From NCBI GenBank assembly GCA_964016885.1, contig OZ024743.1, forward strand, positions 6,138,001-6,202,000: a stretch of 64,000 bases of DNA, given 5' to 3'. The DNA comes from Eledone cirrhosa. Lineage: Eukaryota. This document shows positions 1-64,000 of the stretch, piece after piece; position 1 is the first letter of the stretch; each line of letters opens with the position of its first letter. Both the position numbers and the translations under genes were made by a program. The notes below the pieces were generated by a model, which ran no database searches, was not told the origin of the DNA, and saw only the letters and a list, made by a program, of their open reading frames with translations.

Positions 1-9
1 GTTTGGCAA

Positions 10-430
10 GATTTCTACAGCTGGATGTCCATCCTATAATACGAACACACACATATACATGTGTGTGTGTAAATAGATTGGTTATAGTATGGACATCCAG
101 CCGTAGAAATCTATATATATGATATATATATATATCATCATCATCATCACCGTTTTACGCCCGTTATTCCACGCTAGCAGGTTGTCCTGTTGTGGGCAGT
201 GTCCAGTTGGCTGACCTTGTCTTGCTCATACGGGAACTGATTCTGGCTTGATTTCTACAGCTGGATGCCCTTCCTAACACCAACCTCATTTACAGTGAAT
301 GCTCTCTGTGGCGCCTACACGTCCACTTTACAGTATGGGCTGGGTGCTTTTTTTGCCATGGCACCTCCACAACGACTTTGCAGTGGGAGGGGGTGGGGGC
401 ATATTGTCTATATGCTTCAGCTTTAGCTTG
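10..430 (-). mobile_element. Remnants of RTE 3' UTR / RTE-tailed SINE, with a short fold-back at 10-111
   Basis: (CAT)n followed by cgttttacgcccgttattccacgctagc and atttctacagctggatgcccttcctaacaccaac, which resemble the reverse complement of the RTE 3' UTR at 56100-56386. 10-32 pairs with 89-111. Confidence 0.65.
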
Positions 431-539
431 TACCCGTGGGGGGTCAGGTCTTCTGTATTACTTCTGTATATATATATATATCATATCATATATATATATA
501 TATATATATGATATCATATGTATATATATTTATGATATC

Positions 540-584
<45 letters not shown>

Positions 585-587
<3 letters not shown>

Positions 588-810
588 GGTATATTTAGTC
601 GGTTTCTACATGCTGTTGAAATGTTGGATAAATATTCTATTGGGGTCACAGAGAAGAGGCCGCTTTCGGTTATTTGTCGGAAATTTCTTCATAAGAGCCT
701 TTATTCTTATAGCTTGGTATAATTGATTTTTTATATGGTTAATTATGCTAATTGGGAGAGGACATGGTATATATTTTATCTAATAATTCTAAGGACATGA
801 TTTATGATAT
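585..810 (+). mobile_element. Isolated terminal fragment of the 17472-18555 fold-back element family
   Basis: Near-identical to 18271-18493; flanked by (TA)n. Confidence 0.8.
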
Positions 811-845
811 ATATATATATATATATATATATAGGAACAAGTAAG

Positions 846-940
846 ACCCCGACGGCTGAGCTCAAGCCGTTTCGACGGCTAATTCTGTACTGAATGAAAA
901 ATTAATTCTGGTATTTAAATAGCCGAACTTATCAAGGGGT
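846..940 (-). ncRNA. Type I hammerhead ribozyme, variant core UUGAUAA (U3-A8)
   Basis: Reverse complement of 3428-3522; same sense as the PLE ORF. Confidence 0.75.
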
Positions 941-2123
941 AATTCCATATATGGTCAAAGAGATAATCACCAGGATTGGTCACATCACAAGTTAGTAGTA
1001 AATCTGTGATGGCAAGTTGGTGGGGGAAGGGGTAGCTAAACCTGCCAGTAGGAGAAAAGGGGAGAGGGGGTGGAGTAGACCCATTCATGCGTTGGTAGTG
1101 CCAGCTACAGCTGGGTGTGAGGTCAAAGAGGATACTGGGGAGGGGGAGGGGGAGGTCGAAACGGTAAGTAGAACAATGATAGGTAAAACTGTAAAAGGTA
1201 CTGAGAGAGAAAAAAAATATAAGCAAAATCTGGTTACTAAGATTTAAGTCTCTTGCTATTGCTAGGCTGAAGAAATACATAAATAAATAAATAAACAAAT
1301 AAGTGAATAAAAGAATAGATAAATAAATTTAAAAATATATATATATATATATATATAATGTAGAATAAAAAAATAAATGATAATAATAGAAAAAAAAACT
1401 AGGTGGGACGGAAATAAAGGTACCCTTATACGAGGTATAAGTGCGTGTATTGTACGGTGACGGGTCAACAAAAGTGGGGCCAGAATACTAAAGAGACTAC
1501 CACGAAAATAATAAAGGTTTCCACCCCAAACACAGGGCCAGCAACCACCCAGTGCAAGAAAGTAAACTAGTACGAGAATATAATTCAGGGTCCCGCAAAA
1601 AAATACTGGTGCTAACTCTAAGGGTACCGCCACGAAACAAAAGGTCTTATACAAGCTACATGAAAGATCGTACGAAGTAAAAGTAAAGAACGGAAAATTA
1701 ATACAGGAACCCCCCCCCCCCCCCCCAAAAAAAAAGGGAAAAAGAAAAAAGAGATACTGGATAAACGAGAAATTAAAGCAAAGATGCCACTAAGAAATAT
1801 AGAAGGCACGGAAAAAGGTGACAGCGGTCGGAGAAGGGGGCGAGTATCCGAAATCTAACACCTCTGCTATAAAAAGCGGAGTCAGCCACATCTATCATAG
1901 AATAGGGGAGGGGGTGGGGGTGCTGAAGCTACAAGGGACCGATGGGCTACCTCGGGTGGGCGAGAAAGAGACAACGACAAAGAAAGGGAACTGGGGTAGA
2001 AGGACTAGGGAGGGATGGGGGGAAGGAGGAAATATAGAGGAAGCGATAAAAGAATGTAAAAGAAGATCTTACGTCTCCATAGGCAAGCAGGGGTTACCCA
2101 TTACAAAGTAGGCAAGTGGGGTG

Positions 2124-3195
2124 TTATAGCCCTAGGCTACCCCCCGGATCATTATGGGGTTTGAGGGCGAGGTAGGTCCTACGTAATCGGTGTTTACATG
2201 CAGTAACCAGTTCATCTTTCTTGTTTAGGAGTTGGTCCGTCGAAAACAACATTTGTAATGTTTCCTCCGAGCATAAATTGCACGGACGGCGTCCTCCCGT
2301 GTAAGAGTTGGCTCTGGACAGTAATTTCCAAGTGAGATCATAGTTGATGTTGTTGTCCTTGAGGTCCCATATGTGGCCCGAAAGTGTAGTGGCGTGACGC
2401 CGGGCCGGGTTTCGGAAGGTATGTCTGTGTTGGTATAGCCGGGTCTTGAAGTCGCATGCGGTTAATCCTATATAAGCTTTTTTGGAGGTGTCCGTGCTCA
2501 CGTTGCACTGGTAGATCACATTACGGTCTCTGCATCTGTTGTCGAGGGGGCAACCTGATCTATCAGGACAGTTGCACCTCCTGGTCGGCTCTCCACTGCT
2601 ATTTAGGTTGTTTCTTCCATCGGGGTTGAGTTTTTTGTTGTTGGAGGAGACGATGTTTTGTGCGAAGTTTGGTGTAGTGCTGTAAGAGAGTTTGATGGTA
2701 TTTTTGTTAATTATGTTGTGGTAGCGGTGTTGTGGTGGGAAGTGTTTTTCAATGAGCCTAAAGAAAATTTTCCCGATGGGAGTTGTCACCTCAGCGTTGT
2801 GGGGAGGATTGAACCATGTTACATTGCGTGAGCGGCGGTGTCGCCTGCTGGTTCCGCTAATGGGAGCTGGACAGTAGGATATTTCCTCCCGGAAACCACT
2901 CCGCTTGAGGGCCTGGTTGTAGTAAGGCGCATGTTCATCGAATATCTTCTCATTAGCTGACAAACGGGATATACGGAGGGAGATGTTTTTGACCAGGTTG
3001 TTGGTGATGTTCCTGGGATGGTTAGATCGGCGGTGGATGTAGTGCAGGTTGTCATTGGGTTTCCTGTATGGGTAGTACAGGTCATTATTGAGATCGAGGG
3101 TAACGTCCAGGAAATTAACTCGGGTCAGGGACGTTTGTAGGGTTATTTTAAATCCCCAATCGCGGAAGAAGCTGATTAATTGTTTACGGACCCGA
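2124..3195 (-). CDS. PLE polyprotein C-terminal part (RT thumb, WFNPP linker, CNC..CPL..C motif, GIY-YIG endonuclease), 5'-truncated
   Basis: Open frame ...VNFLDVTLDL..YRKP..SNHP..VTWFNPP..CNCPDRSGCPLDNRC..VIYQC..AYIGLT..FKTRLYQH..CNLCSEE. The frame extends upstream of the called Met to the inversion junction. Confidence 0.88.
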
Positions 3196-3427
3196 TCTAC
3201 TTACCGTTTCGACCTCCCCCTCCCCCTCCCCAGTATCCTCTTTGACCTCACACCCAGCTGTAGCTGGCACTACCAACGCATGAATGGGTCTACTCCACCC
3301 CCTCTCCCCTTTTCTCCTACTGGCAGGTTTAGCTACCCCTTCCCCCACCAACTTGCCATCACAGATTTACTACTAACTTGTGATGTGACCAATCCTGGTG
3401 ATTATCTTTTTGACCATATATGGAATT

Positions 3428-3522
3428 ACCCCTTGATAAGTTCGGCTATTTAAATACCAGAATTAATTTTTCATTCAGTACAGAATTAGCCGTCGAAACG
3501 GCTTGAGCTCAGCCGTCGGGGT
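3428..3522 (+). ncRNA. Type I hammerhead ribozyme, variant core UUGAUAA (U3-A8)
   Basis: acccc-TTGATAA-gttcggcta..tagccgtc-GAAA-cggct tgagctc agccg-TC-ggggt; stems I, II and III all pair. Confidence 0.78.
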
Positions 3523-3784
3523 CTTACTTGTTCCTATTACCCACTCTACTACCCAAAGTATTGAGTATTTTGGTGCGTTATGGTCCACCTGGTTCCTTAC
3601 CACATTTCCTTCGTTATATATATATATATTATAGTTGAGACAGTAAACAGAAAACAAAAAACAAAACAACGTGGAAGCGAAGAGGCAGTACAAATGTTAA
3701 TATTAGTTTCACGCTTGAGAGCGTGTGGTTGTGGGGGGGGGGGGCGTGTTTATATATATGCATTTTTATATATATATAAAAATA

Positions 3785-3845
3785 AAATTTGAATTTTATT
3801 TCTCGCCCTAGCACAGCTGATACATATATGTAAGTATGAACACGT

Positions 3846-3889
<44 letters not shown>

Positions 3890-4412
3890 CTATATATATA
3901 CATACACACACACATATATATATATACATACACACATAGCACAGCTTCAAATCAGGCCGTTTGTCAACAAACGAATCCAACAAAATTATTAATGTTCGAT
4001 ATAACCCACACGTACATATCTATATATGTGTGTGTGTATGTATATATATAGCTGTGTATATATATATGTGTGTACGTGGGCATACTTACATTTATGTATC
4101 AGCTGTGCTAGGGCGAGATATAAAATTCTATTTTTATTTTTAATATTCGGCAAGGCCAGCCGTAACTCGCTCGCTATACAGACGAGGCTACTCAGCCGAT
4201 GTGTACTTAAGAAAATACTATATATTTTCAACCGTTCAACAGACTGGCAGCGTATACAGTCCTGATGAAGGGTAATGACCCAGAAACATGCTGATTGTTC
4301 CTCAAAGCCAGTGTTGAATAAACAGGTGACGGTCGGTCACCGGCACAGCTTCAAATCGGGCCGTTTGTTTACAAACGAATCGAACATTATTATTAATGTT
4401 CGATATAACCCA
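3785..4412 (+). repeat. Small rearranged element: inverted repeat 3785-3925/4017-4137, direct repeat 3939-4006/4343-4410, HHR-like core at 4262-4288
   Basis: Repeats visible directly. CTGATGA-agggt aatg accca-GAAAC is present, but no convincing stem I. Confidence 0.55.
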
Positions 4413-4571
4413 TATGTATATGTATATATGTTTGTATAAGGAGGATTAATCATTTTTTAAAAGGTAATATTTGAAGATCTAGTTAAACTTTAATTAGTTA
4501 CCTACCTAGCTGTGTGTGATTACACACTTTACAAATTATCCCCTGTGATTGTTTCATGTGTTTATTTTAAA

Positions 4572-4603
4572 TATCATACACCTACGGTAGTAGGTGTATG
4601 ATA
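4572..4603. repeat. Perfect 14-bp hairpin
   Basis: tatcatacacctac ggta gtaggtgtatgata. Confidence 0.85.
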
Positions 4604-4880
4604 TTCTTAAGGTTCCATTTCGGTCACTCGCGACACCTTCAAAGCTTTGTCACTAATTCAATTTTTGATAGAATTGGATGCGGTTTTTTGCACTTTATAG
4701 GACCACAGATAAGCTACTTTTTGACATAAAAATATTGAAATTTGGTTCAGTAGAAAAAAAGTTACATAAAAATAAGTGAGGCCCAAAAGAGTGTAAGGAA
4801 CTACATACATAAGTAACGCTTAGTTTGTTTCTAATTTCTAATACATTAAAATAGTGATAGATTGTGCAATAGTGAATTGT

Positions 4881-4953
4881 GGTCAGGTAGCTCAGTCGGT
4901 AGAGCAGCGGACCGGCAATCCGAAGGTCCTGGGTTCGATTCCCACCCTGATTA
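4881..4953 (+). pseudogene. tRNA-like sequence (Ala, GGC anticodon), probably a repeat-borne pseudo-tRNA
   Basis: 73-nt cloverleaf: acceptor ggtcagg/cctgatt, D arm gctc/gagc, A box, B box GGTTCGATTCC, TTTT downstream. It has C33 instead of U33 and mismatches in the anticodon and T stems. Confidence 0.6.
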
Positions 4954-5075
4954 CTTTTCCGATCTGCACTTCTTCTTATTCATTATTATTTATTTAACTT
5001 ATTTGTTGATAAATATTTTTATTAATATTAATATTAATATAATATCCTTGCATTGCCTGGAAAAAAAGTGGATTA

Positions 5076-6435
5076 CAGGGAAAAATGCGGGCGCATGTAA
5101 AGAAATATTCTTAAATTAATAAACCTAGAAAAGTAAAGGACAAGTTATTACACCTGGAAAAGTAAAGGACAAGAAAACTTCTTAAAATATTGCAGCTAAA
5201 GTCTAAATTTGAAAAAAAATATTTAGATTATAAAACTAAAAATAAATAATTATAAGTTAATTGTTAAAAAAATATCACTTTAAAGGACTGGAAAAATGAC
5301 TGTCTTATAGGGAGAGTTGACTACTGTATACTTAATTTTTTTCTTGGTGTATACAAATTAATCTTTTTAAAATAAAATTTGTACAATAATTTGTACAATA
5401 ATTAATTAATAATAATTGTTTCTACAAGGCCAGCAATTATCAAGTGCATTACTGGTACTTTATTTTATCGACCCCGTAAGGATGAAAGGCAAAGTCAACC
5501 TCGGCGGGATTTGAACTCAGATCATAAAGGGACGTAACTATGCTGGAAAGCATGGCGTCCGACCCTCTACCGATACTGCCAATCCACCTAATAATTAATA
5601 TGTACAATTTATTAATTTATGTTATAAGATATTTAAAAATTTTCACTCTTAATCAAATTATATTTTTAAAAATTTAGTTATAAAATAATGCAGTAAAATA
5701 AATCAAAAACAGTGCATCATATAATTGCACTTTTTATGAGTATTACAGATTTTTTTTATAATATAGTAAAATTCAACATCTCAAGGGGCAAAATTAGGTA
5801 AAAGTCAATTCATCAATTATTCATTTATAGTGAATCAATCAATTATAGTGAATTCATCAATTCATTAGATGAACTGTTGAATTAGACAATGTTTAATTTT
5901 TAATTGTAGTCTAATTTTACTCTACCTAAAAATGTAGATTGGTTATTTTGATCTCTGACAGGTCTTAAATTTCATTATTAAACAGTTATAATTTGTTATT
6001 ATTTATCATTACAGTTGGCTCCCTAATTAATTATTAATTAATTGTTAGTGTCATTTACACGCCAAAATTTTGTTTTATTTGATGTTTATAATTGTCACAC
6101 ATTTTTCAGTCCCATTTAGTAAAGTAAAATAAAGTATATTTATTTAATGACCCAACCACTATGGTGTAAATTAGGATCACAAAATTAAATAAATGATCAT
6201 AAATTAGTATTATTATCAATTAGAGAGTCAACTGTATTATTAGAATTTATCACTTTCTATGTATATTTAAATCAAATATTTTTTATTATTCAAATTTATA
6301 CTATAGCTGCAATATTTTAAGAAGTTTTAAGAAGTTTTGTTGTCCTTTACTTTTCCAGGTGTAATAACTTGTCCTTTACTTTTCTAGGTTTATTAATTTA
6401 AGAATATTTCTTTACATGCGGCCGCATTTTCCCTG
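5076..6435. mobile_element. Non-autonomous DNA transposon, ~125-bp TIRs, TA target duplication (Tc1/mariner-type)
   Basis: TA|cagggaaaaatgcgggcgc...gcggccgcattttccctg|TA. The TIRs contain repeated aaaagtaaaggacaa motifs. No ORF. Confidence 0.8.
5414..5590 (-). mobile_element. tRNA-derived SINE, family A (core ctttgcctttcatccttacggggtcgataaa)
   Basis: Matches the copies at 19884, 30889, 32811, 39638, 40612 and 40858; B-box gagttcaaatcc; inserted in the DNA transposon. Confidence 0.85.
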
Positions 6436-7089
6436 TAATATATATATATGTCAATCAATTTCTAGTTGATATATGCGTGTATGAATTTTATTCCGTTCGG
6501 CAATTGAAACAGTGACCCCCACATTCACCGCGGCGTCCGTGATGTGACAGGCAGCAAAAGAGTCACTGACTGTGACGTCCCAGATGAGACACCTACCTCT
6601 CACCCAAGGAACACAGACACATAAATCCTCAATTTATTGTTTAACAATTTTTGTGAAGTTATTTAGAATCCGTTTCTCTGTAGTCTATTTTTTAATGAAA
6701 TGGTTTTTTCTTTATTGATGATTCACTTGTTTTATTCATTCTTATATTTGTACTCTTTTATATATATGCTATTTATATATATAGTTGTTTCTACTTTAGG
6801 CACAAGGCCAGCAATTATCCAGTGCATTACTGGTACTTTATTTATATATATAGTGTTGGAGCCATAGTAAAATGTACTCAGTGCACTCTGTAAGTAGTTA
6901 GCATTAAAAAGGATATGCCAAATATGTAATATACGTAGAAGTAGGTTCCCCGATTTGGCTAGTTTCAAACTGTGATGATTCAGTCAAACTACGGTGTTTG
7001 TAATCTTGTTCATACTAGTGTTGGCGTTGTTGGTGATTAATATATTTATGGGTTAGCAATTAAAGTAACTGTATTGCATTTAGTGTTGG

Positions 7090-7241
7090 CTAGACCCCCC
7101 GTGACCCGTTCGGTCACGTTCACTTCAAAATATTTTTTTAAAATCATGTCCACTTAAAAATAATTTTTAAATAATTAAAATATACACAGACATGTATATA
7201 ATGTGAAATGAAACTGGAAGGCCCATATATATATGAGTGTG

Positions 7242-7323
<82 letters not shown>

Positions 7324-7957
7324 AACGAATTAGCCGTCAAAACAGCTTGAGCTCAGCCGTCGGGGTCCTACTCGTTCCTATTACCCACTCTACTACTCTA
7401 AGTATTGAGTACTTTGGTGCATTATGGTCCACCAGGTTCCTTACCACATTTCCTTCGTTATATATATATATATATATATATATAAATGTGTGTGTGTGTG
7501 TATGTGTATACATATATATATGTATGTGTGTGTATATATATATATGTGGGTATCTATGATCTATATACACTGGTCATAGACACACACATATATATATACA
7601 CACACTCACATATATATATATACACAACAACACCACCAGCTCTCTTCCATTCTCCTTCTCCGTCCTCTCCTTCCATCTATGTCTCCCTTTCAATCTACTC
7701 TCTCACAACCACTATCTTTTCCCCTCTCTCTTTTTCTCTATTTGTTTATGAAGGTACCCGGAAAAAACCCATATCTTTCCCAAGATATGGGTTTTTTCTG
7801 GGTACCGATTTATGCGAAACTTGTTTTATTCCATTTGTATTCCCATTTCAGGGGCAAATTCCTTTCAAAGTATTTTCCAATTATGCACCCTTTTGACTGT
7901 GTTACATTACAGACAAGCAAGCAAGCAATCACAGACTTTTAGTAATATATAGATAGA
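7090..7957 (-). mobile_element. Non-autonomous Helitron with nested insertions
   Basis: Minus strand begins TCTATCTATATATTACTAAAAGTCTG and ends with hairpin gtgacc..ggtcac followed by CTAG. The 3' part matches 48281-48385. Confidence 0.6.
7321..7459 (+). mobile_element. Terminal fragment of the PLE copy 1/2 family
   Basis: Matches 3485-3615, preceded by an 8-nt inverted stub aggaacga; inside (TA)n. Confidence 0.85.
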
Positions 7958-8559
7958 TATGTTTATGTAGTAATATATAGATAGATAATGTTTGATTTAA
8001 TAGTGCTCTACGTCTTCTAGGAAACTGCCTCTATCGCTTATTGTTCATCTGTTATTCTTTTCATTTCCACTGTTTGAGATTTCAGAAACACACTCACACA
8101 CACATGCGAGTAAAAGCGACGATGTTCTTGGGCAGATTCTAGGCTTCGAGGGAAATCAACTAACCACTCTTGTTGAGAGACCCCTCAGTCCAGGGTTGCT
8201 CATGGATAACTTCCACAAATCCCTGGTCTGGCAATACTACCGGAGAGCATTGCCATTTCAAGATAAACTCTACATGCATGGAAGTGGTGTTTGTCAGCAC
8301 TGTCTGATGCACACCTTCGCCCAGTGTCCGGGCATTGCTAGCTTGTAGGTTTATGCCAAACACCAGGAATCACGTGTATGACGGCTGACTCCATCGTGAA
8401 GACCGCCCTGCTGCCTTCTTGTAGTCGAGGACAGGCATTTTTTTTATCTGCCTGGCGACCAATACGAAAGAGTTCGTATGGTAGACACGTTTGAAAGGGC
8501 TGAAGAAAAGTATTTTCCTCTTCGACGAAGCCCAGATGAACATTTTCAGGTTTCTCTTG

Positions 8560-8870
8560 AAGAGGAAAATCAGGAAGGAGAAGGAAGTGCTACCTTCCAA
8601 CCTGTTTATTGAAAGGTGCGTGAGAGTGGCGAGCATGGTCCATTTTCTCCACTGGTGGCCATGAAAAGCATTTCTTTCACAGTTGTCATCATGTATTTCA
8701 AATGCTTTCAAAGAGGACTTTATACGGTCCTTAAACTGCAGTTTAGGTTCAAGTTGGGGTTGCTTACTGTGTACAAATAAACCATACAACATCTAATCAT
8801 TTATTCGTACAATATGTTCAATCCAACGTAAACGGTGAGTATGTGCCATTGCTTCAATACTCAATACTAT
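8560..8870 (-). pseudogene. Degraded RTE LINE ORF 3' end
   Basis: LRWIEHIVR..LYGLF..KLQFKDRIKSSLK, typical of the RTE C-terminus. Confidence 0.6.
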
Positions 8871-9199
8871 ATACAAATATGCACAGCGCCACTTTAGTGT
8901 AGTGTTTAACGCACTTACCCGGAATCCGGCAGATAGGGGGTTCGATTTCTTGCTTGTGCCTCTCTACTTTTTTTCCGTCTTCGGGTGTACTTTACCCGAT
9001 TTTCTCAACTATTATTTATATCGACCATCATTATTTGTGTATTATTTGCGTTGAGATGAACACAATTTTTCCAATGCTTCCGAAGTCAGCCATTTTACAC
9101 TTCTAGCTGGTTGTTGCATTTGAATTTAATGATTCATTCTGAATTTTTTACTTAGTTGTTGCATTTGAATTTAATGATTCATTCTGATTTTTTTTACTA

Positions 9200-9362
9200 G
9201 AACGCAGCGAATTAGCAGAGTCCTTAGAACGTCAGATAGAATGCTTTCTAGTATTCGTTCCGACTCTCTACTCTCTGAGTTCAAACCCCACCGAGGTCAA
9301 CTTTGTATTTCATCCATTTAATGTCGATAAAAAAGTACGTGTCTGGGATAGTACTGGGATCG
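9200..9362 (+). mobile_element. Diverged SINE family A copy
   Basis: ctgagttcaaaccccaccgaggtcaactttgtatttcatcc..gtcgataaa. Confidence 0.65.
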
Positions 9363-10077
9363 ATTCTTCCTCTATATCTTTTTCTCACTTCCATCATCTC
9401 TCCCTCTCTATCTCTTTCTCACTCCCATTCTCTCACCCTCTATATCTTTTTCTCACTTCCATTATCTCTCATTCTCTGGAAGAAATCTGTATTCAGACGT
9501 GGAGAGGAGATGGTCTCCGCTAGGTTTAAAAAATACCCTAGGAATGCCACATGTCAGTATGGTCTCCGTACCACTCCTCCAGGAGTTATTGATCTATACA
9601 TACATTTCTTTACTAGGATTGTGGAGTAATTATTTCCGGTTTCGGTTAATTTTAGTTTAATTTTAATTTTCTTGGTGGTTAGTGGGTTTTATTTGGATAA
9701 TTTAGCTAAATTTGGATGATTTAGCTGTAGTGGTTAGTTTAGCTCTTTGCACACTAAAATGGTAAGAAAACTTCGATATGTGATAAACATAACATGTACA
9801 TAAATTGTAGCGCATATCCAAATAGATATGTGCTTTGGTAGTCTGGGGAGAAAATATAATTATTGGAAGGGGAGGGGGGTCACCCCCCCCCCCTCACACA
9901 CACACACCCAGTTCCACCGCCACAGTATATATATATAATTTAAGAAAATTATGCTCTGTGCCCTTTCCTAAGCGGTTAATATTTCGAGTTTCTTCGCATT
10001 TGGTAAGAAACTGGTATTATACCCAAGTTACTCATCTTATACACACACACATATATATATATATATACATATATTCA

Positions 10078-10200
10078 TTTATTATGGCTATTGGTGAGCT
10101 TTGTTACTCTTAAAGTTTCACCTGCACACTCACAGGATAATCAGTCTTGTCTTGTGAGTACACATGTGAGACTCCAGAGTAGCACTTAGCCATAATAAAT
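10078..10200. repeat. Imperfect palindrome (MITE-like)
   Basis: attatggcta..tactct..actcacaggata / tgtcttgtgagt..agagta..cataat. Confidence 0.5.
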
Positions 10201-10574
10201 ACATATTTAAACTCTACTTCGGTATTGAGTTTTCATTCTTGCATCCGTTAATAATTCACGTACTCCCAGCTCTTGAATAATCGTCCCCACCCCCGCTTAT
10301 TAATTTGTCAAATTTTTTCCAACATATCCCCGCCAGGTTTTTATTCCACCCCACCCCCACCTGCTTATTAAATTTTGCTAATCTATCTCCGGCAAAATTT
10401 TATTGTAAGTGATTCATATTGATACAGCAGCTGGGGAATCTAATAATTATTTAATTTTACATTAAAAAAAAAACATTATATATGACAAAAGAACATTACA
10501 AGAAATCCCATATTTAAGAACGTACAAGCCCCCCATTATTGCTACCCCTCCTATTATTTGGGATCCGAGAGTGC

Positions 10575-11390
10575 TACCAAACTCTCCTCCTCTCTATGTC
10601 TATCACAGAAAACTCTCTTTTAATCCACTTCTCTGTATCAACTAAAACCAAACTCTACCCCTCTCTATATCTACCATGACACCGCCTCTCTTATCCCACT
10701 CTCTATATCTAAGACTAATACACTCTCTCACTCTCTATAAATATTTACACTTATCTTTCTTGATCCCCCTCTATATATCAATTCACACCAAACTCTCACC
10801 CTCTCTATATCTACTACACGGGACTCTCCCATTATCCCTCTCTGTATATCTACAACTACCAAATTCTCCCCCTCTCTATATCTATTACATGATACTCTCT
10901 TCCAATCTCCATCTCTATATCAATTCACACCAAACTTCCCCTCTCTATATCTACTATACGGAACTCTCTTCCAAACCCCCTCTCTATATCAATTCACACC
11001 AAACTTTCCCCCTCTCTACATCTACTACACGGAACTCTCTTTCCAATATCCCTCTCTAAATCAATATACATTAATCTCTCCTCCTCTCTATATCTACTAC
11101 ACGGAACGCTTTCCAATACCCCTCTCTAAATCAATATACATCAATATCTCCCTCTCTCTATATCTAATATACAACACACTCTCTCAACCCCCTCACTATA
11201 TCAAATACCACCAAACTATCCCCCTCTCTATATCTACCTTAGAACACTCTTTCTCATTCCCTCTCACTTTATCCATCACTACCAAACTCTCCCTTATCTA
11301 TATCTAATATACAACACACTCTGCCAACCTTCCTCTCTATATTAATTACTACCAAACTCTCCCCCTCTCTATATCTATCTCTCCCATCTG
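10575..11390 (+). repeat. Degenerate ~60-bp tandem repeat array
   Basis: Recurrent ctctctatatctactacacggaactctct..caccaaactctcc units. A ~120-bp segment at 9788-9915 recurs at 11397-11520. A related reverse array lies at 49600-49960. Confidence 0.7.
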
Positions 11391-12524
11391 TCTCGACATA
11401 ACATGTACATAAACTGTAGCGCATATACAAATAGATGTGTGTTTTGGTAGTTTGGGGAAAAATATAATTATTGGGGGTGGGGTATGGTCCCCCCCCCCTG
11501 CCCTCCAGTTCCACCAACCCTGATGTGTGTGTGCGGTGTGTGTGTATGTATGTGTATGTGTGTATGTGTGTATGTGCGTCTGTGTGTATATGTAAATATA
11601 TATACATATATATATGTGTGTATATATATATATATCTGTTTATAAAAACATAAGGAAAAGTACTCAAAAGTACTAAAAATATAAAGTAGAGTTAATTATA
11701 ATGATTACAGCAAAACGAATGAACTCTTCAAATTCCGTGCTGTCCCTCATTCCAAACATATATAAAGTAAGGACATAATCATGTTTTGTATAAGCGCGAA
11801 CGTGAACCCCGGAATGAAAACTACAGTATTAAATCTCAGTTCTTTTTCTATGAATGTATATATGTTCTTCTGGTTTTATAATGTTATATGTATGTATGAA
11901 TGTATGTATGTGTGTGTGTATGCGTATGTATGCATGTATGTGTGTATGCATGTGTGCGCACACACACCACACAAACAAACATAAACATATAAACACTCAC
12001 ACACACACAAAGAAACGCAAACAAATATCACACACAAACCCATACACACACAGGCACATATATATAATTTGAAGGTGACATTTTGGTTTTCTAAACATAC
12101 CTTCTACAAAGATCAATAATACTATCTGCTCACCTGTTGACGTAGTTCTCTAATTTTCTTATTCGTTCATCAGCTCATCAAGATATTTGTTTAGTCTTTG
12201 AGCAATGAATGTCCTGTTTTTTAAACTGTTTAAATTATTAGATCGATGGCCTTCTTCTCACAATGAAGTCATATGTCTGTATGACTGTGCTATCATTTAT
12301 GCATTGTCACCTGTCTGTATTATAGTTACTATCTGCCACACCTATAATACCCTTGCTTTGAGTAATACAACCAAGTGTTGACACACTATATTTACTGACC
12401 TTATTTTGTCTTGCATGAAGTAGCATAGAGACTACTATCTCAATTGTTGTAACAATAGTATACAATTCATTGAGATAAAAAAGATTAGTATATATCAAAC
12501 GATATCAACCAAGTGATTAATATG

Positions 12525-12654
<130 letters not shown>

Positions 12655-13749
12655 GACAGCTGGTCTTCCACAAACAACCTTGCCTGGACTTGTGCCTCAG
12701 AGGGGAACTTTCTAGGTGCAAATCCCATGGTCATTTGTGACCGAAGGGGGTCTCTACCCATATATGGAGTACATAAGAGTTAGTAGCACAAATAAATACG
12801 TCTATATATAAATGTATACTCATGCATAACAAATTGTGTCTTATATAACAGTGGACGCAGCCTGGCCGAATGTTTAAGTTTGCTACACACGTACAAAGTC
12901 CCATGTTCGAGAACACGATGAGACATGTCGGGCAAATGACGTTTTACTATAGTCCCTAGTCGATCCAAACTTTATGAGTGTCGAAAACTGTGTAAAAGTC
13001 CGTCGGATGAATTGTACTTGTAATTCAATGTCGAAATTTTGTGCTGATTCTGCCTGGAGACCACGTCAGAGGGTGCACTTAGCCACTTTACAAGGCAATT
13101 CAATGAGCAGGTATTTCCGTTAACTCATAAACTAAACCGACGCTGGCATACTTCATATAAAAAGCCAAACCATTTAAAAGTTACATAAAATTAATCATTG
13201 TCATCATTTGGATTATTGCTCTCATCACTAATGATGTAATTCATTTTAATTCATATTTCTTGACTGACCAAGTCAAGTATGCTAGTGTCCACTTTAGAAC
13301 TTAGGTTTCATGCAGCAGGTGTCTCAAGGTAAAATTTTCTTGTCATTCCTTTATGTATATAGGTTAATTGGGACAATAACTATATAAATACTAATTTATA
13401 TATGTATGTGAATTAAAATCTAGTTGGGCTGCTGCAGCAGTTGCATGATTATCTAAGGTGCAGTTCTCTTTTATCGCTTTCTTCACTGAAATATACATAA
13501 ATATATACAAACATACGTACGTACATACATACATACACACATGCATGCTTGCTTTCGTATTTAAAGGAATCGTGTTTTCGACAGTGGTTATTTCAGTCCA
13601 CTAGATACCTTCATGTGTTTGGAGAGATTTTACGAACAATGTTGTATATGTGCACATCAGTATATAGAAGTGTATTCTTATAAAGAACATTTGATTTTTA
13701 ATTCGCCCATACATTTGCTGACCTACACACATGAACTGCATTTTACACA

Positions 13750-14940
13750 ATCTATTGTAAGCTTACTATAGTCAACTTTTTTCTAACCTCATGAATTTGT
13801 TGGTGTCTTATCAGATTAGCCATGGCCACAAATACCGCAGACTAAGTTTACCCCATCAACTTCATGGCTTGTACGTGTTCGAAAGACACGAGTACAAAAT
13901 CATCAGCATTTTCCACATTGTTGTCGATGAAAAGCATTTCTTTTCCAGTTGACTTCATGCATTTCAAATACTTTCAAAATGGACTTTATACAATCCTTAA
14001 ACTACAACCTCGGTTTGTGTTGGGAATGCTTTCCGTGTACGTACTATACAACATCTGCTTCGGGATCCTCTGATCATTCATTCGTACAAGGTGTCCAGCC
14101 CAACGTAAACAGTGCTTGTGTACCATTACATCCATACTCAAGACTTCGGTTCGCCTCAAAATGTCCATGCCTGATGTCTGCGATAAGCATCAGTCATTCA
14201 GAATACACCCTAAATATTTCCGATGAAAGCACCTAAGAACCTTTACATGATGCTTGTAGAGCTGTGTTTCACATTAATAAAATGAAGTCAATCGCAAAAT
14301 GTCCATGTCTGAAGTCTGCGATAACCATCTGTCATTCAGAATACGCCTTAACCCTTTAGCATTTAAACCGGCCATATCCGACCAGAATTATCTCATCTCT
14401 TTCTGATCAAACCGGCTATAACTGACCCATCATACCAACTTTAAGGTATTGTTCTCAAAATAAATAATATCAAAATTTCATAGATTCGCATGAAAATATA
14501 ATAGTATATATATAGTAGTGTAAATGCTAAAGAGTTGAATATCTCTGATGAAAGCATTCAAGAATCTTTACATGATGCTTGTAAAGTACCAATGTTTCAC
14601 ATTAACAATGCATAGCAATTTTTATTCACCTTGTAATGCCGTTTTGGGACCAAATACGTGACTCAAAAGCCTTGGAGGAGTCAGTTACTTTTTGAAGCCT
14701 TGGAGATATTTCATTATCTAAAGAGCATGAACGGCTGAGTGTACAACACAAGTAGACAAAGATTACAACAGTCCTGTCCAGGCTAAAGCTAAGTCTAAAT
14801 ACCTTACAAGTTGCAGAAATATTTTCTATGAGAATTTGCATATCTTCAACATTATGTGCAATTAAGTTGCAATCATCTGCATAAATGAGGCTGCGAATAT
14901 GAGACTGAAAGACTTTCGAATGAGCTGCAAAACGCTGCAA
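13750..14940 (-). pseudogene. Degraded RTE LINE RT region
   Basis: LIYADDC, LDNEISPRLQK and LRWAGHLVRMNDQRIPKQMLY motifs with frameshifts and an internal duplication. Confidence 0.75.
14352..14534. mobile_element. piggyBac-like MITE
   Basis: TTAA|ccctttagcattta ... taaatgctaaagag|ttga. Confidence 0.6.
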
Positions 14941-15789
14941 ATTGAAGAGAGGCTCGGAGAGATCGGTACCTCACATATATCCCAGAAGGGCAATCCGAGG
15001 CTTGGATGAGAGTAACAGCAAAATACAAGAAAAAAAGAATAGAGGCAAGGATGTTATTTTATTTGACATCATTTACTACAGGAATACACCGTGCCATGTT
15101 CTCACAGATATTTATCCACGCTTCCATTTCAACATGAAATTATTTAATTATTCATACAAACTGATATGAACAATTGAGTTTGCAAAGTATTTATTTCCCA
15201 AAAGTATGTTATATTTCATGTTCTGCTCATATCATTTCTGCATCTGTTTTGCAGTGCAAATTATATCCATTATCCCTCTATCAGAACGGAAACCACACTG
15301 AGATTCCGGAAGGACACCGACTACAAGAGAATTATTCCGGTGGGCAAGAAGAACCTTACCAACAGGTGACAGTAATACCTTTGTGGTTGTCACCCTTTCC
15401 TTTGTAAAATGGAAGTATCATTGCATTTTTCGAATCCTTAGAAACAGCATCATTTCTCCTCACAGCATCCAGAAGCATGTAGAGACTCTATGATACGACT
15501 GACACCAAAACCTAATACCTCACTATATATTCTATTATTATCTGGAGCCTTACCCTGATTCAGTTTACTTATTACTATAGCTACCTCATCTATTGAGGGT
15601 GGTGACAGGCCTTTCTTTATTGGTATCAATTACTACATTATCCACAACAGATTTAGCGATTAAGAAAAAAGGTCTCCAATCTTGTACCCTGAGATCTCTG
15701 TATTCAGTAGACAGAGTAGGGACATTCATAGGGTAAAAAATGGATACTAAACTTTTAAACCAATAAACTTACCTCATGTTTTTTTTCTT

Positions 15790-16462
15790 TTTTCCCTTCT
15801 GTTTAATTTGTTTCTTTCTCTCTTGTCCCCCAATAACTTCCAATAGTTATTGACGCACTGGAGCTAGACATTGTCTTTAATGCGTTGAAATGTCCGTGAT
15901 CACCAGCAGACAACTGATGAAGGGATTGTTCCCCGTTTGTGCTTTCCTCTTATTTTTAAATACACTTTATCAAGTCACCACACAGCTCCCTGTTACTTCC
16001 AAAATTTTTATTAATTTTTCTCTATCTACTTTGTTGCTATTAACCCTTTCCCTTTCTTTCTCTCTCTCTGCTCCCAATACTACTTCCGTTTTCTCTCGTA
16101 TCTGCCTCTTTTCGCTTACACTTTGCGAGGTCAAACCTGTTTACTTCGCTCCCCCTAATTCACCGTCAACAAAAGCCTCGGTCTTATGTTCAGTAGCTGT
16201 ATTTGACTTCTCCCTCTCCCTCTCCCGCTTACTTATATACATACATGTGATTTTCGTGTTTCCCTCTTCTTCGGTATATTCTCTGCGTTTTTTTTTCTTT
16301 TTACCTTCTGTTTAACCCCCCCCCCCCTCCCCAAAACTTCCAATATTGACGCACTGGAACTAGACATATTGTCTTTAATGCGTTGAAATGTCCGTGATCT
16401 CCAGCAGACAACTGATGAAGGGATTATCCTCCGTGTGTGCTTTCCTCATATTTTTAAATATA
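15790..16462 (+). repeat. ~175-bp direct repeats (15790-15965, 16290-16462) around a pyrimidine-rich spacer; pLTR-like
   Basis: attgacgcactgga..tgcgttgaaatgtccgtgat..cagcagacaactgatgaagggatt occurs twice; ends at (TA)n. Confidence 0.65.
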
Positions 16463-16474
16463 TAATATATATAC

Positions 16475-16553
<79 letters not shown>

Positions 16554-16554
<1 letters not shown>

Positions 16555-17432
16555 GAGGTGTGTCAGAAAGGTTCCAGGACTGATGTCACAAAAGATTTAT
16601 TTCAAACCCAAACTTCACACTAAGAGTTTTCTCCTTCAAAGTAATCCCCCTGGAGTATGTAACTGTAATCTTAGCTCTCTTCAGCGATCAAACTTTTTTC
16701 TTCATAATTTTATATACATGTCCTCTGTTTTAGGTCGTCAAGCAATGAGCACAGAGCAACAAACAAACTTGAAAACTCTGTCAGAAGCACTGGGATTGCT
16801 GCAGCAAGTGTATGGAGATGAGACGATGTCCCACTCACGTGTTTTTGAGTGGTGCAAGAGGTTTAAAGAAGGACGCGAGGACGTGGAAGACGACCCCAGG
16901 AGCGGAAGGCCCTCAACAACCACGACTGAGGTTAACGTTGAGCGCGTCAGGCAGATGGTGCGTAGCGATCGTCGGCTGACTGTTCGACTGATGGCAAATG
17001 AGCTGGGCATGAATCGGGACAGCGTCTGGAAGATTCTCACTGAAGATTTGGACATGCGGAAAGTCTGCGCGAAGATGGTGCCAAGACTGCTGAACGATGA
17101 CCAGAAGGGTCGACGCATGCAAGTGTGCCAGCACATCCTCGAGCGTCTTGAAACCGAACCAGACTTGCTAGGGATGAGTCATGGATCTTCGAGTACGACC
17201 CAGAGGGGACCCGTTTTGAAGACGTGGACGACATCAAAAAGGCCATGACGACGGAACTGCGGAGGATCCCGGAAGAATTCTTCCAGGAGTGCATGCAAGC
17301 GTGGCAGAAAAGGATGGAAAAGTGCATTAGACACCAGGGGGGTTTCTTTGAAGGAGAAAACTCTTAGTGTGAAGTTTGGGTTTGAAATAAATCTTTTGTG
17401 ACATCAGTCCTGGAACTTTTCTGACCCACCTC

Positions 17433-17433
<1 letters not shown>
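16554..17433 (+). mobile_element. Internally deleted mariner transposon, 100-bp TIRs
   Basis: TA|cgaggtg...cacctcg|TA. HTH region (RVFEWCKRFKEGREDVEDDPRSGRPS), CAKMVPRLL linker, C-terminal FQECMQAWQKRMEKCI..GGFFEG. Most of the catalytic domain is missing. Confidence 0.92.
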
Positions 17434-17471
<38 letters not shown>

Positions 17472-17476
<5 letters not shown>

Positions 17477-18555
17477 TAAATCATGTCCTTAGAATTATTA
17501 GATAAACTATATACCATTTCCTCTCCCAATTAGCATAATTAACCATATAAAAAATCAATTAGACTAGGCTATAAGAATAAAGGCTCCTATGAAGAAATTT
17601 TCGACAAATAACCGAAAGCGGCCTCTTCACGGTGACCCCGATAGAGTATTTATCCAACATTTCAACAGCATGTAGAAACTGACTAAATATACCGTCAACC
17701 ATACACAATTAGGTGTAAATTCAAACTTAGAAGAAACGTGTACATACCGTAATTATATCTCTACCATGGTTTCGTCCGTATTTTTAGACATCCCATTATC
17801 AGGATATATCCAGAGTAACAGACTCATCAGGAGAGAACAAGATTTGGACAGTTAATTTTCCAAAGTGATCGCGCCAAAAATAGATTCAAAAATGGCTAAG
17901 AATCGTGACGTGGCAGTGGTCAAGTTAGAAAGAATGTGATTAGTTCTTTGTTAGGTTGAGATACAATTGGGCTATATTGGACTGCGCTTTCTAGCAACAA
18001 GCCTACCCGCCGTAAGCAACTAATCACATTCTTTCTAACTTGACCACTGCCACGTCACGATTCTTAGCCATTTTTGAATCTATTTTTGGCGCGATCACTT
18101 TGGAAAATTAACTGTCCAAATCTTGAGTTCTCTCCTGATGAGTCTGTTACTCTGGATATATCCTGATAATGGGATATCTAAAAATACGGACGAAACCATG
18201 GTAGAGATATAATTACGGTATGTACACATTTCTTCTAAGTTTGAATTTACACCTAATTGTGTATGGTTGACGGTATATTTAGTCAGTTTCTACATGCTGT
18301 TGAAATGTTGGATAAATAATCTATTGGGGTCACCGCGAAGAGGCCGCTTTCGGTTATTTGTCGAAAATTTCTTCATAGGAGCCTTTATCCTTATAGCCTG
18401 GTCTAATTGATTTTTTATATGGTTAATTATGCTAATTGGGAGAGGAAATGGTATATATTTTATCTAATAATTCTAAGGACATGATTTATGATATATTGCT
18501 CTGATTATTTAATTTATTAATTCTTCATTGAGCCACAACGTGACCGGTTGCCGCA
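17472..18555. mobile_element. Fold-back element: ~475-bp arms (17472-17945/18018-18493), 60-nt right extension, HHR in each arm
   Basis: Arms are near-perfect reverse complements; (TA)n flanks; no ORF. Confidence 0.88.
18131..18207 (+). ncRNA. Type I hammerhead ribozyme (minimal stem III)
   Basis: tctc-CTGATGA-gtctgt..acggac-GAAA-ccatgg-TA-gaga; mirror copy on the minus strand near 17758-17834. Confidence 0.82.
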
Positions 18556-18595
18556 TATATATATCTATGACTTTATGTATATGTAAATCTTTATA

Positions 18596-18667
<72 letters not shown>

Positions 18668-18670
<3 letters not shown>

Positions 18671-19276
18671 GACTAGAACTGTTTCATTCGTGAGAAATCA
18701 TCAGGAAGCTAAGTTTCCGAGTAAAAATGGTGGTATTTATATCTTTTCTGGTGGTAGGAGAGGGTGGGGAGTGGGATGGGTGGAGGTCGTTGGTTGAAAG
18801 AGAAGGGAATTCTTTAAAAGCTAATTCTTTAAAGCTATAATTTACACACATATGTGTATATGTGCGTTAAACCCATCAACCATGACCTCCAACCTTCTTA
18901 AAGACACCTGAAATATAGGTATTGTTAGCTTAAGAGAAACTTAAAAATAAGGAGTGGCACCCCATTCTGAACTTGTTTATAGAATTCTTTCTGCCTTTGT
19001 CACTCTAAATATAAATTATAGCGTTAAAGAATTAGCTTTTAAAGAATTCCCTTCTCTTTCAACCAACGACCTCCACCCATCCCACTCCCCACCCTCTCCT
19101 ACAACCAGAAAAGATATAAATACCACCATTTTTACTTGAACACTTAGCTTCCTGATGATTTCTCACGAATGAAACAGTTCTAGTCCTGTAGAAGTTCTTC
19201 TATATTAAAACTTTTATACTCTGCTATGTATTGAGTACCTTACTTACTGTGGTTACCTCCGACTCAATCCGGAATA

Positions 19277-19280
<4 letters not shown>
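18668..19280. mobile_element. Fold-back element: arms 18668-18835/19027-19188, ~90-nt right extension, HHR-like core
   Basis: Inverted arms visible. CTGATGA-tttctcacgaat-GAAAC-agttcta-GTC at 19152-19185; stem I weak. Confidence 0.75.
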
Positions 19281-19317
<37 letters not shown>

Positions 19318-19775
19318 TTTGAATCTACCCGCCAAAACCGGGGGTTGCTTCCCTTGTTGGAAATAACACGTGATAACTAAATGTGCGTTTAGCTTGCTCA
19401 TAGCAACAGCATTTAACGTCCACCTCGTTTTTGGACAGAACGGAACTCCTGTTGACGAAATGAATCTTCTGTTCGATCATGGAATACCACGAGCGTGCCT
19501 GTTACGTAAGTCGGATATTTGATTTCGGATTCATAAAAACACTTTAAACGTATATCGTTTAATTTGTCCAGGTGTATCTTTTTTAACCTGTTAGTTTTGT
19601 CGTTACTTTGGTATTGTGTGTTAGGTTTTGCCTACCACAATGTTCAATTTGTCAAGCTATTTAAATGAATGTTGTTACTCTAAGCACCTACCCTTATTGA
19701 GTGCTTCGCTAACTCATTCATATTTTAGGTCGACTTTGCTTGCTCACAGCCAAAGCTTCGATTTTACTAAGCTTC

Positions 19776-19862
<87 letters not shown>

Positions 19863-19883
19863 AGCGAAACGGTTTTATTTATA

Positions 19884-20002
19884 TTCTGAGTTCAAATTCC
19901 GCCGAGGTTAACTTTGCCTTTCATCCTTACAGGGTCGATAAAATAAAGTACCAGTAATGCACTGGGTAATTGCTGGCCTTGTGCCAAAAAGTAGAAACAA
20001 TT
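19884..20002 (+). mobile_element. SINE family A, 5'-truncated
   Basis: ctgagttcaaattccgccgagg..ggtcgataaaataaagtaccag..gtagaaacaatt. Confidence 0.85.
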
Positions 20003-20233
20003 ATATTATATTATAGTATAGATTCATATATAATAAACAGAGGATGGATACATAAAACCGTCTCACTTCTTTATAAATTTGACACTCCATCTGATACCTT
20101 ATAGGTAATACCTTAGGGTAACCACGTCGTGGAGTGCTTACGTCTGTTTACAATACAGTCGATCGATTAATTGATCAACCAACGTTTTTCACTTGGAATA
20201 ATTATTGGAATAATTACATATATATGGCGGGAA

Positions 20234-20273
<40 letters not shown>

Positions 20274-20275
<2 letters not shown>

Positions 20276-20482
20276 CGAAGGAAATGTGGTAAGGAACCAG
20301 GTGGACCATAACGCACCAAAGTACTCAATACTTAGGGTAGTAGAGTGGGTAATAGGAACGAGTGGGACCCCGACGGCTGAGCTCAAGCCGTTTCGACGGC
20401 TAATTCTGGACATGTTCTGGACATGTCCAGAATTAGCCGTCGAAACGGCTTGAGCTCAGCCGTCGGGGTCCCACTCGTTCCT
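20274..20482. mobile_element. Minimal fold-back of the PLE copy 1/2 terminus
   Basis: 80-nt extension plus ~62-bp arms meeting at ctggacatgt-t-ctggacatgtccag; inside (TA)n. Confidence 0.88.
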
Positions 20483-20491
20483 ATATATATA

Positions 20492-20562
<71 letters not shown>

Positions 20563-20566
20563 GGAG

Positions 20567-20629
<63 letters not shown>

Positions 20630-20855
20630 ATAAATATAGTCATACATCTGAATATACACATGAGATAAGATTAAAATGAAGGAAAACAAAAGGAAACAAG
20701 TAATGAAAGATAATAAAGAAGATAAATATATAACCAATCGAGTTTTCACATCTTTAGCTTATTCGTATGTAAATGTTCTTGTATTGGCATGCACCATGTA
20801 GTCGTGGTTCAAAGCTATGTTAGCAACAATACAAATTAAATAAAAAATACATTTG

Positions 20856-21627
<772 letters not shown>

Positions 21628-21784
21628 AAGTTGGAAATAGCACAGAAAATATATTTAAGGGTCTGTTTTCCTTTTTAATTCGTCAAAGTGACATTATTGA
21701 AAAGATAACCACTGTTTTGTATAGAATCCTTACTTCCCTTTTCTTATATATATATATATAATATATTTATATATATATATATAT

Positions 21785-22288
21785 TTTCTTTTTTTCTTTC
21801 TAGTATATGCTGGTTGTTTGCTGACACTTCAATATGCAGATTGGAGCACTCGACGAAGTATGCAGGTTGGTTTGTTTACTCCGGAGTAATGTAAAATAAT
21901 TAAGTCAAACATGTAAAATTTGGCTTCGTTTATTATAACTTATAGATATATATATTTCGGTGACAGCCATCATTGGCTGTGACCTCTTCAGGCAGTCCGA
22001 ATTGGTGTGGAAAAGACAGGTACACATGTTGTTGAAGTGTGTTTTACTCCGTCAATACATCAGATATGATTCCAGTTCCTCAGAGGAATAACAACACAAC
22101 CAGGAGCTGGACATATCGATGTATTGACGGAGTAAAACACACTTCAACAACACGTGTACCTGTCTTTTCCACACCAATTCGGACTGCCTGTAGAGGTCAC
22201 AGCTAATGATGGCTGTCACCGAAATATATATAGCAGTATATCTATAATTTATAATAAACGAAGCCAAATTTTACATGTTTGACTTAAT

Positions 22289-22296
<8 letters not shown>
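21785..22296. mobile_element. Fold-back element: arms 21892-22061/22118-22296, ~100-nt left extension, HHR-derived
   Basis: Inverted arms. The plus arm has a mutated core (CTGTAGA); the minus arm has CTGAAGA but lacks the stem I 3' strand. Confidence 0.82.
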
Positions 22297-22343
<47 letters not shown>

Positions 22344-22381
22344 GAGGTTATATTTAATTTGTTGGGATACAACAAGCAAAA

Positions 22382-22442
<61 letters not shown>

Positions 22443-22483
22443 AAATAAATAAGTCAAATATTTAAAATTCGGCTTCGTTTATT

Positions 22484-22538
22484 ACTGCTATATATATTTC
22501 GGTGACAGCCATCTTTGGCTGTGACCTCTTCAGGCAGT
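22484..22538 (-). ncRNA. Type I hammerhead ribozyme in a third copy of the 21892 family
   Basis: Minus strand actgc-CTGAAGA-ggtcacagcca aaga tggctgtcacc-GAAA-tatata-TA-gcagt. Confidence 0.82.
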
Positions 22539-22592
22539 CCGAATTAGTGTGGTAGAGACGAGTACACATGTTGTTGAGGTGTTTAACTTCGT

Positions 22593-22658
<66 letters not shown>

Positions 22659-23951
22659 CGAAGGAAACGTGGTAAGGAACCAGGTGGACCATAACGCACC
22701 AAAGTACTCAATACTTGAGGTAGTAGAGTGGGTAATAGGAACCAGTAAGACCCCGACAGCTGAGCTCAAGCCGTTTCGACGGCTAATTCTGGACTAAATG
22801 AAAATTTATCCTGGTATTTAAATAGCCGATCTTCTCAAGGGGTAATTCCATATATGGTCAAAGTGATTGTCAAAAATCAGTAGTAATTCTGTGGTTGCAA
22901 ATTAGTAGGGGAGATGGTGGCTAAACCTGCCAGTAGGAGAAAGAGGGGAGGGGGTGGAGTAGACCCAATCAAGCGTTGGTAGTGCCAGCTACAGCTGGGC
23001 ATGAGGTCAAAGAAGATACAGGGGAGGGGGAGCGGGAGGAAGTCGGAACGGTAGGTAGAACAATGGGGGGTAGAAAAATATATATAGGAAAGAAAAAAAT
23101 ACTGAGAGTGAAGAAAAGCAAATAAGTGTAAAGAAAAAAGTAAAGTAAATTAAATTCTACGACCTAGGTCTCAGGCTATTGTTAGGCTAGAATAAAATAA
23201 AGAAAGAAAGAAAGAAGTAAAGAAATAAATAAATAAATAAATAACGAAATAAGTAAAAGAACTAGGTGGGACGGATAAGGCAAGGACCCTTTTAAGAGGT
23301 ATAAGTACGTAAATGATACGGTGACGGGTCAATAAAAGGGGCCAAAATACTAAAGAGACTACCACGAAATAAACAATAAAGGTTTCCATCCCGGGCCAGC
23401 AACGACCCAGTGCAGCAAAGTGAACTTGTACGAGATAATAATTCTGAGTCCCGAGAAAAATATATACTAATGCTAACTCTAAAAGATCTAAAACAAGCTA
23501 CATGAAAGTTCGTACGAAATAAAGGTAGAATACGGAGAAATAAATTCAGAATCCACCCCGCCCAGAAGAAAAGCGAAGCAAGAAATACTGAAACGAAAAA
23601 ATAAGGCATAAGTGCCACTAAGAAATATAGAGGGCACAGAGAATAGTGGGAGCGGTCGGAAAAAGGGGGCAAGTATCCGGGGTCTAAGCCAACTGCTATA
23701 AAGGGCGGAGTCCGCCAAATCTATCATAGACTAGGGGAGGGGGTGGTGGGGGTACTAAGGCTACATGGGGCCAAAGGGCAGCCTCGGGTGGGCGAGAAAA
23801 GACGCCGACAAAGGAGAAGAGCTGGGGTAGAAGGACTAAGGAGAGGGGGGGGAAATAAAGGAAGCGATAAAAGAATACAAAGAAGATCTTACGTCTTCCT
23901 TGGCAAGCAGGGGTTACCCATTGCAAAATCGGCAAGTGGGGTGTTATAGCC

Positions 23952-24896
23952 CTAGTCTACCCCCCCCCCCCCCGGGTCATTATGGGGTTTGAGGGCGAGG
24001 CAAGTCTTACGCAATCTATGTTTACATGCAGTGACCAGTTCATCTTTCTTGTTTAGGAGTAGGTCCGTCGAAAACAGCATTTGTAAAGTTTCCTCCGAGC
24101 ATAAATTGCACGGACGGCGTCCTCCCGTGCAAGAATTGGCTCTGGACAGTAATCTCCAAGTGAGATCATAGGTGATGTTGTTGTCCTTGAGGTCCCATAT
24201 GTGGCCCGAAAGTGTAGTGGCGTGACGCCGGGCCGGGTTTCGGAAGGTATGTCTATGTTGGTATAGCCGGGTCTTGAAGTCACATGCGGTAAGTCCTATA
24301 TAGGCTTTGTTGGAGGTATCCGTCCTCACGTTGCACTGGTAGATCACATTACGGTCTCTGCATCTATTGTCGAGTGGGCAAATAGATCTATCCGGGCAGT
24401 TACACCTCCTGGTCGGTTCTCCACTGCTATTTAGGTTATTTCTGCCATCGGGGTTGAGTTTTTTGTTGTTAGAGGAGACGATGTTTTGTGCGAAGTTTGG
24501 TGTAGTGCTGTAAGAGAGTTTGATGGTATTTTTGTTAATTATGTTGTGGTAGCGGTGTTGTAATGGGAAGTGTTTTTCAATGAGCCTAAAGAATAGTTTC
24601 CCGATGGGAGTTGTCACCTCTGCGTTGTGGGGAGGATTGAACCATGTTACATTGCGTGAGCGGCGGTGTCTCCTGCTGGTTCCGCTAATGGGAGCTGGAC
24701 AGTAGGATATTTCCTCCCGGAAACCACTCCGCTTGAGGGCCTGGTTGTAATAAGGCGCATGTTCATCGAATATCCGCTCATTAGCTGACAAACGGGATAT
24801 GCGGAGGGAGATGTTTTTGACCAGGTTGTTTGTGATGTTCCTAGGATGGTTTGATCGGCGGTGGATGTAGTGCAGATTGTCATTAGGTTTCCTGTA
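23952..24896 (-). CDS. PLE polyprotein C-terminal part with GIY-YIG endonuclease, 5'-truncated
   Basis: YRKP..SNHP..WFNPP..CNC..CPL..VIYQC..YIGLT..CNLCSEE. Confidence 0.88.
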   Translation of the reverse strand, partial: YRKPNDNLHYIHRRSNHPRNITNNLVKNISLRISRLSANERIFDEHAPYYNQALKRSGFREEISYCPAPISGTSRRHRRSRNVTWFNPPHNAEVTTPIGKLFFRLIEKHFPLQHRYHNIINKNTIKLSYSTTPNFAQNIVSSNNKKLNPDGRNNLNSSGEPTRRCNCPDRSICPLDNRCRDRNVIYQCNVRTDTSNKAYIGLTACDFKTRLYQHRHTFRNPARRHATTLSGHIWDLKDNNITYDLTWRLLSRANSCTGGRRPCNLCSEETLQMLFSTDLLLNKKDELVTACKHRLRKTCLALKPHNDPGGGGVD

Positions 24897-24966
24897 TTCC
24901 CCTACTAATTTGCAACCACAGAATTACTACTGATTTTTGACAATCACTTTGACCATATATGGAATT

Positions 24967-25060
24967 ACCCCTTGAGAAGATCGGCTATTTAAATACCAGG
25001 ATAAATTTTCATTTAGTCCAGAATTAGCCGTCGAAACGGCTTGAGCTCAGCTGTCGGGGT
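24967..25060 (+). ncRNA. Type I hammerhead ribozyme, variant core UUGAGAA (U3-A8)
   Basis: acccc-TTGAGAA-gatcggcta..tagccgtc-GAAA-cggct..agctg-TC-ggggt; mirror copy at 22750-22843 (-). Confidence 0.78.
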
Positions 25061-25070
25061 CTTACTGGTT

Positions 25071-25161
<91 letters not shown>

Positions 25162-25227
25162 GAACATATATGGATATATACACACGGAACATATATGAAC
25201 ATATATATATATATACATACATATACA

Positions 25228-25295
<68 letters not shown>

Positions 25296-25992
25296 GAAAC
25301 TGTGTCAGAGACTAGGTCGCAGATAGTGCGACATGAAAATGTTGACATAAAGATATAAACAATAAATGGAAAGTGAAATAGTGAAATTAACAAATGGGGT
25401 TTTTGAATGGCTAAAATGATCCATGCACGCTGTAATTTTTGTACGTATGTGTACAGATATACATATGTATGTACATATGTACGTATGTATGTATGTATGT
25501 ATGTATGTATGTATGTATGTACATATGTACGTATGTATGTATGTATGTATGTATGTATGTATGTATGTATGTATGTATGTATGTATGTATATATGTATGA
25601 ATGTATGTATGTATGTATGTATGTATGTATGTATGAATGTATGTATGTATGTATGAATGTATGTATGTATGTATGTATGTATGTATGTATGTATGTATGT
25701 ATGTATGTATGTATGTATGTATATATGTATACATGTGTATATGTATATATATATATTATTATGTAATAATCAACATAAGGCAATTATTCCATTTACCAGT
25801 GGTTTCTTAAAAGCAAAAGGTTTTGCTTTTAATCCTCAGAATGAAAAAATCCTGGTTTGTTTATTGAATTTGGATTTTAAAAAACAAAAATGCAATCTAT
25901 ATGAAAGTGAGGCTGGAGAAGAAGAAGGAAAGGAAAAATAAAATAAAACTACACATGCAAACACACACACACAAAAACACAAAAGCATACAT

Positions 25993-26047
<55 letters not shown>

Positions 26048-26340
26048 CACATATATACATACATACACATATATACACATACACATACATACACATATAC
26101 ATACACTCATACATACACACACACATATATATATATATATATACACGTATACACATACATATATATATGTGTGTACAAGCATACACATACACAAACATAG
26201 CCATACACACACACATATATACATACATACATTCACACAATCATACATATATACACACGTACATACACATACATAAATGCACTCCTCTACATTTTGACAC
26301 ACGCAAATAAATATAAGAAAAAAATATATATATATTAAAA

Positions 26341-26751
26341 ATTTATGAGGCTAAAATAACACCGGTAATCAACAACCAGCCAGCCAGGAGTGAGCGATAT
26401 GTCGGTATGACCCAGGACAGGTTTAAAACCAGATTTTACTCACATGTCGCTTCTTTTAAGCACTCCGATAAACGAACATCAACGGCCCTCGCAAGTAAGG
26501 TGTGGGAACTCAAGGATAGTAACATCCCGTACTCTATTGATTGGTCTATATTAGACCATTCGAGGGAGTACCAAAGGGGCACAAAGAATTGTTCTTTGTG
26601 TACCACAGAAAAGTATAGGATTTTGCTAAACTTGAGAGCCACTTCCGCTTGCCTTAACTCAAAGACTGAGATCTTCAGATGCTGTCCTCATCTGAAATCG
26701 CATCTGATCTGTAACTGGATTGACACTCCTATGATAAATCAACCGCCTTGA
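26341..26751 (+). pseudogene. PLE GIY-YIG endonuclease fragment
   Basis: IYEAKI..YVGMTQDRFKTRFYSH..STALASKVWELK..IDWSIL..CSLCTTEK. Confidence 0.85.
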
Positions 26752-27245
26752 ACTTGCTCTTTACTTCTGCTACGGTTTTTATTTTGCTGATTCTACGTTC
26801 TGTACTCTTGTATATTTACTTATTTTTTTCTCCCTTACCTCCCCTTATATTTCACCTTTTCTTATGCCCCCCCCCCCCCTCCATATATTCTTTTTGCCTT
26901 GCCCTTCACATACCTATGTGTATGTGTATGTATATTTGTGTGTATATATATATATATGTATATATGTATGTATATATATATATATGTATGTGTGTGTATG
27001 TGTATGTGTATATATATGTATATATTTGTGTGTGTATATGTATGTATATGTGGATAGACCAGGTTTTTTTCATTTTGAAGATTGAAGGAAAAATTTTTTG
27101 CTTTTAAGAAACCACTGGTGAATGGAATTGCCTTATGTTGCTTTATTACTTTACTACTATATATATGTATATGTAAGGTTGATATGAATTATCTAAGACT
27201 GAGTTTTACACATACACACATCTATGTGTGTGTGTATGTGTATGC

Positions 27246-27328
<83 letters not shown>

Positions 27329-27930
27329 TGTGTGTATATATATATGTATGTATGTGTGTGTGTGTCTGTGTGTTTGTATTTGGTTGTGCGTGTTTATGAT
27401 ATGTACGTATTTGTATGTGTATAATTGTTTAGCTATGTATGTATATGTGTGTGTATGTATACATATATGTGTGTGTGTGTGTGTTTATATTTATGTATAT
27501 ATATATGTGTGTGCGTGTGTATATAATTACATATACATATGTGTGTGTATATATTGTATACGTGTGCGTGTTTGTGCATGTTTGTGTATGTATGTGTTTA
27601 TGTATTTGTATATGTATATTTATGTGTGAGAGTGTGTGTATGTGTTTACTATTTCGTACGTATGTATACGTGCATTTGTGTGTATTACTTACCACGCGTG
27701 TCTGTCCAGTTAGCTGCCTTATGTAACGGTGTCAAAAATTTTTAATATATATATTTTTTTTTCTTATAATTATTTGCGTGTGTGAAAATGTAGAGGAGTG
27801 CATTTATGTATGTGTATGTATGTACGTGTGTATATATGTATGATTGTGTGAATGTATGTATGTATATATGTGCGTGTGTATGGCTATGTTTGTGTATGTG
27901 TATGCTTGTACACACATATATATATATGTA

Positions 27931-28019
<89 letters not shown>

Positions 28020-28275
28020 ATGTATGAGTGTATGTATATGTGTATGTATGTGTATGTGTATGTGTATATATGTGTATGTATGTACATATGTGTATATGTA
28101 TATATGTATATATATATATGTGTGTGTATGTATGCTTTTGTGTTTTTTTGTGTGTGTTTGCATGTGTAGTTTTATTTTATTTTTCCTTTCCTTCTTCCTT
28201 CTCCAGCCTCACTTTCATATAGATTGCATTTTTGTTTTTTAAAATCCAAATTCAATAAACAAACCAGGATTTTTT

Positions 28276-28329
28276 CATTCTGAGGATTGAAAGCAAAACC
28301 TTTTGCTTTTAAGAAACCACTGGTAAATG
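28276..28329 (+). ncRNA. Type I hammerhead ribozyme
   Basis: catt-CTGAGGA-ttgaaagcaaa acct tttgcttttaa-GAAA-ccactgg-TA-aatg; mirror copy near 25790-25843 (-). Confidence 0.85.
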
Positions 28330-28427
28330 GAATAATTGCCTTATGTTGTTTATTACATAATAATAATTAAGCTCTGTTACCTACATAGAGCACTCTTTTT
28401 TCCTGGACTTTTCCTACGGAATTACTT

Positions 28428-28491
<64 letters not shown>

Positions 28492-28530
28492 TTCTGGCAA
28501 TATTATTACAATATGACCCTCCCCAAGTAT

Positions 28531-28588
<58 letters not shown>

Positions 28589-28721
28589 TCTTTTAACGTC
28601 CATTTTCCACGCTAGCATGGGTCTGGAATATATATATATATATATATATATATAGTGTGAGTGTGTGTGTGTGCGCGCGCGTCGCGGTACATATATCCAT
28701 AAAAGTATTTAATCACTATTA

Positions 28722-28915
28722 ATAATTGTTGAGTAATTCAGTTAAAGTAACCCTAGAGACGGAAAAAGTGCACAGAAGTGTCTGCAAGGAATTGAATCTA
28801 GCATCTCCTGAATATTGGACGAATGACACAGGATTCAAATCCTTTTTCCTTTCAGATACCTCTTTCCACATTTTCCGACTCCAGTGGTACTTTGTCTAAA
28901 TTCCTCAACAATTGT
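28722..28915. repeat. Old imperfect palindrome (MITE-like)
   Basis: aattgttgag..aaagta..cggaaaa..gtg / cac..ttttccg..tacttt..ctcaacaatt. Confidence 0.5.
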
Positions 28916-28977
28916 TGATGGCGATAAACTATTATTACGGTCATATGCTTTGGAATGCACAGATTTCAAATTTCATT

Positions 28978-29052
<75 letters not shown>

Positions 29053-29056
<4 letters not shown>

Positions 29057-29498
29057 ACCAAAGATTAGTATGGTTCGTTGATTACTCAACGAATACAGTT
29101 TTACAATAGATTAGAAGCCCTCAACAGTTGAGTTTTCCTGGAGTTTTTAATATTATTCGAAATGTTCACAAATGAAAAATATTCGCATAATCAAAATATA
29201 TACTTTGTTATATATATTTCAAGGGTACTGTGTTGTTTTTTCAGTACGTCTTCATCAGACAAAATATATGATTTGATATATGACATACCGCTACGGTCTT
29301 GATTATTCAATTCCAGTATCGGCAGTCATTACTAGAATTGAATAATCAAGACCGTAGCGGTATGTCATATATCAAATCATATATTTTGTCTGATGAAGAC
29401 GTACTGAAAAAACAACACAGTACCCTTGAAATATATATAACAAAGTATATATTTTGATTATGCGAATATTTTTCATTTGTGAACATTTCGAATAATAT
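29053..29498. mobile_element. Fold-back element: arms 29151-29318/29331-29498, ~100-nt left extension
   Basis: Near-perfect palindrome with a ~12-nt loop. Related fragments at 44620-44670 and 57495-57570. Confidence 0.88.
29385..29444 (+). ncRNA. Type I hammerhead ribozyme
   Basis: tttgt-CTGATGA-agacgtactg..cagtaccctt-GAAA-tatata-TA-acaaa. Confidence 0.72.
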
Positions 29499-29500
29499 AT

Positions 29501-29642
<142 letters not shown>

Positions 29643-29648
29643 CTATGT

Positions 29649-29720
<72 letters not shown>

Positions 29721-29721
29721 C

Positions 29722-29770
<49 letters not shown>

Positions 29771-29843
29771 CTATGTATATATATATATATACATGTATCT
29801 ATATGTGTGTGTGTATGTCTATATGTTTTTGTTTTGTACTTTG

Positions 29844-29879
<36 letters not shown>

Positions 29880-30000
29880 GATAAATCTACCAAGAGTTTA
29901 CGGTAGTAACACATATATATCCTAGAAACGATCGTTAAATAATGAACTTTTTTTGTTTAATATAAGGAACTGTTTCATTGTTTTATTCATTATTTTTTTA

Positions 30001-30037
<37 letters not shown>

Positions 30038-30291
30038 CTGTGTGCGTGTTTACTTGTCAATCCCTAATCATTCAATTAAGTGAGCAATTATGTATGTGTT
30101 GATAATGACGTGCGGAGGAACCTCATGCAAATGTATTCTAGCTGGATGACACATTGCTGGATAACAACTTTATTCATTATGCCTTCTCGTCTGTTAAGTT
30201 TCGCAATATATTCGTTCTGTTGCTGTTCCATTAACATATAGCCTCTGGCAACAGCATTATCATACAAGAAAATTGTGTTATGGGGATTTGA

Positions 30292-30616
30292 TCAACCAAG
30301 TACACCACGTTGTCTTCGAACTGTTCTGCGTCTAGATTGATGTCTGGTGCGGGCACCGTTTTTTGAACGATCTTTACCATTACGCTGTACATTGTGGCGT
30401 CGACGGGGCTGGTAATTCTTTGGCAATCTAGCATATTCAATTTGTCCTTCGTCTGCTGAAATACTAATCCTCAGACCAGTTTTGTCGATTCCATCAAGTA
30501 TTCCAGTACATGTCGTTTTATTGCCCACCGGATAATGATTTGGGCAACACACATGACAGGATCGCTTCAGCTGAACCTTCGAACACATTCTTATTTCAGA
30601 TCCATTTGGTTCCAGA
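30292..30616 (-). CDS. Host gene, last coding exon (end of EMI-like Cys-rich domain plus basic tail)
   Basis: tttttcaaatag acceptor, phase 2 matching the previous exon; LEPNGSEIRMCSKVQLKRSCHVCCPNHYPVGNKTTC...RRQRGVLG*. Confidence 0.75.
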
Positions 30617-30644
30617 CTATTTGAAAAATGAAAATATATCTATG

Positions 30645-30765
<121 letters not shown>

Positions 30766-30888
30766 AAATGTAATTATGTACACGTACATACATATATGTA
30801 TACAGATGTACAGTAGTATGTATATATATACATACATGTACACATATACATATATGCACGTATGGGTTTACCGAACATTATAATAAAT

Positions 30889-31074
30889 AGGGCGGTGGAT
30901 TGGCAGTATCAGTAGAGGGTCGGACGCCATGCTTTCCAGCATAGTTACGTCCCTTTACGATCTGAGTTCAAATCCCACCGAGGTTGACTTTGCCTTTCAT
31001 CCTTACGGGGTCGATAAAATAAAGTACCAGTAATGCACTGGGTGATTGCTGGCCTTGTGCCTAACGTAGAAACA
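30889..31074 (+). mobile_element. Full-length SINE family A with 12-bp TSD
   Basis: A-box-like tggcagtatcagtaga, B box gagttcaaatcc, TSD attataataaat (30877-30888/31075-31086). Confidence 0.9.
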
Positions 31075-31634
31075 ATTATAATAAATGTTCGGTAAACCCA
31101 TACGTGCATATATATATGTATACATGTATATATATACATACTACTGTACGTCTGTATACATATATGTATCTACGTGTACATACTTACATTTAAGTATCAG
31201 CCGTACTAAGAGTGAGAAATGAAATTTCGTTTCATCCTTTTCGATTTATATATATATATATATATATATTTAGAAACACACAGATACATGCGGACACACA
31301 CATATACATGAATGCATCCGCACCCAACCGTGAGTTAAGGGTGCCAACTTCACCGATGTTGCTCAATGAATGACTGGGACAGACCAATCCGGTTGAACTA
31401 GACTGAACCAGTATCAGAGTTTCCCTCTGGTCGAGCAACCTTTGAAGTGTGGGGACTGCTGAAAAGCTTCCATTACTCATACTTCTCGCCTCCTTCACCA
31501 CCTCTTCTACGGCTTCGATATAAATACCCCCTCCGCCTCCGTGGTATTTTCTTCGGGGTTATAAGAGGCTTAGCTCTGTTTCTCGACCGTTATATCGCGT
31601 GACTATCTCCCCTTCCGCCTTTTGGGATTCTTTC

Positions 31635-31836
31635 TCACGTCGTGTAGACGCGTTCTTGAGACTAGTAAAATGAGGTATCCTCTTGATAAGTCGGCAGACC
31701 TCGCAAGGACTCTATATCTTTATGATGTATTGTTTTTGTTTATGCCACGAAACTACGTAGTCGAGGAATCTAGGAGCAGTTTAGGTATGATACATTTTAT
31801 TACTAATTATATCTAAATGTTTCTTCTCTCTTCATA

Positions 31837-31880
<44 letters not shown>

Positions 31881-32074
31881 TATGAAGAGAGAAGAAACAT
31901 TTAGATATAATTAGTAATAAAATGTATCATACCTAAACTGTTCCTAAATTCCTCGACTACGTAGTTTCGTGGCATAAACAAAAACAATATATCAAAGATA
32001 TAGAGTCCTTGCGAGGTCTGCCGACTTATCAAGAGGATACCTCATTTTACTAGTCTCAAGAACGCGTCTACACG

Positions 32075-32080
<6 letters not shown>
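31635..32080. mobile_element. Palindrome of ~205-bp arms centred on (TA)n, with variant HHRs
   Basis: 31635-31840 is the reverse complement of 31877-32080. Confidence 0.88.
31678..31767 (+). ncRNA. Type I hammerhead ribozyme, variant core UUGAUAA (U3-A8), second family
   Basis: tcctc-TTGATAA-gtcggca..tgccac-GAAA-ctacgtag-TC-gagga; mirror copy at 31950-32037 (-). Confidence 0.8.
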
Positions 32081-32143
<63 letters not shown>

Positions 32144-32592
32144 CCTGTGTGAAATCCTTTTCTCGCTCACATCTCACCCAGGTCGGATGGTCTTTACCTC
32201 TCGTCTGTGATTTCACCGAGCTTAAGTTCATAGATATCACGGACTTGTCTCTTCTCTTCCCATCTTTCCGTTGCAATACCATCTTTGTTTGTTTACATGT
32301 CTCGCTCGCTTCACCCTATTTTACGTGTCCCAATAACTTTCTTTAGTTATTGCTCGCACCAACCAGAGGTATATGATCTTTAAAGCGAAGAAATACCAAT
32401 GAAGGCTGGAAGATCACTGATGAAGGACTAATTTTATTCATATGTAACCCATGTGCAACCACGCAGCACGCCATTTTTCATATATATATATATATATGTA
32501 TATACGTAAAAGGTAAACAGAAATAACAACACAATCGGTACAGTATATGAAAGGAATATATTAGGTTAACGCTTGAAATAGCAGGAGGAGGG

Positions 32593-32628
32593 TCTTGACG
32601 TTTCGGACGCTAGTCCTTCATCAGACGA
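32593..32628 (-). ncRNA. Minimal hammerhead motif in a PLE terminal fragment (about 32505-32690)
   Basis: Minus strand CTGATGA-a-ggac tagc gtcc-GAAACGTC-aaga. Confidence 0.6.
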
Positions 32629-32810
32629 AAGAATGAGAAATAAGATAGATTAAGGGGCGGGCGGGTTGGAATTAGAAAAAAAGTCTTATACAAACATACA
32701 GATATATAATATAAAAATCAACATCAACAAAGGAAACGAAATTAAATGCCTAAATATCTCAAAAGCATTCATACTTGTTAATTGTTTCAACATGACTAAT
32801 ATTTAGTAAT

Positions 32811-32992
32811 TAATTGTTTCTACTTTAGGCACAAGGCCAGCAAATACCCAGTGCATTACTGGTACTTTATTTTATCGACCCCGTAAGGATGAAAGGCAAA
32901 GTCAACCTCGGCGGGATTTGAACTCAGATCGTAAAGGGCCATAGCTCTCTGCTGTAAGGCATAGTGTCTAACGTTCTACTGATACTGCCAAT
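32811..32992 (-). mobile_element. SINE family A
   Basis: Matches 30889-31074. Confidence 0.88.
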
Positions 32993-33129
32993 TAATGAAG
33001 CAATAATGTTGTTGTTGTTGTTACAGCTCACACCTATGCAGGTTTAGCTTGGCCTCCTCCAAGGTATATCTCGTCGGAGGTGTCTTGGGTGATTTAATGA
33101 TAGGGAACCCAGTCCTATCATCTCATTTC

Positions 33130-33266
33130 TATACTTGAGTAAACTGGAGCAACGTGAAATAAAGTGTCTTTCTCAAAGAAACAACACATCACCCGGTCCG
33201 AGAATTGAACTCTCAACCTTTCGATTGTAACCCCAATGCTCTAACTACTAAGCCATGCGCCTTCAC
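33130..33266 (-). mobile_element. tRNA-derived SINE family B (CORE-like) 5' part
   Basis: Minus strand gtgaaggcgcatggcttagtagttagagc..gagttcaattctc..gagaaagacactttatttcacgttgctccagt; similar to 57997-58312. Confidence 0.75.
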
Positions 33267-33876
33267 AAAAGTTTACCGGGAGCCCTAATCCTGACCAGGA
33301 CCGAACTTCAGACCAAGATGACCACCGTCTATGATTCCTCCAACTAGGCCATCGAGACAGCTACAATGAAGCAATAATGGAGCTATGATATAGGAAAACC
33401 TAATTTAAGCGATATCCTCAACGTTAATTTCCGAGCCGGCAGTTCCGTTGACCGAACAATAGGAACACTTATTGTCGAAACCGATGGAGATCCATTCCAA
33501 ATTCCAGGTGTATTGCAAACCCAACATGTATTCAAATAACTGTTTTTGGTATGTGCACTATTTTAAAGAAAATACACATTAGAGATTGAGCTATTTCCGT
33601 GAGCAATAACCACAATGGCCTGAACAGTTTCATTGAAGTATTGAAGTATTGCAGATATTTGATGTTTTACATTTAAGTGGGGTAAGTAAGCTGAGAAAGG
33701 AAAATTTAAAAAAAGGTAAAAGTTTAGGGTTTTCTTTTGGTGGGGGTGGGGGGTGCAAATGTAATTTACCAATATAAATTAGCAAATATATATTAACAAA
33801 TATATATTAGCAAATATATATTAAAATGTAAAATACAAGATCAAACATAGAAGCAAGAAATGACATATTTTCTTAC

Positions 33877-33987
33877 GCTTGCTGTATTCCTGTGCGAACA
33901 CATACTCCATTGCTTTCTTCAACACAAACTTGAACATCAACTCGCTTATATTTTGGCTGAAGACATCTCACCATTTGCTCTGTTTGT
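33877..33987 (-). CDS. Host gene internal exon (111 nt, phase 2-2)
   Basis: ttattag|A..GC|gtaaga; open frame QTEQMVRCLQPKYKRVDVQVCVEESNGVCVRTGIQQA. Confidence 0.75.
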
Positions 33988-34121
33988 CTAATAAACGAAA
34001 TAAAATGAGCAGTTCTAGTGGGATTTTCGTTTTACATTTACCGGTTTACATTTTTTTCTTCTAAAATTAAACTGATTTTAATATAACACACACACACACA
34101 CACGCGCACACACACACACAT

Positions 34122-34156
<35 letters not shown>

Positions 34157-34562
34157 CTTACCTGCCTGTGATTTCGTATTACGGACGAATGAGCCCTCGA
34201 TATGTAAACGTAGAGGTAACTTATATGTGTTTTAATACATGACATTATAACAAATGCTAGTTTCATAGGTAGTTTTGGTCAGGACAATTATTCTCCATTA
34301 TTACAAGTTGTACGTGCCTCTTGTAGTGCCCAATCAACAGTTTTGAATGCGTACATTCGCCCCAAAAATGTTTCAGTCTACTGTTATAAGGGAGAGTAAT
34401 ATCCCTTTTTCAAAACCAACTCGAGACGAAGCGAGGGTGTATTTGAATACATATAAAAATGAGAAAACTCATCTCCAGAAAAGCCCTTAAAACAACTAAA
34501 TGCTACTCTCAATTAAATCGTGCGAAACCATTTTACTGCTTTGTGAGCTGATGAGGGTGAAA

Positions 34563-34741
<179 letters not shown>

Positions 34742-34986
34742 CTTGTCTTGGGTATCGCCTTTCTTTATTTCCTTCTTGCAGTCACTTTTATGCGCCAGCA
34801 CACTTCTTGTCCTCCTCTCTTAATCTTTTCTATATTTCATCTGCCTGTCACCCACCTTGTGGGTTGTCTCATATGTTGACCACTAGCCGCTGGTCTCTAT
34901 CCTCTGAGGCATTTTTACCTTTCGCTGTCTTTGACAACATTTAGCTGTTTTAACGGCTGTTCTCGTGATGAGTTTTTTAATGTTTG

Positions 34987-35022
<36 letters not shown>

Positions 35023-35026
35023 TATG

Positions 35027-38000
35027 TTTCTTTTATTTGCCACCAGGGCATCAAAATTGGGACAAGTACAATGGGGGGAGTTTACTAAACAAGGCGTCCT
35101 CAATAAGGAGGAGGCAATAACAATATATAAAAATAAAATAAAATATAACAAAAAATTAAATTTATAACAAAGTTCTCAATAGAGAGGAGGCGCCTTGGGG
35201 GGTCGCACACACCCCCGAAAAAAAAGTGTGCAACCCTTTTCCTCGGGAGCACAGAGAAGGGGTGCTCCCTTGGTCTTTCATCTTCCTCACCTATAGTCTG
35301 ATGTAGAGTGAAGGCCCATTCACACGGGCCATTCTCGCCACTTTCACCCATCTTTCATAAAAACGGCTGGGGTGCAGCACCTCTCTCTCCATCCTGATCC
35401 TTCTTCCGAAATGATATTGGAAGAAACGGACCAGTTGTTGGCCAGAGAGAAAGGTGTCTGACCTCAGTCCTTTCAGACGCGTCCACCATACAACCTCTTT
35501 CGCCATGGCTATTACGCACAGAAACACAGCCTCTTCTTCGTTTTTGAAGAGGGGAGGCGGCTTGATCGTTACAATAGACTCGGTGGTCAACCGGATCGGT
35601 CCCACCCTTGACAGCAGTTGTTCGACATAGCCCCACAGATCGGCAATGCCCGAGCAGTGTACCAATGCGTGTGCAACGGTTTCCTCATCGCACACGCATC
35701 TGGGACAGATCTTTTTCGAGGGGTCCCTACCCGGGCGCCCGTGTCTGTAGAGTCTTTCTCGAACGGGCAGAGCTCTTCTGTAGCATTGCCAGGCCAGGGA
35801 CCTCTGGAAGTTATCCATGGGTCCCGGGCTGAATGTCCTACCGAACAGGTTTGCCAGTTCGTCTTCCTCCATGCCTAGGGCTTCTCCGAGGGCGTCGTCG
35901 CACCTGCTAACCACCAGCCCTCTATAGAATGACGAGGTGGATTCTCCACTGACAGCCGGGTCCGCCTGCCAGAGAGCCGTGAGCGCCTGGGCACACTCGG
36001 TATGCCAGGCGCCCAGTTTTCTCGGTCTTTGCTTGACCCAGGATTGCAGCTCGGTGAGTGAGACGAGTCTGGGAAAGGCTCGCCTCACAAACGGGGCCCA
36101 CACCGGTTGACCGGAGAGGAATACCTGAAGGTGCCGTAGCCTTAATGCGTGTTTACGTATCATTAGCCACGGCATCCCCAGCCCTCCTTTCGAAGGGTGT
36201 TGACAGCAGATGGATCTCCTCACCATAGGAGCCCGCTTCTTCCAAAGGAATTGGAAGAGTGCGCGCTCCATTTTGGCGAGCGTTTCCATTGGGCAAGGCA
36301 CAACGGTCAGGCGGTAGTAGATGACGGACGCTATATAAGTGTTCGCCACCTCCGCCCGACCTTTCAGGGACAGTTTGCACTCGGCCCACTTCTGGGTCAG
36401 TGCAAACACCCTGTTCGTTACCTCACCCCAGTTCTTCTCCACCTGGAGGTCTGGTCCGAATCAGACCCCGAGCAACTTCACCGGGCCCTCCGTCCAGCGC
36501 CCGACGACGCCATCGGAGGGCATCGATCTGCCCCTCCACGTGCCGAGTTGCAGACCGATCGACTTGTCTCGGTTCAGCTTAGCCCCTGTAAACCTTTCGT
36601 ACTCCTCCAGTAAGGTGCCGATCGCCCCGATTTCCGAGGCCGTCGACACCATTACTGTTACGTCATCGGCGTAGGCTGACACCGCTTTCCGCAATCCCGG
36701 TTCCAACGGGATGCCCTGCAACAACTCCAACTTCCGCAGCAGTGGCTCTATAGTCATTACATACAGAAGGGAGGAGAGAGGGCACCCCTGTCGGATGGAC
36801 CGCGCGATTTCGAACGGCTCCGAGAGGTAGCCGTTCACCTTGACCCTAGAGCAGATGCGGCTGCTGTGCATGGCATTGATCCAGCCCCTGAAAACGGGTC
36901 CGAAGCCTGCCGCCGCTAGCACCGCATCCAGGTAACCATGGTCGACCCTATCGAATGCCTTAGATTGATCCAAGTTGATCAGGGCCCCACCAAAGCCGGG
37001 TTCGTTCCCAACCCTCTCTATGATGTATCGCATGAGGTGGAGGTTGTCGTGGATGGACCTGGACGGGATAGCACATGTCTGCGCATCTCCCACCAGGTTG
37101 CCCACGACAAGCGCCAACCTCTTTGCTAGCACCTTGGCCAAAATCTGTAAATCTGTATTTAGCAGAGTTATGGGCCTGAAATTATTTATATCGTCCCCCT
37201 TGTTCTCGTCCTTCCTCACTAGCGTGACTACGCCCTTGGTCACAGCACAGGGAATTCTCCCGTTCTGTTGACAGTTGCAGTAGACCGCCTCGAGGAGATC
37301 GGGGAACAAGTCCGGCATAGCTAGATATAGTTCGTATGGAAGACCATCGAGACCCGGGGATTTGCGTTTGCCGCATTGGATCAGCACGTCCTCTATCTCA
37401 GCGGCTGAAATCGGCTCCTCGCAGGACTTCGCCTCCCTGTCCGAGAGACGCGGCAGGCCGTCGAGGTATGGACCGAAGTCCACATCCCCAACCGGCTCCC
37501 CGCCCCTTCCGAACAATCCGGCAAAGTGCTTTTGAAAAGCCTCGCACATCTGCTTAGGTTCAAGGATCACCCGTCCATCCTGGTCTCGCAAAGACCGGAT
37601 AGTGGATCTGCTCCCTCTTTTGGCTTCTGTCACGCGGGCCCAGCTAACAGCTTTGGTCCCCTCGTTTCCCAAAGCACGTATTTTGCTTCGGACGATGCAG
37701 CCTTCGTGTTTCGCGTCGAAGAACTGGCCCAGGGCCGTTCTCGACGCTAGCACTCTGGCCACGTCGCCGCTTCTAATTGCCTCTTCTACACTATCTACCA
37801 ACTCCCTTTCCTTCCTATTTCTATTTGAGGCTAACTCCTTACTAAATTCTATAGAGACTACTCTAATCTCTCTTTTGAGAGATCCCCACCACCTGCTGTT
37901 GACGATGGCGCCCGTCAACCGCTCCTTAACTAAAGTGCTAATCCGGTCCCTGTAAGCCTTACTTGCCGGTAAGGACAAGTTGAGCTTCCAGTAACCGGGT

Positions 38001-38587
38001 CCCTGTCTAAGAGTTCTGTCAAGGTTGACCATGCAGGTCACTAATTTGTGGTCTGAATAGCCAACCATGCGCATTTTTGGACAACTTAAAAAGTCCTTAT
38101 CCTTAATTCTAACCAAGAACCTATCTAGGTACGACCTAGATGATCCGCTACGATTTGCCCAAGTCCAGGTTGGCGCAGTCGGAAAATCTAGTCGATATCT
38201 ATCGGCCAGGTCAAATCGACCGATTAACCCTTTGAGGCTATTACACCCCTCTCTATCGGGACAGGCCCCTACGTAGTCCCAGCGTGCATCTAGGATACCA
38301 TTCCAGTCCCCCACTAATAGCAAGGGGCGGGACGTCCCTAGAAAAGTCTCCAGACGATGGAAGAAGTCCGGCCGCATTGACCCGAAAGGGCCGTAGGCGG
38401 CTACCAACCTAAACGCTCCGCCTTTACCACTGCCAAGGTCCAGAACCACTAGTCGACCCTCCTGGTCCAAATGTACCATCTGTGTTGCGAGACCCAGATG
38501 TTTTTGCAGCAGAACGACAACCCCACCCCCACCTCCGGGCTGACAGAGAGATGCGTGCATCTGAAAGTCATCAAAGGTGGGGGTCAT
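35027..38587 (-). mobile_element. Tx1/L1-clade non-LTR retrotransposon, 5'-truncated within the endonuclease
   Basis: APE motifs (VGDWN, SYLDRF, SDH), RT (PGLDG, FRPITLLN, DQSKAFDRVDH, RQGCPLS, YADD), C-terminal CPRC..ETVAHALVHC, and a 3' UTR. Confidence 0.93.
35291..38587 (-). pseudogene. Tx1 ORF2 (EN-RT-Zn knuckle) with a single in-frame TGA at 36461-36463
   Basis: The two computed ORFs are in the same frame: KLLGV*FGPDLQVEKNW (expected LGVWFG). Confidence 0.88.
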
Positions 38588-38642
38588 ATATAGATAGATA
38601 GATAAATATACACGGGTGTGTATGATTGTGTATAGAAGATTA

Positions 38643-38801
38643 TATTAATAAGGGGAATTCCAACTTTGTCTGATTTACTCGTTTTATTTACAATCCTTTA
38701 AAATTTATAATGGTATTATAATGAAATAGTATGATACCATTATACATTTTAAAGGATTGTAAATAAAACGAGCAAATCAGACAAAGTTGGAATTCCTCTT
38801 A

Positions 38802-38806
<5 letters not shown>
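38643..38806. repeat. Palindrome with ~77-bp arms next to (TA)n
   Basis: tattaataaggggaattccaactttgtctg... / ...cagacaaagttggaattcctcttattaata. Confidence 0.85.
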
Positions 38807-38846
<40 letters not shown>

Positions 38847-39181
38847 AAAACCACAGATGTGAGAAAAACCACAGACCCTCCATCTCAATTCTACTTTTGA
38901 AAAGCAGAAGAACTGCGAAACCGGTAAAGGAACCAAATAAATATATATATTTTTTTTAAAATAAGACTCCAGTTGCATTTTCGATTTCATCTTTTTTTCT
39001 TTATACTTTCACTCGTGTAGAACACCTCGGTTATTTTTCATTTTGTTAAAAAAAACCTCTTTCTAATATATATATATATATATATATAGTAATAATAATA
39101 AATTTGAAGACTAAAATCCAAAGAAGATTCCGTTAAGGGTGAAAGCAGCGATTCTTTGCTTAAACTTTAATCTGTTATTTT

Positions 39182-39281
<100 letters not shown>

Positions 39282-39637
39282 CATCATCACTATATTGTAT
39301 TGTATTATTTTTCAGTGTTATTATTCCTTGTTGACTTTTCTTATACATACAGAATAGTCTCACTTAATAACGGAGTGGAAAGTTTTCAATCAGTTGAGAA
39401 TATCCACGCAATTGGAAGACAAAGGTTCCTTTTAAGGACTAGTTGAAAAAAAAAAGGAAGAAGAAACGCTACAAATATAAGCTAAGTCAAATTCTTTGGA
39501 CGTTTAAACCTTGCAGTTATGTTAGGAAATGGCTACCTAGATTCTCACAATAAACTAGTCTCAGAGTATTGGCAACTTCATTGTTAACATGCCTATTTCC
39601 ACAGGAATTTGATTCCATGAGATAGATAAATATTAAT

Positions 39638-39737
39638 TGTTTCTACTTTAGGCACAAGGCCAGCAATTACCCAGTGCATTACTGGCACTTTATTTTATCG
39701 ACCCCGTAAGGATGAAAGGCAAAGTCAACTTCGGCGG
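39638..39737 (-). mobile_element. 5'-truncated SINE family A with 17-bp TSD
   Basis: TSD gatagataaatattaat at 39621-39637 and 39738-39754. Confidence 0.88.
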
Positions 39738-39840
39738 GATAGATAAATATTAATGCGCAACAGAACTCAACTGACAAAACAACAGACTGAGAAATGTTAA
39801 CGACAGAAACAGTTGACTGATAAAATGACAAGTCAGTCAA

Positions 39841-40050
39841 TCATATCAGGGGCCTCCTCACAGCCCCGGCGGACAGAATGGAGAAGGCGTTTCCGCGGAG
39901 GACGGCAAGGGAGACGCGCTGGAAAAGCCATTCCAACTCGTGAGGCTCACACCTACGGCTGGCCAGCTCAGCGCATATGGTGGTGAGTAGGGAGGTAGCC
40001 CTAGAGCCGAGGACACCAGAAGTCTCCACTGCCAAGCGACCGGTACTATG
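39841..40050 (-). pseudogene. CRE-clade retrotransposon C-terminal fragment
   Basis: LAVETSGVLG..WLFQRVSLAVLRGNAFSIL; a more decayed relative at about 41830-41900. Confidence 0.7.
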
Positions 40051-40408
40051 AGTGCGCCTTGTTGTAACATTCACTAACATTTAGCTTGACTGAAATCGTC
40101 AGTCTATATATAGGAGAAGCGAAAGGAAACTTGTGTTCATTGATGTTTGTCAACAAACGATAGAAGAGAAATTATGTACCTCTCGGGGGACATTCTGCAT
40201 GCTGGGTGTGTAGACACACGTAGACACTCACACGCACACATGCATACACATACACACACGCACGCACACATATACATGTATATAGTTAAATACGCGTATT
40301 ACATTCACTTTGAAAAGGAGCCTTTGTGATAATAAATCTTTTGATAGCGTTATCTGTGATTCCACAATATATAACTATGTGTGTGTCTGTGTATGTGTGT
40401 ATTGTGCC

Positions 40409-40441
<33 letters not shown>

Positions 40442-40611
40442 GTGTGTGTGTGTGTGTGTGTAAGCGAGAGAAAAGAGGGAGAGGTAAAAGGAGAGATTGT
40501 GTATGTGTGTATTTGGTTCTCTTGTGGTAAGGCTCTTTGCCTATGTTTAAGCGTAACCTTATTTACTATGAGTGGCTAAATATTTTGTTTAGGGTGCATC
40601 AGAATATTATA

Positions 40612-41010
40612 AGCGGCGTCTTGTATGCATAATTTCTGATTTAGGCACAAGGCCAGCAATTCTGGGGGGAGGGGGAAAGTCAATTAAATCGACCCCAGTG
40701 TGTTACTGGTACTTTATTTTATCGTCCCCGTAAGGATGAAAGGCAAAGCTAACCTCGGCGCGATTTGAACTCAGAACGTAAAGGGCCGTAACTCTATGCC
40801 ACGAAACAAGGTGTCCGAGGCTCTACCGATTCTGCCAAATAATAATAAAAATAATAATAATTGTTTCTACTTTTGGCACAAGGCCAGTAATTATCCCAGT
40901 GTATTACTGGTACTTTATTTTATCGACCCCGTAAGGATGAAAGGCAAAGTTAACCTCGGCGGGATTTGAACTCAGAACGTAAAGGGCCGTAACTTTTTGC
41001 TGCAAAAACA
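40612..41010 (-). mobile_element. Two tandem SINE family A copies (40612-40838, 40858-41010)
   Basis: Both contain ccccgtaaggatgaaaggcaaag..tttgaactcag. Confidence 0.85.
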
Positions 41011-41088
41011 ATTAGGATACGTTAATATTAAACATAACAACAGAGAAGTTAGCACTATTTACATAGAGCGACAAACTTTGGTCTAAGG

Positions 41089-41256
41089 CAGTGGTTCCCA
41101 AAGGAGGTTCCGCGAAACTTAAGTGTCTGGAGTTCCGTGAAAAAAGGTAGAGGAATATATTTATATAACGACCATATAACAGTATTAGACTTTAGGGTTC
41201 CCCCAAAAGTTTCTGAACCAAAAAGGGTCCCGCTTTTAAAAAAGTTTGGAACCAAA
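41089..41256. mobile_element. hAT-like MITE
   Basis: cagtggttcccaaa ... aagtttggaacca termini. Confidence 0.55.
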
Positions 41257-41327
41257 TCCGAAATCAAGAGTCTGCTTAAAAAATGCTTTATGAATCTAGG
41301 TTATGAACATTCCTTTAGATTACTTAC

Positions 41328-41499
41328 TGAGTACTCCATCGACAACAACGACATTGAGATACAGAAGGACATGTATTCCGTTGAGCAATCCCTGGTACTG
41401 ACTTAACTGGATCCCGCTGGTTATTATTCTGCTTTCTTCTAGAGTTGTGTTCACGGCGATTCTCGAAACTTCTATGAGGAGTATCTTGCTTGCGACGGA
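41328..41499 (-). CDS. Host gene internal exon (172 nt, phase 1-2)
   Basis: ttcttttgcaaaag|TC..CA|gtaagt; VRRKQDTPHRSFENRREH..NTCPSVSQCRCCRWSTQ; phases fit both neighbours. Confidence 0.65.
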
Positions 41500-42475
41500 C
41501 TTTTGCAAAAGAAATATTTTCAGAGTGTAACATTCGTTATGTTTGTGTATACATTGTACAGGATATAAAAGGAAAAATAACGAATTAATTATTTCAATGT
41601 ACAAATTTTCATTGAAACTAGTCTGCTAATACATCTGTTTTGTTGATTATCTGAGAAATTTTTGTTATATTTGATTTAAGGTAAAGAAAATACTCAAGAA
41701 TCGTTTATTGTGGAACAGAAGTATATAACGATCAAAGTAATTAAGATTAAAATAATAAACAGGCAGAGAGAAAGAGAAAGGGAAAAGAGAAGGGCAGAGT
41801 CTACTGCCCTGGCTCGGCGCCCAGCCTAGTGGACATGATGGCGAAAGCAATGCCGAGGAGAGCAGCCAGCGACATCTGTTGCATCAGCTATCCCACCTTC
41901 TTCAGGCGAAATGCACTCTTCCCGATCTTTACAAGTACAGGAAAGAGACGGCGAAGGCGGCAAATTGACAGTTATTGGAACGTCAACTAAAATAATTCTG
42001 TATTTGTTCTGGTTCTCTGCGCTTCGTGTTCAAATGCTTTTCATCATTTCGAGGTCAAGAAATAAAGTATCAGTCCAATTCTTCCTCTATCTCAATTACC
42101 TTCTCTCGCCCCCTTCTCATTTTCAAAATATGGATGGAGCCCCTACAACTACGCAGACAATATATTTCATTAGAAATATAGCAACGTAATAGTTTTAAAA
42201 AAACGGAAGCTCAGTAACACAATATATTCAGTTAACCTCTAATAATGTGCTTCAAAGAGCAAAATATGCACATACAAATATATAATTCAACAGCGGTTTA
42301 AAGTGACTTTAAGTAGATATGTTTAACTTCACTGTCTTCTAAAAATATTATACACTCGCATGATCCCTCATGCATATGCACATTCCCAAATGAAAAAAAA
42401 ACAAAAACAATATAGACCACATTTTGCCACATCAATAACTGAAACAACAAAATAAATGAAACGCCGCTGCCTCCT

Positions 42476-42544
<69 letters not shown>

Positions 42545-42588
42545 GGATAAATGAATAAAAAAACTTACAATAAAAAGAAACTACTTAC

Positions 42589-44475
42589 CTTGCTTTCTAT
42601 CTTTTACTGAGCCATATTCATCTGAGCGTTCGAAGGTAGTATATCCATCTTGAGTATCAACAAAAAGATTTGGGTTCGGTAATTGATGGTTATTATTTGT
42701 TAAATGTTGTTTGTTTAAATGATCATAATTTTGGTTAGCATGAATGTCAGTTTTGGAATTGTGGTTGCTTATCCCGAGGTCTAAAGCAGCCGCTCTATCA
42801 CCGATTACTTGTCGAACAGATGCACTGTCTTCCTTTCGCAGTGATGGCCTAACTTGTTGGTGAATGGAAGGACTTTTAAAATTGGATTGTTGCCCTTTAC
42901 GTTTTCGGGTAGCATGGTGGGAACCATCTATATCTCGATTGTTTGTTTGTCGTCTTTTACCATGATGGTAATTGGTAATATCATCTGTTTTTGAGTAAAC
43001 TGACTGGCTGTTTCCTTTCTCTCTCGTAGTATCTCGATGGCGATGAAGATTTTGCTGTACATTATGTTGGAGCCTACTGTCATGCCTATCAATTCTGCTG
43101 TCATGATCACTAGTTCTGTTGCGAATGTGTTCTCTTTGAGGAATTATTTCAGATCGTTCTTCTTTGTCACTAACATCAGGTTGAAACATGTTGAACTTTA
43201 TATCAACCGTCGGGACAGTTACAAGCTTTTCCTTAACAGCAGTTTCTTGGTTTTTATTACTATCTGTATATTCGCTTTGGGATGAAGATGTCGTAGATGC
43301 TGTCGTCCTAATCACATGACTTTCTTCACTCTCTTCTGGTTCCTCCCTATGTTCCTCTTTTCTTTGGTAGGGGTTGTATGGTTTTAAATCTTTGTCTGGT
43401 TGGACAGTATTTACATCTGTTCTGTTTTCAATAACTTCACTGTGTGGGATTTTTCGTTCATTTTCTATTGTCGAATCAAAAACTTCTTTTTTCGGAGGTT
43501 GAAGACCATCTCTTCCCGCATGTATGAAATACTGTCGATGGGAACTCTCTGGTCGGGTATCTATGAATGTTTCACTCTCAGGAGGATACTGACTGTTTGG
43601 AATTTCTGGTAAAGTATTTTCCACATTTTTTGAGTTGTGTTGCCGCCTATTTTCAAAGAAATAATCCTGTCCGTATGGCAAATAACCTTCGCCAGGTGGA
43701 ACCTGGAAGTGAGAACCATGATAATCATTGTCAGTTTCATAAGTTGGCAGCTGAGAATCAGGATAGTACTGATCAGGAATATCAACATTGTCTCTCTCTT
43801 CTACCAAAGCTGCACCATCCGGATATGTGGGGTAATGGGGCTGAATAAATCGGCCGTTATGATTCATTCCATGTTGACGGCCCTGGTTTAACCTACTGGG
43901 ATAACTAGGAACGTATCGAGTATCTCCGTCATAATTAGGTTCAAATTCCCCTCTCCCTGCGGGATCGATTTGACCGAATTGTGTTTGAACATTAGAGTTA
44001 GGATGATTTGGCACACGTTGTCCATTGAGAAAATATTCTCCATAATGTATTTGACCGGATGGATCCCGGTTTAAAATAGGGAGATGCTGATTTTGTCTAA
44101 AATTAGATATTTGTGGGTTTCCACCCCTCGGGTATTCTCTACCTGCTCCATAACCGTAATGTGGGAGTACATGTCTATTATCTGATTCCTGTAAACCAGT
44201 TTGTGCTGCATTCTGTTGCTTATATTCACTCAAAAATTTGGGTCCTTCTTTAACGACATAGTATCGACGTGTAGTGGAATGTCCACCTCCTAAGTCATCA
44301 CGGTAAGTATTTCCATTACGATAACCATTTTTTTCGTTTTTACGGTAATCAACCTGATCCGGATACCGAATAACTCCTTCTCGACTTAACTGCGATTGCC
44401 AGTATGCATTAGAACCTTGTAATTGTTGACGGTCTTTACTTCTAGACAGGTCTCTCTCAATCTGACACGATGCAT
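42589..44475 (-). CDS. Host gene giant exon (1887 nt, phase 1-1): low-complexity Y/G/N/Q/P-rich, then acidic and R/H-rich
   Basis: 629 uninterrupted codons in AT-rich DNA, ttttcctttctcaag acceptor, CAAG|gtaagt donor; no TE motifs. Confidence 0.85.
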
Positions 44476-44769
44476 CTTGAGAAAGGAAAAAAGAGGTTAT
44501 ATGTATTTTAATATATATATATATATATATATTAAAATACAAATATTAATAAAATAGATGTTCTTTTGATCAATTACATTTTATTATACATATTTCGGAT
44601 GTACAACCATTTAACATCTCCGGGTATGTCATGTATCATTATATTTTGTCTGATGAGGACGTACTGTTGAAAATTATTTTACCATAGAGTGCTTCCAATC
44701 TACTGTAAAACTCATTCTTTGATATACTCATTGAATCTTGTTTAACTCTTTAATATATATATATATATA

Positions 44770-45589
44770 TAAAGAATTAGTATATCTACCAACATATGTA
44801 TACAGATGCATACCTATGCTAGCAAATATATATGTTTTGTCTTAGTAACTTTGTGGTTCTATGCAAGGGGATGCGGAACAATTATATGAAAGACGTAAAA
44901 TAAGAAAATTATGAAAATCAACTTACTTACTAAAATTTCACTCCAACTAATTAGTTTCTGTAAGGGAATAAATATGGTTACGTAACGCACCCATAGAGAA
45001 TCCTTACGTCATCAGGGAGTCTATTCTCAGCTAAGCTCCCAGGCAATGCGTGGACACAGGGAACTTATATAAAAATAATTCAGTGGATGGAAAAAAGCGA
45101 GCGGGGACTAAATTCCAGGACATTGAAAAAATTCACTGCCTACTTGGTCAGTGGCAAATTCAAAAGAATCAATCACGTGACACTGAGGTTAATCAGAACT
45201 ATTTGTTGAGAAAAACTTGCCGAAATTACTACTATGGTTCATGGTAGTAGTTAGGCTCTTGTCTTATTAGCACCCCACTCCTCACTGATTAACCTCAGTG
45301 TCCCGTGATTGATTCTTTTGAATTTGCCACTGAACAAGTAGGCAGTGAATTTTTTCAATGTCCTGGAATTTAGTCCCCGCTCGCTTTTTTCCATCCACTG
45401 AATTATTTTTATATAAGTTCCCAGTGTCCACGCATTGCCTGGGAGCTTAGCTGAGAATAGACTCCCTGATGACGTAAGGATTCTCTATGGGTGCGTTACG
45501 TAACCATATTTATTCCCTTACAGAAACTAATTAGTTGGAGTGAAATTTTAGTAAGTAAGTTGATTTTCATAATTTTCTTATTTTACGTC

Positions 45590-45596
<7 letters not shown>
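44770..45596. mobile_element. Fold-back element: arms 44885-45197/45285-45596, ~115-nt left extension
   Basis: Near-perfect inverted arms between (TA)n tracts. Confidence 0.88.
45461..45541 (+). ncRNA. Type I hammerhead ribozyme
   Basis: actcc-CTGATGA-cgtaagg..ccttaca-GAAA-ctaattag-TT-ggagt; mirror copy near 44940-45020 (-). Confidence 0.8.
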
Positions 45597-45642
<46 letters not shown>

Positions 45643-45650
<8 letters not shown>

Positions 45651-47540
45651 CGACAGAACCATTACAATTAAAGAGGATGATAAAGGGAGTACAGTAGTCC
45701 TAATGGAGATAGAATTCTATATCAACTTAGCGCTCTCCACTTTGGAAAACGAAACATACTACGAAAAGGCTGAACACTACAATCAACAGAAAATTATGAG
45801 AAACCTAAAAACTCTGATCAACCAATACAAAGAAGGACTCACTAACAAGGAATTCAGCTTCATCACAGACTTCACAAGTAAATCCAGCCTTTTCTACGGT
45901 ATCCCTAAAGTACATAAATAAGTAAGGCATGCAAGGAAGCCACAGACATAGTCATCAATGTCCCCTCACCCAATGATCTCAAATTAAGACCTATAATAGC
46001 AGGCCCCGCTTGCGAAACCCATCGCCTTAGCAACTTCATTGACACCCTTCTCAAGCCTTTTCTCAAACACATCAAAAGCTATATAAGGGACGACCTAGAT
46101 ATGCTCAATCACCTCCCTAATATGCCCCTTTCTGAACAAACCCTACTAGTGACGTTCGATGTAGTCAACCTATACTCCAACATCCCCACAACCTAGGAAT
46201 AGAAGCTATCCAATTCTGGCTGGATAATTACCACAATTAACTCCCACAACGCATCAAAAAAGAATTCGTGATAGAGGGACTCAAATTTATCTTGGAGAAC
46301 AATTACTTCGTTTTCAATAACAAACCCTACAGGCAGAAATCTGGGACCGCTATGGGAACGAAAACAGCCCCCACTTATGCCAACCTAGTCATGGGATACC
46401 TGGGAATCACCCTCTACACTAAAGTACTAAACACATTTGGAAACACTCTCCACTTACACATAGAAAGGAACTGGAAGCGATATCTAGATGACTGCTTCAT
46501 CCTTTGGCACGAAAACATCGAGAAACTTAAAGAATTTCACACCCTTATAAATGGGCTCAACACGAATATTAACTTCACGATGGAATACAGTCATCAACAA
46601 CTCCCCTTCCTCGACATTCTCATTAAGATCCATAACAAAAAATAGAAACAGACATATACTACAAGCCCACAGACTCCAAGCAATATCTTCCTTTCAACTC
46701 TTGCCACCCTAGACACGTTAAAATTAATATTCCCTACAACTTAGCCAAGAGAATCTGTACTATAGTCTCCAATAAAAACACCTGTTACTTACGGCTACAA
46801 GAACTAAAGGACACACTCATAGGCAGGGACTACCCTGCATCACTAATTGACAATGGAATCCAACGTGCCCTAAAACTCAGTACCCAGGACCTTAGACACA
46901 TTAAAGTAAATCAACCGAAACTAAAAGCTCTTCCATACATCTCCACACACAACCCCCTCAATAATGAGGCCTTTGACACCATCCTCCAGAACATCCCTGT
47001 GTTAAAAAAGGACCATAGAATGAACCAAATCCTACGAACACACGATATCATAAAGAGCCAAAGACAATTAAGTCAATGAAAAACATCCTAACACATGCCA
47101 AAGTACTGCCAACCACAACAACGAAACCCACAGTAAAAAAATGCGATAGACCCAACTGTGGCATATACATCAACCTAATAGAGGGTTCGGAATTCTATTT
47201 CAAAGAAGGACAACGTTTTATAGTAAAACACAATTTCACATGCGCATCAGAAAATCTAATATATGTATTAACTTGCTCAGATTGTCGAGAACAATACATA
47301 GGCCAGACTAAAATCAGCCTCCGCCAACGCATGACTGTCCATAGATCCCAAATTAAAATACGGGAATACAGGAAAATACCACTGAGTGAACACATTCATA
47401 CCTGTGCCGCCCCAAATCATCCCAACTTCAGAATCTTTCCCCTCTACAAATTTAAAGATAATGCCACCCACACCCAGCGCATCAGCAAGGAATCTCACTT
47501 TATTAACAAATACGGACCCCGTCTAAACACTTCTCCCTAA
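45643..47540 (+). pseudogene. Penelope-like (Neptune-like) RT + GIY-YIG ORF, 5'-truncated, with frameshifts and stops
   Basis: IKEDDKG, FYGIPKVHK, LRPII, FDVVNLYSNIP, QKSGTAMG, RYLDD, LPFLD, Cys linker CDRPNC, NLIYVLTC..QYIGQT. Confidence 0.9.
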
Positions 47541-48221
47541 GACGAACCCACAACATACACACGTCAACATACATACCTACATCAGCATACATCGCTATCC
47601 ACATATAAACACAATGACATACGTAAACACACATGTTCTATGGTGCAACACAAATATAGACAAATTTGCATACCTTTTGATGTCTATAGATATAAACGTG
47701 CCGACACACACACATACATATACGCACACATGCATTGCACACTGATGGGCACATACATATTTGTACACAAGTATTCCAATACGGCAAGGCCTAATGGATT
47801 CCCCTTGCAGTACGTACAATCTGGACACTCACACACAACTTGGTCTTATGCCAATACTATATATCATGTCACACCTTTTATTATTAAGGTTTTTGATGTT
47901 CTATTGAGAGAATCGTTTTTACTGAAAATATCGAATAATGTACACCATTTTTACCAGTATCGCAAAAATACTGGTCCACCCACACACATTCTCACACACA
48001 TACGCATACACACATATATACACACACACATACACACGCGTACATTAACATACAAAAGGACATATACACACACACTGATCAGAGACACACACTGTATTTA
48101 AGGTCGAGTGACGCAATCTCGAGTGATCAGCGGCCTTTAGACTCACCTGATCAATAAAACAATTGTTAATACTGTAAATAAAACCCTTTTTGTACAGCCG
48201 ACCATGTTATTCTTCACTCTT

Positions 48222-48265
<44 letters not shown>

Positions 48266-48280
48266 TATCATTATTTAATC

Positions 48281-48475
48281 CTAGATCACCTGTGACCCGT
48301 TGGGTCACGTTCACCTAAAAATAATTTTTGAATAATTAAAATATTCACAGACATGTATGTAATGTAAAATGAAATTGGAAGGCCGATATATATATATATC
48401 GGCCTTCCAATTTCATTTTACATTACATACATGTCTGTGAATATTTTAATTATTCAAAAATTATTTTTAGGTGAA
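48281..48475 (-). mobile_element. Helitron 3' end whose internal part is mirrored around (TA)n (palindrome 48310-48475)
   Basis: CTAG plus gtgacc/ggtcac hairpin, same family as 7090-7225; perfect palindrome. Confidence 0.75.
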
Positions 48476-48476
48476 G

Positions 48477-48511
<35 letters not shown>

Positions 48512-48514
48512 AAG

Positions 48515-49307
<793 letters not shown>

Positions 49308-51159
49308 CATATATATATGTGTGTGTATGTGTGCATATATGTGGATGTCTGCGACCTATATACACTGGTCACAAGCACACACACATACACACACACACAT
49401 ACACACACACACACATATATATACACACATACCACCACCACCCTTCACCACCACCTATTTTATGCTCCTGTCAAATAATTCAACAAAAGCACACAACAAA
49501 AAATAAAGATCTCCTCCACACCCCAGGGGTTCAAAAGGTGGGAGAGGGGATGGAGAACTTTGTCGTTGTTTGCAGAAGATGAAACATTTGTTGTTTCAAA
49601 GTAAAAAATATTGTAGTGGGATATACAGAGGGTGAGAGAATTTGGTGGTCAAGTGAGAGAGGGGGAATTGTGAAAGAGAGAGTGAGTGAGGTATGTAGTG
49701 GGATATAGAGAGGGGGGGATTTGTTGGTTTAGTGAGAGGGTATTGTGTGAGTGAATGAGAGTGAGGTATGTTGCGAAATATAGAGAATGGGAATTAAGAG
49801 AGTGAAAGAGAGTGAGGAATATAGTAGAATATAGAGAGGAGGAGAAAATTCGGTCCTCTGGTGAGAGAGGGGGAATTGTTAGAGAGAGTAAGGTAGGTAG
49901 TGGGATATAAAGAGCAGGAGAGAATTTGTTTGTTTAATGAGAGAGGGGAAATTGTGTCTCGTGGCCTACTTGGTAGAATCATAGATGGTGGGGATCCTGG
50001 TCTAAAGTTCGATCCTGGTCGGGAGTAGGGTTCCCAGTAAACCTTTTTCAGTGTTTTTCTATGGGCTGTAAAATAAAAACTGAAAAAGGTTACATGTACC
50101 CCTTGACCAGGATTGAACCTAAGGCTACATCCGAAACTATATCCTCGTTTTGTTTCACATCTATCTAGATTATATTTTAACCCGTAATCCATGTTTCATT
50201 TCTGTTGCACCCCCTCTCTATTTCTCTCTGTGATATTTGAATCTACTATGATTTGGGCTTACTTTATTCATATACATATGTTTATGCATGTCAGATTCAA
50301 ACTTACAATGATTGGCATTATATACATATATTATTTGTTTACTAAAATAATTAAATTAAATTAATTCAACAGTTATTCCTATGTGTTAAATTAATTCAAC
50401 ACACAGGAATAATAAGGTTGTTACTAAAGGACCAGAAGATTTACAAATCGACCTTAAATATTACTAATAGCTTTAGGAAAACCATGAACGATACATCTTT
50501 TTAACTTTGATTTTGAAAGTAGGTTTATAATTATCGATTTTCATTATACTTTTGTAGCTTTCTCGGTGGCCTACTTGGTGGAGTCATAGACGGTGGTGTT
50601 CCTGGTATGAAGTTCGATCCTGGTTGGGAGTAGGGTTCCCGGTAAGCCTTTTCGTTTTTTTTCTATGGGTTGTAAAATAAAAACTGAAAAAGGTTACATG
50701 TACCTCTTGACAAGGATTAAACCCAAGTTCAGGATCTCCACCGTCTCTAGTAACTACCACCTGGCCACAGAGACAACTACGAAAATCTTATGAAAATTCA
50801 TACTTATAAACCTACTTTCAAAATTTTCAAAACAAAGTGTCGTGGTGTTGCTCATGTCTTTCTTAATGTTATTGCGCCTACTTAAAGTCGACTTCTAAAT
50901 CAGTTGGGTGTTCCATAAACTACATCCTCGTTTTGTTTCTCATCTATCCTGATTACATTTTAACCTGCAATCCATGTTTCATTTCTGCTCCACCTCATCC
51001 TCCCCTCTCCATTTAATTTTACAATGAATAAATAACATATTAAAAAAATACATAAGTGGAAACAAAACAGTACAATCAAATTTTTGCGGGAAAATATCTT
51101 ACCTTCTCCAATGAAAAATATTTATTTTGAGAAATCCAGAGACTTTCAATACACTCACT

Positions 51160-51212
<53 letters not shown>

Positions 51213-51221
51213 AATAATGGA

Positions 51222-52042
51222 GCTGCGGCGTTGCAAATGGGTTACATATGAAAAATGTTGTCCTTCATCAGTGATCTTCCAACCATCATAGGCATTTCAT
51301 CGCTTTAAAGACCATATACCTCCGGTTGGTGCTAGCAACGGCTAAAAAAAGTTGTTGGGACACGTAAATAAAGGGGACGCGAGGGTAAACAAGCAAAATG
51401 GTTTAAGCAACAGAAAGTGATGAAGAAAGAGACAAGTCCCAGATTTCTATGAATTTAAATTCGGTGAAATCGTGAACGAGAGAATAAAGACCATCAAACC
51501 TGGTTGAAATGTGAGCAAGGAAGGAATTTCGCACATGTCTAACGGGGGGAAGAAGGGGTCTGGTCTGCGAATTCGGTAAACATAAGTTCTGTGAAATCCT
51601 CCTCCTCTTTCTTCCCGTTTGACCTGTGTGTGATTCTTTTCTCTCGCACGCTGGCCAAGCTGGTATGAATTTTTTTCTCTCTCTCGTCTACGATTTCACA
51701 GAACTTATGTTTACCGGCTAGTGGTGGGTTCTCTTCTGGCTCACATCTCACTCACGTCGGACGGTCTGTATCTCGAACGCTCATGAAATCCACCCAGATT
51801 ATGCTGACCGGATAACCATGTTGCTTGTTTATTGCCATCTTTGCGTTGCTTTCATCCTTCTATGTTGTTTACTTGTCTCACTCGCTTTACGCGATTTACT
51901 TGTCCCAATAGCTTTATTTAGCTATTGCTCGCACCAACTGGAGGTATATGATTTTTAAAGCGATGAAATACCAATAAAGGTTGGAAAATCACTGATGAAG
52001 GACTATTTTTATCATATGTAACCCATGTGCCACCACGCAGTA
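51222..52042. mobile_element. Non-coding element with long, diverged inverted arms; a single arm also at 32140-32475
   Basis: atgggttacatatgaa..gtccttcatcagtgat.. / ..atcactgatgaaggac..catatgtaacccat. Confidence 0.7.
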
Positions 52043-52056
52043 TTCATTCTTCTCAT

Positions 52057-52370
<314 letters not shown>

Positions 52371-52896
52371 TACACAATTTCGTACATAGTCCAAACATCC
52401 AATCTCGCAAAATCCGAAATCTGTATTTTTTGTTATTTATTAAGGTTTAAATACGGTGTTTTTGTCGTATTGAACAGAACAAATCTTGCAGTTTTGCTTT
52501 TTGTTAATCGCTTGTTAAACATTCATAACCTTCCAGCTAGCTACCCCACACCCCTCCCACCCCCATTCTTAATACGTGGACCAATCATAAGCCAGAGACC
52601 CCCCCCCCCACACGCATCACCATTATTATTATTATAAGCCAGAGACCCCCCCCACACGCATCACCATTATTATTATTACGCGGACCAATCATAAGCCAGA
52701 GGCCTATACTATCGCTTGCCCGGTTGCCTTCGATATATGATGGATGGATGGATGGACGGACTGCGGAATCCTGGAGAGTGGAAGGGAGAGAAAAATCTGG
52801 ACGCTCAGAGCGAAAATGCCAAAGTTAAAGTCAAATTCACCTCGTGGACGAGAATGCGAGCACTCCTCTTTGTTTCGCCCGCGGATGGCTAACATA

Positions 52897-55800
52897 ACCC
52901 CATCTCCCCCCCGCCCCCCACCACCCCCACCCTCCAAACGCAATCCAAAACTTCAGAGTTGGTACCATAAATATAGGCACCCTAAAGGGTCGCGCTAACG
53001 AGGTTGTAGAAATGCTTGAACGTAAGGAGGTCGATGTTTGTTGTATTCAAGAGACCAGGTGGAGGGGTGGGTCTGCTAGATTCATTGAGGGTAAAAAACG
53101 ATGTTATACGCTTTTCTGGGTGGGAAACGACGATGGGCTGGGTGGAGTAGGAATCATGGTAGCAGAAAAGTGGGCAGATAAGATAATAGACGTAAATAGA
53201 GTGAACGACAGAATAATTAAAATACGACTTGTCCTCAATAGAACTACGGTGACAGTAATATCTGCGTACGCACCCCAATCCGGACTGCCCGGCACTATAA
53301 AAGACAGATTCTATGAGACACTGTTGCTAACTACCTCCCAAATATCTGACAGTGACTATATAATTATTGCAGGCGACCTAAATGGTCACGTTGGACAACA
53401 TTGTGACGGCTACGACGAAATCCATGGAGGCTATGGGTTTGGTACTAGAAATGAAGAAGGCTCCAGAATCCTGGAATTCTGTGATGCAAATAACCTAACT
53501 ATCTGTAACACTAACTTCAAAAAACGTGACAATCACCTGATCACCTATAGATCCGGGGAACACACAAGCCAGGTAGATTATATCCTTACCAGAAGACGTG
53601 ACAGAGTGTCTGTTGTAAACACTAAATCCCTCCCCCATGAAGAATGCACCTCCCAACATAGACTGATAATTAGCGACCTCATAGTCAGGACGAGACGTAC
53701 TCGACAGCAGAAGAGGACTATCCTCAGGAGAAAAATATGGAAGCTAAAGGACCCCACAGCCAAAAATAAATTTCAAAACATATTACTTGATGCTTTCGAC
53801 AGTAAGGAAGAACATTTAGAGTCGGACAATATAGAGGGACAGTGGGAATTTCTGAAAGCAAACCTGCTGTTGGCGACAGACGAAGTCTGTGGCTGGAGCA
53901 GGCCTGTAGGCAGGAGGAGAGTAACATGGTGGTGGAACAGTAAGGTGGAGGGGTCAATTAAGGCCAAAAAGCAGGCTTGGAAAGTATGGCGGGATGGGGG
54001 AAGTAGAGTAGACTATCAAGTGGCCAGGAGGGAAGCTAGGAGAGAAGTGTACTTAGCAAGAAGGGAAGCTGAGGAAAGAAAGTTCAAGCATGTTCTACAA
54101 CGCGATGACCAAAAACGTGAGGTGTTCAGGATTGCTAGGCAATGCGTCAAGGAAAACCGTGATATTGTCGGGGAGAAGTGTGTACTTAACGATGATGGCA
54201 TACTTGCCATCACCGACGCTGATAAGAAGGTAGCTTGGAAGTGTCACTATGAAAGGCTACTAAATGAGGAGAATAAATGGGAGAAAGACAGTCTCCCCCA
54301 TATCGACCCAATAGAGGGACCAGCAGTGTTAGTCGAGGGGAGTATAATAAGTAAGGCAATCAAGGATATGAAGACGGGTAAGGCGGCTGGGCCTTCGGAA
54401 ATAGTTGCTGAGATGCTGAAGGCATCTGGCACGGTGGGACACACCATGGTCACCCGCATAGTTAACCAAGTCGTACAGAATGGGGTTGTTCCGAAGGACT
54501 GGCATAGCAGCATCATCATTAACTGTTATAAGGGTAAAGGAGACGCCCTAGATAGGAGTAACTATAGAGGCATTAAATTAATCGACCAGGTCATGAAGGT
54601 CACGGAAAAAGTAATAGCGCAACTAATCAGAGAGAGAATTGACCTAGATGAAATGCAGTTCGGGTTTGTGTCAGGCAAAAGTACCACAGACGCTCTTTTC
54701 ATAGTACGACAACTACAGGAGAAGTTCCTAGCTAAAGGTAAACCCCTCTACTTAGCTTTTGTCGACCTGGAGAAAGCCTTCGACAGAGTCCCCCGCTCCA
54801 TTATCTGGTGGGCTCTTAGAAAACTAGGCGTTGACGAATGGCTTGTGAGGGCTATACAAGCCATGTATAAAGAAACAGTCAGCAAGGTTAGAATTAACAA
54901 CGAATATAGTGAAGAGTTTAGCGTAAAAGTTGGCGTCCATCAGGGCTCTGTTCTCAGCCCCCTACTATTTATTATTGCCCTTCAGGCTATAACAGAGGAG
55001 TTCAAGACAGGCTGCCCATGGGAACTCCTATACGCAGACGACCTGACACTCATAGCGGAATCAATGGCCGAGCTAGAGAAGAAATTCCAAACATGGAAGC
55101 ACGGCCTAGAGTCAAAAGGACTTAAAATTAACCTGGCTAAGACCAAAGTTCTAGTTTGTAGGAAAGAAAACAAGGCGGCGGTCCCTTCTGGGAAATGGTC
55201 GTGCTCGGTGTGTAGGAAAGGCGTAGGTAGAAACTCCATTTTATGTCCTAAATGCAAAGTATGGGTGCATAAAAGATGTAGTGGGATCACAGGTAAGCTA
55301 ACTAAGAACATAGATTTTACATGTGGCCGGTGTTCTGGTGCAATAAGTAGCAGCAAGTGCCCACAAAATACTAGCTCTTTCAATGGCGCAGAGGGTCCTA
55401 TAGAAATAGTGGACAGCTTCCGTTACCTGGGCGATAAAATCAGCAGTGGGGGAGGGTGCTCTGAAAGTACTGTAGCTAGAGTCAGAACTGGTTGGAAAAA
55501 GTTCAGAGAGCTTATACCACTATTAGCTGCTAAAGGGTTCTCCCTAAAAATGAAAGGCAGGTTGTACGATGCCTGCATACGAACAGCAATGTTGCATGGC
55601 AGTGAGACCTGGGCATTGTGTGCAGAGGATATACGCAGACTAGAGAGGAACGAAGCTTGCATGCTCCGCTGGATGTGTAACAGTAATATACGTGAACGGC
55701 AAAGCATAAACGAACTAAGGAAAAAATTAGAGATAAGAGGGATCAGATGTTGTTTACTCGAGAGAAGGCTACGTTGGTATGGACACGTGATGCGCATGAA

Positions 55801-56382
55801 AGTCGATAGCTGTATAACAAAGTGCAGGGCAATAAAGATAGACGGTAGTCACGGAATAGGCAGACCTAGAAAAACCTGGGACGAGCTGATAAACTCCGAC
55901 ATCACACACTTACACCTATCCAAGACAATGTCACTGGACCGAGACCTTTGGCGGTACTCAGTAACAGAGAAGACCCGCCTTACCTAAATATATAGTAAAA
56001 CCTACTCCAGCCAGTAGGCATCTCTAACAAAATACACCCCGTCCCACCACCACCACCCCATCCACACCACCCCATTCTATGTAAAGTTATGTTGGTGCCG
56101 CGCCATCCAGGCCGAAACAAATGAGATCATGTAGGTGTCACGACAAAAAAACACACAGTCCACGCTGTAATGTGGCCGTGTAGGCAACACGGTAAAAACC
56201 TCCCAGACCCACACTGTAAATGTGGTTGGTGTTAGGAAGGGCATCCAACTGTAGAAAACCTGCCAGACAGTCCTATGCGAGCAAGACAATCACTCTTGCC
56301 TCAAGTGGGACTACCCCCGTCCAAACCCATGCAAGCGTGGAACACGGACGTTAAACGTTGATGATAATGATGATGATGATGA

Positions 56383-56386
<4 letters not shown>
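52897..56386 (+). mobile_element. RTE-clade LINE, near full-length, (GAT)n tail
   Basis: Single EN-RT ORF, ~370-nt 3' UTR ending ggacgttaaacgtt(gat)n. Confidence 0.95.
53012..55987 (+). CDS. RTE APE endonuclease / reverse transcriptase with PHD finger (991 aa; frame open from 52898)
   Basis: CIQETRW, SAYAPQ, GDLNGHVG, QVDYIL, SQH; DLEKAFDRV, GVHQGSVLSP, YADD; C4HC3 CSVC..CPKC..HKRC..CGRC; RRLRWYGHVMR..GRPRKTW. No stops. Confidence 0.95.
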   Translation: MLERKEVDVCCIQETRWRGGSARFIEGKKRCYTLFWVGNDDGLGGVGIMVAEKWADKIIDVNRVNDRIIKIRLVLNRTTVTVISAYAPQSGLPGTIKDRFYETLLLTTSQISDSDYIIIAGDLNGHVGQHCDGYDEIHGGYGFGTRNEEGSRILEFCDANNLTICNTNFKKRDNHLITYRSGEHTSQVDYILTRRRDRVSVVNTKSLPHEECTSQHRLIISDLIVRTRRTRQQKRTILRRKIWKLKDPTAKNKFQNILLDAFDSKEEHLESDNIEGQWEFLKANLLLATDEVCGWSRPVGRRRVTWWWNSKVEGSIKAKKQAWKVWRDGGSRVDYQVARREARREVYLARREAEERKFKHVLQRDDQKREVFRIARQCVKENRDIVGEKCVLNDDGILAITDADKKVAWKCHYERLLNEENKWEKDSLPHIDPIEGPAVLVEGSIISKAIKDMKTGKAAGPSEIVAEMLKASGTVGHTMVTRIVNQVVQNGVVPKDWHSSIIINCYKGKGDALDRSNYRGIKLIDQVMKVTEKVIAQLIRERIDLDEMQFGFVSGKSTTDALFIVRQLQEKFLAKGKPLYLAFVDLEKAFDRVPRSIIWWALRKLGVDEWLVRAIQAMYKETVSKVRINNEYSEEFSVKVGVHQGSVLSPLLFIIALQAITEEFKTGCPWELLYADDLTLIAESMAELEKKFQTWKHGLESKGLKINLAKTKVLVCRKENKAAVPSGKWSCSVCRKGVGRNSILCPKCKVWVHKRCSGITGKLTKNIDFTCGRCSGAISSSKCPQNTSSFNGAEGPIEIVDSFRYLGDKISSGGGCSESTVARVRTGWKKFRELIPLLAAKGFSLKMKGRLYDACIRTAMLHGSETWALCAEDIRRLERNEACMLRWMCNSNIRERQSINELRKKLEIRGIRCCLLERRLRWYGHVMRMKVDSCITKCRAIKIDGSHGIGRPRKTWDELINSDITHLHLSKTMSLDRDLWRYSVTEKTRLT

Positions 56387-56422
<36 letters not shown>

Positions 56423-56425
<3 letters not shown>

Positions 56426-56478
56426 AACATGTTCAAGACCCCGGCGGCAAAGCTCAAGCCGTTTCGATGGCTATTTCT

Positions 56479-56485
<7 letters not shown>
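56423..56485 (-). mobile_element. Diverged short-end fragment of the PLE copy 1/2 terminus
   Basis: aggaac..agaccccggcggc..agctcaagccgtttcgatggcta inside (TA)n. Confidence 0.75.
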
Positions 56486-56527
<42 letters not shown>

Positions 56528-57504
56528 AACCCAACCACGGATTACACACATTGGACATCGCTCCCACCAATCAACTCCATCACAAGGAAAATATCCGGCA
56601 ACTCACCACACCCTCTACGGAACTACCTTAGGAACTTACCCACGGACACACACTTACAAAAAAAAATTTTCCCACACGCCACCTACGTCCACAATACGTA
56701 TAAACACCACACACACGTGCGTACCCCCACATATTTACACTCAGCCTCCGGAATCCTCTCCCCCAGCCCCTCTGACCCCTCCCCATACACACGCGCGCAC
56801 ACACCGACCTACATCCCACCCCACACACATACCTTTTCCTGAACATGGAACCTCGTTCTTCACATACACACACACACATTCACATACACACACACACACA
56901 CACGTACACCTACACACACACACACCACCTTCAGCCCTCCCCGCCTCCCTCTCCCCACTCCACCCGCTAGTGTCTCATTCAGGAATATTGATGTTTACAT
57001 TATAATTCATAGGAATTGATAGACTGATGAAACATAATATTTTAAAACTATCATTTTTGTTTCTAAGTATATCTCCTCTCCTCCTCCCTCTACTCTTATA
57101 TCGGCTGTGTTAACTCTATCTCCTGTATATCACCCCTCCCCTATCTCTCCCACCTCGTATAATAGATATTACTCGATCTACCTCTCCTTATTTATTTTTG
57201 TTTTTATTTCTCCCCGTATCCTTAACACTAAATAAATAAATAAACAAATGAATAATTACAGTACCCCCTTCCCTCATAGATCTCTCATTTGGTGGTTTTC
57301 TCTTTACATACATTTCTTCATCTTCTTCACCTTCCGCTCTTTCTTTTTATTTTCTCCTTCTTTTTCTTTTTCCTTTTTTCCTTTTTTCTCCGTCTTTTTT
57401 TCTAACCGTCCTTAACATTTTCACTACCGTAACAACTTTTTAAATGGAAGTTGTAAACTCTAAGGTATGTCAAATTTATTTATAAAACTGTCTATATATT
57501 GTAT

Positions 57505-57563
57505 TTTGTCTGAAGAGGGCATACCATATTCTAATATGATATCCCTGAAATATATATAATGAA
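57505..57563 (+). ncRNA. Type I hammerhead motif at the end of a PLE-like 3' UTR remnant
   Basis: tttgt-CTGAAGA-gggcataccatat..atatgatatccct-GAAA-tatata-TA-atgaa; stem I partly by G-U pairs. Confidence 0.62.
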
Positions 57564-57996
57564 ATAAATATGGTTTTATAAATGTAATTTCCATTTGTTT
57601 AATATCGTATATATATATATATATATATATGCCTGTGTGTCTGTGTCTATATATGTATGTTTGCATGCATGAATTCACTAAGCTTTAGATTTAGTAGAAT
57701 GTACAACCACTGACTCCAGCTATTTGCACATTTGCACTATCGTATATTTTGGTTTCTATTAAGTCCCGGGGGAGGGGGGGGGGGTGATTGACCAAATGTT
57801 TTGGTTAATTGTTTTATTTTTTTTTTTTATGTATTCTTTCTCTTAGATTTCAGGTATTTTTTGAAAGCAAAGCATTGACTCCTAAAATACTAGTGGGCTC
57901 TTGCAATGCTACCGTGGGCCCCCTGGGGCCCACTTGCCACTGGGCAACCTGACAACCTGGCCAGTCCATCACTGTCTATATGTATTTATGTGTGTG

Positions 57997-58312
57997 AAAA
58001 TGCGTGGTTAAGCTATTCGGCTCACAATCGTAAGGTCGTGAGTTCGATTCACTGCGGCGCGTTGGGTCTTTGAGCAAGACACTTTATTTCGCATTGCACC
58101 AGTCCACTCAGCTGGCAAAAATCAGTTGTACCTGTAATTTGAAGGACCAGATTTGTCACACACTGTGTCACACTGAATCTTCCTGAGAGCAACGTAAAGA
58201 GTACGCACGCGTCTGGACTGCTCAGTAACTTGCACGTTAATTTCACGAGTTAGCTGTTCTGTTGATAGTATCAACTGGAAAACTCGTCACCATAACCCAC
58301 GGAGTGACTCCA
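57997..58312 (+). mobile_element. tRNA-derived SINE family B, near full-length
   Basis: A/B boxes (gtggttaag, gagttcgattc), ttgagcaagacactttatttc core, acttgcacgttaatttcacgag 3' domain. Confidence 0.8.
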
Positions 58313-58342
58313 TTTATATGTGTGTGTTTATATATATATGTG

Positions 58343-58401
<59 letters not shown>

Positions 58402-58462
58402 TGTGTGTGTGTGCGCGCGCGCGTGTGTGTGTGTCTATGTATCTATTTATCTATTTATACAC

Positions 58463-58764
58463 TGAGGATGAAGAACTCAGAGCTGTACGGGAGCCTCCCA
58501 AAAGTCAGCTCGAAAATAACACAGAAGAGATTGAGGTTAGCTGGACATACTCACCGACATTCAGAGTTGACACTGCATTCAGTTGTCCCGTGGGAGCACC
58601 TGCACGGACACACTAGAAGAGGGAGACCGAGGTTGACATATGTTGATGCCCTAAGGACAGACACGGGTCTGTTGGAGACACAGGACATGGCAGCGACGAT
58701 GAGGGGCAGAGACCACTGGAAAAAACTCGTCCATGGATCTCGGGATTTTAACCGCCCTGGATAG
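58463..58764 (+). pseudogene. RTE-type LINE 3' fragment
   Basis: ELYGSLPKVSSKITQKRLRLAGHTHRH..RRGRPRLTYVD. Confidence 0.8.
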
Positions 58765-58771
58765 ATAGATA

Positions 58772-59077
58772 TCTTTCTTTATTTGCCACAGGGGCGTACA
58801 AAAATGGGACATTACAAGAGGTGACGGCGGGGGTTTTACATAAAAATCATATAACTTTAACATTAATAAATAACAATAAACTATATATAATAAAATAACA
58901 ATTGAAATCCCCAATAGGGGGAACGTTTCTGCAGGGTTGTTTTACACCCCGTGGATAGAACAACCGTCAACACCAGGAATACATTTTGTAGGTGTTCCCG
59001 TCTTCCCTCTGTTTATCGTCCTCAACCTACAGGTTTATATACAGAGAAGGCCCATTCATTCGGGCCATTTTCGCCAC
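58772..59077 (-). mobile_element. Short 3' fragment of a Tx1 element related to 35027-38587
   Basis: tttatttgccac and gaaggcccattca..cgggccatt..cgccac shared with 35030-35341; GATA repeats on both sides. Confidence 0.75.
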
Positions 59078-62000
59078 ATAGATAGATAAATCGTTGATAA
59101 ATGAAATAAAACAAACACAGAGATGCAAAAAAACAAAGTCATATTAGGTTCACGCTTGGAGGAAGTCCTTCATCGGAACAGTTTGAATAAGGAGAGAACA
59201 GGTAGGAACATGAAAGTAGCGTGAAAAAGTTAGGAAAGGAAGTTAGGAAAAGGGTGTTGGAAGGAGATCAATATGTTGGGGGGTGGAAACTGTACCGGAA
59301 ACTGTAGCTCGTTCCTGATGGATTTATATTTGTCTTCCTGTGAGGAGAATAGGCCAAATTTGCCAGTTGAGTAGATGTAGGTATAGTAGATGTAGGATGT
59401 ATTTATTCCAAATTACGGGCATTTCGATGTGTTACTGCACAAAATCTCTAGTTTAGAGGTGAAGAGGAATGGATGCGACTTTAGCAATATTAATTATTTG
59501 GACTTCACTATCGAAAGGAGCGGCGAGACGATAGTGACAAAAACCTTTGCATCTAGCTGTACGTCAATATCTTTAGGATAGAGCGTGTTTTCCAGTCAAA
59601 TTATACGTTACAATGGGATAAGTAGCATGATTAATGTTTCTCCGGCATACAGGCTAATACTGAAAGTAGAGACACTTATTTCAGCCATTTTCGTCACAGC
59701 CATCCATCTTTTAAATAAACCACTGGAGGAGAGCACCTCCCTCTGACCCCACATTCCGTTATAGAAATAGTGTTAATCCGTGTATGGGCGATGAAAACCG
59801 AAATCCCTTGGAAATGATAAACACACACACACATACACAAATACATCATCAAAACTCCAGTCTTAATATGTACAACAAACAAAAAATAGAACTATTATGT
59901 ACTACACATATATTATGTATTTTCAATATAATAAAAACAACAACAACAACAACAAAAGCAGCTATGATGCGGTTGATTTTCTGCTTAAACTGTTTAAAGG
60001 TGACGCCAGTAGAAAAGCATGAGCACCGGGGGAGTTCGAGAGTGCCGTTGGTTTGAACAGGAATGATAAGGCGTTGTGGTTTGTGAGGAACCTGAGATAT
60101 TTAATACAACACAGGTGACGAAAGGAAAGATGAGTAAGTCAGGAATATCTGAGTAGTAGTGACACGGGCCTAGCCGTCTCCGAAGAGCAGAGGCCATCGT
60201 AATTAGTATAAGCATTTCCATTTTCTCCAGACTTAGCCAGTAAAAAAAAATTCAGTTTTGCAGAGCAAGATGCTGGAGTGTGTATGTGAGTGGCTTTTGC
60301 CAATTAGCCAATTGGCTTTTTTCTGGATGCGGTCTAGGATGTTTGTGTGTGTTAGCAACACTGTTCCACATATGGAAGCAGTACTCTGAAAAGAGACAAG
60401 TATAAAGAGAAAAGCTAAATGCTATAAGTCATTCAGACTACAGATTTAACTAATAAAATAGTGGCTATGCATACTTTGGCTACCCTAAAAAGAAAATGCA
60501 ATATAGTAAATTAGAATTTTAGCAGACTGAAACACTAACATTGGAAAACCAGAAACCTATTATCTACATTTCGATGTGTCCAATCCAAAAATAAGCTAAA
60601 TTGGATAAACCAACACAAAGAAGATATTTAGAAAATAATGGCTTAGATACTTTGAGATTAATATTTAAGTCTAAAAAAATAAGACATTTACGTAAACTCA
60701 TGGATTCTGAAGTGTAGTGGGTAGTTAGGATTAAAAACCTAAAGGGATGTCAATACGACATACTGACCACACAAATCGTATAATTTATTTCCAGTATATT
60801 TCTTCACTCACTCAAACTTGCTATAGCTGGCTAGCAATCCTATTTTATACTATACTCCATTGTAAGGTTTTCGAACAACCTGACTAATTCAATAATCAAC
60901 TTTCTGTTGTCTGTTGATACCGGAAACGATACACTGAGCTAAAGTGTCTATCAAAGTTGGTCGAATATTTTTGTTTCTACTGCTTCTTTTCCTACTGTAT
61001 TTGTCCTGTGGTTGATACAATCTGTTTTACTAATTTTTCACTTGATAGCTGGGCCACCTTTAATAGTATATATTGTAACCAAAATGTTTCAATAATATTT
61101 TGAGCCATGTTTCAAATTTTTTGTCAACCCAAGTAACGTTTTTTTCACTGACGAAGTTTTCAATGGTACCTCTAGGCACTCTGGTGTATAACTTTCGCAA
61201 TCAACTATATGTAGGATGTTTCGGTGAATTAACTATTGTTAACGATTACTGAGACATAAAACATTTATCTATTCAAATTTTAATAGTTCGGAGTTCAAAT
61301 CGCAATATTAGATGCAATATTAGATGCAATACGAAAAGCTATACCATCAAAATTATAAACGATTTTCTTCAGAATGACCAAACATTACAAATGTGACGTT
61401 ATATAACTAAACGAGATACAGAATGAACGTCTCTGCTAGACCCTAAAGTATTAAAAATATCATTTTAATAATGGAAAAAAACTGAAGAATGAAGAACCAC
61501 CTGAGAGAGACCGGAAAGTTGACTTCTGGTCCAGGAATTTCTCGTTCTACAGACAAGCCTTCATCAACCTGTTCCAAAAAAACAATGGACGGTGAACTTG
61601 GTATATCATATTGTCTGTCAGTTGCACACACCAGTTATAAAGCTAAGGACCAAGAAATCCATGTAGCAAGTATGTCTAAATGTCAAGCATTCAAGATACC
61701 CGAATCTTACTTGAATAGAGCCACCTAAATATGTGTGCCCAATGAGCTAGAGGCTTAACAGTAGGGGATCTTGTAGCGGTCTGAACAGCTCCTTACAAAT
61801 ATAGCCTCCTCAAAGAAGCAACAACTCTATCGAATTTTTGTAGCAAAAAGAAGTCTTTTAAATATCTCCCTCGGTAAATGGCACTTCCTATTGACAAAAT
61901 CATAGTTTATTCAGGTTTTACTAAAGATGATGCACAAATTATTGATGATGACCAGAAGCTGTATCAAGAAATATTCTAGCAGGATATTCGACCAGAATAA

Positions 62001-62225
62001 GTATTCAAGTCAATAGTACTAAAATCGTTGAGCAGACAACATGCATTGGTAGATAAGCCAAGTGCTAAATATACCTAGGAATTGCTTAGAATATTACAAC
62101 GGTCAAATTAACTATCAGATCATTCAGTCTGTACGGAAATTTATTCAACACGAGCTAAAACAACTTTGAAACCGCAAACAAAATATCTTAAGATTTAAAA
62201 CAAAATCATACTTTGGTGCATACAC

Positions 62226-62355
<130 letters not shown>

Positions 62356-62622
62356 TGTATGTATGTACAGTTGGCAGCCACCATGTATGTATGTATGTTC
62401 TTCTGGTTTTATAATTTCACAAAGTTTTATCAATAGAGAGAGAGTCGGTTTCTATCATAGACACAAGACTCTCTCATTGGAATTTACACATCAACTAGGT
62501 AGATATGTATGTATGCATTCATGTGTAGATATGGATGTTATTGTAAGTGTGCATGTGTATGTTTTGAGTTGTATGTGTGCATGCGTATATGCTTTGCATC
62601 TGTACATGTGTATATGCAGTTA

Positions 62623-63172
62623 TTAGATGCAAAATGTTTGGAATGTTTTACATATTTTTACTGCTCCATTAATGGATTGTACTTGTAATTTCCTAACTAG
62701 TTGTGTTCTTTCTGTTCCTGTGAAGCTTAGCTTCTCAAGATTTGTATTGAGGCAGTTACTAACATACCCCAGTGCCCCAATAATCACAGGCATAAATCTG
62801 AAGGTGTAATCAGGGTGGAATATCTGCAGATTTCTCATCAGTTCTGCATAAATATTCTCCTTTTCACTAATATTTGATATTATATTGGCATCTGCTGGGC
62901 AGCTAATTTCCACTACTGTGCATGCTTAATTCTCCCTGTCCCATATCATAATATCTGGTCTGTTATGCCTGCATTTTATTGGGGTTTTTACTGGAACATT
63001 CCACCAGTACGCTTTCATATTATGTACATGGATGTCTTCCACTTTGTTGTAGCTTTTAATGTGTTTATTATCTGGGCTATCTTTTTTACGAACTGCATTG
63101 CACAGTGTTTTGGCCACTATATCATGCTTCATAGGTAGATAGTACTGCGATGACATCTTTGGACAGCTGCTG
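62623..63172 (-). pseudogene. R4/Dong-like retrotransposon, restriction-like endonuclease region
   Basis: SSCPK..YLPMKHDIVAK..WWN..HNRPDIMIWD..VEISCP..EKENIY..PVIIGALG; one stop. Confidence 0.8.
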
Positions 63173-63237
63173 GTATGTATGTATGTATGTATGTATGTAT
63201 GTATGTATGTATGTATGTATGTATGTATGTATGTATG

Positions 63238-63765
63238 TACCAGAGTTTTCAAGTCGCTGGCTGGACTAAAAAGTCCCACTTGTTTAGCGCATCGGTAGGG
63301 GTTCTCCCACATGGATATAAAGTAGTGGCTGTACTCGAAAACGAGTTGGCAGCCACCATGTACGAGTTAGCCTTTGTCAAGGCAGAATTCTAGGAGAAGG
63401 AAAACTCTGATATAACACCTGCAACCCTCATGGTATCCAATGATGTTGACTTGTTCTTCTTTTTGGTAAATATCATCTTGGTTAAGAGAGTGGGACTGGC
63501 TTTGTGCAGTGCCTTTGCTCACTATAAAAGCTTCACGGCACAGGCATTGCTTTATATCTGGAGATCTCTCTGCACTTGTCGTCACATGGTGCCATGGGCC
63601 CAGCACTATGTGTCAATAATTGTCACAAGTGTAGTGTTTGTACCAGAGTTTTCAAGTCGCTGGCTGAACTAAAAAGTCACACTTGTATAGCGCATCGGTA
63701 GAGGTTCTCCTACATGGATATAAAGTAGTGGCCGTACTCGGAAACGAGTTGGCAGCCACCATGTA
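63238..63765 (-). repeat. Two ~125-bp direct repeats (63238-63362, 63641-63765) associated with (CATA)n
   Basis: taccagagttttcaagtcgctggctg...gagttggcagccaccatgta occurs twice; a stub at 62369-62387. Confidence 0.85.
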
Positions 63766-64000
63766 TGTATATATATATATGTATGTATGTTTGTATGTAT
63801 CTGTCTATCTATCTTTCTATCTATCTATCTATCTGTCTATCTATCTATTTATCTATCTATAGCAGGACACTATTATAAGTGATGAGGTATATAAGCCTCT
63901 CCGTTAAATATTGTTTCAGTTTACAGGGAAATACATATAGTTAGCTTGTTTACATGTCAATATACGCAATATAGAAATATACACATTTACGCAGGCTTGG

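Follow-up and report, generated by a model that had tools for sequence, protein, structure and literature searches.

Succession of position 3-8 states in the hammerhead motif of a Hydra-clade Penelope-like retrotransposon family in Eledone cirrhosa

In the genome of Eledone cirrhosa, one family of the Penelope-like retroelements (PLEs) carries in its pLTRs what appears to be an inherited type I hammerhead, the fold of which would have been conserved while the pair between core positions 3 and 8 changed from U·G to U-A, then to C·A, and finally to U-A again. Comparison of the copies suggests that the motif is likely, if by a modest measure, a weak ribozyme whose cutting is unneeded for copying. 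The U3-A8 variant itself is already known; the new part is the history of the 3-8 pair. We describe this history from two insertions in a window (the whole stretch of DNA analysed, 64,000 nucleotides) and from their relatives across the genome.

The four motifs in the window come from two insertions, both of which have a pair of inverted arms arranged head to head. The arms differ at 1 of 340 bases in insertion 1 and at 0 of 177 bases in insertion 2; because the two arms of each insertion are nearly identical, the window holds just two independent samples, hereafter copy 1 and copy 2. Insertion 1 includes (i) an ORF-sense 3' pLTR arm (833–1172, -), which is 99.7% identical to the inverted arm, ends about 17 nt past the cut with GTTCCT followed by (TA)n, and carries the ORF-sense motif (846–940, -; read from 940 to 846); (ii) the 3' UTR region (941–2123, -); (iii) a 5'-truncated PLE ORF fragment (2124–3200, -) containing the RT end, the CxCX5C linker, and a GIY-YIG-type endonuclease; and (iv) an inverted pLTR arm with a tail (3196–3615, +), which ends about 98 nt past the cut with CCTTCGT followed by (TA)n and carries an identical motif (3428–3522, +; core UUGAUAA) running opposite to the ORF fragment. 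An RNA across the whole of insertion 1 could form a 342-bp fold-back duplex. Insertion 2 (22657–25073, -), which belongs to a sister young subfamily of the family of insertion 1, contains an ORF fragment (23952–24923) and two motifs with the core UUGAGAA, one in the ORF-sense arm (22750–22843, -) and one in the inverted arm (24967–25060, +). The preliminary description had placed the three motifs other than 3428–3522 at these same positions, correctly. To its statement that position 7 is the only one in the core to vary between the copies it must be added that copy 2 also has A for T at N10.2 and a G·U pair in stem III (AGCTG). Shorter pieces of the family are a hammerhead 3' half with a tail between (TA)n tracts (7322–7460, +), a two-armed inverted insertion with the hammerhead 3' half on both arms and a tail on one (20273–20482), and an older arm with the hammerhead 3' half (56423–56482, -).

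Elsewhere in the window, a tRNA-like sequence (4881–4953, +; Rfam 57.4 bits) is possibly a SINE head. Two LINE-like ORFs (35291–38644, - and 52898–55987, +) have endonuclease and RT motifs by eye, and a 1029-aa LINE-like frame is open throughout. A GIY-YIG fragment (47019–47540, +; Pfam PF01541, E 1e-7) comes from a different PLE, probably of the Naiad or Neptune type, and the stretch 16466–17248 (+) we take, by its motifs, to be a Mariner-like transposase fragment. Three other long inverted repeats (17469–18496, 44883–45598, and 48541–49182) have arms of 287–370 nt that are 94–99% complementary, and a 654-aa open frame (42581–44545, -) resembles a large host exon.

The motif at 3428–3522 (+) comprises a stem I formed by ACCCC (3428–3432) and GGGGT (3518–3522), the core TTGATAA (3433–3439; U3-U4-G5-A6-U7-A8-A9), a G10.1-C11.1 pair in which G3440 faces C3494, a stem II formed by CGGCTA (3443–3448) and TAGCCG (3487–3492) around a 38-nt loop II, GAAA at 3495–3498, a stem III formed by CGGCT (3499–3503) and AGCCG (3511–3515) around the palindromic loop TGAGCTC, and U3516-C3517 of a GUC site, with a predicted cut between 3517 and 3518. 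The stems, core, GAAA, and GUC site described earlier for this segment are thus confirmed by the letters and by the minimum-energy fold. This fold of 3428–3522 is the three-way junction (z -2.24; 4 of 200 shuffles were equally good), and longer pieces give z values of -1.6 for copy 1 and -0.47 for copy 2. The predicted stem probabilities are 0.91–0.94 in copy 1 and 0.69–0.92 in copy 2, and an alternative hairpin (AGCCGU/ACGGCU) has a probability of 0.01 in copy 1 and 0.18–0.44 in copy 2. Helix I is predicted to extend beyond an internal loop (GGAAU/GUUCC). By eye, AGU of loop II (3477–3479) could pair with ACU of the helix I internal loop (3526–3528); this contact reads AGUC/GACU in the oldest subfamily and AGUA/UACU in copy 1, and some subfamilies have ACA.

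As in type I hammerheads, three helices surround the core and the ends lie in stem I; U4, G5, A6, A9, GAAA, A15.1-U16.1, an NUH site, and G10.1-C11.1 are all present. Judged by the fold and by 14 invariant core residues, the motif is a genuine type I hammerhead fold in a PLE pLTR. Rfam returned no hammerhead family at E ≤ 10 on 3380–3560 (all 5 rows), and for the whole window no hammerhead was among the best 150 of 275 rows. It had been foreseen that searches based on CUGANGA would miss the motif, and CUGANGA descriptors and Rfam do indeed miss a family with more than 5,700 motif copies in one genome.

A tandem copy (L055) contains, all on the same strand, a hammerhead, a 786-aa open frame, and a second hammerhead. 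Its single ORF encodes RT followed by a C-terminal GIY-YIG endonuclease, with YRDD and VIY..YIG motifs, DKTG at 184, RWR at 104 (R for K), a CxCX5C linker (CNCPDRSIC, 639), CNLC (CxxC, 737), and CKH (CxH, 765); GxK[FY] is absent. Family insertions sit in (TA)n, and their pLTRs are tandem or inverted with a tail on one end. These protein motifs place the family among the Hydra-clade Penelope-like retrotransposons, and the PLE pLTR location proposed earlier is supported, the element being a (TA)n-inserting one of this clade. As in the Hydra-clade PLEs described by Craig et al. 2021 (PMC8557442), the family has DKT, RW[K/R], the CxCX5C linker, CxxC and CxH around E/N, (TA)n targets, inverted arms, a tail on one end, and a sense hammerhead near the 3' end. 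Compared with these PLEs, the 3' UTR of the family grew from about 0.6 to 1.2 kb; along the succession described below it lengthened from about 600–650 nt in the oldest subfamilies to about 1100–1250 nt in the youngest. Pfam gave no match for the family ORF, and the viral contigs searched contained no relative.

The canonical core, described as universal in the Hydra clade, is replaced in the family by UUGANAA or CUGAGAA. In File S2 of the same study, by contrast, 26 of 26 Hydra rows have CTGANGA and none has the family's motif. Three near-identical metagenome relatives, with 36–37% protein identity, carry CTGAGGA (3 of 8 loci); the other 5 of 8 loci were weak partial matches in which the canonical motif was not found. 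Since the 26 Hydra rows and the metagenome relatives are canonical, the ancestral core of the family was most likely canonical as well.

The core states were counted as exact matches with fixed flanks across the 3.0-Gb genome, so that the matches are arms rather than insertions and old copies are under-counted. A 21-mer that covers stem I, the core, and stem II gave 4220 matches for U3-A8, 1500 for the C3·A8 mismatch with the same flanks, 39 for U3·G8 (23 of them one old UUGAAGA subfamily), and 9 for C3-G8, 5768 in total over the four states, and the reversed control patterns, that of U3-A8 included, gave 0. A 3-8 Watson-Crick pair, U-A in the window copies, is absent from 1539 of the 5768 matches, among them the copies ancestral to those in the window. 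Position 3 is a purine in no more than 45 copies, which are scattered (slightly different pattern). From these counts, A8 is nearly fixed, and position 3 shows no covariation with it. Decay of a CTGANGA consensus, which would have undone the preliminary description, does not account for a family in which 4220 of 5768 matches are U3-A8 and 9 are CTGANGA. The genome-wide check of Y3-R8 states proposed there upheld U3-A8 as the majority state but not clean covariation, given the 1500 C3·A8 matches. An unbiased pattern found 6551 matches; by eye, the same subfamilies were present among the 100 matches listed, and U4-G5-A6, A9, and G10.1 were kept in 27 of 28 copies tallied.

The C3·A8 copies retain the rest of the motif. 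Among ten loci that had been picked as C3·A8 pairs, nine carry C3·A8 on both inverted arms and the tenth (L070) has two same-strand C3·A8 copies; the mismatch on both arms indicates that it was already present in the template. Several further core states were considered and set aside: (i) a canonical C3-G8 sub-lineage, since such copies look like sporadic point changes (in the earliest C3 subgroup, 2 of 58 C3 copies); (ii) an older C3-G8 family, of which none was seen among 64 G8 matches with free stem I; (iii) a G3·A8 side lineage, shared by only 2 copies; and (iv) a shifted register (C3-U4-G5-A6 without N7, then G8-A9 and one additional A), which would turn CUGAGAA canonical and does not work in the U3 subfamilies, since any of A, C, G, or U stands at that position there. 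For the C3 subfamilies alone, the shifted register is still conceivable. A slippage intermediate between U3 and C3 may be represented by a subgroup in which stem I has five C before UUGA(A/C)AA (G000:C1:180931, 184633, 29902554, and 49231840, among others).

The order of the states was read from two trees: an ORF tree built from the last 900 nt of the ORF without hammerhead columns (45 rows, and also a 30-row version), and a pLTR tree of 131 rows with positions 3, 7, and 8 removed. The pLTR rows were reduced from 172 to 131 by removal of 10 truncated motifs and 31 rows shorter than 250 nt, and then to 126 by removal of 5 rows of L104, L133, and L155 that were misplaced by non-homologous flanks; the tree samples come mostly from the first contig and were picked by core type rather than drawn at random. 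Both trees give the same ladder, namely U3·G8, U3-A8 (UUGAAAA and UUGACAA), a long C3·A8 grade (CUGAGAA), and U3-A8 again, and one young U3-A8 clade holds both window insertions (support 100/100 in the ORF tree). Both trees are unrooted, and the direction was taken from end-branch lengths and arm-to-arm divergence, which is 4.5–14% for U·G, 1.1–9.9% for C·A, 0–2.8% for young U-A, and 0.3% and 0% for the window insertions. A side clade holding the C3 copies was rejected, as 19 C3 rows do not form one clade (AU test, p-AU 3e-5; the tested group was defined by base after the trees had been seen).

Of the 229 changes on the trunk that leads to the window copy, 69 fall in the C3·A8 phase. Synonymous and non-synonymous ORF changes number 40 and 17 on this part of the trunk, compared with 230 and 471 on end branches (p 6e-8). 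Purifying selection on the ORF continued through the mismatch phase, and the C3·A8 elements were therefore a coding, transposing master lineage. By their place in the trees, the C3·A8 copies are direct ancestors of the window subfamilies. The U3-A8 pair of the window would have arisen when C changed to U in copies that already had A8; this change may have brought back a little activity, or it may be drift.

Known hammerheads share parts of this picture. U3-A8 has been reported in pLTR hammerheads of the Cercyon PLEs of Schistosoma mansoni, with about 1300 matches (Cervera & De la Pena 2014, PMC4209133). As described there for Cercyon, the family has its motif in the pLTR, U3-A8, G10.1-C11.1, a 5-bp helix I, a palindromic loop III, and motif pairs on opposite strands. 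Unlike the Cercyon motif, the present one has a full 5-bp stem III that is predicted to form in the monomer, has a 38-nt loop II, lacks an extra base between A9 and G10.1, and has mismatched C3·A8 and U3·G8 subfamilies on the master lineage. U3-A8 was treated as natural covariation by Perreault 2011 (PMC3088659), who cited earlier work for its activity in vitro; a mismatched 3-8 lineage is found only here when set against the variants as that paper describes them. The earlier assertion that 3-8 swaps retain activity is valid in some contexts but not in others: a deep mutational scan of a different hammerhead found rescue by G3-C8 alone (Roberts 2023, PMC9901934). In a co-transcriptional assay, a natural hammerhead with the core CUGANAA was inactive, in line with its prediction (PMC8490949). 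Within the openly accessible literature, no report of a transposing C3·A8 PLE lineage was found.

Constraint on the fold was assessed by counting lineage changes, that is to say, changes on branches with at least 4 loci on each side (126 rows, 99 loci). Positions 3, 7, and 8 have 2, 3, and 1 such changes, respectively, and the 14 other core sites have 0. The stems have 3 changes at 30 sites, all pair-compatible (two give G·U and one closes a mismatch), loop III has 0 at 7 sites, and loop II and the flank have 245 at 280 sites, so that core and stems differ from these reference sites with p 2e-9. The 5' half of the motif was fixed by the search pattern, so that its part of the test is biased by ascertainment (p 0.08 alone); in the 3' half, which is free of the pattern, nine core sites have 0 lineage changes against 33 end-branch changes. 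On a slight balance of probability, the fold was most likely selected while cutting was weak and dispensable. Against our reading, the trunk always kept Y3/R8, and each of the two mismatch phases gave way to a Watson-Crick pair, as some selection for pairing would lead one to expect. The strict invariance of G5, A6, A9, G12–A15.1, and C17 is likewise the pattern expected of an active ribozyme. Loop III is equally invariant, so that protein binding or dimerisation, rather than catalysis, may be what conserves the 3' half.

The same invariance bears on the possibility that the ribozyme has been dead since the loss of C3-G8, with the junction serving as a platform for protein binding or priming and U3-A8 being neutral drift. 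This account, which we consider unlikely, would explain why positions 3 and 8 change at an approximately unconstrained rate (3 lineage changes at 2 sites), why loop III is invariant without a catalytic reason, and why the shorter of the insertion ends falls where the extended helix I stops (GUUCC), and it agrees with the rescue by G3-C8 only in PMC9901934 and with the spread of Naiad elements without canonical hammerheads (PMC8557442). It does not explain why all other catalytic residues, including the permissive C17, remained unchanged over 229 trunk changes, as a mere binding site need not keep every catalytic residue.

The arms have two end sites downstream of the cut: GTTCCT followed by TA at about 17 nt, and CCTTCGT followed by TA at about 98 nt. 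The second of these is found in all four tailed window arms, and in a set of 53 arms the reference itself ended there. These 53 arms, from 30 loci chosen only by the sequence downstream of the cut, include none that start at or after the cut (0/53), and 39 of the 53 stop 21–45 nt upstream of it, within the 3' strand of stem II or just beyond that strand. Genome-wide, 28,562 matches span the cut junction, far above the 5,768 full-core matches. Most family insertions are tiny two-armed hairpins with only the hammerhead 3' half (L160–L189). As the arms run across the cut site, the templates would have been uncut or re-joined. Reverse transcription would start about 17 and 98 nt downstream of the cut and would have to cross it to reach the ORF, which again points to uncut or re-joined templates; fast cutting would abort copying. 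Against the weak-ribozyme reading, arms that cross the cut would also be expected from circles made by re-ligation of cut RNA, or if templates that had been cut simply gave no insertion.

The PAc Poseidon element of Anolis (Frangieh et al. 2024, PMC11167929) likewise has two fixed 3' ends downstream of its hammerhead, AT-rich targets, and templates uncut at the ribozyme site. Its core, in contrast, is canonical and overlaps the start codon, whereas the first ATG of L055 lies about 190 nt past the cut, and its tail is 30–40 nt compared with about 80 nt here. In PAc, C3G or G8C abolished the hammerhead and left insertion in vitro unaffected, and the hammerhead cut only with its protein present. 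That dependence would also suit a reading in which all states were active, the scaffold or the protein tolerating U·G and C·A+ at 3-8 and re-ligated circles serving as templates. Only Y3/R8 combinations became master lineages, a model in which cut RNA is re-ligated into a circular template has been proposed (PMC4209133), and a more-than-unit tandem (L055) exists. We nevertheless regard such tolerance as distinctly improbable, because a single change at 3 or 8 was enough to abolish activity in the assays cited here (PMC11167929, PMC9901934, and PMC8490949) and because 0 of 53 arms start at the cut. Least probable of all, and very improbable in our estimate, is the preliminary view of U3-A8 as a cleanly selected compensatory pair that keeps an efficient ribozyme: U3-A8 is the majority state and that of all youngest subfamilies, was reached twice, and is a known natural variant (PMC4209133 and PMC3088659), but C3·A8 was the state of the lineage for 69 of 229 trunk changes, and that phase left 1500 mismatch matches, direct ancestors of the window subfamilies by the trees, with the ORF kept under selection.

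The role of the hammerhead in PLEs has been stated as open (Craig 2021, PMC8557442), and the direct test cited here is in vitro (PMC11167929). Within a single scaffold, the family provides a natural series of U·G, U-A, C·A, and sporadic C-G, in which the order is known and there is evidence that each main core state transposed. A U3-A8 core in a few copies is no proof of compensatory selection. We propose tentatively, with somewhat more doubt than belief, that thousands of dated copies record a hammerhead losing and regaining its 3-8 pair, that the autonomous retrotransposon thrived with a catalytically broken C3·A8 while the rest of the fold stayed perfect, and that the Penelope "ribozyme" may be a structural platform serving the element's protein, or a deliberately throttled switch, rather than an RNA-processing enzyme.

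Follow-up and report, generated by a model that had tools for sequence, protein, structure and literature searches.

A hammerhead motif with a U3-A8 core in a probable retrozyme-like, non-autonomous Penelope-like element of Eledone cirrhosa

Metazoan non-LTR retrozymes are described as non-coding tandem units with one type I hammerhead each (PMC7229834; bioRxiv 10.64898/2026.07.22.740005); according to PMC7229834 they reach thousands of copies in genomes that also carry autonomous Penelope-like elements (PLEs), have monomers of ~170-400 nt, a GC content under 45% and a classical 4-bp stem II, and accumulate as circular RNA, and the preprint argues that retrozymes derive from PLE pLTRs. The PLE signature itself comprises two fixed ends, inverted 5′-truncated copies, and microsatellite targets (PMC8557442; PMC11167929), with a tail of 30-40 nt that is made by two reverse transcriptase (RT) start sites (PMC11167929). 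Nor is the canonical C3-G8 core the only one on record: the U3-A8 core was published by Perreault in 2011 and, for Schistosoma mansoni PLEs, by Cervera and de la Pena in 2014 (PMC4209133); it is natural and active in vitro (PMC3088659), and the S. mansoni PLEs carry ~1,300 U3-A8 motifs, in a paper that also describes low, dimer-dependent activity (PMC4209133).

A sequence-only reading of the window studied here (the whole 64,000-nt stretch of Eledone cirrhosa DNA that was analysed) had placed a U3-A8 hammerhead at 31678-31767, had judged it to be unrelated to a family with the same core at 833-3615 (below, the 833-3615 family), and had taken the shared core as the mark of one PLE lineage. The motif and the element that carries it are laid out as follows.

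31678..31767, + strand: type I hammerhead with U3-A8 core (sequence; descriptor scan against shuffles; subfamily comparison)
31678-82 with 31763-67, + strand: stem I (TCCTC/GAGGA, 5 bp)
31683-89, + strand: core TTGATAA (U3, A8)
31690-96 with 31743-48, + strand: stem II (6 bp), with bulged C31692 after two pairs
31703..31739, + strand: hairpin within loop II that lengthens stem II (MFE, both subfamilies)
31749-52, + strand: GAAA core segment
31752..31761, + strand: palindromic helix III, the predicted contact of two motifs in a dimer (duplex energies)
after C31762 (C17), + strand: predicted cleavage site, UC
31422..31842, + strand: element body, unit positions 1-421, ending at the first fixed 3′ end by (TA)n (99% identity to the 593-nt unit of locus L017)
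31264..31421, - strand: inverted 5′-side piece, unit 426-583, bounded by (TA)n at the second fixed 3′ end (100% identity to the unit)
31875..32080, - strand: second inverted copy, 5′-truncated (unit 214-421), bearing a separate U3-A8 motif whose core is at 32032 (-)

On re-reading, the letters of the motif are as first given and all parts are in place. Three helices surround the core and the structure is open at helix I, as in type I hammerheads, with a Watson-Crick 3-8 pair, GAAA, U16.1, and H17. Searched with a hammerhead descriptor, the window has 8 loose and 4 strict matches, whereas any one of 20 dinucleotide shuffles of the same sequence has 0 or 1 loose match and no strict one; the motif is real and not a product of chance, as had been claimed. 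An Rfam scan of 31600-31830 returned no hammerhead family at E<=10, for which the long loop II and the variant core are the likely cause, and a whole-window Rfam scan dominated by simple-repeat matches returned no hammerhead among the 150 of 275 matches listed. The description of a bulge two pairs into stem II survives for the 31678 motif (C31692) but not for the 833-3615 copies in the window, which have U.U mismatched at the second pair of stem II; in that family only the GAT subfamily has a clean bulge after two pairs.

The motif belongs to an abundant repeat. A 14-mer over core and stem II matches exactly at 6,689 sites of the 3.0-Gb genome (control, 11), and the repeat unit is 591-593 nt long, non-coding (longest stop-free stretch 86 aa), 43% GC, and found singly or in tandem arrays of 2-5 units, the longest same-strand run being the 5 units of L083. 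Its copies are scattered across many contigs and include inversions and 5′ truncations, and all three pieces in the window (31264-32080) sit between (TA)n tracts. Of the deduplicated 3′ ends, 102 border (TA)n: 55 of them at unit positions 410-430, 43 at 570-593, and 4 elsewhere, so that 98/102 fall at two positions, whereas the 5′ end differs from copy to copy. Such a pair of fixed 3′ ends, together with inverted, 5′-truncated copies and microsatellite targets, is what a PLE-mobilised element should exhibit, and supports the suggestion that the element derives from PLEs; the gap between the two 3′ ends, ~165 nt, is longer than the 30-40 nt of the PLE tail (PMC8557442; PMC11167929). Judged by its sequence organisation, the repeat is likely a non-autonomous, retrozyme-like PLE. 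By eye, L017:1860-1950 (unit about 360-450), downstream of the motif, contains a GTATGA donor-like site, a pyrimidine tract, TTAAC, and CAG, signals reminiscent of the short spliceosomal introns that PLEs can carry.

We were unable to find the autonomous parent that the sequence-only reading had expected. In 80 loci (30 best matches of the young subfamily, 20 singletons among the first 100 matches listed, and 30 matches of the older subfamily) the unit never runs into an open reading frame (ORF) and only the same non-coding unit recurs; no RT plus GIY-YIG ORF between pLTRs, the mark of an autonomous PLE, is present in them, and PLE ORF fragments near 9/80 loci proved to be separate insertions. 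When the masked unit was compared with 1.6 Mb of PLE-rich loci, a search of less than the whole genome, the 25 best matches were all simple-repeat. Because the family encodes no protein, it has no RT to place on a tree and cannot be assigned to a clade.

Genomic copies, once collected, proved faithful to the motif: TTGATAA, GAAA, and TC are unchanged in 111/119 deduplicated copies. An older subfamily, ~78% identical to the young one, has the same unit junction and ends, and the majority letters of the two subfamilies (from 78 young and 41 old copies) differ at 0/44 core and stem sites but at 113/549 sites elsewhere (Fisher p 9e-5), implying that the motif is under selection. The invariance of the stems also explains why no double-sided covariation is seen in the 591-593-nt family. 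In the loop II hairpin at 31703-31739, scored in 10 hand-picked copies, 92% of cells are paired and 6/15 pairs vary one-sided and 0 two-sided, which is not above the shuffle control. Helix III is palindromic, and as a 10-bp self-duplex it is predicted to be stable (-12.9 kcal/mol), whereas as a 3-bp monomer hairpin it is not (+1.5 kcal/mol); cleavage is therefore predicted to occur as a dimer, and palindromic helix III with dimer pairing has been described for PLE hammerheads (PMC4209133).

The reading we prefer, to which we give a probability of roughly 0.8 on sequence grounds, is that RNA read through tandem copies pairs two motifs via helix III and cleaves after C17, and that a PLE RT-endonuclease copies the product into (TA)n. 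Specifically, i) read-through transcripts of tandem copies would bring two motifs together through the palindromic helix III; ii) the dimer would cut after C17 to yield unit-length RNA, possibly circularised; iii) a PLE protein would start reverse transcription at either of two internal positions, one 76-82 nt and the other ~240 nt beyond the cut, and these two start sites would account for the two fixed 3′ ends and the inverted 5′-truncated pieces; iv) the enzymes, presumably those of autonomous PLEs, would copy the unit into TA repeats; and v) U3-A8 would be an equivalent Watson-Crick swap with several gains or reversions in this genome, the probable intermediates being U3.G8 or C3.A8. A long predicted hairpin at 31763-31840, past the cleavage site and ahead of the first 3′ end, occurs in both subfamilies and is a candidate RT-binding or initiation signal.

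Comparison with the other U3-A8 families calls for the following features of the window, the last of which had been missed at first.

3428..3521, + strand: U3-A8 motif of the 833-3615 family (Hydra-clade PLE), used as comparator
935 (-), 22838 (-), 24972 (+): further U3-A8 cores of the 833-3615 family
38892..38932, + strand: motif of a third U3-A8 family, a Neptune/Nematis-type PLE, with a 4-bp stem II and no bulge

The 833-3615 family is autonomous, with a 3,531-nt tandem unit, a 784-codon frame carrying RWR, DKT, and CxCx5C motifs, (TA)n targets, and 7,001 genome matches to its motif pattern. These protein motifs define the Hydra clade (PMC8557442), and by them the family is Hydra-clade rather than Neptune. 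About 1,800 copies of the family have C3, combined with A8 in 99 of the first 100 (a mismatch) and with G7 in 94 of the first 100, making a shifted C3-G7 register conceivable; among the sampled C3 copies (e.g. L223, L224, and L228, relatives of window 831-3615), 8/9 form one clade.

Could the 591-593-nt family have arisen long ago by deletion from a forerunner of the 833-3615 family, with a shared origin of U3-A8 and the variant also arising elsewhere? We regard this as less likely than not. Both families insert in (TA)n, their stem II arms look alike by eye, and a 5′-side bulge after two pairs is confined to these two among 22 motif clusters (10 U3-A8 and 12 C3-G8, drawn from 215 scan matches in sampled loci and thus a biased sample with overlaps; two of the 10 U3-A8 clusters are homologous, one is poorly formed, and 8/10 lack this bulge). 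Their stem similarity score of 1, however, ties with that of an unrelated C3-G8 family, and flank alignments stay at shuffle level for both subfamilies: the 591-593-nt unit scores 24 against a shuffle mean of 31, with 284/300 shuffles as high, and the older subfamily 32 against a mean of 32, the core being kept fixed in these shuffles. Blastn and tblastx of the unit against the 3,531-nt unit gave nothing below E 0.019. The initial impression of no visible similarity thus holds statistically, and by sequence comparison the families have no detectable homology. Such a descent would be compatible with the dimer-cleavage reading and would alter only the number of origins.

Rather less probable is that the motif is conserved because it serves PLE enzymes as a signal for protein binding or folding, cleavage not being needed. 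It is a live rival because cleavage is dispensable for insertion in vitro, catalytic mutants having had no effect (PMC11167929). Folding predictions also lean this way: with 160-420 nt of context the stem I pair probability is 0.0, stem I giving way to a GAGG/CCUC hairpin on its upstream side and a long one downstream; the half-dimer fold (-56.4) also lies above the cofold minimum (-60.9). So do abundant autonomous families whose cores are expected to be impaired (C3.A8; GCAA, in 19/19 rows; CAGAAGA). Against it, all core positions and three helices are unchanged across ~20% divergence, as expected for catalysis. When the inverted copy at 31875..32080 is included in the fold, every stem I and II pair has a probability of 0.0; in this model, read-through into the inverted copy would lock the first motif, and the copy at 31422..31842 is probably inert.

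Two of these odd-core families are present in the window. A young Neptune/Nematis-type family at 45640-47540 (also L221, L222), with many intact 784-codon frames, has a U3-A8 motif with GCAA for GAAA in all its rows from the sampled loci, and an abundant Hydra-type family at 39122 (also L034, L041, L108; 23 rows) has the core CAGAAGA, with A at position 4 and U.U as first stem II pair. Canonical C3-G8 hammerheads of four further families lie at 17469-18496, 22533, 25839/28280, and 57510. Pfam gave no match for 4/6 PLE fragments of the window. Near-intact APE-RT frames at 52898-55987 (+; 1,029 aa) and 35291-38644 (-; 727+389 aa) we take to be LINE-type; a 654-aa stop-free frame at 42581-44545 (-), Q/N/H/Y-rich and by eye not a transposon, is probably a large host exon; and a tRNA-like match of 57 bits at 4881-4953 (+) is perhaps a SINE head. 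Elsewhere in the genome, classical 316-nt tandem retrozyme-like families (L119, L107, L120, L102; G000:C1:6519951-6521556 and others) have a U3-A8 core and a 4-bp stem II covarying among them, and 31 same-strand C3-G8 hammerhead units with ~466 nt spacing and an inverted copy at the end occupy G000:C1:5738331-5752439.

The proposal that U3-A8 marks one PLE lineage containing both families fares worse, and we consider it very unlikely. The two families do share a 5′ bulge, a G/C-rich stem I, C-G at 15.2-16.2, and a UC cleavage site. Mapping the core type onto an RT tree, as the sequence-only reading had advised, went against its expectation, however. The tree comprises 14 proteins (5/19 fragments, under 450 aa, and published Hydra proteins were left out; N* labels denote Hydra-type and P* Neptune/Nematis-type), and its deepest split, a 100/100 branch, separates the Hydra from the Neptune/Nematis-type clade with U3-A8 on both sides; the 38892-38932 motif follows an RT-EN ORF of GxKF/DKG/Cx4CxxC type (Neptune or Nematis) in L035 and L045. 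Within the Hydra clade the 833-3615 family groups with the C3/G8 family N3 at 83/93, the families N4 and N5 of the same genome are C3-G8, and 26/26 Hydra rows in File S2 of PMC8557442, rows found with the canonical descriptor, are C3-G8. An AU test of 12 proteins did not reject a single clade of the U3-A8 RT families (p 0.164), because the Hydra root is unresolved; the constrained group contained P3, the protein of L101-L104, whose own motif (TTGACAA) was not counted as a hammerhead, its stems I and III being unconvincing. A possible second U3-A8 Hydra-type family, L118, has 3 matches only and no usable RT.

The single-lineage proposal is largely refuted by two homologous pairs that differ at positions 3 and 8: L116 and L130 are 67% identical over 89 nt with a covarying stem I (score 74, shuffle maximum 55), and L107 and L126 are 75% identical over 182 nt with weaker stems (score 184, shuffle maximum 56). 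Other candidate pairs fell short or were weak: GTAC/GTCC (33/300 shuffles as high), L117 (164/300), and L110/L127, which match on an AT-rich flank only. An intermediate U3.G8 is found in L292 beside U3-A8 in L293, within one small family, and the C3 copies of the 833-3615 family, nearly all with A8 among the first 100, supply the C3.A8 intermediate. With both families excluded, the U3-A8 pattern still has 11,314 genome matches against 4,790 for the control, with many distinct stem II sequences, and a comparable C3-G8 pattern has 17,950 against 822; the patterns are not symmetric, and the two abundances can be compared only as being of the same order. On this sequence evidence, U3-A8 recurs in many families of the genome, and its use as the mark of one lineage is not supported.

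A satellite origin, in which DNA-level recombination spread the repeat and the motif is a relic, can be dismissed. The tandem arrays that recommend it are outweighed by the dispersed copies, which sit in (TA)n, include inversions, and stop at two fixed 3′ positions but at varying 5′ positions, an end pattern that contradicts it, and by a motif more conserved than the rest of the unit.

How, then, does the 591-593-nt family compare with described systems? With non-LTR retrozymes (PMC7229834; bioRxiv 10.64898/2026.07.22.740005) it shares non-coding tandem units with one type I hammerhead each and, on the account in PMC7229834, thousands of copies, autonomous PLEs in the same genome, and a GC content below 45%; it differs in a unit longer than their monomers, in a U3-A8 core, and in a long bulged stem II in place of the classical 4-bp one. 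A short helix I, large helix II, and palindromic helix III are features that it has in common with the minimal/variant hammerhead of PLEs. In particular, the S. mansoni Cercyon hammerheads (Cervera and de la Pena 2014, PMC4209133) share U3-A8, a 5-bp helix I, an enlarged helix II, G10.1-C11.1, a palindromic helix III, and a predicted dimer; unlike the PLE variants of that paper, the motif here has no extra base between A9 and G10.1 but a bulge after 10.2 (the D. virilis hammerhead has a mid-helix bulge), and the family has no attached RT-EN ORF. Hydra-clade PLEs (Craig et al. 2021, PMC8557442) have (TA)n targeting and an inverted 5′-truncated structure in common with it, whereas the motifs published there are all C3-G8 and the present family is U3-A8 and encodes no protein. 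A literature search, with subscription journals and repeat databases outside its coverage, found no description of the family. We conclude that it is likely a new family, a retrozyme-like non-autonomous PLE with a core variant already published.

More tentatively, and at no better than modest odds, the genome may represent a natural experiment in which the 3-8 pair has flipped repeatedly and U3-A8 is about as common as C3-G8, and in which coding PLEs have spread with apparently broken cores (C3.A8, GCAA, CAGAAGA) while a non-coding hitchhiker keeps a perfect one. If this is true, cleavage would be essential for retrozyme-type elements and relaxed for autonomous PLEs. Standard CUGANGA descriptors would overlook a large fraction of this genome's hammerheads. 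The matched family pairs, together with the odd-core subfamilies, provide test material for what PLE hammerheads do.
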